Shown in pieces: positions 1 to 64,000 of a stretch of DNA of 64,000 bases (positions are counted from its first letter, which is position 1; every line of letters starts with the position of its first letter). The stretch is taken from NCBI RefSeq assembly GCF_046119375.1, contig NW_027362771.1, positions 404,736,001-404,800,000 on the forward strand, in the 5' to 3' direction. The translations under genes were made by a program, and so were the position numbers. The notes under the pieces are model-generated. The model saw only the letters and a program-made list of their open reading frames with translations. It ran no database searches and was not told the origin of the DNA. Origin of the DNA: Phyllobates terribilis (taxonomy: Eukaryota).

Positions 1-2281
1 GAGCCTAAAAGGCAACATTTTGAGCACAAGCAGTCGTGAAATGTGGGAATTTAGTAGTGCGGCCTTTGGGGCGTTAGCTGTGTATTTGCACTTGCTTTCC
101 ATGGACTGGGGTAAGGACAACTGAACGCTGCATTGGGACAAGGACGTGGACATGCTTGCTGATGGTGTTACTTGAGAGTGTGCAATGACAGGTGAAGGGT
201 GGGAAGCATCTTGGCATGTGCCATTGACAGGGGATTCTCATGCATGCACAACAGCAGAAGAAGCAGTGGTGTCACCCGCAGACACTATTGCTGGACCCTG
301 GGGTTCGGCCACTTAGTGGGGTGCTTTGCTGCCATGTGCCTGATCAGGCTGGTGTTGGTCAGATTGCTAGTTTTGCTACCCCTGTTGATACTGGCCTGGC
401 AGGTGATGCAAATGTCCTTTTTGTGGTTATCGACAGAGTCTTTAAAAAATAACAAGACTCTGGAAAACCTAACAGTTGTACTGGCAACTTCCATCGTGTT
501 GGCGTTGCAAGGAAGGCTTTCCCGCCTTGTGTCTTCGGTCATCACACTGCTTGTTCCTACCTGTTGTGGTGTTACTCCTCCCTCCCCCTGTGTGCTGCTG
601 TCCTCACTCTGTGTGGCCCCTGTCAGGTTGGATGTTACTATATCATCCACCACCTCGTCTTTCACGTCCGCACCTTTGTCCTCCTCCTAACTTTCTGGCA
701 ATTGTGTCTCATCATTATCATCCACCTCTTGCGATAGTAATTGCACTTTACCACCATCATCTTCATGTGACCTTGGCTGCTCCAATATTTGGGCATCGCT
801 ACATACGTTCTCCTCTTGACTCGCTTAAAGCTGGCCGGGCAAAAGGCTGAATCTACAAATGGAAAAGTTAACAGCTCTTCTGAGTGTCTAAGTGTGGGAT
901 CAGTTGTCTCCGGGCACTCGGCATGGTGGGATTAAGAAGGATCAGGGTGAGGAATATGCGGTCCAGACTCATGGCTACTGAGATTTGACCATGTGGAAAA
1001 CAGGGAGGAGGTGGTGGTGGCCAAGTGACTGGAAGCATTATCTGCTATCCAACCAATAACCTTTTACACTGCTCTGTGTTCAATTGTGGTGTTCTGGGGT
1101 CCCCTTGTAATTGGGACTGGAAGGTCGAGCAACAAGATCTAAGTGTTTGTTGTGGTGTAATTTCACCATGCCCATGGCCACGTCCTCGGCCTCTGCAAGC
1201 ACCATCACCATCACATCCACTTCACCATCCCTTGCCATGCACTTTGCCCACTTTAAATGGAGGACAATATTTTCCATGTTCACGAGAAATGCCTGATTTT
1301 GGAACACAATTATATGTGATACGTCTGCCAGAGAACCACGATTTTAAATAGCAGGCCTGTAATTTTCTAATATTATTCTACACGGAGAAGTAGTGTGACT
1401 AGCTTCACCGACATACTGCAAAGGAATGAAAATGGAGGAAATGTATGATTTTTGAACAGTCTTTTATGTCCGACAGAGACCACGGTTTTAAATAATAGGC
1501 CAGTAATTTACTAATATTATTCTACACAGAGATCTTGTGTGAATAGCTTCACTGACACACTGCAAGAGAATGGAAAAGGAGGCCAATATTTTCCACGTTC
1601 AGTTCAAATTTCTGGATCTTTATCACTGAAATATGGAACAGATCTGGCTTTATTCTGTACTGAGCAGAAAAATGGTGTACTCTGGATTGCTTTTTAAGCA
1701 AATAACCAGGATTAAGATAAGAAAATTGCCCTGGCCCCTGATATCTGGGGCTGTCTAGAAATATCTGTAATTATTACAGGAGCAGCAGACAGGATGTTCA
1801 ATGGACCCTCTTGTGCTGTATCATACACTGCAGTCTGCCACATACCCTGTCTGCCTGCCTAGTACTGATTATATGCAGCTGTATTAGTCCTCAGAAGGAC
1901 TGTTAGTTCAGATGGATATAGAATTATAGATATATGTTGTGGAATACCTATACTGACTATAAGCAAGCAAATCTCTCCCTGACGCAGCAGCAGCTCTCCC
2001 TACTCTGCCTGTTTCCGGAGTAGACTGTGACGAGCATGGGGGTGCCCGATTTTATATACACCTGATGATGCTGTGCGGCCAGCCAATCACTGTAATGACT
2101 ACAACCAACATGGCTAAGGTAATACAGTGCATGGCAGTCAATCCCTGCATGTTCATTGGCTCTCTAAAGAGCGCCAAAAATGCAGGGAGGGGACTCGAGT
2201 TCCCGCCGAGCGCCGAGCTTGTCGAGTATAGTGATGCTCGGGTGAGTACTGAGCAGTGGCAAGCACGTTCGCTCATCACTA
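1..2281 (-). mobile_element. hAT family A copy 1: 5' arm and transposase N-terminus, runs off the window start
   Basis: 5' TIR (rc of TAGTGATGAGCGAACGTGC) ends at 2281. ORF 285..665 encodes a BED finger (FFKDSVDNHKKDICITC...LIRHMAAKHP). The start codon at 1251 has mutated to GTG. Homologous to 53467-55800. Confidence 0.9.
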
Positions 2282-2299
2282 CTATTTAGCTTTTCAATT

Positions 2300-3640
2300 T
2301 AACTTTCTCCAATGTTGGTAGGTGCGAGACACCTCTCAACACTTGTTTCATATGCAATCATCTCTTGCTCCTATGAAAAACCTCAAATCTTTACTCATCA
2401 TATCAAAACATCTTCCTTTGTTCCTGATGACATACATGATTTCCACTTCTCTACAGATTTGAAAGCATTGTCATTTGCGGAACACCCAAGTTAATTATTC
2501 TCTCTTGCCTGTGGCTCCCATTAAAACCTTTAAATTGCTTCACCCAGATATCAATCTGAAAGACTGGAAACAAAAAGAGATCCATCTTGTGAGAGATTTG
2601 GTGGATGGGAATAAACTCTACCTAGTTGAATATTTACACCAATACTACAAGGTGTCACACAAAGACTTCTATAAATATTTGAGACTCAGGCATACTCTAG
2701 ATAGCTAAAAAATTAAAACGGAGAGCTTAACACTAACCTATTCACTCTATGGTCCATAACGAATTCTCCTAGAGGTCTCTGCCCAACATATGCGATGTTA
2801 AATGGCAAAGAAAAATTCACTAAATCTACTCCTTTCCTCTCCTAGGAGAAGAATCTAGATAACTCTTTCCCTGACAATATTTGTCACTTCTCTATCATTT
2901 ATCCACAAAACCTTCCATTGCACTAAACATGTAAAATCAGCAATCGAAACTATTGTCAAATGGTATCACATACTGGAAAAATGTAGTATTATCTTCCCAG
3001 GCACATCATCGTTATACCTTAGGAGTTGTGGAAAGAAAAGAACACTCATACATAATTTGGTCCTGTCTAAAGTTGACAAACTTGTGGAGATCCATATTTC
3101 TCTTGGTCTTTGGAGTACTAAGGACTCCTATTTCACCTTCTCCTTCTATAGCACTACTCTTCATAAACATTAATAAATATCCCACCCCTAGGCAAAGTAA
3201 CCACTGCCCATATTTTTATGGCTAGGAAACTAGCCATTGCTAGAATTTGGAAATCCTCCAACATCCTTTCCAAAGAAGAAATTATTTCAGCCATAAATAT
3301 AACTAACACATATGAAAGAATGTTTGCTTACAAAAAACATAATGCACTTAAGTTTCATAAAGAGTGGTATTTATGGTTGTTGCACACCAAATTACTGGAC
3401 ACCCTTTTGGCAAACATATCACTTCAAGTATACACCTGGATAATATATCTCTATACCCCTTTTCCCTATTCCCTCCTTCTCCCCCTTTTGTGTTGTTTTG
3501 TCTGCCAATACATTTTGTAATGGTTTTCCTATACCTAGTAATACCGATTGTAAAGTAATTATTGATTATGTCTTTGTTATAAAAAGTTACAAATGTTTTC
3601 ATTTAAAAAAAACACATAAAAATTAATAAAAAAATAAATA
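2300..3640 (+). mobile_element. LINE-1-like ORF2 C-terminal fragment with A-rich 3' tail
   Basis: Broken frames give KLLHPDINLKDWKQKEIHLVRDL, HIIWSCLKLTNLW and ARKLAIARIWKS, typical of an L1 ORF2 C-terminus. A-rich tail at about 3605-3640. Boundaries approximate. Confidence 0.6.
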
Positions 3641-5013
3641 AATCACTGTTTTACCAGCAGAAGGTTATCACTAACAACCCGGTTGTCATGTAGTCCTCCT
3701 TATTTACAAGCTATGTATAAACTTGCCTCCAACACTGATTGTCAGCTTCCTGTCTATGCACTGTATTCAAAGAAAGTTATTAATCAATGGTGTGCGTGGG
3801 GTTATACAGAGCTCAGCATTCAGGGAATGTTTTATCAAAACTATAGCAAGCAGCCTAGTAAGTGACATATTGCGGGAATCGGGGTCTCTGCCCCTAAATT
3901 ATGCAGTTCTAAGATGATGTTGAAAAATTTGGTGACAAATTCCCTTTAATGCAAACCCCTGATTTTTTTTAACTAAAGGGAACGTATTCCTTCTGGCTCT
4001 TATGGGATGTAGATAAGCATATTAACATATTATTAGAGAAGCCGTTAGCTCTGCGTCCTGGTAGCTAATTTATTTTTATTAAATAGTCTTGCTTAAGTGA
4101 TCTTATTTTGGCCAGTAAACTCCATGCCATTGCCAAAGCCTCTTCCATAAGCATATCAGTAATAAATATATTTAAAAGCCTCGGCCTTTACTATGTGGGT
4201 AGATCCAAACAACTAAAAATGTCAGAAGGAAATATATTCCTTTCTGCTCTCTTCTCGTTGCTTTTAAAGAGATTGCATAATCTCATAAATATTCATTCCA
4301 AAATATAAAATTTTGAAGTTAGCCTAACGTTATTTTAAGCTTTAGGTAGTGCAAGCAAGGAACAGAATCCTATTACACTTACTGAAAAAAAAAAAAAAAG
4401 ATAATAGCAGCCGTCTCCATTGTTTCTCTATTCCTGACCTATAATTGAAAGATTGAAGATGCATGCTTCTTATGAAAAATCAAAAAGCTGATTCACTTAT
4501 CTTCAAGTGAAAAAGCTTTTCTCGGGCATTATGGTATATTAGGAAGTACAATATTGTTACTCTGAGGAATTCATAGGCCAAGTAAAGCACTGGATATGGA
4601 TTGATGGCATGGCAGTGACCAGCTGTACTCATAAGAAAGGTGAAAGGCCTCAAGATAATACTTACAAGAATCCCACAGGATATATTTGTACAGACGATGT
4701 TTCTGACCTTAGGAATTTTTGTCTCACTGTATCAAAATCCATTGCTCTTTTGAAATAAATATATATATATATATACATAAAATATGCCATTATACACAGT
4801 TCAGTAGTTTACACAAAGGTTCACGAGAACGAAAACTGCTCGTCTTCCTTGTTTCCTTTCAAACGTTTTACTTTTTTTGATGCTACAAAAAACACCCACA
4901 GAGAATGTATGTCTGTGCACTCAAAACTGTAAATCCCAGCAAATTATGGAAACTGAAGAACTGCTGCCGCTCAGCTTGGAATGGCGATCTTTACATTGAA
5001 TTTATCGCTTGTA

Positions 5014-6634
5014 CAGTTATATGAAAAAGTTTGGGCACCCCTATTAATCTTAAGCTTAATGTTTTATAAAAATTGGTGTTTTTGCAACAGCTATTTCAAT
5101 TTGATATATGTAATAACTGTTGGACACAGTAATGTTTCTGCCTTGAAATGAGGTTTATTGTACTAACAGAAAATGTGCAATCTGCATTCAAACAAACTTT
5201 GACAGGTGCATAAGTATGGGCACCCTTATCATTTTCTTGTTTTAAATACTCCTACCTACTTTTTACTGACTTACTAAAGCATTTTTTTTGTTTTGTAACC
5301 TCATTGAGCTTTGAACTTCATAGCCAGGTGTATGCAATCATGAGAAAAGCTACTTAAAGTGGCCACTTGCAAGTTGTTCTCCTGTTTGAATCTCCTCTGA
5401 AGAGTGGCATCATGGGCTCCTCAAAACAACTGTCAAATGATCTGAAAACAAAGATTATTCAACATAGTTGTTCAGGGGAAGGATACAAAAAGCTGTCTCA
5501 GAGATTTAACCTGTCAGTTTCCACTGTGAGGAACATAGTATGGAAATGGAAGAACACAGGGACAGTTCTTGTTAAGGCCAGAAGTGGCAGACCAAGAAAA
5601 ACATCAGAAAGGCAGAGAAGAAGAATGGTGAGATCAGTCAAGGACAATCCTCAGACCACCTCCAGAGAGCTGCAGCATCAACTTGCTGCAGATGGTGTCA
5701 CTGTGCATCGGTCAACTATACAACGCACTTTGCACAAGGAGAAGCTGTATGGGAGAGTGATGCGAATGAAGCCGTTTCTGCAAGCATGCCACAAACAGAG
5801 TCGGCTGAGGTATGCAAAAGCACATTTGTCCTGTGGACTGATGAAACCAAGATTGAGTTGTTTGGTCATACAAAAAGGCGTTATGCATGGCAGCAAAAAA
5901 ACACAGCATTCCAAGAAAAACACTTGCTACCCACAGTAAAATTTGGTGGAGGTTCCATCATGCTTTGGGGCTGTGTGGCCAATGCCGGCACCGGGAATCT
6001 TGTTAAAGTTGAGGGATGCATGGATTCCACTCAGTATCAGCAGATTCTTGACAATAATGTTCAAGAATCAGTGACAAAGTTGAAGTTACGCAGAGGATGG
6101 ATCTTTCAGCAAAACAATGATCCAAAACACCGCTCCAAATCTACTCAGGCATTCATGCAGAGGAACAATTACAATGTTCTGGAATGGCCATCCCAGTCCC
6201 CAGACCTGAATATCATTGAACATCTGTGGGATCATTTGAAGAGGGCTGTCCATTCTCGGCGACCATCAAACTTAACTGAACTGGAATTGTTTTGTAAAGA
6301 GTAATGGTCAAAAGTACCTTCATCCAGGATCCAGGAAATCATTAAAAGCTACAGGAAGTGACTAGAGGCTGTTATTTTTGCAAAAGAAAGATCTACTAAA
6401 TATCAATGTCACTTTTCTGGTGAGGTGCCCATACTTATGCATCTGTCAAATTTTGTTTGAATGCTGATTGCACATTTTCTGTTAGTGCAATAAACCTCAT
6501 TTCAAGGCAGAAACATTACTGTGTCCAACAGTTATTACATATATCAAACTGAAATAGCTGTTGCAAAAACACCAATTTTTATAAAACATTAAGCTTAAGA
6601 TTAATAGGGGTGCCCAAACTTTTTCATATAACTG
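5014..6634 (+). mobile_element. Tc1/mariner DD34E element, copy 1
   Basis: TA flanks at 5012-5013 and 6635-6636. About 210-bp TIRs starting CAGTTATATGAAAAAGTTTGGGCACCCC, with an inner repeat GGGCACC. 1621 bp. Confidence 0.97.
5412..6406 (+). pseudogene. Tc1 transposase pseudogene
   Basis: MGSSKQLSNDL...GRPRK...[10 protein letters not shown]...QQNNDPKH...[12 protein letters not shown]. Carries a 28-bp frameshifting deletion, a D-to-N change at the second catalytic residue, premature stops and a lost stop codon. Confidence 0.95.
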
Positions 6635-6704
6635 TATATGCTGTCAATCATTGTAAAAGTATCTCAGTAGTAATGGAAATAGTTTGAGTTTAAATATATA
6701 TATA

Positions 6705-8331
6705 CAGTTATATGAAAAATTTTGGGCACCCCTATTAATCTTAGGCTTATTGTTTTATAAAAATTTGTGTTTCTGCAACAGCTATTTCAGTTTGATATAT
6801 GTAATAACTGTTGGACACAGTAATGTTTCTGCCTTGAAATGTGGTTTATTGTACTAACAGAAAATGTGCAATCTGCATTCAAACAAAATTTGACATGTGC
6901 ATAAGTATGGGCACCTCACCAGAAAAGTGACATTAATATTTAGTAGATCCTCCTTTTGCAAAAATAACAGCCTCTAGTCGCTTCCTGTAGCTTTTAATGA
7001 GTTCCTGGATCCTGGATGAAGGTATTTTTGACCATTCCTCTTTACAAAACAATTCCAGTTCAGTTAAGTTTGATGGTCGCCGAGCATGGACAGCCCTCTT
7101 CAAATGATCCCACAAATGTTCAATGATATTCAAGTCTGGGGACTGGGATGGCCATTCCAGAACATTGTAATTGTTCCTCTGCATGAATGCCTGAGTAGAT
7201 TTGGAGCGGTGTTTTGGATCATTGTCTTGCTGAAAGATCCATCCCCTGTGTAACTTCAACTTTATCACTGATTCTTGAACATTATTATCAAGAATCTGCT
7301 GATACTGAGTGGAATCCATGCGTCCCTCAACTTTAACCAGATTCCCGGTGCCGGCATTGGCCACACAGCCCCAAAGCATGATGGAACCTCCACCAAATTT
7401 TACTGTGGGTAGCAAGTGTTTTTCTTGGAATGCTGTGTTTTTTTGCCGCCATGCATAACGCCTTTTTGTATGACCAAACAACTCAATCTTGGTTTTATCA
7501 GTCCACAGGACCTTCTTCCAAAAAGAAATTGGCTTCTCCAAATGTGCTTTTGCATACCTCAGCCGTGATTGCAGAAACGGCTTCTTTCGCATCACTCTCC
7601 CATACAGCTTCTCCTTGTGCAAAGTGCGTTGTATAGTTCACAGTGACACCATCTGCAGTAAGTTGATGCTGCAGCTCTCTGGAGGTGGTCTGAGGATTGT
7701 CGTTGACTGATCTCACCATTCTTCTTCTCTGCCTTTCTGATGTTTTTCTTGGCCTGCCACTTCTGGCCTTAACAAGAACTGTCCCTGTGTTCTTCCATTT
7801 CCTTACTATGTTCCTCACAGTGGAAACTGACAGGTTAAATCTCTGAGACAGCTTTTTGTATCCTTCCCCTGAACAACTATGTTGAATAATCTTTGTTTTC
7901 AGATCATTTGACAGTTGTTTTGAGGAGCCCATGATGCCACTCTTCAGAGGAGATTCAAACAGGAGAACAACTTGCAAGTGGCCACTTTAAGTAGCTTTTC
8001 TCATGATTGCATACACCTGGCTATGAAGTTCAAAGCTCAATGAGGTTACAAAACCAAAAAAAGTGCTTTTGTAAGTCAGTAAAAAGTAGGTAGGAGTATT
8101 TAAAACAAGAAAATGATAAGGGTGCCCATACTTATGCACCTGTCAAATTTTGTTTGAATGCAGATTGCACATTTTCTGTTAGTACAATAAACCTCATTTC
8201 AAGGCAGAAACATTACTGTGTCCAACAGTTATTTCATATATCAAACTGAAATAGCTGTTGCAAAAACACCAATTTTTATAAAACATTAAGCTTAATATTA
8301 ATAGGGGTGCCCAAACTTTTTCATATAACTG
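6705..8331 (-). mobile_element. Tc1/mariner DD34E element, copy 2 (inverted relative to copy 1)
   Basis: Same TIRs, TA flanks at 6703-6704 and 8332-8333. 1627 bp. Confidence 0.97.
6933..7932 (-). pseudogene. Tc1 transposase pseudogene with an intact catalytic domain
   Basis: ORFs 7498..7977 and 6933..7622. An 8-bp frameshifting deletion and a 15-bp in-frame deletion. D (WTD), D (QQDND) and E (NIIE), with 34 residues between the second D and the E. Confidence 0.95.
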
Positions 8332-8646
8332 TATATAGTATTTTCAGAAACATAAAAAAACACTTCACATTGTATTCTTATAATGGATGTAGTAATAGTT
8401 GCATTCAAAATGATGTAACCCAAAATTGCAAATTAGGTTTATTATTATTATTATTAAATTGACAAACTTTCTGTCTTTTTCAATTAATAAAGGAAACAAG
8501 AACAATCTTAACAGCTCTACACGACAAATTTAACAAGTAGTTTCTCTAAGTTGAACACACTATATCTCTTTTAATGAGTACTGCAGTTAGAGAATTACTC
8601 AACCCTTTCTTCAGAATCATATTTTAGTACTTAGTAGAGCACACTT

Positions 8647-8883
8647 TGGAAAAGTGAAAAGAGCGACACTTCCACAGGTAAAATAAAAGCACTATTATAT
8701 TACTTTATACCATAAAACCTGACATACAAAGATAAAAAATGGACGCGTTTCTGGTGTCTTAGACGCCCTTAATCATAGCATAGTTCTCAGTTTTTTATCT
8801 TTGTATGTCGGCTTTTATGGTATAAACAAATAAAATAGTGCTTTTATTTTATTTGTGGAAGTGCCGCTCTTTTCACTTTTCCA
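8647..8883. repeat. Fold-back hairpin: 93-bp arms, 51-bp loop containing a hammerhead-like motif
   Basis: 8647-8739 (TGGAAAAGTGAAAAGAGC...GATAAAAAA) is an imperfect reverse complement of 8791-8883. Confidence 0.9.
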
Positions 8884-8976
8884 TTGTTGTTGAGCCACAC
8901 CAGCTAGAGTTATGGCACCCACCGGTTTTCCTCCCATGGATTTCCAACTCACAAAATGCGGTAAGCTCTGATTCCT

Positions 8977-9660
8977 TTCTCTAAGATCCCAGGTACGTTC
9001 AGCTGTATCACATCTAACGTAGTGTACTTAATTATATGTACCAAATGTCCAGCTGGGGGTCTTTATGTAGGGGAGACAGGGCAAAAACTTAGGACAAGGA
9101 TGAATCATCATCACCGCACAATAAAAGAAAAAAGAATAGATCTACCTGTAGTCAAGCATTTTTGTTCCCCTGATCACAGCATAAAAGACATGAAATTACT
9201 GATATTAAAAGGTAACTTCAAAAGTCAGAGAGAAAGGAAAGTGTCAGAATATAAACTGATGGTGACCTTTAACACTTTCAGAGCAGGAATGAATGTGTCG
9301 CATGGATTTATGTCATTCTATATCAACTAAGAATTGTGCCCCTCAGACTTATGAGGCCATCATAACACTGGACCTAGTCATAGGACAATAAAACCTTCAC
9401 ACTCCTTATCTATTAACTGCTAAAATATTTATAGCCAGAACTATTTATCTCTTCCATAATAACTCTGCTTTCCATCACCTGTCTTACCTATTGCATTATT
9501 TTTGTGTCTTATTGTGTATAAATATGTCACTTTTCAGATTTTGTGGTATACTATGCCTGATGAAGAGACCTGAGTAGTCTCGAAAGCTTGCAATTTGTTA
9601 CCATCTTTTCGGTTAGCCATTAAAAGGTATTAACCACTGAGGACTCTCAAATCTAAATAT
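8977..9660 (+). mobile_element. 5'-truncated Penelope-like element: GIY-YIG endonuclease plus 3' pseudo-LTR tail
   Basis: ORF 9022..9330 VYLIICTKCPAGGLYVGETGQKLRTRMNHH...KHF...H...GMN matches the PLE GIY-YIG domain. A hammerhead motif lies in the tail. Boundaries approximate. Confidence 0.88.
9543..9604 (+). ncRNA. Minimal type I hammerhead ribozyme (Penelope-associated)
   Basis: CTGATGA (9557-9563), extra A, stem II GAGAC/GTCTC, GAAA (9582-9585), palindromic stem III AAGCTT, predicted cleavage after CUU (9589). Stem I from TGC/GCA and GTGGTA/TACCAT. Confidence 0.8.
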
Positions 9661-9699
9661 TTTTCTTTCTCTAGAGCATACTTTGGCTGTTATAACCTG

Positions 9700-10590
9700 C
9701 TGCAAACATGATGCAAAGTCAGACACTAGTTTCAGACTGCGTTCCAAAAGAATCTTCCTAGCCCAAGCTTTAGCTTTTTCACAGAAGGCATGATGTTTTC
9801 TCCTAAAGTTTCCTGATGCTTGATTGAATGCGCCTTGCACTCTACATGGTGCAGGCTTCCACTGCCAGAAGAGGCAAAGCTCTCCCGATCATCACCAAGT
9901 CACCATAGTGCTTTACTGTAGGCAGGGTGTTCTTTTCAACATATGCATCATTCATTTTCTTTTGGACATACTGCGGCTACCTAGGCCAAAAAAGTTCCAG
10001 TTTTATTTAATTGCCCCACATAATTAAATCCAAAAACTATTGTGGCTTATTTATATGGCTATGAGCATGCTGACTTTTCTTGTCATTTTTGGTCAGCAAA
10101 TGTGAATTTCTTGGAGTTGGGGCATGGAGATCTTCAAGGTTTAGTATTTTCTTTACTTTGAAAACTGAAACCTCAGCACCTGCTGCCACCAAAATTTGTT
10201 ACAGGTATTTTTCAGTAATGTGAGGGTTTTTGACCATCTGCCTCCTCGGGTACCTGTTGGCAGTTTCTACTTTCTGCTATGTCCAGGTGCTCTGGCTAGT
10301 GTTCCCTTAATTTTTATGGTGCAAACTAAGTTTCCAACTGTATCTTTAGGAAATATTCAATGCCATTTTTTTAGTCTTTTTTGTATATTTGAGGCAACAA
10401 TCTCTTCTCTTGACTTATTAGCCATATTTCTAACATGCATTTCAGTGTCACAGTCAACAAACCTTGCAGTCACACCTGATGCAATTAATGAAGCCTTTGC
10501 TTATTAGAATCAGGTGTGCTTAAGTTGAGGCCTGATTTGTAAATTTGTGCTCTTATAAGGGGTTATATTTAGGGGGTCGAGTAATGAGAC
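9700..10590 (-). mobile_element. Degenerate Tc1-like relic
   Basis: Minus-strand remnants EKNTLPTVKH (9875-9905) and IKLELF (about 9990), recognisable as Tc1 catalytic-domain motifs. Boundaries approximate. Confidence 0.55.
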
Positions 10591-11034
10591 TGCAGTAGTT
10601 ACTAAAATGACCAACAAAAAGCCGAGCATCTAATAAAATATTTTAACTGAAGACACACCAAGGTTAACTTATATACCAACACATAAATATAGTGCACTAA
10701 AGTCACATAAAATTACAAACTTTATTAAAATTCATTAAATAACACAAAGAATGATAAAAAGCAGAGTAACCAAAATAGCAACTTCTAAGTAATAGTATAT
10801 GCTTTCCAGTGCCTCTAGTATCTGTCCCTTTAAATGATCCATATGACTAATGTTAAAAAAGAGAGAGCACTTACATCTTGTGATGAGGAGAAGAATGAAG
10901 TTGCTAGGTGGCCTAGCGCTCCAAAGCGTGATTCACCCAAGCTTTGTCTGGGGGCATGTCAGAATATCAGCATGAAGTTAACATACGATGGCCAATCACA
11001 TGATATGTATCAAATATGCATTGAAAAGCAACCT

Positions 11035-11218
11035 ATAAGAAGATCTGTGACTTGTGTATTTGAAATACACCCCCAGATGATGTGTCAGCTAATGACAGCT
11101 TATCCCCTGATATGTCTCTAAAATGCCTGGCTAGACAGAGTAACAGGGGATAAGCTGTCATTAGCTGACACATCATCTGGGGTGTATTTCAAATACACAA
11201 GTTATGGATCTTCTGATA
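11035..11218. mobile_element. MITE-like hairpin element flanked by a 12-bp direct repeat
   Basis: About 75-bp inverted arms. Flanks GAAAAGCAACCT (11023-11034) and GAAAAACAACCT (11219-11230). Confidence 0.65.
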
Positions 11219-12949
11219 GAAAAACAACCTAAGATGGGAATGGACCAGCACTGCAGTGATGAGCTGGTTCTGTCCAAATATACTAAAACAGCGTATATTA
11301 GGAGAAAAAGGTGTATATGAGTCATCAAAAAGCCCATTATAATGAAATACATTAGGCGTAGACAAGACTGATATAGTGAAAAAATACCTTTATTATATAA
11401 AAAGTACACAGAAAACAATTAAAAACACTTAAAACAGCGGAAACCAATGGGGGAATGATTTATCCGCCTTAGAAAGGTCCATACTATAATAAATAAGAAC
11501 ACAAAAACAATCTCCCAAATAGCCTGAAAATGTGGGGTGAGTATAATACAAGATAAGAGCTAGCTGCTACCAATGGTACACAGAAAAAATTATGCAACAA
11601 ATGGCAATAAAAATAACTGCAACAGATTACATCAAATGCAATGAATTATAAGTAATATAGAAAAATATGAACAGTAAAACCTGTCCTGGAAAAAAGAACA
11701 TGTGCAAAGGATCATAGAGGGAATAAAAATAATGCCTCAATCCTGTACGGAATAAGACAAGAATGCTGACGTGTGACCATGAATACAACTGAGCAAAAAA
11801 TTAGAGAAGTAAGTGGGAGAGAACAAGATGCCCAACATATTATACCATATGTGGTGGCTTCATCAGGGATCCTTTGCACGTGCTCTCCTTCCCAGGTCAG
11901 GTTTTGTGGTTTTTATTTATTTACATATGTCAATTTATCTTGCGAGAACGCCGAGTTTTATGTTCGCCATAGACTTGCATTAGGTGTGAAAATTCCGCAG
12001 GTAAAAAACGCACATGCACTTTAATTGCGTTTCCGTGGCAGAAACGCATAAGAAAATGCATGTAATGTGCACCTAAGAATGTCAATTACGTTTTTTCAAA
12101 GCTATGTTATTTAAAACATGACACACCAGAGAAAAAAAACGCAACATCAAAAACGAGATAAAAATGCATGTTAAAAAACACATACAAAAGACAAAATAAA
12201 CCCTGCAAATAACCTAATTAGTGAATGGCGAGTACTAAAATGCTCAGGTGCTTGATGCTCGGGTCGAGCAAATTGGAATGCTCGGGTACTCGACCCGAGC
12301 AACGAGCCCAATATAAGTCTGTGGGCATTTTTCAGGCGGTTCCCCCCCGCGGTCTGCAGAGGGCCTAAAGATTGCCCAAATCAATGGGAACAGTGCACAA
12401 ATTACAAGGGAACAGCATGAGGAAAACCCCTGGAAGCATTTCTGACCCCCCGGTCCCTGCTGTCAACAACGTGGTCAGAGGTATTAAGCCACTTTTACGG
12501 CCTCACAATAAAACATACATAAACGAAACTGAAACTGTTTTCCTGTGAAATATGTTAAGGAACATCCTTTCCAGGGTAAAGACTTGTGTATAAGGTAAAA
12601 TAAATAACCAAAAACAAAGATACTTCTCCACACCTTGGGCTATGTTTACAAGTAGTATTTTTTATGCATTTTTGCACTTTTGTATTGCTTTCAACCATGA
12701 CAAATGCATTCACCGGGAAATGTCATTTTAACATTTTACAACCTTATCTGGCCATGTAGTGAGTGACACATCATCAGACACATCCTGTTTCATTTATGAT
12801 GGAGGGACACTAAAAGTCACAAAGCCTATTTTTAAAGGGCCATCAGGTGACCCTTACTATTCTTAAAGGACCAGCAGTCGACCATCGGTATTGTTAGAGA
12901 GCCATCAGCTGGCTATGCTTTGTTGTTCCCATTATTAACGAGTGGGTCT

Positions 12950-13545
12950 CCTATACTGTCATTGCATATGCAGTGACTGCAAGGGTTGCCAAAAAATTTT
13001 GAGGTACTCCAATGCCCCTTGCAAGAGAAGTGGAGGTCAGAGAGCCTCCGAAAAACAATATTCCCATTATTAGGAAGTGGGTCTTCCATAGCGTTTGCCT
13101 ATGCATTGAAGGAATGGTTGCCAAAAATTTGGAGGCACTCCAATGCCCCTTGGAAGAGACGTAGAGGGCGTCATGAAAAAATGTTCCCATTATTAGGAAG
13201 TGGGTTTCCCATAATGTTTGCCTATGCAGTGAAGCAACGGTTGCCAAAAATTTGGAGGGACTCCAATGCCCCTTGCAAGAGACATAGAGGTCGGAGAGCC
13301 TCCTAAAAACAATGTTCCCATTTTTAGGAAGTGAGTCTGTTATAGTGTTTGCCTATGCAGTGAATGCAATAGCTGTCAAAAATTTGGAGGAACTCCAATG
13401 CCCCTTGGAAAAGATAAAGAGGTCGGAGAGCCTCCTAAAAATAATGTTCCCATTATTAGGAATTGGGTGTCCCATAGTGTTTGCCTATGCAGTGAATGCA
13501 AAAGATGCCAAAAATTTGGAGGAACTCCAATGCCCCTTGTAAGAT
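12950..13545 (-). repeat. About 130-bp tandem repeat (about 4.5 units) in the hAT 3' arm
   Basis: CCAATGCCCCTTG recurs at 13009, 13140, 13263, 13395 and 13527. Confidence 0.9.
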
Positions 13546-13715
13546 ACGTAGAGGAGATGATATTTTAGATATGGTTGTGAATGATAAGGTGATGGAGGAT
13601 GAGGAGAAAGAAGAGGACAAGAGCAAATAGACAAAATGAGGAAGCTTATACCCATGTGTAGGTGTGAAGAGATGCATGGGAATAGACCTCCCCAAAAAAG
13701 ACACTGGATTTGAGT

Positions 13716-16700
13716 TTATGTTACCCTGCTATCATTCGGTGGTGTTGAGAAGTCTGGCTCAATCCAGCCCTTGTTTATTTTTCTAAGAGTCAGCCTGTCA
13801 GCAATTTCAGTTGCTTATCAGTTATAATTCCACCAGTGGCACTAATAACCCGCTCTGACAAAATGCTAGCGGCAGGGCAGGCCAGGACCTCCAAGGTGTA
13901 GAGAGCCAGTTCATGCCACGTGTCTAGCTTGGATACCCAATAATTATAAGGCACAGAGGAATCACGGAGGACGTTGGTACGGTCGGAAAGGTACTCCCTC
14001 ACCTTCTTCCCAAACTTTGCACTCCTTGTGAGAGTACCCTGCGCCTCAGGGCCTGCAAGATGGGAGGGTCTCAGAAAACTGTCCCAGAACTTTGACAGTG
14101 TTCCCCAGCCTCTGCTGGATTGTAGTTGTGTCTCTCTCTCCTTTACTCCCTGGTTGTCCAATGAACTGTGGCCTCTGCCACCAGTGTTTTCAGATGGGAA
14201 TTTTTTTAATATTTCCATAACAAGGGCCTTATGTTTTTGCCCCATTTTAGTAGACCTGTCTACCTCGGGAATAAGAGATAGAAAGTTCTCCATGAAGCAA
14301 GGGTATAGAAGTGTCACCTACCAGTAATGACTGACACCCAAAATTTGGACAACGCGAGGGTCATGGGAAAGGCAGTGTAACATAAACTCAGCCATGTGTG
14401 CCAGACTGCTAACAGGCAAAACTTCCGTGCCCTCACCAAGAGGACAACTGATCATGCTCCCCTCCTCCTACTCCTCCTCCCTGTCCTCAGGCGATCCACG
14501 CTGAACAGACGGTATGACAATTTTGCAGGTAGTAGAGTCTATAGCGCCTGAAACTAGCTCCTCCTCCTCTTCCTCATTGTCACCAAATCCACGTCGGGAT
14601 GAGATGAGGCTGGGCTGTGTGTAATCACCCTGTATGGTTCCTTGCGCCATCTCATTGTGCTCCTGTTATGATCTGCTACAGGGACTAAGGAAAGACAGGA
14701 GAACTGTCCCTACAATAGAACTAAACTAGAGCCCTACGATGTAACGGGGAACCTGATCCTGCGATCAGACCCGCTAAAGTCCTCGGCTAGTCTGTACGAA
14801 GACCTATAGATGTGAGGGAGGGATCCCTACAAGAACTAGGGACTGGGATAAGTTGGACACCTCCTAGCAGAAATAGTAGCAGTCAAAGACAAACACACAA
14901 CAAAAAGCACAGAGGTCAGAAGACCTAGCAAAACTAACAGAGAACGGCAACAGAGCACCAAGCTAGCTCAAGAGTAGTAAATACAATGAAGTCCAGCAAG
15001 ACCAGGAGGGCGGAGCCGGATTAAATAGGCAAAAATGGTCATGTGACCAGCAAACTAAAAAAAAAACTAAGGAGAGTTCAAACAGCTCCGCCTGCAATGC
15101 ATTCTCTTTGATTGTGAGCAGAGAGTGTTTCAGAAGACAGAGAAGCGGGATGGTGATGCTAATTATGGCGTCATCGCCACTCATCATCTTGGTGGAGTCT
15201 TCAAAGATTTGGAGGATGGTACATATGTCTGACATCCATGTCCACTCCTGAGGTCTTTTGTGTGGAGTCTGAACTGAATACCGACGGCCTTGTTGATGCT
15301 GGTACTCAACAATTGCCCTCTTTTGCTCACAAATTCTTCCCCAAATCTGCAATGTAGAGTTCCAACGTGTGGTGACATCACACACTAGTCGGTGTGCCGC
15401 AAGCAGCTGAAACACGGCAAAGGCGGCGGAAGCTGTAGGTGACTTTCTAACATGGGCACACAGGTGGCGTACCTTGACAGGCAGATCCGGCAGCTCAGGG
15501 TAGGTTTTGAGAAATCGCTAAACCGCAAGATAAAGCACATGGGCCAGGCATGGTACGTGTGTGAGCTCGCCACGCCTCAGAACCGCCACCAGGTTCCAGG
15601 CCATTGTCACACACGACCATGCCTGGCTGTAGGTTCAGCAGTGTGAGCCACAGATCTGCCTGCTATTTCGGAGCTGTCCACAACTCTTCAGTGTTGTGTG
15701 GTTTGTCACCTAAGCATATTAGCTTCAGCATAGCCTGTTGCCGCTTGGCCGAGGCAGTGCTGCAGTGCTTCCAGCTTGCGATTGATGTGGTCATTTTGGA
15801 GATGGATAGAGAAGAGGAGGAGGAGGTGCAGGTGCTGTAGAATGTGGGGGTAACCCTGAGTGACCTAGGGCCTGCAATCTTCGGCGTCGGGAGGACGTGT
15901 TCCAGTCTCAAGGTCCGACTGGGTCCTGGCTTCCACTATGTTAACCCAGTGTGCCGTCAGTGAGATGTACCATCCCTGCCCACAAGCACTTGTCCACATG
16001 TCCGTGGTTATCTGGAGTTTCCCAGTAACTGCCTTGTTGAGGGCACGGCTAATGTTGTGGGACACATGTTCGTGTAATGCGGGGAAGGCACATAGGGAGA
16101 AATAGTGGCGACAGGGGACCGAGTACCGATGGACGGTCACCGCCATCAGGTTGTGGAAAGCTTCCGTCTCCGCGAGCCTTAAAGGCAAAATTTCAAGCGG
16201 AAGCAGTCGCAAATTGTGGTAGTTTAGTAGTGTGGCCTGCAGGGAGTTGGCTGTGTATGTGCGCTTGCGTTCCAAGTATTGGTGTAGGGACAACTGAACT
16301 CTACGCTGGGAAAAGGACGTGGACATGCTTGCTGATGGTGCTACTTGAGAGTGTGCAATGACAGGTGCAGGACAGGGGGCATCTTCGCATGCCCCATGGA
16401 CAGATAATTGGCTTGCACGCACAACAGCGGAAGAAGCAGTGGTACCACCCACAGACACTGTTCCTGGCCCCATGGTGTTTGGCCGACTTAGTCAGGTGCT
16501 TTGCTGCCATGTGCCTGATCATGCTGGTGGTGGTCAGGCTGGTAGTTTTGCTACCCCTGCTGATGCTGGCCTTGCAGATGGTGCAAATGGCCTTTTTGGA
16601 GATTTTTGGCAGAGACTTTAAAAACAACTAGACTCGGGAAGACCTAACAGTTGTACTGGCAACTTCCGCTGTGTTGATGTTACGGGGAACGGTTGCCCGC

Positions 16701-17418
16701 CTTCTGTCTGCGGCTACCACACTGCTTCTTCCTGCCTGCTTTGGTGCTCTGCCTCCCTCCCTCTGTGTGCTGCTGTGCTCGCTTTCTATGTTCCCCTGCC
16801 AGGTTGGGTCAGATACTATATCATTCACCACCTCGTCTTCCACTTCAGCACCCTGGTCCTCCCTTTGACTTTCTGGCAATTGTGTCTCATCATCGTCCAC
16901 CTCTTGTGACAGTTTCCCGCCGTAAGCCTTCGTGTGACTGTAGCTGCTCAAATATTTGGGCATCGCTACATGCGATCTCCTCTTGCCCCACTTCAAGTTG
17001 ACCGGGCGAGAGGCCCGAATCTATAAATGGAAAAGTGAACAGCTCTTCGGAGTGTCCAAGTGTGGGATCAGTTGTCTCCGGGCACTCGGCATGGTGGGAG
17101 GACAAAGGATCAGGGTGAGGAATATGCGGTCCAGACTCACGGCTACTGAGACTTGACCGTGTGGAAGACACGATGGTGGTGGTGGTGGCTAAGTGACTGG
17201 AAGCATTATCTGCTATCTAACCAATAACATTTTTACACTGCTTTGTGTTCAATAGTGATGTTCTGAGGTCCTCTATCACTTGTGATGGGTAGGTCGAGGG
17301 AGAAGATGTGGGTGTTTGCTGTGCACAATTTCAGCTAACCAAGGCCTTGGCCTCGGCCTCTGCATGCACCGTCACCATCATGTCCACTTCCCCTTCCCTT
17401 GCCATGCGTCCTGCCCAT
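13716..17418 (-). pseudogene. hAT transposase pseudogene, interrupted by a solo LTR
   Basis: Fragments carry a BED finger (16301..16627), ITTDMWT, CDVTTRWNST and the C-terminal dimerisation region YNYWVSKLDTW...SILSERVISA. Many frameshifts. Confidence 0.93.
14664..15084 (-). mobile_element. Solo LTR of the Gypsy family at 21560-26548
   Basis: TG...CA termini, close match to 21560-21982, 5-bp TSD GCTCC at 14659-14663 and 15085-15089. Confidence 0.96.
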
Positions 17419-17469
17419 TTTAAACGGAGGGCAATATTTTACACGTTCACTACAAATGGCTGGATTTGA

Positions 17470-17820
17470 ACCGCAGTGATATACGTGTGATGGAAAACCA
17501 CAGTGTTAATTAGCTGGCCTGTAGGTAACTATTATTAACAGCGACCTCGTGTCAATAACTTTGCTGACACACTGCAACAAAATCTCAATGGAGCTCAGAA
17601 ATGACAGAATTTTCAGCGCACTTATATGTGATCCGTGTGACGGACAAACCACAATTTTAAATAGCTGGCCTGTGGGTAACTATTTTTAACAGCGACCTTG
17701 TGTCAATAACTTCGCTGACACACTGCAACAAAATCTCAATGGAGGCCAGAAATGACAGAATTTTCAGCGCACTTATATGTGATCCGTGTCACGGACAAAC
17801 CACAGTTTTAAATAGATAGA
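17470..17820 (-). repeat. 151-bp tandem repeat in the hAT copy 2 5' arm
   Basis: CACTTATATGTGATCCGTG recurs at about 17619 and 17770, with a partial third unit. Confidence 0.85.
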
Positions 17821-18128
17821 TTTTTAGCGCTGTAATATGGAAAGGATCTGGCTGTATTCTGCGGTGCCAACAAGCAACTGGAGCAGAAAATCTGTGTTCT
17901 CTGGATTGCTTTTTAAGCAAATAATCAGGATTAAGCTCCAAAAAAATATTATTCCTGGCCCATGATTCCTGGTGCTATTTCTAGAAATATTTGTAAAAGT
18001 ACCAGAAGCAGACAGAACTGGAATGGACCCTCTTGCTATATGCACTGCAGTCTGCCACATACACTGCCTGCCTGCCTAGCACTGTTATCTATGCAGCTGG
18101 ATTAGCCGAGATGGATATGTGAATAATA

Positions 18129-19691
18129 CACTGCTCAAAAAAATAAATGGAACACTCAAATAACACATCCTAGATCTGAATGAATGAAATATTCTCATTG
18201 AATACTTTGTTCTGTACAAAGTTGAATGTGCTGACAACAAAATCACACAAAAATCATCAATGGAAATCAAATTTATTAACCAATTGAGGCCTGGATTTGG
18301 AGACACACCCAAAATTAAAGTGGAAAAACACACTACAGGCTTATCCAACTTTGATGTAATGTCCTTAAAATAAGTCAAAATGAGGCTCAGTATTGTGTGT
18401 GGCCTCCACGTGCCTGTATGACCTCCCTACAATGCCTGGGCATGCTCTTGATGAGGTTGCGGATGGTCTACTGTGGGATCTCCTCCCAGACCTGGACTAA
18501 AGCATCCGCCAACTCCTGAACAGTCTGTAGTGCAATGTGACGTTGGTGGATGGAGCGAGACATGATGTCCCAGATGTGCTCAATCAGATTCAGGTCTGGG
18601 GAATGAGCAGGCCAATCCATAGCTTCAATGACTTCATCTTGCAGGAACTGCTGACACACTCCAGCCACTTGAGGTCTGGCATTGTCCTGCATTGGGAGGA
18701 ACCCAGGGCCAACCGCACCAGCATATGGTCTCACAAGGGGTCTGAGGATCTCATCTCAATACCTAATGGCAGTCAAGCTACCTCTGGCGAGAATATGGAG
18801 GGCTGTGTGGCCCTCCAAAGAAATGCCACCCCACACCATTACTGACCCACTGCCAAATCGGTCATACTGATGGATGTTGCAGGCAGCAGATCACTCTCCA
18901 CGGCGTCTCCAGACTCTGTCACGTCTGTCACATGTGTTCAGTGTGAACCAGCTTTCATCTGTGAAGAGCACAAGGCGCCAGTGGCGACTTTGCCAATCCT
19001 GGTGTTCTGTGGCAAATGCCAAGCGTCCTGCACGGTGTTGAGCACAACCACCATCTGTGGACGTCGGGCCCTCATACCGCCCTCATGGAGTCGGTTTCTA
19101 ACCGTTTGTGCAGACACATGCACATTTGTGGCCTGCTAGAGGTTATTTTGCAGGGCTCTGTCAGTGCTCCTCCTGTTCCTCCTTGCACAAAGGCGGAGGT
19201 AACGGTCCTGCTGCTGGGTTTTTGCCCTTCTATGGCCCCCTCCATCTGGGACATCATGTCTCGCTCCATCCACCAACGTCACATTGCACCACAGACTGTC
19301 CAGGAGTTGGCAGATGCTTTAGTCCAGGTATGGGAGGAGATCCCACAGGAGACCATCCGCAACCTCATCAGGAGCATGCCCAGGCATTGTGGGGAGGTCA
19401 TACAGGCACGTGGAGGCCACACACAATACTGAGTCTCATTTTTACTTGTTTTAAGGACATTACATCAAAGTTGGGTCAGCCTGTAGTGTGTTTTTCCACT
19501 TTAATTTTGGGAGTGACTCCAAATCCAGGCTTCCATTGGTTAATAAATTTGATTTCCATTGATGATTTTTGTGTGATTTTTGTTGTCCGCACATTCAACT
19601 TCGTACAGAACAAAGTATTCAATGATAATATTTCATTCATTCAGATGTAGGATGTGTTATTTGAGTGTTCCCTTTATTTTTTTGAGGAGTG
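18129..19691 (-). mobile_element. Non-autonomous fold-back Tc1 (DD34E, DNARP type) with about 448-bp inverted arms
   Basis: TA flanks. Ends CACTGCTCAAAAAAATAAATGGAACAC. Arms 18129-18576 and 19243-19691 both include the transposase C-terminal coding region. QDNARP...PDLNLIE gives 34-residue spacing. The N-terminus is absent. Confidence 0.93.
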
Positions 19692-20292
19692 TATATGTTG
19701 GTATAGCTACACTAACTAAAAAACAAGCAAATCTCTCCCTACACTTCCGGATTCCGGAGTAGACTGTGACGAGCATAGAGGCGCCAGGTCTGATATAAAC
19801 CTGATGATGCTGTGCGGCCAGCCAACCACTGTAATGCCATAACCAACATGGCTGCAGCATTACAGTGTGTGGCAGACAATCCCTGCATGTTCATTGCGCT
19901 CTAAAGAGCGCCAAACATGTAGGGAGGGGACCCGAGCTCCCGCCGAGCAACCCCGGAAATACTCGGCGAGTGCCAAGCATCTAGAGCAGTGAGATGTTCG
20001 GGCAAGCACCGAGCAGTAGTGAGCATGCTCGCTCATCACTAAACCTAATTGATATAATAGGGGCCCAAATTCTGCAATGGCAAAAGCTTATAACGAGACT
20101 GTCATCTAAGGCTCGTTGATGTGTTTCACATCTCTAAGGTTTTTGAAATTGTGGCAAATGGAGCAGTACCCCATGACTGAGAGTGAAAAGATTGCTTTAG
20201 CTAGCTGCATAAAGTAGACATGTTTATAAGGGTATGCTCACACTGGCATAGATTCTCTCATGCAAGAGAATCTTACAGATTATGATAATGAC

Positions 20293-20600
20293 TAGGGATG
20301 TGCAAACGAGTTAGGTGATACTTGGATATCACTCGAATATCTGGGTGCTTGGAAGTGCTCAGCACTCGATGACTATTGGCTGGTGCTTGGATTTAAAGCT
20401 TGAAGCCCCGTCCCACATGTTTGCCGCCTGTTACACAGCCAATAAACATGCAGGGATTGCCTGCCAGTCACTGTAATCCTGTAGCCATCTTTGTACTGCC
20501 ATTACTGTGATTGGCTGATCGCATTACCTCATGAGATGTCATAGAAGGACAGGCGCCGCCAAGCTCGTCACACTGACATCATTGCACAAGTCAGGGACAG
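20293..20600 (+). mobile_element. Degenerate hAT-A-related 5' end fragment
   Basis: TAGGGATGTGC start. CAGCCAATAAACATGCAGGGATTGCCTGCCAGTCACTGTAAT matches the 5' arm at about 27185-27270. Confidence 0.55.
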
Positions 20601-21209
20601 TTCTTATTGGATGGAAAGGGTGGTTGTCCAGGCCTCTGTGTGCACAGTTTAATGAATCAGAGTCCTCTAGTGTTGATACTGGTTCTGATGCTGAACCATC
20701 ATACTAACAGTTCTTCTAACGGCTAATCTTGTGGTTTGCTGTTTGTATCCTATATATTCTGCCTTTATCCTAGGGAGGGACATTTGCAGAATACAGCCTT
20801 TAGGCAGGGCTTAGAGCTTTGCAGTTCATTGCTAAAAATATATCTGCTGCCCATGACCACATTCTATTTTTGGGGTGAAAAAATGTACTATATTGTCATT
20901 CATATTACTTTCTTTGTGCTACATTTCAGTGGTATATAACACTTCAAAACTAGCACTGAATTTTTTTTCTGGATTGAATTACTGCAGGGTGTAACCTAGA
21001 TTACAAGAGAGTCAAGGGAGCGCTATCTAAGCATAATATTAGATTACATCATTGGTAGGAAATGAAAGATTTTGCTCACCTTATATTGTTGTACATAAAG
21101 CCATAACTCTAGAATAATTTGTATTCCGTATAAATCATTTTTAGTGGTCTGCTGTCACCTTGTTAAACCATGGAGGGTCCTTCAAGAGGTTCCAATGTAA
21201 TAAAAATGT

Positions 21210-21395
21210 TTTTTAGAAAAAATACAAGAAATTGGCGCTTCCACTCTGTTTCCAGGATTCTTCAATATGTCCTTCAATATTGAAGGCTGACCCAGCGGAA
21301 ATTAGTTGTGTTTTTATCTTTGCATTTTAATAAACTGTATTGAAGAATCCTGGAAACAGAGTGGAAGTGACAATTTCTTATATTTTTTCTAAAAA
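21210..21395. repeat. Fold-back hairpin: 58-bp arms, 70-bp loop
   Basis: 21210-21267 is an imperfect reverse complement of 21338-21395. The loop has GGCTG-ACC-CAGCG-GAAATTAGTT and AATAAA. Confidence 0.88.
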
Positions 21396-21559
21396 TTATC
21401 TGGATTGAATAAGTAATCCATACAGTGCTAAGTGCTTAGTGGACAGCAAAGCAACAAAGATGGCAGAATCCCGCGAGACTCCCAAGGGAGCGACAGCGGA
21501 GGCAGCAGGAACCTGTGGTCCTTAACTGGCCACTTTCCCAGGACCACTAAGGTTTGAAC

Positions 21560-24500
21560 TGTTATGATCTGCTACAGAGACTAAGGAAAGACAGGAGATC
21601 TGTCCCTACAATAGAACTAAACTAGATCCCTACGATGTAACGGGGAACCTGATCCTGCGATCAGACCCGCTAAAGTCCTCGGCTAGTCTGTACGAAGACC
21701 TATAGATGTGAGGGAGGAATCCCTACAAGAACTAGGGACTGGGAAAAGTTGGACACCTCCTAGCAGAAATCGTAGCAGTCAAAGACAAACACACAACAAA
21801 AAGTAAAGAGGTCAGAAGACCTAGCAAAACTAACAGAGAACGGCAACAGAGCACCAAGCTAGCTCAACAGTAGTAAATACAAATGAAGTCCAGCAATGCC
21901 AGGAGGGCGGAGCCGGATTAAATAGGCAAAACTGGTCATGTGACCAGCAAACTAAAAAAAACCTAACAGGAGAGTTGTAACAGTACCACCTCTTCTAAGA
22001 GGATCCTCCGGATCCCCTAGGCCCAGGCTTACCAGGAAACCTCCTGTGAAATGCTCGGACAAGTCTGGAAGCAGAAACATCATCCGCCCTCACCCATGAG
22101 TTATCCTCAGGTCCGAAACCCTTCCAAGCGACGAGATACTGCAAACTCCCTCTATACCGTCTAGAATTTAGGATGCGGGAAATTTCATATTCCCCGTCCT
22201 CCACCACCGGAGGAACAGTGGCAGAGGCGTCACCATCCGACACATCAGCTTTTTTCAACAGAGAAACATGAAACACCGGATTAATCCTCCAGGACGTAGG
22301 AACCTCCAGCCTAACAGCAGATTGGTTAACTATCTGAAGCACCTTAAAGGGCCCTACGAACTTGGGACCCAATTTTTTAGAAGGAATCCTCAATCGCAGA
22401 TTCTTAGAGGACAACCAAACCATGTCACCAACAGCAAACAAAACCTCTTGCCGTTTCCTATCAAAGTACCTCTTAGATTTTTTGTTAGCCTCCTGAAGAT
22501 TACCACGCACATCCGTCCAAACTCTCTCCAAATCACCGGAAAAACTCTCCTCCTCAGGCACAGCCGAAACCAATTTGGAGAATGACCCAAAAGACGGATG
22601 TCTCCCAGAACAACAAAAAAAAGGCGAACACCCAGCAGAAGAGGATGTATGGTTGTTAAGAGCAAATTCAGCAAGTGGCAGAAACTCAGATCACCCCTCT
22701 TGATTGTCTGCCACAAAACAACGCAAGAACTGCTCAACATCCTGGTTCTTCCTTTCTGTCTGGCCATTAGACTCAGGATGATATCCGGATGAAAACGACA
22801 AATGGACTCCCAACCTGTCACAAAAGGCACGCCAAAAACGAGCCACGAACTGAGGTCCCCTATCAGAAACAATGTCAGTAGGAGCACCATGTAGTCTGAC
22901 AATCTCCTTGACAAAGGCCTTAGCGAGTGTCTTAGCGCAAGGCAGTTTGATAAAGGGAACCAAGTGACACATCTTGCTAAAACGGTCCACGACCACCCAG
23001 ATGACCGTGAAACCTTCAGAGGGAGGAAGGTCAGTAATAAAGTCCATAGCCAGATGTGTCCAAGGTGCACTAGGAACCTCCAGAGGGCAAAGCAACCCTG
23101 CAGCAGGAGCATGCGAAGACTTGGATCTAGCACACACAGTACATTGGCGCACCCACTTAATGACTTCCTTCTGCCATCCAGGCCACCAAAAACTGCGACC
23201 CACAAGTCTCTTGGTCTCAGAAATTCCAGGATGACCTGCCAACCGAGACTCATGACACTCAACAAACAAATCTCTCCTAAAGGTCCTAGGCACAAACAAC
23301 CTCCCATGGGGAGTGTTAGATGGGGCATTCTCCTGTGCTTTAAGAATCTCATCCTCCAAAACGGAGTCCAAAGCAGCAATCACAACACCTTCTTGTAAAA
23401 TGGTCTCCTCTTCCTCCTCAACACCGACCATGGGAGAAAAGCTGCGAGACAAAGCATCCGCTTTAACATTCTTGGTACCCGGGATGTAAGTAACGGAAAA
23501 ATTAAACCGCGAGAAAAAAAGTGCCCACCTAGACTGACGGGCATTCAAGCGCTTGGCAGCATCAAGATAGATCAGATTTTTATGATCAGTGAAAACCTGA
23601 ATGGGAAAATCAGCACCTTCCAAGAGGTGACGCCAGTGTTCAAATGCGAGTTTAATCGCCAGCAATTCCCGATTACCAATATCGTAATTAAGTTCAGTCT
23701 CGGAAAATTTTTTAGAAAAAAAGGTACAGGGATGTACTCCATCCTTGTCCTGAGACAACACCGCACCAACCCCCACCGAAGAAGCATCAACCTCAACCAA
23801 AAACGGCTTAGTCACATCAGGCTGCATAAGGATGGGAGCAGAGGTGAACCTCTCCTTTAAAAACACAAAAGCTTCAATGGCCTCAGAAGTCCACTGAACC
23901 GCATTAGCACCTTTCCTGGTGAGATCGGTCAGCGGTTTGACAATAATAGAACATTTTTTTATGAATTTTCTGTAATAATTGGCGAAACCAAAAAACCTCT
24001 GTATCGATTTCAAACCAATAGGCCTAGGCCATTCCTGTACAGCCTGAACCTTCACCGGGTCCATCTCAAAACCTTCACTGGAGATAATGTAGCCCAAAAA
24101 ACTAATTCTCTGTACAGCGAACTCACATTTCTCCAGCTTAGCAAAAAGCGAATTGTCCATTAATAACTGTAATACCTCACGTACGCTCCGCCAATGAGAC
24201 TCCAGATCAGGCGAATAAATCAAAATGTCATCCAAATACACAACCACATTTTTGCCGATTAAAGGTCTAAGGATATCATTAATAAGATTCTGAAAAAATG
24301 CTGGAGCATTGGTGAGACCAAAAGGCATAATCAAATTCTCAAAATGACCCACAGGAGTGTTAAAAGCAGTCTTCCATTCATCACCCTCCTTCATGCGCAA
24401 CAAATTGTTTGCCCCCCGGAGATCAATTTTAGAGAACCACTTGGCCCCCACTAACTGGTTAAATAAATCAGGAATCAATGGCAGTGGGTAAGGATTGCGT

Positions 24501-26548
24501 ACAGTAATTTTATTAATCTCACGAAAGTCCAGACAAGGACGTAAACCGCCATCTTTTTTTTTTACAAAAAAAAATCCAACAGCCACAGGAGACTTGGAAG
24601 GCCTAATGTGACCAGTGGCCAAGCTTGTCTGTATGTATTCCTCCAAAGCCTTTCTCTCAGGAATAGTAAGATTAAATAAACGACTCTTAGGAAGAGTCGC
24701 TCCAGGGACAAATTCAATGGTACAATCATAGTCTCTATGGGGAGGCAAAACCTGCGACTCCTCCTCAGAAAAAACTCTCCAAAAATCCTGAATAGGTACA
24801 GGCAATTCCCCTCTATCCACAGCAGCAATGCGCCCGTTTCAACACTTGTCATAACACTTAGGGCTCCAGGACTTAATTTCATTGGTAGACCAATCCAGTA
24901 CAGGATTGTGCAATTTTAACCAGGGTAACCCCAATATTACTGGAGAAGGCAAATTATCCAATACCACCAAATCCATATTCTCTTGATGAATACCATTAAT
25001 AGTGAGGGGAAATTCACAGACCTTGTGAGTAACACTCTTCAAGGGAGAGCCATCGACAGAAACCACAGCAATAGGGGATGACAAAGTTTTAGGTTCTAAT
25101 CTAAGTTTTTCCAAGAATCCCCCATCAATCACATTCAGAGTAGATCCACAATCCACAAATACCCGAAATTCAATTAATTCATCCTGAGCAGCAGTAGTGG
25201 CAGATAGGAATACTCCCTTAGAATTTAAACAGGCAATACGGGCATGACTGACCATTTTTTTTTCTTTCTTCATACGAAGCACACAGCTCTTAATCAAATG
25301 ACCAGAATTTCCACAATAGAAACACAAGCCTTCAGAAAGTCGGCGGTCTTTTTCCTGAGAGCGGGGTGTCATCGCCCCAATTTCCATCGGCTCACCATTG
25401 TCAGCACTGAACCTCTCAGGACTCGAAGCTGACATAGCAGAGGATTTGCTCTCATTAACCCTTGCACGCAGTCTCCTGTCCACCCGTATAGCTAATTGCA
25501 TTGCCTCCTGCAAGTTTCCAGGTGTGGGATAAGCAATCAGTAAATCCTTAACCCTTTCACTTAGCCCTGCAAGAAACAAGCTTTTCAAAGCTGAATCATT
25601 CCACCCCACCTGGGCAGACCACCGACGGAAGTGAGAACAATATTTTTCCACATTACCTGATCCCTGCCTCAAACGTCTTAATTCAGACTCAGCAGATGAG
25701 ACACGATCAGGATCATCGTACAATAAACCCAAAGCAGAAAAAAAACTATCCACTGATCTAAAGCACGGATCACTAGGTTGGAGAGAGAAGGCCCATCCCT
25801 GAGGATCTTTGCGCAAAAGTGACATTATGAACCCTATGCGCTGTGATTCATCACCAGAGGATCAGGGTCTCAAACGAAAATATAATAGACAAGAATTTTT
25901 AAAAGAAAAAAAATCTTGTTGTTCGCCAAAAAATAGATCAGGCAGACGTACCTTTGGTTCCACAAAATGCGCTCCAGAACAGCTACTCACGTGTTGTTGG
26001 AGCTTGGCCACCTCCAGAGAGAGTCCCTGCAAGCGTTGAGCCAAATCTTGCACCGAGACCATGATGGAAAACTGGAGGTCTTTCCTTAGAGAAAAATTTT
26101 TTTTTTTTTTTTTTTATGGCTGGACTTACTGTTATGATCTGCTACAGAGACTAAGGAAAGACAGGAGATCTGTCCCTACAATAGAACTAAACTAGATCCC
26201 TACGATGTAACGGGGAACCTGATCCTGCGATCAGACCCACTAAAGTCCTCAGCTAGTCTGTACGAAGACCTATAGATGTGAGGGAGGAATCCCTACAAGA
26301 ACTAGGAACTGGGAAAAGTTGGACACCTCCTAGCAGAAATCGTAGCAAAGACAAACACACAACAAAAAGTAAAGAGGTCAGAAGACCTAGCAAAACTAAC
26401 AGAGAACGGCAACAGAGCACCAAGCTAGCTCAACAGTAGTAAATACAAATGAAGTCCAGCAATGCCAGGAGGGCGGAGCCGGATTAAATAGGCAAAACTG
26501 GTCATGTGACCAGCAAACTAAAAAAAACCTAACAGGAGAGTTGTAACA
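21560..26548 (-). mobile_element. Full-length Ty3/Gypsy chromovirus (Tf1/sushi group), young insertion
   Basis: LTRs 26130-26548 (5', 419 bp) and 21560-21982 (3', 423 bp) differ by 3 substitutions and a 4-bp indel. 5-bp TSD TGAAC. PPT AGAAGAGGTGGTAC at 21983-21996. Confidence 0.98.
21995..26062 (-). pseudogene. Single-frame Gag-PR-RT-RH-IN-chromodomain polyprotein with three in-frame TGA stops
   Basis: ORFs 25862..26062, 24839..25825, 22691..24820 and 21995..22573 are all in one frame. Motifs: CCHC knuckle CFYCGNSGHLIKSC, protease VFVDCGS, RT YLDD, integrase HHCC and DDE (MDFITDL / SDRGPQF / GQTERKN), chromodomain YEISRIL...YLVAWKGFGPEDNSW. Confidence 0.96.
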
Positions 26549-27699
26549 TGAACCCAGGCTGCAACCTTCAATGCTGGAGTTCATGCGGACAGTAGATGGG
26601 AGACCCAAGATCCAGAAACTGGTGAGGGGACTGCGGGGCATAGGCTGGTTGGAAAATAGAAGGAGGCAAGCCAGGACTAGGGCCCGCTAGCCTCAAGGTA
26701 CCGACAGTTGTCATCCTGGGGGGAGGTTGTTACTTACGACTGGCAGCAGAGAAGGGGTCCATAGAAGAGTTTGGGACCAGTCATCACATCTTGTTCAACC
26801 AGTAGGCAGTAGAGATGGAACACCTGCCTCGAAGGCTGCAAGAGCTTACGGCTGGAACCAGGGTCATGTTCCTCTAAATGGAGGGGCAACATCTTTGGAA
26901 TGCAATGGATGTGATTGGAGAAGGAAGAGAGCAGGATGAACCCTTCTTGTAAAATGAAAGCATCCGAGTGTCAAACGCTGATCTGATTTTCTTACATGAA
27001 AGTATCGCAATACAGGTACGGAGAAGATGGAAAACATAATTTATAGTGTTGAGCGAGCATGCTCGACACTGCTCGGTACTCGCCCGAGCATCTCACTACT
27101 TGGGATGTTCGGCGAGCACCGAGAATTTCCGGGTTACTCGGGCGGGAGCTCTGGTCTCCGCATTGAAAGTTTGGTGCTCTTTACAGAGCCAATGAACATG
27201 CAGGGATTGCCAGCCAGTCACTGTAATGCCGCAGCCATGTTGTTTGTGGGCATTACAGTGATTGGCTGGCCGCACAGCATCACCTTGAGTATTTAAAACC
27301 GGGTGCCGCCATCTTGGACACAGTCGCTCTGGATCAGACAGCGTAGGGTCAGTGCTGCTGAGCTAGGGAAAGATTTATACTCCGAAAGAGTTAGTGTAGG
27401 GTCTCTAAAGCCTGCCAAATCAAAAAAACAGTCCTTCTCAGGACTAATATCCATCCCAGATATCAGGCAGGCAGGCTGTATAGGAGACGCAGTGGTTATA
27501 CCAGAAAACGCTGCATTACAGTCCTGTGTGCTCCTGTTGGTCAAATTGCTAGACTTATCACCCCAGGTCTCAGGGGCCAGGAAAAAATATTTTTTTTTTC
27601 ATCTAAATCCTGTATTTGTTTTTCCCTCAGTCAGACTGTCCAAATACGCGTCTTATTAACATTTTGGTATTCCCCCCCCCCCCCCCCCACACAAAAAAA

Positions 27700-28700
27700 A
27701 TTGAGTGTGTCTGTGACTGTTCAGACACCAATATGTCTGTTTAAAAGAGTCTGGTGTAGGCCAGAAAAATATAACTGTGGTTTGCAGTTCCACGGGTGAA
27801 ATCTCTGTATTATCCTGCTTTTGGCATTTTTTGCCATAAAAAAAAACTGTAATAGTGTCTCCCTGACTGGTCAGACACCAATATATCTGTTTAAATGAGT
27901 CTGGTGTACGCCACATAACTATAACTGTGGTTTTGCAGTTTCACTGGTCAAATCTCTGTATTATCCTGTTTTTGGCATTTTTTGCCGTAAAAAAAACCAG
28001 TAATAGTGTCTCCCTGACTGGTCAGACACCAATATATCTGTTTAAAAGAGTCTGGTGTAGGCCAGAAAAATATAACTGTGGTTTTGCAGCTCCACGGTTC
28101 AAATCTCTGTATTATCCAGCTATTGGTAATTTTTCCGTAAAGAAAAACAGTAATAGTGTCTCCCTGATTGTTCAGACACAAATATATCTGTTTGAAAGAT
28201 TCTGGTATAGGCCAGAAAAATATAACTGTGGTTTTGCAGTTCCACGGGTCAAATCTCTGTTTTATCCAGCTTTTGGTATTTTTTCCATAAAGAAAAACAG
28301 TAATAGTGTCTCCCTGATTGTTCAGACACAAATATATCTGTTTGAAAGATTCTGGTGTAGGCCAGAAAAATATAAATGTGGTTTTGCAGTTCCACGGTTC
28401 AAATCTCTGTATTATCCTGCTTTTGGTATTTTTTCCGTAAAGAAATACAGTAATAGCGTCTCCCTGATTGTTCAGACACAAATATATCTGTTTGAAAGAT
28501 TCTGGTGTAGGCCAGTAAATTAGAACTGTGGTTTTGCAGTTCCACGGTTCAAATCACTGGATTATCCAGCTTTTCACCTGTTTTACGTAAAAAAAAAAAA
28601 AATAGTGTCTCCCTGTCTGTTCAGTCACAAATATATCTGTTTAAAAGATTCTGGTGTAGGCCAGAGAAATAGAACTGTGGTTTTCCTCTTCCACGGATCT
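27700..28700 (+). repeat. 150-bp tandem repeat (about 7 units) in the hAT copy 3 5' arm
   Basis: CAGACAC anchor at about 27722, 27872, 28023, 28173, 28323, 28473 and 28622. Confidence 0.95.
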
Positions 28701-28765
28701 AATCTCCTTTTTATTACCCTTTTTCCATTGATAGTGTGAGTGTAAGCTATTTTACTTAATTTACA

Positions 28766-31700
28766 ATGGGCAAAGCGCGTGGCAAGGGACGTGGAACTGG
28801 ACGTTCTGGTGATGGTGCGTGTAGAGGACGGGGCCGTGGCCAAGGTGAAAATGTGCCACAACCAACAGCCACATCTTCTCGCTCCCACTTCTTGGCCAAA
28901 TTACTAGGGAACCACACTACAACACCAGTATTGCGAACTGATCAGTGTGAACAGGTTATTAATTGGATAGCAGATAATACTTCCAGTTACCTGGGCACCA
29001 CCACCTCCGGTCTGTCTTCCACACAGTCAAGTTTTTGTAGCCGTGAGTCTCGACCGCATACTCCTCCTCACCCTGATGCTCCTTCCTCCCACCATGCCGA
29101 TTGTCGTCAGACAGCAACTGATCCCACAGTTGGACACTCTGAAGAGCTGTTCACTGGTCCATTTCCATATTTGTGCCCCTCGCCTGCTCCGCTTGAAGTG
29201 GTGGAAGAGGAGGTCCCATGTAGCGATGCCCAAATATTTGAATAGCCACGGCCAGAGGAAGACAACGCTGGCAATTTGTCATAAGAGGTGGACGATGACG
29301 AGACACAATTGCCACGAAGTGAGGAGGAGGATCGTGGTGCGCAAGTGGAAGAGGAGGAGGTGGTGGATGATCTAGTAACTGACCCAACGTGGAAGGAGGA
29401 CACGCAGAGCGAGGCAAGCAGCACACAGGAGGAGGGAGGCAGAGTACCCCAACAGGCAGGAAGAAGCAGTGTGGTGGCCGCACACAGAAGGCGGGCAATA
29501 GTTCCCCGTAACACCAACACGAGGGACGTTGCCAGTCTAACCGGTAGGTCTTCCAGAGTCTGGAATTTTTTTAAAGACTCTGCTGATAACCCCAAAAAGG
29601 CCATTTGTACCACCTGCCATGCCAGCATCAGCAGGGGTGACAAAACTACCAGCCTGACCACCACCAGCATGATCAGGCACATGGCAGCAAAGCACCCGAC
29701 TTTGTGGGGCGAACCACAGGATCCACGACCAGTGTCAGCGGGTGTCACCACTGCTTCTTCCGCTGTTGTGCGTGTAATAGAACCCAATGTTGTGCGTGCA
29801 AGGCAATCCCCTGTAGATACTGCATGAAAAGATGCCCCCTCCTCTCAGTCTTCACTTGTTATGGCAGTTTCTCAAGAAACAGCATCAACGTTCACCTCCG
29901 TGTCCCACCGCAGCGCTCAATCGTCCATATCCCAGAGCTTTGAAAGAAAGTGCAAATTCGCAGCCAACGCCCCACAAGCCACACATCCGCACATTTCACG
30001 ACTGCTTGCATTGGAAATGCTGCCTTTTAGGCTGGTGGAGACGGAATCCTTCCGCAACCTTATGGCGGTGGCCGTCCCTCGGTACTCGGTCCCCAGACGA
30101 CACTATTTTGCCCGGTGTGCCATCCCCTAACTACACAAGCACGTGTCCCAAAACATCCGCCGTGCCCTCAACAACGCAGTTACTGAGAGAGTCCACCTGA
30201 CAACGGACACGTGGACAATTGCTTGTGGCCAGGGACGGTACATCTCCCTGATGGCACACTGGGTAAACATAGTGGAAGCCGGGACCCAGTCGGACCTTGG
30301 GACGGAACACACACTGCCCACACCGATGAATTGCGGGCCCTATGTCAGTCAGAGTTGCCCCCACAGTCTACAGCTCCTGCACCTCATTCTCCTCCTCCTC
30401 CTCATGTTCAGCCTCCATCTCAGATATCACCACATCAGTTACAAGCTGGAAGCACTGCAGTACTGCCTCAGCTAAGCGGCAACAGGCTGTGCTAAAACTC
30501 TTAAGCTTAGGTGATAAACCTCACACTGCTTGTGAGTTGTGGACAGCTGTGAAAGAGCAGGCAGATCTGCGGCTGAGACCGCTGAACCTACATCCAGGCA
30601 TGGTCGTGTGTGACAATGGCCGTAACCTGGTGGCGGCTCTGAGGCGAGGCGAGATCACACACGTACCATGCCTGGCTCATGAGCTTAACCTTGTGGTACA
30701 GCGATTTCTTAAATCGTACCTGAGTTGCCAGATCTGCTCGTCAAAGTACGCCGCCTGTCAGCTCATTTTCGCAAGTCGGCTGCAGCTTCTGCCGCCTTTG
30801 CTGTGTTGCAGCAGCGTTTGCAGCATCCGGCACACCGACTGGTGTGTGATGTCCCCACACGTTGGAACTCTACCCTCCACATGTTGCAAAGGATTTGTGA
30901 GCAGAAGAGAGCAGTTGTGGAGTACCTGCATCAACAAGGCCGTCGATATTCAGGTCAGACTCCACACATAAGACCTCAGGAGTGGACCTGGATGTCAGAC
31001 ATATGTACCATCCTGACAAACTTTGAGGAGTCCACCAAGATGGTGAGTGGCGATGATGCCATCATTAGCGTTAGCATCCCACTTGTCTGTCTTTTGTAAC
31101 GTTCTCTGCAGAGAATTAAAGAGGAGGCATTGCAGCCAGACTATGATGAGATGGATCAAGAAGCCATAGCGGGCGATTACACACAGCCCAGCCTCATCTC
31201 ATCCCAACGTGCATTGGGGGACAATGAGGGAGAGGAGGAGGAGGAGCAGGAAGAAGAACAGGAGCTGGTATCATGCGCTGTAGACGGTAGTACCTCTACA
31301 ACTGTCATACCATCGGTTCAGCGTGGGTGGCCTGAGGACAGGGGGGAGGAGGAGATCATGGTCAGTCGTCATCTTGGTGAGGACACGGAAGTCTTGCCCG
31401 TTACCAGTCTGGCACGCAAGGCTGACTTTATGTTATGCTGCCTTAACCACGACCCTCGCATTGTAAAAATGTTGGGTGACAGTCATTACTGGTTGGTGAC
31501 ACTTATAGACCCCCGCTACAAGGAGAACTTTCACTCTCTTATTCCTGAGGTGGCGAGGTCTATAAAAATGGGGCAGTACCAGAAGGCCCTTGCTGCAGAA
31601 CTGTTAAAAAAATTCCCATCTGAACACGCTAGCGACAGATGTCACAGTTCGTTGACCAACCAAGGCGTACAGGCGAGAGAGACGCAACTCCAATCCAGCA

Positions 31701-32109
31701 GGAGAGGGGAACACTGTCAACATTCTGGTACAGTTTTCTGAGACCCGCCCAGCTTACAGGTCCTGAGGCGAGGGGTACTCTCACAAGGAGTGGAAAGTTT
31801 CAAAAGATGGTGAGGGAGTACCTTGCCTACCGTACCAGCGTCCTCTGTGATTCCTCTGTGCCTTTTAATTATTAAGTATCCAAGCTGGACACTTGGAATG
31901 AACTTGCTCTGTACGCCTTGGAGGTCCTGGCCAGCCCTGCCGCTAGCGTGTTATCGGAGCGTGTTTTTAGTGCCGCTGGGGGAATTATAACTGATAAGCG
32001 CACTCGCCTGTCAACTGACAATGCTGACAAGCTGACCCTTATCAAAATGAACAAGGGCTGGATTGGGCCAGACTTCTCATCACCACCAAATGACAGCAGA
32101 GTAACATAA
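28766..32109 (+). pseudogene. hAT transposase pseudogene (about 1100 codons)
   Basis: MGKARGKGRG N-terminus, BED finger VWNFFKDSADNPKKAICTTC...HMAAKH, LTTDTWT, VVCDNGRNL, CLAH, PTRWNST, SVLSERVFS. Broken by stops and frameshifts. Confidence 0.94.
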
Positions 32110-32390
32110 AGTCAAATCCACTTTGTTATTTCGGGAGGTGTATTCCCATGCACCGATTCACACCCACACGTGGGTATACGCTTCCTCATTTCAGCTGTAT
32201 TTTGCTCTTCTCCTTATCCTCAGCCTCCACCAACACTATACCACCAGGGTGAACTTGTTCTGTGTTGCCTGCATTGCAAGTTCCTCCCTCCTAATTTTTG
32301 GCTGCTTTTGCTTGGAAGGCATAGGCAAAGACTATGGGAGACCCACTCCCCAATAATGGGAATAATGTTTTTAAGATGCTGTACTGCATG

Positions 32391-35300
32391 GCTCTTCCAG
32401 GGGGCATTAAAACCATCTTGTTAGGCTACTGCGACCTACACCATTTCTCCAAGGGGCATTAAAACCATCTTGTTAAGCTACTGCAACCTCAACCACTTTT
32501 CCCAGGGGCATTAAAGCCGTCTTGTTAAGCTACTGCGACCTCCACCATTCTTCCAAGGGGCATTAAAACCATCTTATTAAGCGACTGCTACCTCCACCAC
32601 TTTTCCCAGGGGCATTAAAACCGTCTTGTTAAGCTACTGCGACCTCCACCACATTTTCAATGGGAATTGATATTGTCTTTTTATTCCACTGCGACCTCCA
32701 CCTCTCTTCCAAGGAGCATTAAAACCGTCTTGTTAAGCTACTGCGACCTCCACCACTTCTCCAAGGGGCATTAAAACCATCTTGTTAAGCTACTGCGACC
32801 TCCACCACTTTTCCCAGGGGCATTGATATTGAATTTTTATTCCACTGCGACCTCCACGTCTCTACCAATGGGGCATTAAAACCGTCTTGCTAAGCTACTG
32901 CGACCTCCACCACTTCTCCAAGGGGCATTAAAACCGTCTTGTTAAGCTACTGCGACCTCCACCACTTCTCCAAGGGGCATTAAAACTGTCTTGCTAAGCT
33001 ACTGCGACCTCCACCACTTCTCGAAGGGGCATTAAAACCATCTTGTTAAGCTACTACAACCTCCACCATTCTTCCAAGGGGCATTAAAACCATCTTGTTA
33101 AGCTACTGCAACCTCCACCACTTTCCCCAGGGGCATTAAAAGCATTTTGTTAAGCTACTGCGACCTCCACCACTTCTCAAAGGGGCATTAAAACCATCTT
33201 GTTAAGCTACTGCGACCTACACCACTCTTCCCAGGGGCATATATACTGTCTTTTTATTCCACTGCGACCTCCACGTCTCTTCCAAGGAGCATTAAAACCG
33301 TCTTGTTAAGCTACTGTGACCTCCACCACTTCTCCAAGGGGCATTAAAACCATCTTGCTAAGCTTCTGCGACCTCCACCACTTCTCCAAGGGGCATTAAA
33401 ACCATCTTGTTAAGCTACTGCGACCTCCACCATTCTTCCAAGGGGCATAAAGACCGTCTTGTTAAGCTACTGCGACATTCATCACTCTTCCAAGGGGCAT
33501 TAAAACCGTCTTGTTAAGATACTGTGACCTCCACCACTTCTCCAAGGGGCATTAAAACCGTCTTGTTAAACTACTGCGACCTCCACCATTCTTCCAAGGG
33601 GCATGAAAACCGTCTTGTTAAGCTTCTGCAACCTCCACCACTTTTCCCAGGGGCATTAAAACCGTCTTGTTAAGCTACTGCGACCTCCAGCACATTTTCA
33701 AGGGGCATTGATGTTGTCTATTTATTCCACTGCGACCTCCACGGCTCTTCCAAGGGGACTTAAAACCATCTTGATAAGCTACTGCGACCTCCACCACTTC
33801 TCGAAGGGGCATTAAAACCATCTTGTTAAGCTACTGCGACCTCCACCACTTCTCGAAGGGGCATTAAAACCATCTTGTTAAGCTACTGCGACCTCCACCA
33901 TTCTTCCAAGTGGCATTAAAACCGTCTTGTTAAGCTGCTTTGACCTCCACCACTCTTCCAAGTGGCATTAAAACCGTCTTTTTAAGCTACTGTGACCTCC
34001 ACTGCTCTTCAAGGGGCATTAAAACTGTCTTGTTAAGCTACTGCAAACTCCACCATTCTTCCCAGGGGCATTGAAACCGTCTTGTTAAGCCACTGCGACC
34101 TCCACCATTCTTCCAAGGGGAATTAAAACCGTCTTTTTAAGATACTGCGACCTTCACCGCTATTCCAAGGGGCATTAAAACTGTCTTGTTAAGCTACTGC
34201 GACCTCCAACATTCTTCCAAGGTGCATTAAAACCATCTTGTTAAGCTACTGCAACCTCCACCACTTCTCCAAGGGTCATTAAAACCGTCTTGTTAAGCTA
34301 CTGCGACTTCCAACACTTCTCCTAGGGGCATTAAAACCATCTTGTTAAGATACTGCAACCTCCAGTATTCTTCCAAGGGGCATTAAAACCGTCTTTTTAA
34401 GCTACTGCAAGCTCCACCACTTTTCCCAGGGGCATTAAAACCGTCTTGTTAAGCTACTGCGACCTCCACCACATTTTCAATGGTAATTGATATTGTTTTT
34501 TTATTCCACTGTGACCTCCTCGTCTCCTCCAAGGGGCATTTAAACCGTCTTTTTAAGCTACTGCGACCTCCACCGCTCTTCCAAGGGGCATTAAAACCAT
34601 CTTGTTAAACTACTGCGACCTCCAACATTCTTCCAGGGGGCATTAAAACCATCTTGTTAAGCTACTGCGACCTCCACCATTCTTCCAAGCGGCACTAAAA
34701 CCATCTTTTTAAGCTACTGTGACCTCCACCACTCATCCAAGGGGCATTAAAACCGTCTTGTTAAGCTACTGCGACCTCCACCGCTCTTCCAATGGGCATT
34801 AAAACCGTCTTGTTAAGCTACTGCGACCTCCACCACTTTTCCCAGGCGCATTAAAACCATCTTGTTAAGCTACTGTCATCTCCACCATATTTTCAAGGTG
34901 CATTGATATTGTCTTTTTAATCCACTCTGACCTTCACGTCTCTTCCAAGGGGCATTTAAACCATCTTGTTAAGCTACTGCGACCTCCAACATTCTTTCAA
35001 GGGGCATTAAAACCGTCTTTTTAAGCTACTGTGACCTCCACCACTCTTCCAAGGGGCATTAAAACCGTCTTGTTAAGCTCTGCGACCTCCACCGCTCTTC
35101 CAAGGGGCATAAAAACCATCTTGTTAAGCTACTGCGACCTCCACCACTTTTCCCAGGGGCATTAAAATCATCTTTTTAAGCTACTGCGAACTCCACCACA
35201 TTTTCAAGGGGCATTGATATTGTCTTTTTATTCCACTGTGACCTCCACGACTCTTCCAAGAGGCATTTAAACCATCTTTTTAAGCTACTGCGACCTCCAC

Positions 35301-36151
35301 CGCTCTTCCAAGGTGCATTAAAACCGTCTTGTTAAGCTACTGCGACCTCCACCATTCTTCCAAGGGGCATTAAAACAGTCTTGTGAAGCTACTGCGACCT
35401 CCACCATTCTTCCAAGGGGCATTTAAACCATCTTTTTAAGCTACTGTGACCTCCACCACTTTTCCAAGGGGCATTAAAACCGTCTTGTTAAGCTACTGCG
35501 ACCTCCACCGCTCTCCCAAGGGGCATTAAAACCGTCTTGTTAAGCTACTGCGGCCTCGACCACTTTTCCCAGAGGCATTAAAACCATCTTGCTATGCTAC
35601 TGCGACCTCCACCACTTCTCGAAGGGGCATTAAAACCATCTTGTTAAGCTACTGCGACCTCCACCATTCTTCCAAGGTTCATGAAAACCGTCTTTTTAAG
35701 CTACTGCGACCTCCACCGCTCTTCCAAGGGGCATTCAAACCGTCTTGTTAAGCTACTGCGACCTCCACCATTCTTCCAAGGGGCATTAAAACAGTCTTGT
35801 TAAGCTACTGCGACCTCCACCACTTCTCCAAGGAGCATTAAAACCATTTTGTTAAGATACTGCGACCTCCACCACTCTTCCAAGGGGCATTAAAACCGAC
35901 TTGTTAAGCTACTGCGACTTCCATCACCTTACCCCGGGGCATTAAAACTGTTTTGTTTACCTAATGCGACCTCCACCACTTCTCCAAGGGGCATTAAAAC
36001 TGTCTTGTTAAGCTACTGTGACCTCCACGTCTCTTCCAAGGGGCACTTAAACCATCTTTTTAATCTACTGCGACCTCCACCGCTCATCCAAGGGGCATTA
36101 AAACCATCTTGTTAAGCTACTGCGACCTCCACCACTCTTCCAAAGGGCATT
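32391..36151 (+). repeat. 52-bp satellite array, about 72 units
   Basis: Consensus AAGGGGCATTAAAACCGTCTTGTTAAGCTACTGCGACCTCCACCACTTCTCC. 52-bp period confirmed at 32401 and 32453. Confidence 0.98.
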
Positions 36152-37489
36152 GTATTTCCTCCTAATTTTAGTCAGCTTTTTCTTTTCAATGCATAGGCGA
36201 ACACTAAGGGAGACCCACTCCCCAATAATGGGTAGAAGGTTTTTACTATGCTGTAATCCACGTCTGTTTCATTGCAGATCCTCATAATTTTTGGAACGCC
36301 TTCCATTCACTGCTTAGGCCAACAGTGCACAGGAGACCATGTTGCTATAAATGGAAAAAACGGTTTAGTTAAGGCCCTCTGACCTCCATGTCACTTCCAA
36401 GGGGCATTGGAGTGCCTCAAAATTTTTGGTAGGCATTGCACTCATTGCATGCCCTTTAACTGTGTAGCCGAACCGCTCCTTTTGGTACAGAAACATATCC
36501 TACAAGACATGTGTGGTTGACTGGCCTGATATTGATATGAATGGTCCCTGTTCCTCCTGCTCTTTCTCCTTTGCCACCACCTCATCCTTCATTCATCACC
36601 TGAAGCTTTGTTTTATCGGGAGTCATAGAACTGGGATAATAGCAGGAAAATATCCAGCAATCCTCGGAGGAGGTAGGATATGCGCCAAAACGCTGACCAC
36701 CTCAGGCCTAGCCGCTACTACATACATGCACTTGCATTCCAAGAAAACAAAGCAGACGCTAACTTCTATCATCATCATCATGCTCCTCATCTTGGCACTC
36801 TCAACTCCCCTGATGGAGAAGCCAGGGCCCACCGGAGGAGTCGGGTTCTCTGGTGGGCTCGTCCAATGCTGCCCTAAAGCTGACCGGGCTAAGGAAAGTG
36901 TGTGAGGGGTTGTTCCAAGTAGAAATGTGGGCGGCTGGGAACCGAGTATGGATACCTCGCTGCCGAAGCAGCCATGAGGTAGTGGCCAGCTTCGGCCTCC
37001 TCCAAACTAAAAGGCCCCATTTCAAGTGCAAGCTAGCAGTATGGTAACTTCTATTGCTTTTTGTTTCTGGAAAACAGCCATGGCTGTAACCGCGCCCCCA
37101 GCCCTGACTGACACTGGCTCAGCATTAGGAAAGGTTGTCAGTCAGGGCCAGAGGTGTGGTTACAGCTGCAATTCTGTATACTCAGAATGGTGACTGAACT
37201 TTGTTGCCCCCATGACTGGAACCGAAATGCTGCAGGTGGGAATAAAGTTTATTTTCTCCCCGCAGTGTTCAGCTAAATGTGGGCGCTGGGCAGGATAATA
37301 ACGCTATTAGCCTGCAGATTAACCCCATATCTGCAGGTTAATAGCATTTTCTGATGACACATTCCCTTTCATAAGTGCTGAAATACTGCAGAAAATCTGC
37401 AACATCAAAACTCACCAAAAGCTCAATGTGGGAAGGTAGCCTTAAAATTTTTTATCCAAGACTCACAGATCACATCTGAATTTTCTAAC

Positions 37490-38260
37490 ATTGACATTTT
37501 ACCCTCAAAAATGTTGCTTTAGCCCCGAATTTTTCATTTTCACAAAAGAAGAGAAGAAAACAAATGGTACAATTGTTACATAATTTCTCCTGTGTACACC
37601 AATACCCCAAATGTGGTCAAAAATTACTTTTGAGCACAGTCCAAAGCTCAAAAGAGAAAGAGTGCCATATTATAGTGCAGATTTTGCTGTTTTGCTTTGT
37701 GGGTGTCATGTCACATTGACAGAGTCCCTGAGGTGCCAGAACAGCTGAACCCACCATAAGTGACCCCATTTTTCAAACTACACTTCTCCGTGAATTCATG
37801 TAAGAGTACGATGTTCATATTGACACCAAAGGTGCATCACAGAAAGTTCTACCTTTGGGTGGTGAAGAAAAAATAAATACATTTTTACTGCAAAAATGTT
37901 GTTTTAGCCCCATATTTTACATTTTCACATGAAGAAATTGTGAAAAATGGCACCAAAATTTGTTACACAATTTCTGCTAAATAGGGCAATACCCCATATG
38001 TACCTTACAGTCCTGCTTAGCCAGACAGCGAGACTCGGGAGAAAAAAACGCTATTGAACTCTTGAAGAACAGATTTTCCTAAAATAGTTTGTGGAATTCA
38101 TATGCAGAGCCCATAAGTACTGGAACAGAAACTCCCATCAAGTGACCCCATTATTCCCTCTGGGAATTTATGTACAGTTTAAATGATGATTTTGACTCCA
38201 TGGCTGTTTTCCAGAAACAAAAAGCAATAGAAGTTGCTGAGTAAAAATTGTAAATCTGCT
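37490..38260. repeat. AT-rich interspersed repeat with internal periodicity of about 390 bp, class unassigned
   Basis: AAGTGACCCCATT recurs at about 37760 and 38141. TTTTAGCCCC...TTTTCACA recurs at about 37515 and 37900. Confidence 0.45.
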
Positions 38261-38269
38261 ATTGTAGAG

Positions 38270-38365
38270 CCCAATACATTGTAGTGCCTAGTACGTTGTA
38301 GTAACTAATACATTGTAGTGCACATACATTGTAGTGCCCAATACATTGTAGCGCCCATACAATGT
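38270..38365. repeat. Minisatellite of about 17-18 bp (ATACATTGTAGTGCCC), about 5 units
   Basis: Repeated CATTGTAG units visible directly. Confidence 0.8.
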
Positions 38366-41300
38366 GCCCAGCTTGTGCTTCTGAAGACACGCCCAAAGTA
38401 ATTTAAGCGGGCTCACATCGCTACAGTATTGACAAATGTTGACTCTAAATGTGGTTTAGACACATTGTGTGGCTTAGAAGTAGAGGGATATTTGGATTTG
38501 GGAGCACAGAATTTGCTGGATTTCTTTTGAGTGGACTAGTTTGCTGTTCCAGAGCCTTTGTGCTACCAGTAATGTGGAAACCCTTTATATTTCAAATGAC
38601 AGATTATGAACCTGAGTGGGGATTTGTTTTTTTGTGGAAGTTTTTATTGTAAACATTTTACAGAACATTTTTGCATCGCATTTATCCTGTGTTCTAGACT
38701 GAGCACTTACATCTGTGTTTCCATCTAAATTTCCAAATAACGTCATTCAGATGAAATTCCTGATGGATCCATTTCACTATAATGAGGCAACAGCGTTACT
38801 CTGGACTCCATCTGGTCTTTTTTCAGCAGTGTCCTTTTCAGAGGTTCACAAAACTGTGGCTAACTCCGCTTTTGTACATGCCAGATCATGAGCCAGACAT
38901 AGTCTAAAGTGACTCGATCTGCCTCATTATAGGGAATCTTTTTTCAGAGGTTCCATGTGAATCACATATTTCAGAATTTTACATGGAAACTTCAGTTTTA
39001 GCGCGTACTGATGTCACAGGTTTGTCAGATGTGATAGACAGTCTCTGTGCAGTTGGTTGCAGAAGATCTCTTCTTTTGACATTACAGACACCTTCTTAGC
39101 TGTTTCACTCTAGGGCACATCCGCTACCTCCTTCCTGCTCTAATTGACACCCTGGCCTGGGGGGTTAAATAGTTTCACTTTGCAGCAGGAAGGTGCCGGT
39201 GAAATTCACATGTTTCCTTGTGAAAGCTTGGAGCTTGTGCAGTTCTAACTTCCTCTCTGGTGCCAAGAGGATGTCTGCGCTTTCTCTCTGTAATCGTCTC
39301 AAGCTAAGTTACTTTCCCCTGTGTCTGTCTACCTTGTTGTCTTTACTTGTTAGTGGGGACTGACTAGTGCTCATCCCCCCTTCCCTATCCAAGGCCTTGC
39401 TCTAGGGAAATACAAGGTTTTAGGTTCCTGTGTGGCGATTGGTGAGCCTAGGAGGTCTCCACTCCCCCTTTCCTAGTGTCTGGGCTCCCTTCCCCTTATC
39501 CCTTCATGTTGAACTTAGTCTTTCCCACACCTGGCGTGACATTATCACCGGCCATGCACATTTAGAGAAAATAAGAAAAAAAAAACCTGACACTTGGGTT
39601 TAGTTGAGTGTTTTTTGTTTTTCGGCATGGTTTTCTTTTCCTTTCTCCTTCGTATGGATTCAGTTGCAGAGCAGCTGCGCAGTCTGTCTCTGGAGGTGAA
39701 TGACCTCGCTGTGAGGTTCAGTAACAGCATCAGGGGCTACAGGTCACTAATGTGGGGGTCCCTGCAGGTAGGCCTGTCCAGCCTGAATTCAAGGTTGCCC
39801 TCCCAGACAGGTTTTCAGGAGGTAGGGACAAGTTTTGTGTATTCAAGGAGGCCAGCAAATTGTATTTTAAACTTCATCCTTACTCCTCCGGACGTGAGGA
39901 GCAACGAGTAGAAATTGTGATCTCTCTACTGCAGGGAGATCCTCAATTCTGGGTATTTTCTTTATCCCAGGATTCAGTTTGTCTCCAGTCTGTAGAGGTT
40001 TTTTTTGGGGCTCTGGCCGTCATCTATGATGACCCTGACCTAGTCACCTTGGCTGAGTATGGGCTATGTCGCCTTCAGCAGGGAAATTGGTCAGTGGAGA
40101 CGTACAGTTCTGAATTCCGTAGATGGGCAATGGATACTAAATGGAAAGACTCAGCTCTTAGAAGCCAATTTTGTGAGGGTCCTACTGAAAGGTTGAAAGA
40201 TGCCTTGGCAGTATATGAAACTACTCAGTCCTTGGAGGCTTCCATGTCGTTGGCCATATGTCTTGATAGACGTCTTCAGGATAGACAGGTGAGACCACCT
40301 TCTACGGGGCCTTCTTGTCGACGTTATGTACCTCTGCCGGGGGAGCGGTCTGGTGGTGAGCCAGTACTGGGGGAGGTGGAGGAACCCATGCAGTTAGGGG
40401 GTGTCTTTACATCATACATTTCCCCAGAGATTCGCAAGAAAAAAGGCACATGTTTATTTTGTGGGAAAAAGGGACATTTTGTTGGGACCTGTCCATCAAT
40501 TCCTAAACAAAAGGAGACTAGATTAACTCTTGGTAGTCTGGAGTTGGATAAGCAAGGGGTGCATTTATCGCCAATCTGCAGTTCCCGGTTTGTTCTGATA
40601 GCAGAGGTGGTGCTAGAAACCTAAAACAAGAAAATTTCTGTGTTTGTTGACAGTGGAGGTGGAGTCAGCATGGTTGATGATAAGTTTGTGAAAACTCATG
40701 GTCTTGCTTGCTGTATTTTAGCTAAGCCTATTTCCATCTTCGCCATCGACTCGGGGCCACTTGTACAGAGACCATTTACTCAGATTGTACATAGTGTAAA
40801 ACTGAGGGTGGGGTCAGTTCATTGTGAAATAATTTCTTGCTATGTTCTGGACAATCTTCCCACACCGATTGTCTTGGGTATACCTTGGCTTGTTAAACAT
40901 AATCTGTGGTGGATTGGCAAACCAGGGAGATTATTGAATGGGGAGATTACTGCCATGAGAACTGTTTAGAAATTTCCCTTGCTACTGTCTCTATGGAAAT
41001 ATTACCTGCTTTTCTGTCTGGTTTTGAGGACGTTTTTTTCTGAGAGGGGTCATCAGGATTTACCTCCTCATCGTGCATATGACTGTCCTATTAACCTGAC
41101 CCCCGGAGCTAAACTACCGAAGTCCAGACTGTATATTCTTTCTGGCCCTGAGAGGCAAGCCATGAAGGATTTCATTGTGGAAAGTCTGGAGAAGGGACAC
41201 ATTAGGCCTTCATCTTCACTTGTGGCAGCAGAGTTCTTCTTTGTGAAGAAAAAAGATGGCGGTCTACATCCCTGTTTAAATTTCCAGGAATTAAATCAAA

Positions 41301-42504
41301 TTACCTTCCGAGATCCATACCCTCTTCCTCTGATTCCTGATTAGTTCAGCCAGGTTGTAGAAGCTAAGGTATTCTTGCTGGGTTTAGTGGGAGCCTACAA
41401 TCTGCTTAGAATTAGAGAAGGGGACAAATGGAAAACAGCGTTCAATACCCCTGATGGGCATTTTGACAGTCTGGTTATGCCTTTTGGTTTGACCAGTGCA
41501 GCCGCGATATTCCAGCATTTCATAAATTATATTTTCCATCATTTGGTGGGGAGATTTGTGGTGGTCTATCTGGACGATATTTTGGTTTACTCACCTGATT
41601 TTAGGACTAGTGATGAGCAAGTATGCTCGCTACTGCTTGCCCGAGCATCTTACTGCTTGAGATGCTCGGCACTTGCCGAGTATTTTCGGGGTTGCTCGGC
41701 GGAAGCTCGGGTCCGCTCCCTACATGTTTGGTGCTCTTTACAGAGCTAACGAATATGCAGGGATTGTCTGCCACTCACTGTAATGACGCAGCCATGTTGG
41801 TTGTGGCATTACAGTGATTGGATGGCTGCACAGCGTCATCAGGTCTATATCAGACCTGGTGCCGCCATGCTCGTCACAGTCACTCCGGAATCAGACAGTG
41901 TAGGGAGAGCTGCTGCTGAGCTAGGGAGAGATTTGCTTGTTTTTAGTTAGTGTAGGTGTACCAACTATATTATAGACACATATCCATCTCAACAAACAGT
42001 CCTTCTGAGGACTAATTCATCTGTAGAGATATCAGTCAGGCAGTGTATATAGGCAGGCAGGCAGGGTATATAGCAGACTGCAGTGCATATAGCACAATTG
42101 GCTCCATTCCAGTTTTGTCTGCTGCTGCTGCTGTTAGATATTTCTAGAAATAGGCCCAGGTCTCAGGGGCCAGAAATAATTTTTTTTTTGGATCTTAATC
42201 CTCATTATTTGCTTAAAAAGCAATACAGACAACAACTTTTTTCTGCGCCATTTGCTTGTTGGCACTGCAGAATACAGCCAGGTCCTTTATATATTACAGC
42301 GCTAAAAATCCAGCTATGTAAAACTGTGGTTTGTTCGTCACACAGATCACATATAATTGCGCTAAAAGAACTGCCATTTCTGGCCTCCATTAAAAATTTG
42401 TTTCAATGTGTCAGTGAAGCTATTGACACCAGTTTACTGTTCAAAATAATTACCTACAGGCCAGCTATTTAAAACTCTGTTTTCACCATCACACGGATCA
42501 CATA

Positions 42505-44133
42505 CAGTACAGACCAAAAGTTTGGACACACCTTCTCATTTAAAGATTTTTCTGTATTTTCATGACTATGAAAATTGTACATTCACACTGAAGGCATTAA
42601 AACTATGAATTAACACATGTGGAATTATATACTTAACAAAAAAGTGTGAAACAACTGAAAATATGATTTATATTCTAGGTTCTTCAAAGTAGCCACCTTT
42701 TGCTTTGATGACTGCTTTGCACACTCTTGGCATTCTCTTGATGAGCTTCAAGAGGTAGTCACCGGAAATGGTTTTCACTTCACTGGTGTGCCCTGTCAGG
42801 TTTAATAAGTGGGATTTCATGGCTTATAAATAAGGTTGGGACCATCAGTTGTGTTGTGTAGAAGTCAGGTGGATACACAGCTGATAGTCCTACTGAATAG
42901 ACTGTTAGAATTTGTATTATGGCAAGAAAAAAGCAGCTAAGTAAAGAAAAATGAATGGCCATCATTACTTTAAGAAATGAAGGTCAGTCAGCGTGAAAAA
43001 TTGTGAAAACTTTGAAAGTGTCCTCAAGTGCAGTTGCAAAATCTATCATGCGCTACAAAGAAACTGGCTCACATGAGGCCCGCCCCAGAAAAGGAAGAAC
43101 AAGAGTCACCTCTGCTTCTGAGGATAAGTTTATCCGAGTCAGCAGCCTCAGAAATCGCAGGTTAACAGAAGCTCAGATTAGAGGCCAGGTCAATGCCACA
43201 CAGAGTTCTAGCAGCAGACACATCTCTACAACAACTGTCAAGAGGAGACTTTGTGCAGCAGGCCTTCATGGTAAAATAGCTGCTAGGAAACCTCTGCTAA
43301 GGACAGGCAACAAGCAGAAGAGACTTGTTTGGATTAAAGAACACAAGGAATGGACATTAGACCAGTGGAAATCTGTGCTTTGATCTGAGGAGTCCAAATT
43401 TGAGATCTTTGGTTCCAACCACCGTGTCTTTGTGCGACGCAGAAAAGGTGAATGGATGGACTCTACATGCCTGGTTCCCACCGTGAAGCATGGAGGAGGA
43501 GGTGTGATGGTGTGGGGGTGGTTTGCTGGTGACACTGTTGGGGATTTATTCAAAATTGAAGGCATACTGAACCAGCATGGCTACCACAGCATCTTGCAGC
43601 GGCATGCTATTCCATCCGGTTTGTGTTTAGTTTGACCATTACTTATTTTTCAACAGGACAATGACCCCAAACACACCTGCAGGCTGTGTAAGGGCTATTT
43701 GACCAGAAGGAGAGTGATGGGGTGCTACGCCAGATGACCTGGCCTCCACAGTCACCAGACCTGAACCCAATCAAGATGGTTTGGGGTGAGCTGGACCGCA
43801 GAGTGAAGGCAAAAGGGCCAACAAGTGCTAAGCATCTCTGGGAACTGCTTCAAGATTATTGGAAGACCATTTCCGGTGACTACCTCTTGAAGCTCATCAA
43901 GAGAATGCCAAGAGTGTGCAAAGCAGTCATCAAAGCAAAAGTTGGCTACTTTAAAGAACCTAGAGTATAAGACATATTTTTATTTGTTTCACACTGTTTT
44001 GTTAAGTATATAATTCCACATGTGTTAATTCATAGTTATGATGCCTTCAGTGTGAATGTACAATTTTCATAGTCATGAAAATACAGAACAATCTGTGAAT
44101 GAGAAGGTGTGCCCAAAGTTTTGGTCTGTACTG
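42505..44133 (+). mobile_element. Tc1 element with TIRs of about 270 bp that overlap the transposase 3' end
   Basis: TA flanks. Ends CAGTACAGACCAAAAGTTTGGACACACC. Degenerate transposase about 42919-43970 (PRKGR, PTVKHGGGGVMVWG, QQDNDPKH, WPPQSPDLNPI). Confidence 0.94.
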
Positions 44134-44345
44134 TATATGTTTTAGAAAATACTGCCATTTCTGGCCTCTATTAAAAAAAATTTCAGTGTGTCAGTGAAGC
44201 TATTGACACCAGTTTGCTATTCAAAATAGTTACCTACAGGCCAGGTGTTTAAAACTGTGGTTTGTCCATCACACGGATCACATATAAGTTCGCTTCAGAT
44301 TCAACAAGTTGTAGTGAGCATGGAAGCTATTGTCCTCCATTTAAA

Positions 44346-46165
44346 ATGGGCAAAGCATGTGGCAAGGGACAGGGAAATGGATGTGATGGTGATGGTGCAT
44401 GCAGAAGAAGAGGCAGTGGGCAAGCTGAAATTGTTCCACAACAAAAACCCACATCTTCTCGCTCGACCTTCCTGTCCCAATTAATAGGGTACCGCAGAAC
44501 ACCACTATTGAACACAGAGCAATGTGAAAAGGTTATTGGATGGATAGCAGATAATGCTTCCAGTCACTTAGCCACCACCGCCACCTTATCTTCCGCACGG
44601 TCAAGTCTCAGTAGCCGTGAGTCTGGACCGCATATTCCTCACCCTGAATCTCCTTCCTCCCACCATGACCAGAGACAATTGATCCCATACTTGGACACTC
44701 CGAAGAGCTGTTCACGTTTCCATTTATAGATTCGGTCTACTCGCCCGGTCCACTTGAAGAGGGGCAAGAGGAGATCGCATGTAGCGATGCCCAAACATTT
44801 GAGCAGCCACGGTCAAATGAAGGCGACAGTGTGAAAGTGTAACAAGAGGTGGACGATGATGAGACACAATTGCCAGAAAGTCAGGAGGAGGACCAGGGTG
44901 AGGAAGTGGAAGACGAGGTAGTCGATGATATAGTAACTGACCCAGCCTGGCAGGTAGACATGCAGAGCGAGGAGAGCAGCACTCAGGGGGAGGGAGGCCG
45001 AACACCCCAACAGGCAGGAAGAAGCCGTATGGAGGCCGCAGACAGAAGGCAGGCAACCGTTCCCCTTAACACCAACACGAAGGAAGTTTCCAGTACAACT
45101 GTTAGGTCTTCCCGAGTCTTGTTGTTTTTTAAAGACTCTGCCAATAACCCCAAAATGGCCATTTGCGCCACCTGCTAGGCTAGCATCAGCAGGGGTGGCA
45201 AAACGACCAGCCTGACCACCACCAGCATGATCAGGCACATGGCAGCAAAGTACCCGACTTTGTGGGCCGAACCCCAGGGTCTAGGAACAGTGTCTGTGGG
45301 AGGCACCACTGCTTCTTCCGCTGTTGTGCATGCAAGCCAATCCCCTGTCCATAGTGCATGCGAAGATGCCTCGTGCCCTGCACCAGTCCTTGCACACTCT
45401 CAAGTAGCAGCATCAGGAAGCATGTCTACATCCTTGTCCCAGCGCAGAGTTCAGTTGTCCATACCCCATTCATCGGAACGCAAGCGCAAATACGCAGCCG
45501 ACGCCTAAAGGCCGCACTACTAAATTCCCATATTTCGCGACTGCTTGCGCTCGAAATGTTGCCTTTTAGGCTCGTGGAGACGGAAACATTCTGCAACCTG
45601 ATGGCGGCGGCCATTCCTCGGTACTCGTTCCCCAGCCGCCACTATTTCTCCCGGTGTGCCGTCCCCACATTAAACAAGCACGTGTCCCAAAACATTAGCC
45701 GTGCCCTCAACAGCACAGTTACTGGGAAAGTCCACCTAACCACGGACAAGTGCTTGTGGGCATGGACAGTACATCTTGATGCTGGCACACTGGGTTAACA
45801 TAGTGGAAGCCGGGACCCAGTCAGACCTTGGGACGGAACATGTCCTTCAGACGCCAAGGATCACAGGCCCTAGTTCAATCATGGTTGATTCCACAGTCTA
45901 CAGCTCCTGCACCTCATCCTCCTCAGCCTCCTCCTCCTCTTCAGCCTCCATCTCCGAAATGACCACATCAGTCACAAGCTGGAAGCACTGCAGCGCTGCC
46001 TTGGCCAAGCGGCAACGGGCTGTGCTGAATATAACATGCTTAATGCTTAGGTGACAAGCCGCCCAGCGCTGTAGAGTTGTTTAAAGCTGTAACACAGCAG
46101 CCTGATCTGTGGCTCTCACCGCTAAACATACAGCCAGATGTGGTCATGTGGGACAATGGGCAGAA
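44346..46165 (+). pseudogene. hAT transposase 5' half, truncated just after the second catalytic D
   Basis: MGKACGKGQG N-terminus, BED finger, LLALEMLPFRLVETE, ending near WDNGQNLV. Confidence 0.9.
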
Positions 46166-46521
46166 CCTGGTGCCGGAGAAATGACAGCCGGAGTAAATAC
46201 GGTTTCCCTCTATGCCAGTCTTTTCACCGAGCTAAAGAATATGGCTGAGGTGAAATACAACTCCCACTGAGAAGCTGTTTCAGATTGAAAAACATTGGGC
46301 CCACCAGAGGTTTTGACTCTGAGGGCTCACCTTTCTCCCCCACTCAAGAGCCCCAAAGCAGCTGCAAAGTTAGAGCTATCATGAACTTTCCTGATGTAGA
46401 AGCCAGGGCACACCAGAGGATTTTGTGGTGGGACCGTCCAACCCCGCCGAGAAGCAGTCCTGGCTAAGTGAAGTGTGTGGGAAGGTTCTCGGACACTCTA
46501 TGACTGCTTTTTTACTTAGTT

Positions 46522-46628
46522 GGAAACCCACGCAAACACAGGGAGAAAATACAAAATCCTTGCAGATGTTGTCCTTGCTGGGATTTGAACCAAGGCTTCA
46601 GTGCTAACCACTGATCCAATGTGCTGCC
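46522..46628 (-). mobile_element. tRNA-derived SINE 5' fragment
   Basis: Reverse strand GGCAGCACATTGGATCAGTGGTTAGCAC...GGTTCAAATCCC gives Pol III A and B boxes, followed by a SINE body ending GTTTGCGTGGGTTTCC. Confidence 0.75.
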
Positions 46629-49600
46629 GTTCACCCTCTGATATCTAACAGGCTGGAGAAACTTGCACCTACTGCCTCTCCATCTTCAGCTCCTTTGTGA
46701 GAAACTAATGTGTTTGGGCAACCACTCAGTCAACCAAATAAAATTCCTGAGAAGGAAATTGGGGATGGCTTCGCTACTGGAACTGAGGGCAGTGTTAATA
46801 GCATGGCGTCGTACCATAGTTTACTGGAAATATTGCAGGCTGGAAGGAGGCAAGCAGATTCCCACAGAAAAGTACCAGCAGTAATGTTCAGGGACCTTCT
46901 GAGTCAGTGCACTGGGGAGGGCACGGGTAATGTTGTGGGACCCGTGCTTGTGGAAGGCGGAGGCGATACCGGGAGAAATAGTGGCGGCTGGGAACTGAGT
47001 ATGAACACCCGGCCGCCGCCGCCATGAGGTCGTTGACAGCTTCCACCTCCATGAGCCTAAAAGGCCACATTTCAAGTGCAAGCAGCTGCCCATAAATCTG
47101 GAAGTTTAGTTTTGTGGCCTGTGGGTGGGTGGGTTGCTGGCTGCATACTTGCGCTTGCATTCCAAGTAACAGAAAACTAAGCAGATGGTGGCCTCTATCA
47201 TCATCATGGCCTCACCTCGGCACTATGAACTCTCCTGAAGGAGAAGCCAGGGCCCAGAGTAGATACGTTTTCCCTCCATGCCAGTCCTTTCACTGAGCTA
47301 AAGAATATAGCTGTGGTGAAATACAACTCTCACTGAGAAGCAGTGTCAGACAGAAAAACATTGGGCCCACCAGAGGATTTGATTCTGAGGGCCCACCTTT
47401 TCCCCCGCTCAAGAGCCCCATAGCAGCTGCAAAGTTTGCTCCTATCATAAACTCTCCTGATGGAGATGCCAGGGCCCACCTGAGGATTCTCTGGTGGGCC
47501 CGTCCAGCCCTGCTGAGAAGCAGCCCTGCCTAAGAAAAGTGTGTGGGAAGTTTCCCGGACACTCTATGGCTGCATTTTTAATGTGGATTGGCTCCGTACC
47601 ATCCCTGGCCACATTCACCTGTCCACATGTTTGGGGGTAGGCGGTCCTTCCCAGTAAGTGCACTGGGGAGGGCACGGGTAATGTTGTAGGACCGGTGCTG
47701 CCGGTATGAGGTTGTGAAATGCTTCCACCTCCACGAGCCTAAAAGGCCACATTTCAAGTGCAAGCAGCTTTAGAGGACTTCCTGGGAGAAGTGACAGCTG
47801 GAGTAGATATGGTATCCCAAGTCCTTTGACCAAGCTAAAGAATATGGCTGTGATGAAATACAACTCTCAGAAAAAAAAGCTGTGGACTGGCTCCGTACCA
47901 TCCCAGGCCACATTCATCTGACCACGTGTTTGTGGTTAGGCGATCCTTCCCACTAAGTGCACTGGGGAGAGCACGGGTAATGTTGTGGGACCCGAGCTTG
48001 TGGAAGGCAGAGACGATCCCGGAGAAATAGTGGCGGCTGGGGACCGAGTATGGCATGAAGTTCTGAAAAGCTTCCGCCTCCATGAGCCTAAAAGGTCACA
48101 TTTCAAGTGCAAGCAGCTGTAAAAAATTTGGCAGTATAGTATTGCAGCCTGTGGGTGGGTGAATGACTGGCTGCATACTTGCACTTGTATTCCAAGGAAT
48201 GGTGTAGGGACAAATGAACGCTGCACAGGGACAAGGACATGGACGGTGATTGTTGCAAATCTGCAATGACAGGTGTATGGCGGGAGGCATCTTCGCATGT
48301 GCCAAGGGTCACTTATGATAGGCACACTTTTAGGCAGTGACCTGGGAGTCAGAAATGCTTCCAGGGGTCTTCCCCATGCTGTTCCCATGTCTTTTCAGCA
48401 CTGTATGCGTGTGTCTAATGATGTGTCACACACCACATGGCCAGATAAGGTTGTAAAATGTTAAAATTACATTTCCTAATGAATGCATTTGTCTTGGTTG
48501 AAAGCAATGCAATAGTGCAAAAACGCATCAAAAACGCTATATGTGAACATAGCCCAAGGTGTGGAGGAGCATTTTTGGTTTGGGTTATTTATTTTGCCTT
48601 ATATACAAGTCATTACCCTGGAAAAGATGTTCCGTAACATATTTCCCAGGAAAATCCATTTTGGTTTCGTTTTTGTATGTTTTATTGTGAGTCCATAATA
48701 GTGTCGTAATACCTCTGACAACGTTGTTGACAGCAGTGACCTGGGAGTCAGAAATGCTTCCAGTGGTCTTCCTCATGCTTTCCCCATGTCATTTGAGCAC
48801 TGTTCCCATCGATTTGGGCAATTTTTAGACCCTCTGCAGACCGTCAGGGGAAGCCGCCTGAAAAATGCTCAAGTTTCCCATAGACTTACATTGGGCTCGT
48901 TGCTCGGGTCGAGCACCTGAGCATTCCAATTTGCTCGACCCGAGCATCGAGCACCCGAGCATTTTAGTGCTCGCCCATCACTATTTAGGACACATCTGGG
49001 GCATGTTAAACAGGTGCTTCAGATATTAAGGGATAACAAACTTTATGCCCAACTAGAAAAATGTGTTTTCGCCGTTCAGGAGGTGCAGTTTTTGGGGTAC
49101 TTGTTGTCATCTTTGGGTTTTCGGAGGGATCCGGAGAAGATCCGTGCTGTCCTTGATTGGGACCGTCCTGAGAACCTGAAGGCTCTACAATGTTTTCTGA
49201 GCTTTACTAATTTTTACCAGAAATTCATCCAAAATTACTCAGTAATTGTGAAACCCCTTATTGACATGACTAAGAAGAGGTCTGATTTTTCCAAATGGTC
49301 GGATGTTTCCCTCCAGGCTTTTTCTTCCTTAAAGAATTATTTTGCCTCTGCACCTATGCTCAGTCACCCCGATGTTTCCCAATCCTTTATTGTGGAAGTT
49401 CATGCCTCGGATATGAGGGTTGAGGCTGTGTTGTCTCAGGGTCCATCCCCTGGTAAATGGCATCCATGCGCCTTCTTTTCTAAAAAATTGTCTTCTGCTG
49501 AGAGAAATTAAGACATGGGTAATAGGGAACTTTTGGCGATCAAATTGACATTTGAAGAATGGCGACATTGGTTGGAGTGGGCTGTTCATCTTGTTACTGT

Positions 49601-52049
49601 TAATACTGACCATAAGAACCTGTCATATCTCCAGTCAGCTAAACATTTCAACCCTAGGTAAGCCAGATGGTCCCTGTTTTTTCTAGGTTCAATTTGTTGT
49701 CACTTTTCATCCAGGGGTCAAAAATGTCAAGGCTGATGCTTTGTCCCGGAGCTTTCCTGGTGTTGGTAGCCATGAGAACCCTGCCCTGAAATTCCATTAG
49801 GGTGTAGTCATTTGGGCATTATGTCCTGAGCTGGAGGGTGAGTTTTTGGAGGCTCAGGGGGACGCCCCTGCCTCCTGCCCTTCAGGAAGGTTATTTGTAC
49901 CATCTAATCTGCGCCGTAAAATAATTAAGGAACATCATAACTCTGTGCTTGCTGTTCATCCAGGTGGTAAGGCAACCACAGACCTCCTCTCTCTGTATTT
50001 TTGGTGGCCGGGGTTGCATCAGGATGTGATTGATCACGTATCTGCTTGTAGTATTTGCGCATGTTCTAAGGTTTCGCATACCTGTCCATCTGGTACTCTT
50101 TATCTGCTACCTATCCCTAGTAGGCTATGGACACACTTGTCCATGAATTTTATTACTGACCTACCTTTTTCTGCAGGCAAAATGGTGGTTTTGGTGGTTA
50201 TAGATAGGTTCAGTAAAATGGTCTATTTCGTCGCATTACCTGCACTTCCAAATGCCAAGACACTTGCTCAAATTCATAAATGAGATTGTGAAGCTTTGTG
50301 GGGTTCCCTCCGATGTGGTATCAGATCGGGGGACCCAGTTTGCTTTCAAGTTCTGGAAGGAATTCTGTTCTCGACTGAGGGTGCAGCTGTCCTTTTCCTC
50401 TGCCTTCCACCCTCAGTCGAATGGACAGACCAAGCGCGTCAGTCAGAATTTGGAGACCTACCTCAGGTGTTTCGTCACCAAAAATCAGGAGGATTGGTCA
50501 TCCTACTTACCGCTGGCAGAATTTGCCATTAATAATCATCATCAAGAATCCACTGGCAGGTCACCGTTCTTTGGTGCATACGGTTTCCATCCACAGTTTG
50601 GTACCATTAGTGGGGGAGGAGCTTCGCGAGTTCCTGAGGAAGAACATTTTGTTTCATCGTTCTCCTCAGTGTGGCAGGGGGTTCTGAGTAATTTACAGAT
50701 CTTGGGAGACAGGTATAAATGTATGGCTGAGAGAAAACACTTGCCAGGTCCGAACCTGAATGTGAATGACTTTGTGTGGTTGTCTACCAGCAATATTAAG
50801 TTGAAAGTACCTTCTTGGAAGTTGGTCCCTATAAAATAACCGGCGTCATTAACCCAGCAGTGTTTCATCTTGAGCTTCCTTAGGCCCTTATGGTCCACAA
50901 TGTTTTCCACAGGTCCTTACTCAAGAAGTATGTGGAACCTCTTGAGCCCTCACCTCTACCGCCACCCCCAGTAATGGTTGATGGTAATCTGGAGTTTCAG
51001 ATATCAAGGATTGTAGATTCTCATCTCCAATGTCGTTCTCTACAATACTTGGTGCACTGGAAGGGTTATGGTCCAGAGGAGAGGATGTGGGTTTCAACAT
51101 CAGAGGTGAACGTTCTCAGGTTGGTTCATTCATTCCACACCTCTTATCCTGAGAAACCTGGTCCTGAGTGTCTGGAGGCCACTCATAGAGGGGGGGTGTA
51201 CTGTCACGGGTGCGTCAGTTGTGACAGACAGTCTCCCTGCAGTTGGCTACAGAAGATCTCTTTGTTTGGCATTACTGACACCTTTTTAGCTGTTTCACTC
51301 TAGGACCCAGCGGCTACCTCCTTCCTGCTGTAATTGACACCCTGGCCTGGGTGTTTAAATAGTTTCACTTTGCAGAAGGAAGGTGCCGGTGATATTCCCA
51401 TGCTTCCTTGTGAAAGCTTGGAGCTCGAGCTGTTCTTACTTCCTCTCTGGTGCTAAGAGGACGTGTGTGCTTTCTCTCTGAAATCGGCTCAAGCTAAGTT
51501 ACTTTCCCCCGTGTCTGTCTACCTTGTTGTCTTTAGTTGTTAGTGGGGACTGACTAGTGCTCATCCCCCCTTCTCTAGCCAGGGCCTAGCTCTAGGGAAA
51601 TACAGGGTTTTAGGTTCCTGTGCGGTGATTGGTGAGGAACTAATATAGGGACGTTAGGGGAGACAGGGTGATATCAGATCAGCCTAGGAGGTCTCCACTT
51701 CCCCTTTCCCTAGTGTCTGGGCTCCCTTCCCCTTATCCCTTCGTGCTGCACTTAGTCTTTCCCTGGAATGACAAATGCAGAGCACAGGATAAATGTGAGC
51801 TGAGCCTTACTGCGATCTTTGGGAAATTAATAAATCTAGAAGTGGGAAACAGCGCACAATAGGCTGATACTATATGGAGGAAGAGTAGGAGAGTGCTGTT
51901 TAAGGTCACCTGGTAGAGTTGTGACAAGCACAACTCCTATTTAGGCATGAAGAAAAACAGCTGCTGTTGCCCCGTGGCTGTTGAATAAATCCACCAACTG
52001 GATCACTGCGATCTTTGGGAGGCAGAATAAACAAATCAACAGCAGGCCA

Positions 52050-52800
52050 AGAAATTTTTTTTTTTACATTGTTTCTCTTGCAGTATAAGTGATAAAGATA
52101 TTTTATTCTTTGGGTCTGTGTGATTACAGCAATACCAGATTTATATAATTTTTTTATTTTTGGCTACTATCAAACACTAAAAAACGCTTTTCTCTTATAT
52201 AAATAATAACGTTTTTGCATCGCCTTATTTTGAGAGCTATAATTTCTCTATTTTTTTGCCAACAGAGTCATTTGAGGGGTTGTTTTTTGTGGGATGAGTT
52301 GATGTTCTTATTGGTACCATTTTGAGGCACATAACACTTTTTGATCACTTTCTATTCTGATTTTCGAGAGGCAAAATGAACAAAAAGCAGAAAATCAGGA
52401 ATTTCACTGTGTGGTAAAAGTGATAAGGCAGTTTCATTCTTCGGGTCAGTACAATTACAACGATACCACTTTGATATAATTTTTTTATGTTTTGCCACTT
52501 TTACACAATGAAAACAATTTTATAAATTGAAGAATTGTTTTTGCATCACAGTATTCTGCTGATTGAACTGTATGGAGGCTTGTTTTTTACAGGATAATAT
52601 TATGTTTTCAGCGATCCCATTTTTATTTACATTTGACTCTTTGATTGTGTTTTATTCCACATTTTGTGTGGTGGTATGAAGAAAAGGCATAGTTTAGGGA
52701 TAAACTACTGTGACAATTTTATAGATTGGGTCGTTCCTGACATGGCGATACCAAATATGTGTACATGCATTTTTTTTTTTTTTAATTTCGCGATTATTTT
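52050..52800. repeat. AT-rich interspersed repeat with periodicity of about 300-330 bp, class unassigned
   Basis: GGGTC...GATACCA motif recurs at about 52110, 52443 and 52727. Confidence 0.45.
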
Positions 52801-54159
52801 AAAAATATTTTTACTTTTTTTTTATTTTTTTTACTGTTTTACCTAGTTGATCCATGTGACATCAACCTTCTTGCCCCGATCACTGATCTATTACTTTGCA
52901 TTGCTTTTGCATTGCAGGTTATTTGATTAGTCAATCTCACACATGCAGGAAGAATTTTAGATTCTGCTCAATGCCGGACCTCACAGGCTACTGTACCTCA
53001 GTGACCCTACAGCCATTCTTCTGCCCAGAATCACCATGGAAATCATTGTCACACGTGATCGCAATCGCTTTGTGCTGATTGAAGCTGAGAAGGAGTTCCC
53101 TTCCTCCATAAGCCTATTAATGCCGCTGTCGATATTGACAATCTCATAGGAGTCTCAGAGGGGTTAAATCCCTGCGATCGGCGCTACACCAATTGTGGGC
53201 GTCACCACAGGGTATCAACCATGATGTATCGCTGACACCCTTTAATGGTTGTGCCAGCCTTGCGAGTGAGCCAGTATGATCGTTGCACCAGCGTTGCGAA
53301 GGGTTTAAACAGTAACCGTCATTTTAATTTTTACTTCTTAAATCAATAGCTCACATAATAATAATTATTTATAGTGTCAATATATTCCGTAGCACTTTAC
53401 ATTTTAGAGGGGACTTTTACAGATACATACAACAAAGACTTTATAGTATAACACATAACTCAGATATAGTGATGAGCGAACGTGCTCGCCACTACTCGGT
53501 ACTCGCCCGAGCATCATGGTGCTCGACAAGCTCGGCGAGTATTTCCGGGTTGCTCGGGCGGGAACTCGGGTCCCCTCCCTGCATGTTTGGCGCTCCTTAG
53601 AGAGCCAGTGAACATGTAGGGATGGCCTGCCATGCACTGTAATGCAGTAGCCATGTTGGTTGTGGGCATTACAGTGATTGGCTGGCCGCACAGCGTCATC
53701 AGATGTACATCAGACCTGGCGCCGCCATGGTCGTCACAGTCACTCCGGATCAGACAGTGTAGGGAGAGCTGCTGCTGTGTCAGGGAGAGATTTGCTTGTG
53801 TATTAGGTAGTGAAGGGAGAAAAAACGTACGTTACACAAATCTATCTTAACAAACAGTCCTTTTGAGGACCAACTAATCCATCTGCAGAGATATCAGGCA
53901 GGCAGTGTATATAGGCAGGCAGGCACTGTATATAGCAGACTGCAGTGCACATAGCCCTCCAGTCCAGTTCTGTCAGCTGCTGCTGTTAGATATTTCTGGA
54001 AATAGGCCCAGGTCTCAGGGGCCAGGAATATTTTTTTTTGCATGTTAATCCTCATTATTTGCTTAAAAAGAAATCAAGAGAACACATTTTTTCTGCATTA
54101 TTTGCTTGTTGGCACTGCAGAATACAGCCAGATCCTTTCCTTATTACAGCGCTAAAAAT

Positions 54160-54790
54160 CCATCTATTTAAAACTGCGTTTTCTCCGTCACACGGATCAC
54201 ATATACGTTTTCAAAAAATACTGCCGTTTCTGGCCTCCATTAAATTTTTTTTTCAGTATGTCAGTGAAGCAATTGACACCAGATTGCTGTTCAAAATAGT
54301 TACCTACAGGCCAGGTATCTAAAACTGTGCTTTCTCCGTCACACGGCTCACATATTCGTTGTAAAAAAATACTGCCATTTCTGGCGTCCATTACAATTTT
54401 TTTTCAGTGTGTCAGCAAAGTTTTTGACACTGGTTTGCTGTTCAAAACAGTTACTTACAGGCCAAGTATTTAAAACCGTGTCTTCTCCGTCACACGGATT
54501 ACATAAATACTGCCATTTCTGGCCTCCATTAAAAAAAATGTTTCAATGTGTCAGTAAAGCAATTGACACCAGATTGCTGTTCAAAATAGTTACCTACAGG
54601 CCAGGTATTTAAAACTGTGTTTTCTCTGTCACACAGATTACATATACGTTTTCAGAAAATACTGCCATTTCTGGCCTCCATTAAAAAAAAATTTCGGTGT
54701 GTCAGTGAAGCAATTGACATCAGATTGCTGTTCAAAATAGTTACCTACAGGCCAGGTATTTAAAACTGTGTTTTCTCCATCACACGGCTC
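54160..54790 (+). repeat. 151-bp tandem repeat (about 5 units) in the hAT copy 5 5' arm
   Basis: CTCCGTCACACGG anchor at 54183, 54334, 54485, 54624 and 54775. Confidence 0.93.
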
Positions 54791-54856
54791 ACATATAAAT
54801 TCTCTCCAAACTCAGTCATTTGTAGCAAGCGTGGAAGATACTGTCCTCCATTTTAA

Positions 54857-57800
54857 ATGGGCAAGGCACGTGGCAAGGGATGGGGAACTGGACGTGATGG
54901 TAATGGTGCATGCAGAGGTCGAGGACAAGGACGTGGTCAAGCCAAAATTGTGCCACAACAATCACCCACATCTTCTCGCCTGACCTTCCTGTCCCAATTT
55001 CTAGGGGACCACAGCACACCACTATTGAACCCAGAGCAGTGTCAAAAGGTTGTTGGTTGGATAGAGGATAATGCTTCCAGTCACTTAGCCACCACCACCC
55101 TGTCTTCCACACGGTCAAGTCTCAGTAGCCGTGAGTCTGGACCGCATATTCCTCACCCTGATCTTCCTTCCTCCCACCATGCCGAGTACCCAGAGACAAC
55201 AGATCCCACACTTGGACACTCTGAAGAGCTGTTCACTTTTCCATTTATAGATTCGGGCCTCTCACCCGGTCCACTTGAAGCGGGGCAAGAGGAGATCGCA
55301 TGTAGTGATGCCCAAATATTTGAGCAGCCACGGTCACACGAAGGCGACGGTGGGAAAGTGGCACAAGAGGTGGATGATGATGAGACACAGAGTCAGGAGG
55401 AGGACCAGGGTGCAGAAGTGGAATACGAGGTGGTGGATGATATAGTAACTGACCCAACCTGGCAGGAGGACATGCAGAGAGAGGACAGCAGCAAACACGG
55501 GGAGGGAGGCAGAGCACCCCAACAGGCAGAAGAAGCAGTGTGGTGGCCGCAGACAGAAGGCAGGCAACCGTTCCCCGTACCACCAACATGAAGGAAGTTG
55601 CCAGTACAACTGTTAGGTCTTCCCGAGTTTGGTTGTTTTTTAAAGACACTGTCGATAACCTCAAAAAGGCCCTTTGCAACACCTGCCAGGCCAGCATCAG
55701 CAGGGGTGGCAAAATGACCAGCCTGACCACCAACAGCATGATCAGGCACATGGCAGAAAAGCACCCGACTTTGTGGGCCGAACCCCAGGGTTCAAGAACA
55801 GTCCATACCCCAGTCGTTGGAACGCAAGCGCAAATATGCAGACAACACCCCACAGGCCACACTACTAAATTCTCACATTTCACGACTGCTTGCGCTCGAA
55901 ATGTTGCCTTTTAGGCTCATGGAGACGGAAGCATTCCGCAATCTGATGGCGGCGGCCGTCCCTCAGTACTCAGTCCCCAGCCGCTACTATTTCACCCGGT
56001 GTGCCATCCCCGCATTACACAAGCACGTGTCCCTAAACATTAGCGGTGCTCTTAACAACACAGTTACGGTAAAGTCCACCTAACCACGGACACGTGGACA
56101 AGGGCTTGTGGGCAGGGACTGTACATCTCGCTGACGGAACACTGGGTTAACATAGTGGAAGCCGGGACCCAGTCAGACTTTGGGACGGAACACGTCCTCT
56201 CGACGACAAGGATTACGGGCCCTAGGTCAATCAGGGTTGCCCTCACGGTCTACAGCTCCTGCACCTCATCCTCCTCAGCCTCCTCCTCCTCTTCAGCCTC
56301 CATCTCCGAAATGACCACATCAGTTACCAGCTGGAAGCACTGCAGCACTGCCTCGGCCAAGCGGCAACAGCCTGTGCTGAAGCTAATATGCTTAGGTGAA
56401 AAACCACTCAATGCTGAAGAGTTGTGGACAGCTCTGAAAGAGCAGACAGATTTGTGGCTCACACCGCTGAACCTACAGCCAGGCATGGTCGTGTGTGACA
56501 ATGGCCGGAACCTGGTGGCGGCTCTGAGGCGAGGCGAGCTCACACACGTGCTATGCCTGGCCCATCTGATTAACATCTTGGTTCAGCGGTTTCTCAAATC
56601 CTACCCGGAGCTCCTGGATCTGCTTGTTAAAGTATGCCGCCTGTGTGCCCATTTTAGAAAGTCAGCTACAGCTTCCGCCGCCCTTGCAGTGTTTCAGCAG
56701 CGTTTACAGCTTCCGGCTCACAGACTGGTGTGTGATGTCCCTACGTATTGGAACTCTACACTGCAGATGTTGGGAAGGATTTGTGAGCAGAACAGGGAAG
56801 TTGTTGAGTACCAGCATCAACAAAGCGGTCGGTATTCTGTTCAGACTCAACACATAAGACCTCAGGAGTGGATATGGTTGTCAGACATATGTACCATCCT
56901 GCTAAACTTTGAGGACTCCACCAAGATGGTGAGCGGCGATGACGCCATCATTAGCATCACCATCCCGCTTCTCTGTCTTCTGAAACGCTCTCTGCTCACA
57001 ATCAAAGAGGATGCATTGCAGGCGGAGCATGATGAGATGGAGAAAGGAACCATACAGGGTGATTACACACAGCCAAGCCTCATCTCTTCCCAACGTGGAT
57101 TGGGTGACAAAGAGGAAGAGGAGGAGGAGGAAAGACAGGAGCTAGTTTCATGCACTATAGACGGTACTACCTGCACAGCTGTCATACCGTCTGTTCAGTG
57201 TGGATGGTCAGAGGACAGAGAGGAGGAGGAGAGCATGGTCAGTCATCCTCTTGGTGAGGACACGGAAGTCTTGCCTATTAGTAGTCTGGCACGCATGGCC
57301 GAGTTTATGTTACGCTGCCTTTCCCATGACCCTCGCGTTCTCAAAATTTTGGGTGACAGTCATTACTGTTGGGTGACACTTCTAGACCGATGCTACATGG
57401 AGAACTTTGTATCTCTTATTCCTGAGGCGGACAGGTCTACAAAAATGGGGCTGTACCAGAAGGCCCTTGTTGCGGAACTATTAAAAAAATTCCCATCTGA
57501 AAACGCTGGCGGCAGAGGGAACACTTCGTTGGACAACCAAGGAGTACTGGAGAGAGAGACACAACTTCAATCCAGCAGAGGCAGGGGAACACTGTCAAAG
57601 TTCTGGGAGAGATTTCTTAGACCCTCCCATCGCACAGGCCCTGAGGCGCGGGGTACTCTCACAAGGAGTCCAAAGTTTGGGAAAGTGCTGAGGGAGTACC
57701 TTACCGACCGTACCAACATCCTCCCTGATTCCGCTGTGCCTTATAATTATTGGGTATCCAATCTGGATACGTGGAATGAACTGGCTCTCTATGCCTTGGA

Positions 57801-57987
57801 GGTCCTGGCCTGCCCTGCCGCCAGCATTTTATCAGAGCGGGTTTTTAGTGCCGCTGGTGGAATTATAACTGATAAGTGCATCTGCCTGTCAACTGAAAAT
57901 GCTGACAGGCTAACTCTTATGAAAATGAACAAGGGCTGGATTGGGCCAAACTTCTCAACACCACCGAATGATAGCAGCATTACATAA
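54857..57987 (+). pseudogene. hAT transposase pseudogene with an uninterrupted 610-codon C-terminal ORF (56155..57987)
   Basis: VVCDNGRNL, CLAH, TYWNST (R to Y), SILSERVFS and the dimerisation domain are present. The N-terminal half is frameshifted and has a deletion near 55800. Confidence 0.93.
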
Positions 57988-58217
57988 ACTCCAATCCAGT
58001 GTCTTTTCTTGGGAGGTGTATTCCCATGCACCTTTTCACACCCACACATGGGTATACACTTCCTGGTTTTGGCTATTTGCTCTTGTCCTCCTCCTTCTCC
58101 TCATCCTCCACCACCATATGACCAGGGTGACCGTGGTCCGTGATGCAACACCCACCTAATTTTTGTAAAGGGTGTTTATAATGCCCGTAAAAAATTTTTT
58201 TTATACAGTATGTTCAT

Positions 58218-58530
58218 TAGTGTTGAGCCACCCCCGTAGTGTTCGAGTTCGGTTCGGTTCGTCGAACACCCGTGCGTTCGCCGAACTGTTCGTCGAACTG
58301 TTCGTCGAACACCTTCGAACACCGTTAAAACCAATGGCAGGCAAGCAAAAACACATAGAAACACATAGAAAACACCTTCAAAGGTGTCCAAAAGCTGACA
58401 AACTGCTCAGAAGACATAACTAACACATGGAAAAGTGACAAGTACATATAGTCATGCGAAAATAAAAGAGGTGGAGGAGTAAAAGGAGGGGGAGACACAG
58501 ATATAGGCATGTCATGCCCTTCTAAAATCC
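58218..58530 (-). mobile_element. Terminal arm of hAT family B
   Basis: TIR TAGTGTTGAGC at 58218 followed by dense GTTCG/CGAAC subterminal motifs. Assignment to family B and to the minus strand is inferred from the transposase at 62427-64000. Confidence 0.6.
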
Positions 58531-58719
58531 AAAAAGTGAGAAGCCGACACGGCCAGTCCGCTCCTGCCCGTGCCACCTCCGTGTCGCCGGGTTTGTGCCA
58601 GAGCCGCGGTGAACCCTGACGGCCAGCCCCCCTCTCCCAATACTGGTGCCTGTCCGCTGGTGGGTCGAGCGAGCCCCCCTGTGGTGGAGGCAGCTCTAAG
58701 CTTTTTAATTTAAATTGTC

Positions 58720-58996
58720 TCTCTAATTTGAATGAATACACTTTAAATCCATTTACAAGGATCTATTGGAGGGCAAGTCTCATGCCAGCAGCCGCGGTAA
58801 TTCCAGCTCCAGTAGCGTCCACTAAAGCTGCTGCAGTTAAAAAGCTTTTATAAGGATCGAGCTCGGCTGTCCACCGCAAGGCATCCTACTGCCAGTCCCA
58901 GCCCCTATGCCTTGGGGTGCCTCCTGATGCTCTTCACTAAGTATCCCATGGTCCCGAAGCATTTCCTTTGAAAACATTAAGTGTCTAAACTACAGG
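58720..58996 (+). rRNA. Degenerate 18S rRNA fragment (pseudogene; helix 17/18 region into V4)
   Basis: ACTTTAAATCC...ATTGGAGGGCAAGTCT..TGCCAGCAGCCGCGGTAATTCCAGCTCCA...GCTGCAGTTAAAAAGCT...CCCGAAGC.TTT.CTTTGAAAA, collinear with vertebrate 18S but with many substitutions. Confidence 0.92.
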
Positions 58997-59097
58997 TGGT
59001 GCAGCTTGCTTAACAGCCGGGATAATCAGCTTACTAGCAGACACTGCTACTAGGCACAAAGTATTTCCTGGGCTAGATGCAGTTAAAAATTTGTAAT

Positions 59098-60925
59098 TAG
59101 ATACTCTCGTTGGATGCTGAGAAAGCATTCCATAGAGTCTCCTGGCACGCCATATATGATTCTCTTAAAAAGCTTGGGGTAGGGGTCTAGGGGACCCTTT
59201 TATAGCCAAAATCACGGCCCTGTATCGCAATACGTCACCTAGGCTGAAGATAAATGGAACTGTAGCACCCTGAGGGCTCGGTTGCTAAAGACGTATTGCA
59301 CCTCACCCAGAGGTGTGATATCTCACTCTCAGGTAAGGATGGAGTGTGGATCAGGACCCGACACCTGCATGCATTACACCACATTGCCGTGGGGCAGGGC
59401 GACCAATATGCCCCTGAGATGGGCACGACAGTCCCTGTCCCAGGCTGGAGTGGGGGGAGGGAACACTGAGGAAGGGGAACCCTGTAGTGCAGGAGCAGGG
59501 AGGAAGCAGTTCCTGGGTGCATTGAGAAGGGAGTATAAAAGGTGGGCACCATCTTAGTTCAGTGCAGAGAAGTCTGAGCAGAAGTGGCAGGGAGCAGGGG
59601 CTCTGCATGAGCTCTGCTCCGGAGGCGGGCCTAGTAACAGAGGCCCAGGCCTGGAAGAGGGAGAAGGAAGGAAGAGGAGCGGAGAAGGCTCCAGGAAAGA
59701 GGAATGAAGGGATCCCAGGGGTGCGGACGGGCGAGTCGCCACCGCACGCCCGAATCCACCTGCGTGGAGGGGTCAGGCCAAAGGGGGAGACCGGTCCCCG
59801 AACTAGTGGAGGCAGGAAACGACCCTCAGCTAGAAACCGGAGGCTCTGACATTTTATGTGGCACAGCCCCTCGCTACACCCGCTAGGAAGGCACCACATA
59901 GGGTCAGGGAAACTGGCACCAAGTTTACCAAGAGGAGGCCCGAGGCAGCCGGACAGAAGTGTTGGTAAGAAAGGCCAGACAAAGGACACACAAAGGGGGT
60001 CCTGTGAAGTGCTCCAAAGTTATCTGGGAGTTGTCTGAGCCCCTCACCTGGTGAGCACAGTACGACGTGGGCAGCCGTTACCTGCAGACGTGGTCTGGAT
60101 AATAAGAACTGTGAGTAAAGGCCCTGAACTGCATCACTGACTCCGTGTCGTTACTGCTGCTGCCCTGCACCATCACCCCCATCCTCCGCATACACTGCCC
60201 TGAGGCTATACTCCTCCCGTGGGGAGTTATGCTACGCTCTGCTGCACCCACAACACCAGCCTCAGTGGTCTGCCCCGTAGCGGCGGTTCACTCTGACCGC
60301 AATCCACGGGTGGCGTAGTCGGACATTTAAACATGAAAACCACATAAATAGTTCCGCCACTGGTTTGACCACCCTGAGCCACGGAACTGGGTCGCCGCCA
60401 CGAAGACTACAACCACCAGCATCCACCAAAAAGGGTCCGGCTCCGGGTGTCCCAAGGCCCAGGGGGTGCGTCAGAACATTTTCATCACCTTTCACAATCA
60501 CCAATGGGACAAGGCAGTGATGTCCTCTGTCCCCTCTCTTATACATCCTAGTGACGGAGCACCTGCTCTCATCAATTCGCCATAACCCCAATATTAGGTG
60601 GATTGAGGTGGGAGGCACCGAGTACAAGTGCTCTCTATTTGCTGATGATGTCCTAGTATATATCACTCAATCACATATATCCATCCATGCTGTTATGGCT
60701 GAAATAGATCACTTTGTTACATGGTAAAATTTTAAAATCAGTGCAGCGAAGTCTGAGGCCCTCGATGTCTCCCTCCCCAAATCCATATAGGATTCCATCC
60801 AGTCCAACTTTCCCTTTGCCTGGCCCTCACAGGGTATCAAATACTTAGGAATTCCTATTCATAGAGACCTCTCCCATCTATGTTATCTTAATTTTGGGCC
60901 CTTTATTGAACAACTCCATACAGAC
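59098..60925 (+). mobile_element. LINE-1 reverse transcriptase fragment, split by a solo LTR
   Basis: ILSLDAEKAFHRVSW (from 59100), KITALYRNTSPRLKING|TFSSPFTITNGTRQ*CPLSPLL reading across the LTR, then SLFADDVL and IKYLGI. Confidence 0.88.
59261..60473 (+). mobile_element. 1.2-kb solo LTR (Gypsy-like)
   Basis: TGTAGCACCC...GGGTGCGTCA termini. 4-bp TSD GAAC at 59257-59260 and 60474-60477. Removing it rejoins the L1 RT frame. TATAAAA at about 59534. Confidence 0.85.
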
Positions 60926-60995
60926 CACGGTTGGCAAGTTAGAACTGTAAGATTCACTACGTGAACCACTGGTGTTTTGTGGAAAAGCACATGTA

Positions 60996-62090
60996 CACCG
61001 CGTTCCAAATTATTATGCAAAAAGTGTTTAGGAGTGATAAGGGAAGAATTTGTTTGTTTGTCAGTTAAACTCATTGATGGTGATGTGTGTCAGGGCTCTT
61101 TATATCACTGTAAGCAATTGCAGACACCTGTGCTAATTAGTTTGGCAATTACGTCAGGTTGAAAGAGCAGCGGCAAAAAAGCCTTGTCATAGCAGCAGAC
61201 AAGTTTTTGAAGCTGCTTGTGCCTCCAACGTCCCCCGAACAACAAGATGCAGGGTCCTTCAGAGGTTTGCAGCTGTGCATGCGCCATCCTGTCGACCTCC
61301 TCTATCCACTTCACACAAGCAGAAACGGCTCCAGTGGGCCAAACATTACATGAAGACTGATTTCAAAACTGTTTTGTTCACGGATGAGTGCCATGCAGCG
61401 CTCGATGGTCCAGATGGATGGAGTGGAGGATGGCTGGTTGATGGACACCCCACGCAAACACGGCTACAGCGCCAACAAGGAGGAGGTGGAGTAATGTTTT
61501 GGGCTGGAATCATGGGGAGAGAGATTGTCGGCCCCTTTAGGATCCCTGAAGGCGCTAAAGATGAACTCCATAATGTATGTGGATTTTCTCAAACAGCACT
61601 TCCTGCCATGGTTCAAGAAGAAGAACCGTGTATTTCACAGCAAGATCATTTTTCTGCATGATAATGCACCATCTCATGCTGCACATAAAACATCTGCATC
61701 TCTGGCTGATATGGGCATAAAAGGGGACAAACTTATGGTGTGACCCCCATGCTCCCCTGACCTCTACCCCATTCAGAACCTTTGGAGCATCATTAAACGG
61801 AGTGTCTATGATGGCGGGAGGCAGTTCACATCTAAGCAACAGCTCTGGGAGGGTATTCTGTCCTCATGCAAAACAATTGAAGCAGAAACCATCCAAAACC
61901 TGACAAATTCAATGGACGAGAGAGTTCAGAAGCTCCTTTCGAACAAGGGGTCCTATGTGAAAATATAACATCACCTAGAATAAAGTTTTGAGTTGAAAAC
62001 TGTTTGATTTCAGTTTCTAACAACCTGCTAATGCTTATAATTTCAAAAATGACCATTTTTTTGGTCTTTATTAAAATGAAAAGGTTGATC
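60996..62090 (+). mobile_element. Tc1-like DD37E (TRT-type) element, internally and 3' deleted
   Basis: TA followed by CACCGCGTTCCAAATTATTATGCAA. VLFTDEC, FLHDNAPSH...PDLYPIQ with 37 residues between the second D and the position of E (mutated to Q). Stop at 61966-61968. Confidence 0.85.
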
Positions 62091-62094
62091 GAAA

Positions 62095-62210
62095 AGTTTG
62101 GGGGATCTAAGAGTGTGGCAACCCAGTAGTCATGATTACTTCGAATTCTGACAATATGAGGGTCATGCTGCAGGTAGTGCAGCAAGAAGGCACTTATGTG
62201 CCTTGCGCAT
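62095..62210 (-). pseudogene. Duplicate hAT-B transposase fragment (with 60925-60995 on the other side of the TRT element)
   Basis: LLHYLQHDPHIVRIRSNHDYWVATLLDP matches 63037-63150. 60925-60995 matches 62880-62949. Confidence 0.85.
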
Positions 62211-62426
62211 CTCGGAGCCCCAAAATTATTTTCCGGGCTAGATGCAGCTAAAAATTATTATTAATTTTAAATCTGGTGAAGCTTTAGTATAGATGGCCTA
62301 ATAGGATCAGTGCTGCACACTGCTACAAAGCCCAAATTATTTTCCAGTCAAGATACAGATAAACATGATAAGTAATTTGAAAGCTTAAAACGGTTGGTAG
62401 GGTGATTTTAACCAATCATCAAGCTT

Positions 62427-63998
62427 TTACTCTCCCCAGGATGACACAGGGGTAGAAAAGTCGTTTCGGATCCATGATTTGTTCATCTTTATGAACGTGA
62501 GTCTGTCTACATTATCAGTGGAGAGCCGCGTGCGCTTATCTGTCAGCACACCACCAGCAGCGCTGAACACACGTTCAGACAGAACGCTGGCTGCGGGGCA
62601 TGACAAGATCTCCAAGGCGTAAGTGGCTAGCTCCGGCCATTTATCCAGATTGGAAGCCCAAAAAGAGCAAGGGTCCAGTGACACAGTCGTGGCTTCAATG
62701 TTTACTTGGAGATACTCCTGTACCATCGTCTCTAGGCGTTGACTATGTGTCAGACTTCTTGTCTCCTGTGGCCTTGCAAAGGATGGGCTAAAAAAGTGGT
62801 GAAATGATTCCGCAAAATTGATGTTACCAGCAGATACTGTGGTTCTGTCACGGTTTGAGTGCTGAACACTTGACGGTCTCACGGTTGGCAAGTTGGAACT
62901 GTGAGATTCACTACGTGCACCACTGGTATTTTGTGGAAAAGCACATGTAAGATTCTGCAACAGTCTCTGCTGATACTCCTGCATGCGTGCATCCCTTTCT
63001 ATGGCAGGAATAATTTCTGCAAATTTACTTTTGTACCGGGGATCTAACAGTGTGGCAACCCAGTAGTCAGGATTATTTCTAATTCTCACAATTCGAGGGT
63101 CATGTTGCAGGTAGTGCAGCAAGAAGGCACTCATGTGTGTTGCGCATCCAGGAGCACCAAGTCCCTGTTGTGTTGGTGGCGAGGTAACAATCATGCTTCC
63201 TTCCTCTGTCCTCTCCCCCCAACCTCGCACAACAGAAATGTGATCAAGGTCTCCCTCATCTGATGAGTCTTCCATCAGTTCGTCCTCCACTTCTTCCTGG
63301 GCTCCTGCACCTTCCTCACTAGTTTGGCTGCTACCATGCGCCCTGGTAAAACCATCTCCCCCACCCTCACATGCCTGCCGCCTTGGTGCTGCCGACCGTC
63401 TGGACCTTGCAGATGTTAGCCCTTCCGCATACAACTCCTCCTCCTCTACTTCCTCCACCTCCTCTTGTGCCACCACCTGACTCCGAATTCTGTTTAACAT
63501 GTGCTCCAGCATGTAAATCACCGGAATAGTCATGCTGATAATGGCATCGTCAGCACTAAACATCTTTGTCGCCATTTCAAAACTGTGCAGAAGGGTGCAT
63601 AGGTCCCTGATCTGAGACCACTCCTCCAGCGTGATTTGCCCCACCTCTGAATCTCGTTGGCCCAGGCTATACGTCAGAACGTATTGCACCAGGGCTTGTC
63701 GGTGCTGCCACAGTCGCTGCAACATGTGCAGAGTTGAATTCCACCGGGTAGGCACATCGCATTTTAGCCGGTGAAGTGGCAGGCCCAACGACTTCTGTAG
63801 AGATGTAAGTCGCTGAGCTGCGGGATGCGAACGGCGGAAGTGAGCACACAGCGACCGTGCCCTCTGCAGAAGGCCATCTAGTCTGGGATAGTGGGCTAAA
63901 AATTGCTGGACAACCAGGTTCAACACGTGAGCCATACAAGGCACGTGTGTGACATTGCCCCGGCGAAGGGCCGCACCCAGGTTTGCAGCATTGTCGCA
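62427..63998 (-). CDS. hAT family B transposase, uninterrupted and open to the window edge (at least 523 codons)
   Basis: CDNAANL, CMAH (CxxH), PTRWNST, acidic insertion, YWVATLLDPRYK, SVLSERVFSAAG, RLTFIKMN. No stop from 63998 to 62427. Confidence 0.92.
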   Translation of the reverse strand, partial: CDNAANLGAALRRGNVTHVPCMAHVLNLVVQQFLAHYPRLDGLLQRARSLCAHFRRSHPAAQRLTSLQKSLGLPLHRLKCDVPTRWNSTLHMLQRLWQHRQALVQYVLTYSLGQRDSEVGQITLEEWSQIRDLCTLLHSFEMATKMFSADDAIISMTIPVIYMLEHMLNRIRSQVVAQEEVEEVEEEELYAEGLTSARSRRSAAPRRQACEGGGDGFTRAHGSSQTSEEGAGAQEEVEDELMEDSSDEGDLDHISVVRGWGERTEEGSMIVTSPPTQQGLGAPGCATHMSAFLLHYLQHDPRIVRIRNNPDYWVATLLDPRYKSKFAEIIPAIERDARMQEYQQRLLQNLTCAFPQNTSGARSESHSSNLPTVRPSSVQHSNRDRTTVSAGNINFAESFHHFFSPSFARPQETRSLTHSQRLETMVQEYLQVNIEATTVSLDPCSFWASNLDKWPELATYALEILSCPAASVLSERVFSAAGGVLTDKRTRLSTDNVDRLTFIKMNKSWIRNDFSTPVSSWGE

Positions 63999-64000
63999 CA

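Follow-up and report, generated by a model that had tools for sequence, protein, structure and literature searches.

A hairpin in the window (the whole stretch of DNA that was analysed, 64 kb of a 10.6-Gb genome) raises the question of what kind of element leaves two inverted arms around a hammerhead-like motif, and whether a hammerhead whose 3-8 pair is A-U could cut its own RNA. The original prediction was of a short, non-coding, ribozyme-bearing palindromic retroelement with long arms that could act as an extended stem I. The analysis reported here leads to a different reading, which we hold with good confidence, namely that of a twin-primed, head-to-head Penelope stub carrying a family-wide A3-U8 hammerhead that likely cuts the element RNA in vivo. 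The locus itself is an ordinary, decayed stub, and its value lies in being the entry to a large natural class of A3-U8 hammerheads.

The Hairpin and Its Parts

The arms of the hairpin (8647-8739 and 8791-8883) are present as predicted, with 93 nt each, 91% complementarity and a spacing of 51 nt, and the fold (z = -19.7) was matched in 0 of 200 shuffles. The predicted extent of 8647-8883 contains these arms but falls short of the full element, which spans 8647-8983 with a plus-strand arm at 8787-8983. An Rfam search of the hairpin gave no hammerhead model match; three miRNA-hairpin matches were below the gathering score and were set aside as hairpin look-alikes. Almost certainly, the hairpin consists of two 5'-truncated pseudo-LTR (pLTR) ends of a Neptune-type Penelope retrotransposon, joined head to head. 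On the scale used throughout, C17 is position 0, A3 is -34 and +1 is the first base past the predicted cut. The features are as follows.

8647..8784, minus strand: pseudo-LTR copy 1, starting at -42 (8 nt before A3), spanning the hammerhead and ending at the short 3' end, +95
8742..8776, minus strand: minimal type I hammerhead core, A3-U8 variant, with the predicted cut between 8742 and 8741
8740..8741, minus strand: decayed 3' strand of stem I, CA in place of the family AG
8785..8786, no strand: two untemplated junction bases at the head-to-head join of copies 1 and 2
8787..8983, plus strand: pseudo-LTR copy 2, from the UC of the cleavage triplet (-1, the predicted cut) to the long 3' end at +195
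8884..8983, plus strand: tail of about 100 nt, in a single arm only, delimited on the basis of the two 3'-end peaks described below

Copy 1 agrees with the family majority at 93.5% over 138 nt and copy 2 at 94.3% over 193 nt. Inside the tail, a candidate splice-donor-like hexamer, GGTAAG, lies at 8960-8965 (plus strand). Three families (those of the window tail, L082 and L099) have GGTAAG or GGTGAG about 20-35 nt short of the long 3' end, and this hexamer may act as the donor for an intron in the 5' leader.

An A3-U8 Core as a Family Trait

The minus-strand motif reads position by position as originally described, including the palindromic CGCG and the GUC triplet: A3 is at 8776, U8 at 8771 and an extra A following A9 at 8769, followed by stem II (8768-8752), GAAA (8751-8748), CGCG (8747-8744) and UC (8743-8742). 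The A3-U8 swap, also part of the prediction, is genuine and characterizes the family, with A3 in 36 and U8 in 37 of the 40 arms that cover the core, so that the 3-8 Watson-Crick pair is present as A-U instead of the consensus C-G. The catalytic core positions U4, G5, A6, A9, G12, A13, A14, A15.1, U16.1 and H17 are each kept in 36-40 of the 40 arms and are all intact in the window copy.

Two stem II mismatches had been taken as signs of decay. One of them, a G>A change at 8755, is such a loss, but the other, a purine-purine opposition at 10.1/11.1 that is G.A in the window copy, belongs to the family: position 11.1 is G in 21 arms, A in 18 and a gap in 1 of 40, never C, hence the mismatch is a family trait and the G10.1-C11.1 pair is replaced by G.G or G.A. 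The family stem I has 3 bp (GCU/AGU) next to the core, and its 3' strand is well kept (+1 is A in 33 and +2 is G in 36 of 40 arms). In the window copy this strand reads CA at 8740-8741, which leaves the copy unable to form the 3-bp stem I. Having lost a stem II pair (8755) as well as the 3' side of stem I (8741-8740), the copy is decayed, as had been suspected, and its own ribozyme is probably inactive. The family-majority RNA, folded as a monomer, did not cleanly yield the three-way hammerhead fold.

The Repeat Is the End of a Penelope-Like Element

The hairpin sequence belongs to a dispersed repeat (87 matches from the 40 of 188 candidates that were scored), and an exact anchor of its family matched 65 times genome-wide, with a control of 0, in line with the predicted multi-copy element and not with a single-copy hairpin. 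Most copies hold the motif and a single arm. Longer copies continue upstream into a TA-rich stretch and then a GIY-YIG endonuclease frame, which in one copy (L030) matches Pfam PF01541 above the cut-off (E 3.8e-7). A C-x4-C-x2-C linker precedes GIY-YIG in the L046 translation and in L135, and frameshifted RT-EN remnants occur in L140 and L143, those of L140 being joined to sequence 82% and 79% like the two arms of the window. The related A3-U8 element L135 has an intact 851-aa frame with RT and GIY-YIG, followed by the A3-U8 motif; its RVT_1 match is below that model's cut-off. RT and C-terminal GIY-YIG in one frame are thus seen for the family and are absent from the window copy.

Since GIY-YIG, the linker and RT all lie upstream in long copies, the repeat is the pseudo-LTR of a Neptune-type Penelope-like element (PLE). 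The Penelope-type minimal hammerhead of the original prediction is thereby supported, while the idea of a short non-coding palindromic retroelement is not supported, as the long copies run into coding sequence. The Neptune-type label would follow from the CX2-5CxxC linker (PMC8557442), and the trees reported below compare linker-EN pieces of this genome only. Two further candidates were rejected, namely a MITE or fold-back DNA transposon, because most loci are one-armed and junctions and arm lengths vary, and a non-LTR retrozyme, because opposite-strand pairs are head to head in 19 of 19 cases, not head to tail, and the family is tied to RT-EN.

Core Variants and Covariation Across the Genome

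The genome was searched with the pattern N3-UGAN-N8-AAG...GAAACGCGU and, as controls, with its reversal; the pattern fixes AAG and CGCG, and the counts cover those variants only. The matches comprised 4463 A3/U8, 996 A3/other, 1240 other/U8 and 15268 other/other cores (0, 5, 7 and 22 in the controls, in the same order), so that A3-U8 accounts for 4,463 of 21,967 pattern motifs, about a fifth. The genome search, family consensus and covariation analysis proposed with the original prediction place A3-U8 in the consensus and show that positions 3 and 8 covary genome-wide, with an odds ratio of 55, although copies share ancestry and are not independent, so that this ratio and the counts overstate the number of events. 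Searches built on a C3-G8 core would miss roughly one in five motifs here, which means that such genomes contain more hammerheads than are counted.

By eye, the first 100 motifs of the other/other class were 81 C-G, 13 U-A and 6 mismatched. Many of the A/other matches resemble canonical cores aligned to the pattern with a three-base offset, and many other/U matches belong to one young G3-U8 family or to one local duplicate cluster. At G000:C1:438.8-440.7 Mb, about 20 identical C3/U8-mismatched motifs lie on one strand, tens of kb apart, and probably stem from one decayed copy carried within a large tandem duplication.

The first 30 A3-U8 loci carry many different stems II and 19 distinct stem I combinations, and across families both stems change in a compensatory manner. 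In the 19 combinations, 40 of 57 stem I pairs are Watson-Crick, compared with a shuffled mean of 19.8, a value reached in 0 of 20,000 shuffles. N17 is never G among them, and 10.1/11.1 is G-C in 10, G-U in 5 and G.A in 4. Replacement of G10.1-C11.1 by G.A was observed in several families (L092, L093, L104, L116, L120 and L135), with A3-U8 and C3-G8 cores alike. Across families, the A3-U8 motifs have a stem I of 3-7 bp and no stem III.

In a linker-EN tree of 14 rows, one or two per family (midpoint root, small sample), 4 C3-G8 rows split at 100/98 from 10 rows with A3-U8, U3-A8 or G3-U8 cores, a side that includes the family of the window; a second tree gave the same split at 99/99, with a long-branch warning. 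Among the non-C-G cores of this genome, A3-U8 recurs in many families and thousands of copies, and U3-A8 and G3-U8 occur as well. The G3-U8 family, here termed family D (L057, L065, L136, L289-L372; 230 anchor matches), is a young PLE with long open frames, whose hammerhead is G3-U8 in 64 of 67 cores and has a bulged A separating position 3 from a longer stem I. Small contigs (C51, C87, C152, C154, C175, C176, C239, C241 and others of G000) hold many near-identical copies of its endonuclease, arranged as inverted pairs with a spacing of about 4.3 kb, and these pairs are possibly part of a larger amplified unit.

5' Ends of Insertions and Likely Cutting In Vivo

In a young A3-U8 family, copies that begin at the predicted cut offer a direct and cheap test of in vivo cutting and of the copying of cut RNA. 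Three families were scored, two with A3-U8 and one with G3-U8 cores. For the family of the window, 81 arms at 62 loci were taken from all 65 exact anchor matches, after L168 (the same locus as L167), L200 (a look-alike of L199) and one short extra L173 match had been dropped. For family C, which is young and has A3-U8 in 49 of 50 cores, 98 arms came from the first 100 of 433 anchor matches, and for family D 98 of the first 100 of 230 matches were used, in both cases with windows fixed beforehand; the reference copy of family C and two of three tandem duplicates in family D were removed.

In the family of the window, 20 5' ends fall at -43..-33 (1.6 expected) and 10 at the cut site, -5..+6 (3.0 expected), the latter a weak peak; both windows were chosen after looking, and some of the cut-site ends lie in a run of T, within which the limits of an alignment are poorly fixed. 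Family C has 23 ends upstream of the motif (1.5 expected) and 15 at the predicted cut (2.5 expected), one of which, L287, is an internal deletion and not a 5' end. These ends are sharply placed, with 13 in -1..+3 (12 of them true), only 2 in +5..+14 and none in -20..-2, and target-site duplications in two solo copies set the start at +1. Family D has 9 ends upstream (1.5 expected) and 6 in the cut window (1.8 expected, P 0.011), but these are spread without a sharp edge, with 2 in -1..+3 and 7 in -20..-2. The contrast between families C and D (P 3e-4) is post hoc.

In family C the upstream peak is sharply bounded at an initiator-like A, which suggests that this peak marks the transcription start, an assignment that we regard as reasonably probable. 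In Drosophila Penelope, transcription from an internal promoter starts shortly before an intron (PMC2377424), and the end of that intron meets helix I. A cap-G signature (G in 7 of 8 arms of family C) was seen after the fact, and its repeat test was partly and weakly positive (G in 9 of 17, and in 6 of 13 new matches). Contigs of three runs, the RNA origin of which is only guessed, cover the family C pLTR, with ends and strand not readable.

From the placement of these genomic ends, which is indirect evidence, it seems fairly likely that the A3-U8 hammerhead cuts in vivo, probably via a dimer formed through the CGCG palindrome or with help from the element protein. The main competing explanation, which is unlikely, retains the Penelope stub and has A3-U8 as a non-cutting motif, kept as a folded or protein-bound signal, with the +1 peak produced by RT pausing or template switching. 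It gains from several observations: in pairwise mutagenesis at 3-8 of one type III hammerhead, no swap other than G-C was rescued (PMC9901934), an anole PLE could do without cutting in vitro (PMC11167929), minimal PLE hammerheads cut poorly in vitro, and family D, with its G3-U8 cores, has some excess of ends in the cut window too. However, a pause at stem I would be expected at its 3' foot, where family C has only the 2 ends in +5..+14 against 12 true ends in -1..+3; its lack of ends in -20..-2 speaks against this explanation as well, and a template switch at stem I would leave an inverted core upstream of the ends, where the letters do not show one. In addition, the catalytic positions and the NUH rule are conserved across families.

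The balance tips slightly towards a broader reading of the sequence evidence, in which a whole old Penelope lineage lives on non-C-G cores, the A3-U8 form would cut in vivo in spite of its short stem I and lack of a stem III, and the cut RNA would be a template for RT. Were this true, the 5' ends of insertions would serve as a fossil record of cleavage by which natural core variants could be ranked, with sharp ends for A3-U8 and blurred ends for G3-U8.

Probable Twin Priming and Head-to-Head Pairs

The 3' ends of the 81 arms form two peaks, with 44 short, 34 long and 3 other ends. Pairs on opposite strands are found at 19 of the 62 loci, all head to head, and 17 of the 19 combine one short with one long 3' end. 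Their junctions differ, none of the other 18 pairs sharing the window's pair of 5' ends, and at several junctions the arms overlap by 1-7 nt.

We infer that the element protein would nick both target strands and that two cDNAs would be primed at the two internal start sites, +95 and +195, each extending to the 5' end of its own RNA. For the minus arm, which begins at -42, this 5' end would be a transcript start just upstream of the ribozyme, and for the plus arm, which begins at -1, it would be the ribozyme cut; both cDNAs would finally be joined. Twin priming of this kind, on two nicked strands, is likely.

It is very improbable that the fold-back arose by snap-back of a single cDNA or by a later DNA-level inversion, to which the short overlaps of 1-7 nt might point: the 17 of 19 pairs with one short and one long 3' end are not expected from such events, the 5' end of each arm falls on RNA landmarks independently, and a self-copied cDNA would not reach past its own start into the tail. 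Equally remote is an independent palindromic retroelement or retrozyme with arms forming an extended stem I, which the very stable hairpin, the recurrence of inverted pairs (19 of 62 loci) and the possible folding of read-through RNA would fit, but which is largely refuted by the differing junctions, the single arm at most loci, the 5' arm being an inverted copy of the motif's own downstream sequence, the long copies extending into GIY-YIG and RT and, in the window copy, the mismatches at 8740-8741 and the unpaired junction bases that part arm from core.

Relation to Known Systems

The minimal type I hammerheads of PLEs (Cervera and De la Pena, 2014; PMC4209133) resemble the present motif in core layout, the extra nucleotide between 9 and 10.1, the palindromic helix III, the short helix I, the place in the pLTR and the occurrence of pairs on opposite strands. 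They differ in the 3-8 pair, reported there as C3-G8 and U3-A8, with A3-U8 absent from the alignment rows examined, and in G10.1-C11.1, described as highly conserved, in place of which the family of the window has G.R. Natural U3-A8 hammerheads (Perreault et al., 2011; PMC3088659) likewise show a compensatory 3-8 change in nature, and covarying 3-8 pairs were active in vitro, but their polarity is opposite, the family of the window having the purine at position 3. U3-A8 has been reported in nature (PMC4209133; PMC3088659), and an A3-U8 or C3A/G8U hammerhead was not found in the literature searched, which did not extend to the large PLE hammerhead set of Lunse et al. (2017), so that an earlier mention of A3-U8 in print is possible. 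One mutational scan gave low scores to a purine at this position, so that natural A3-U8 families test which context allows it. Any Watson-Crick pair was reportedly tolerated in two type III ribozymes studied by Przybilski and Hammann in 2007.

Neptune EN+ PLEs (Craig et al., 2021; PMC8557442) share with this family the RT, the CX2-5CxxC linker and C-terminal GIY-YIG, as well as 5' truncation, an adjacent inverted truncated copy and a tail at one end. The tail is about 100 nt in the family of the window and 30-40 in Neptune PLEs, and in the window, unlike the units described in that report, both halves are cut down to the pLTR, leaving a bare hairpin. The same source calls the role of Penelope hammerheads unclear. 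A further parallel is the Anolis Poseidon element PAc (Frangieh et al., 2024; PMC11167929), for which two internal RT starts that define the tail, extension on both strands and protein-assisted cutting have been shown, with the hammerhead likewise in the pLTR. That hammerhead is C3-G8, and in vitro uncut RNA was the dominant substrate, with no reads or RNA ends at the cut, whereas the young A3-U8 family C has genomic 5' ends at its predicted cut. Animal non-LTR retrozymes (bioRxiv 10.64898/2026.07.22.740005) are similarly short, non-coding, hammerhead-bearing and PLE-related, but form head-to-tail tandem units, and the window holds a head-to-head stub of a coding element.

Neighbors in the Window

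Beside the hairpin lie unrelated remnants of Tc1-type transposases (5576-6304, plus strand; 6933-7986, minus strand) with the Pfam domains DDE_3 and HTH_SB. Further along, Ty3/gypsy-type gag and pol frames (22691-25861, minus strand), a second gag piece (39725-40624, plus strand) and a hAT transposase frame (56056-57987, plus strand) were found. The window also contains a tandem array of a 52-bp unit at 32395-36151 (about 72 copies, 83% matches) and arrays of 150-151 bp at 17484, 27714 and 54165.
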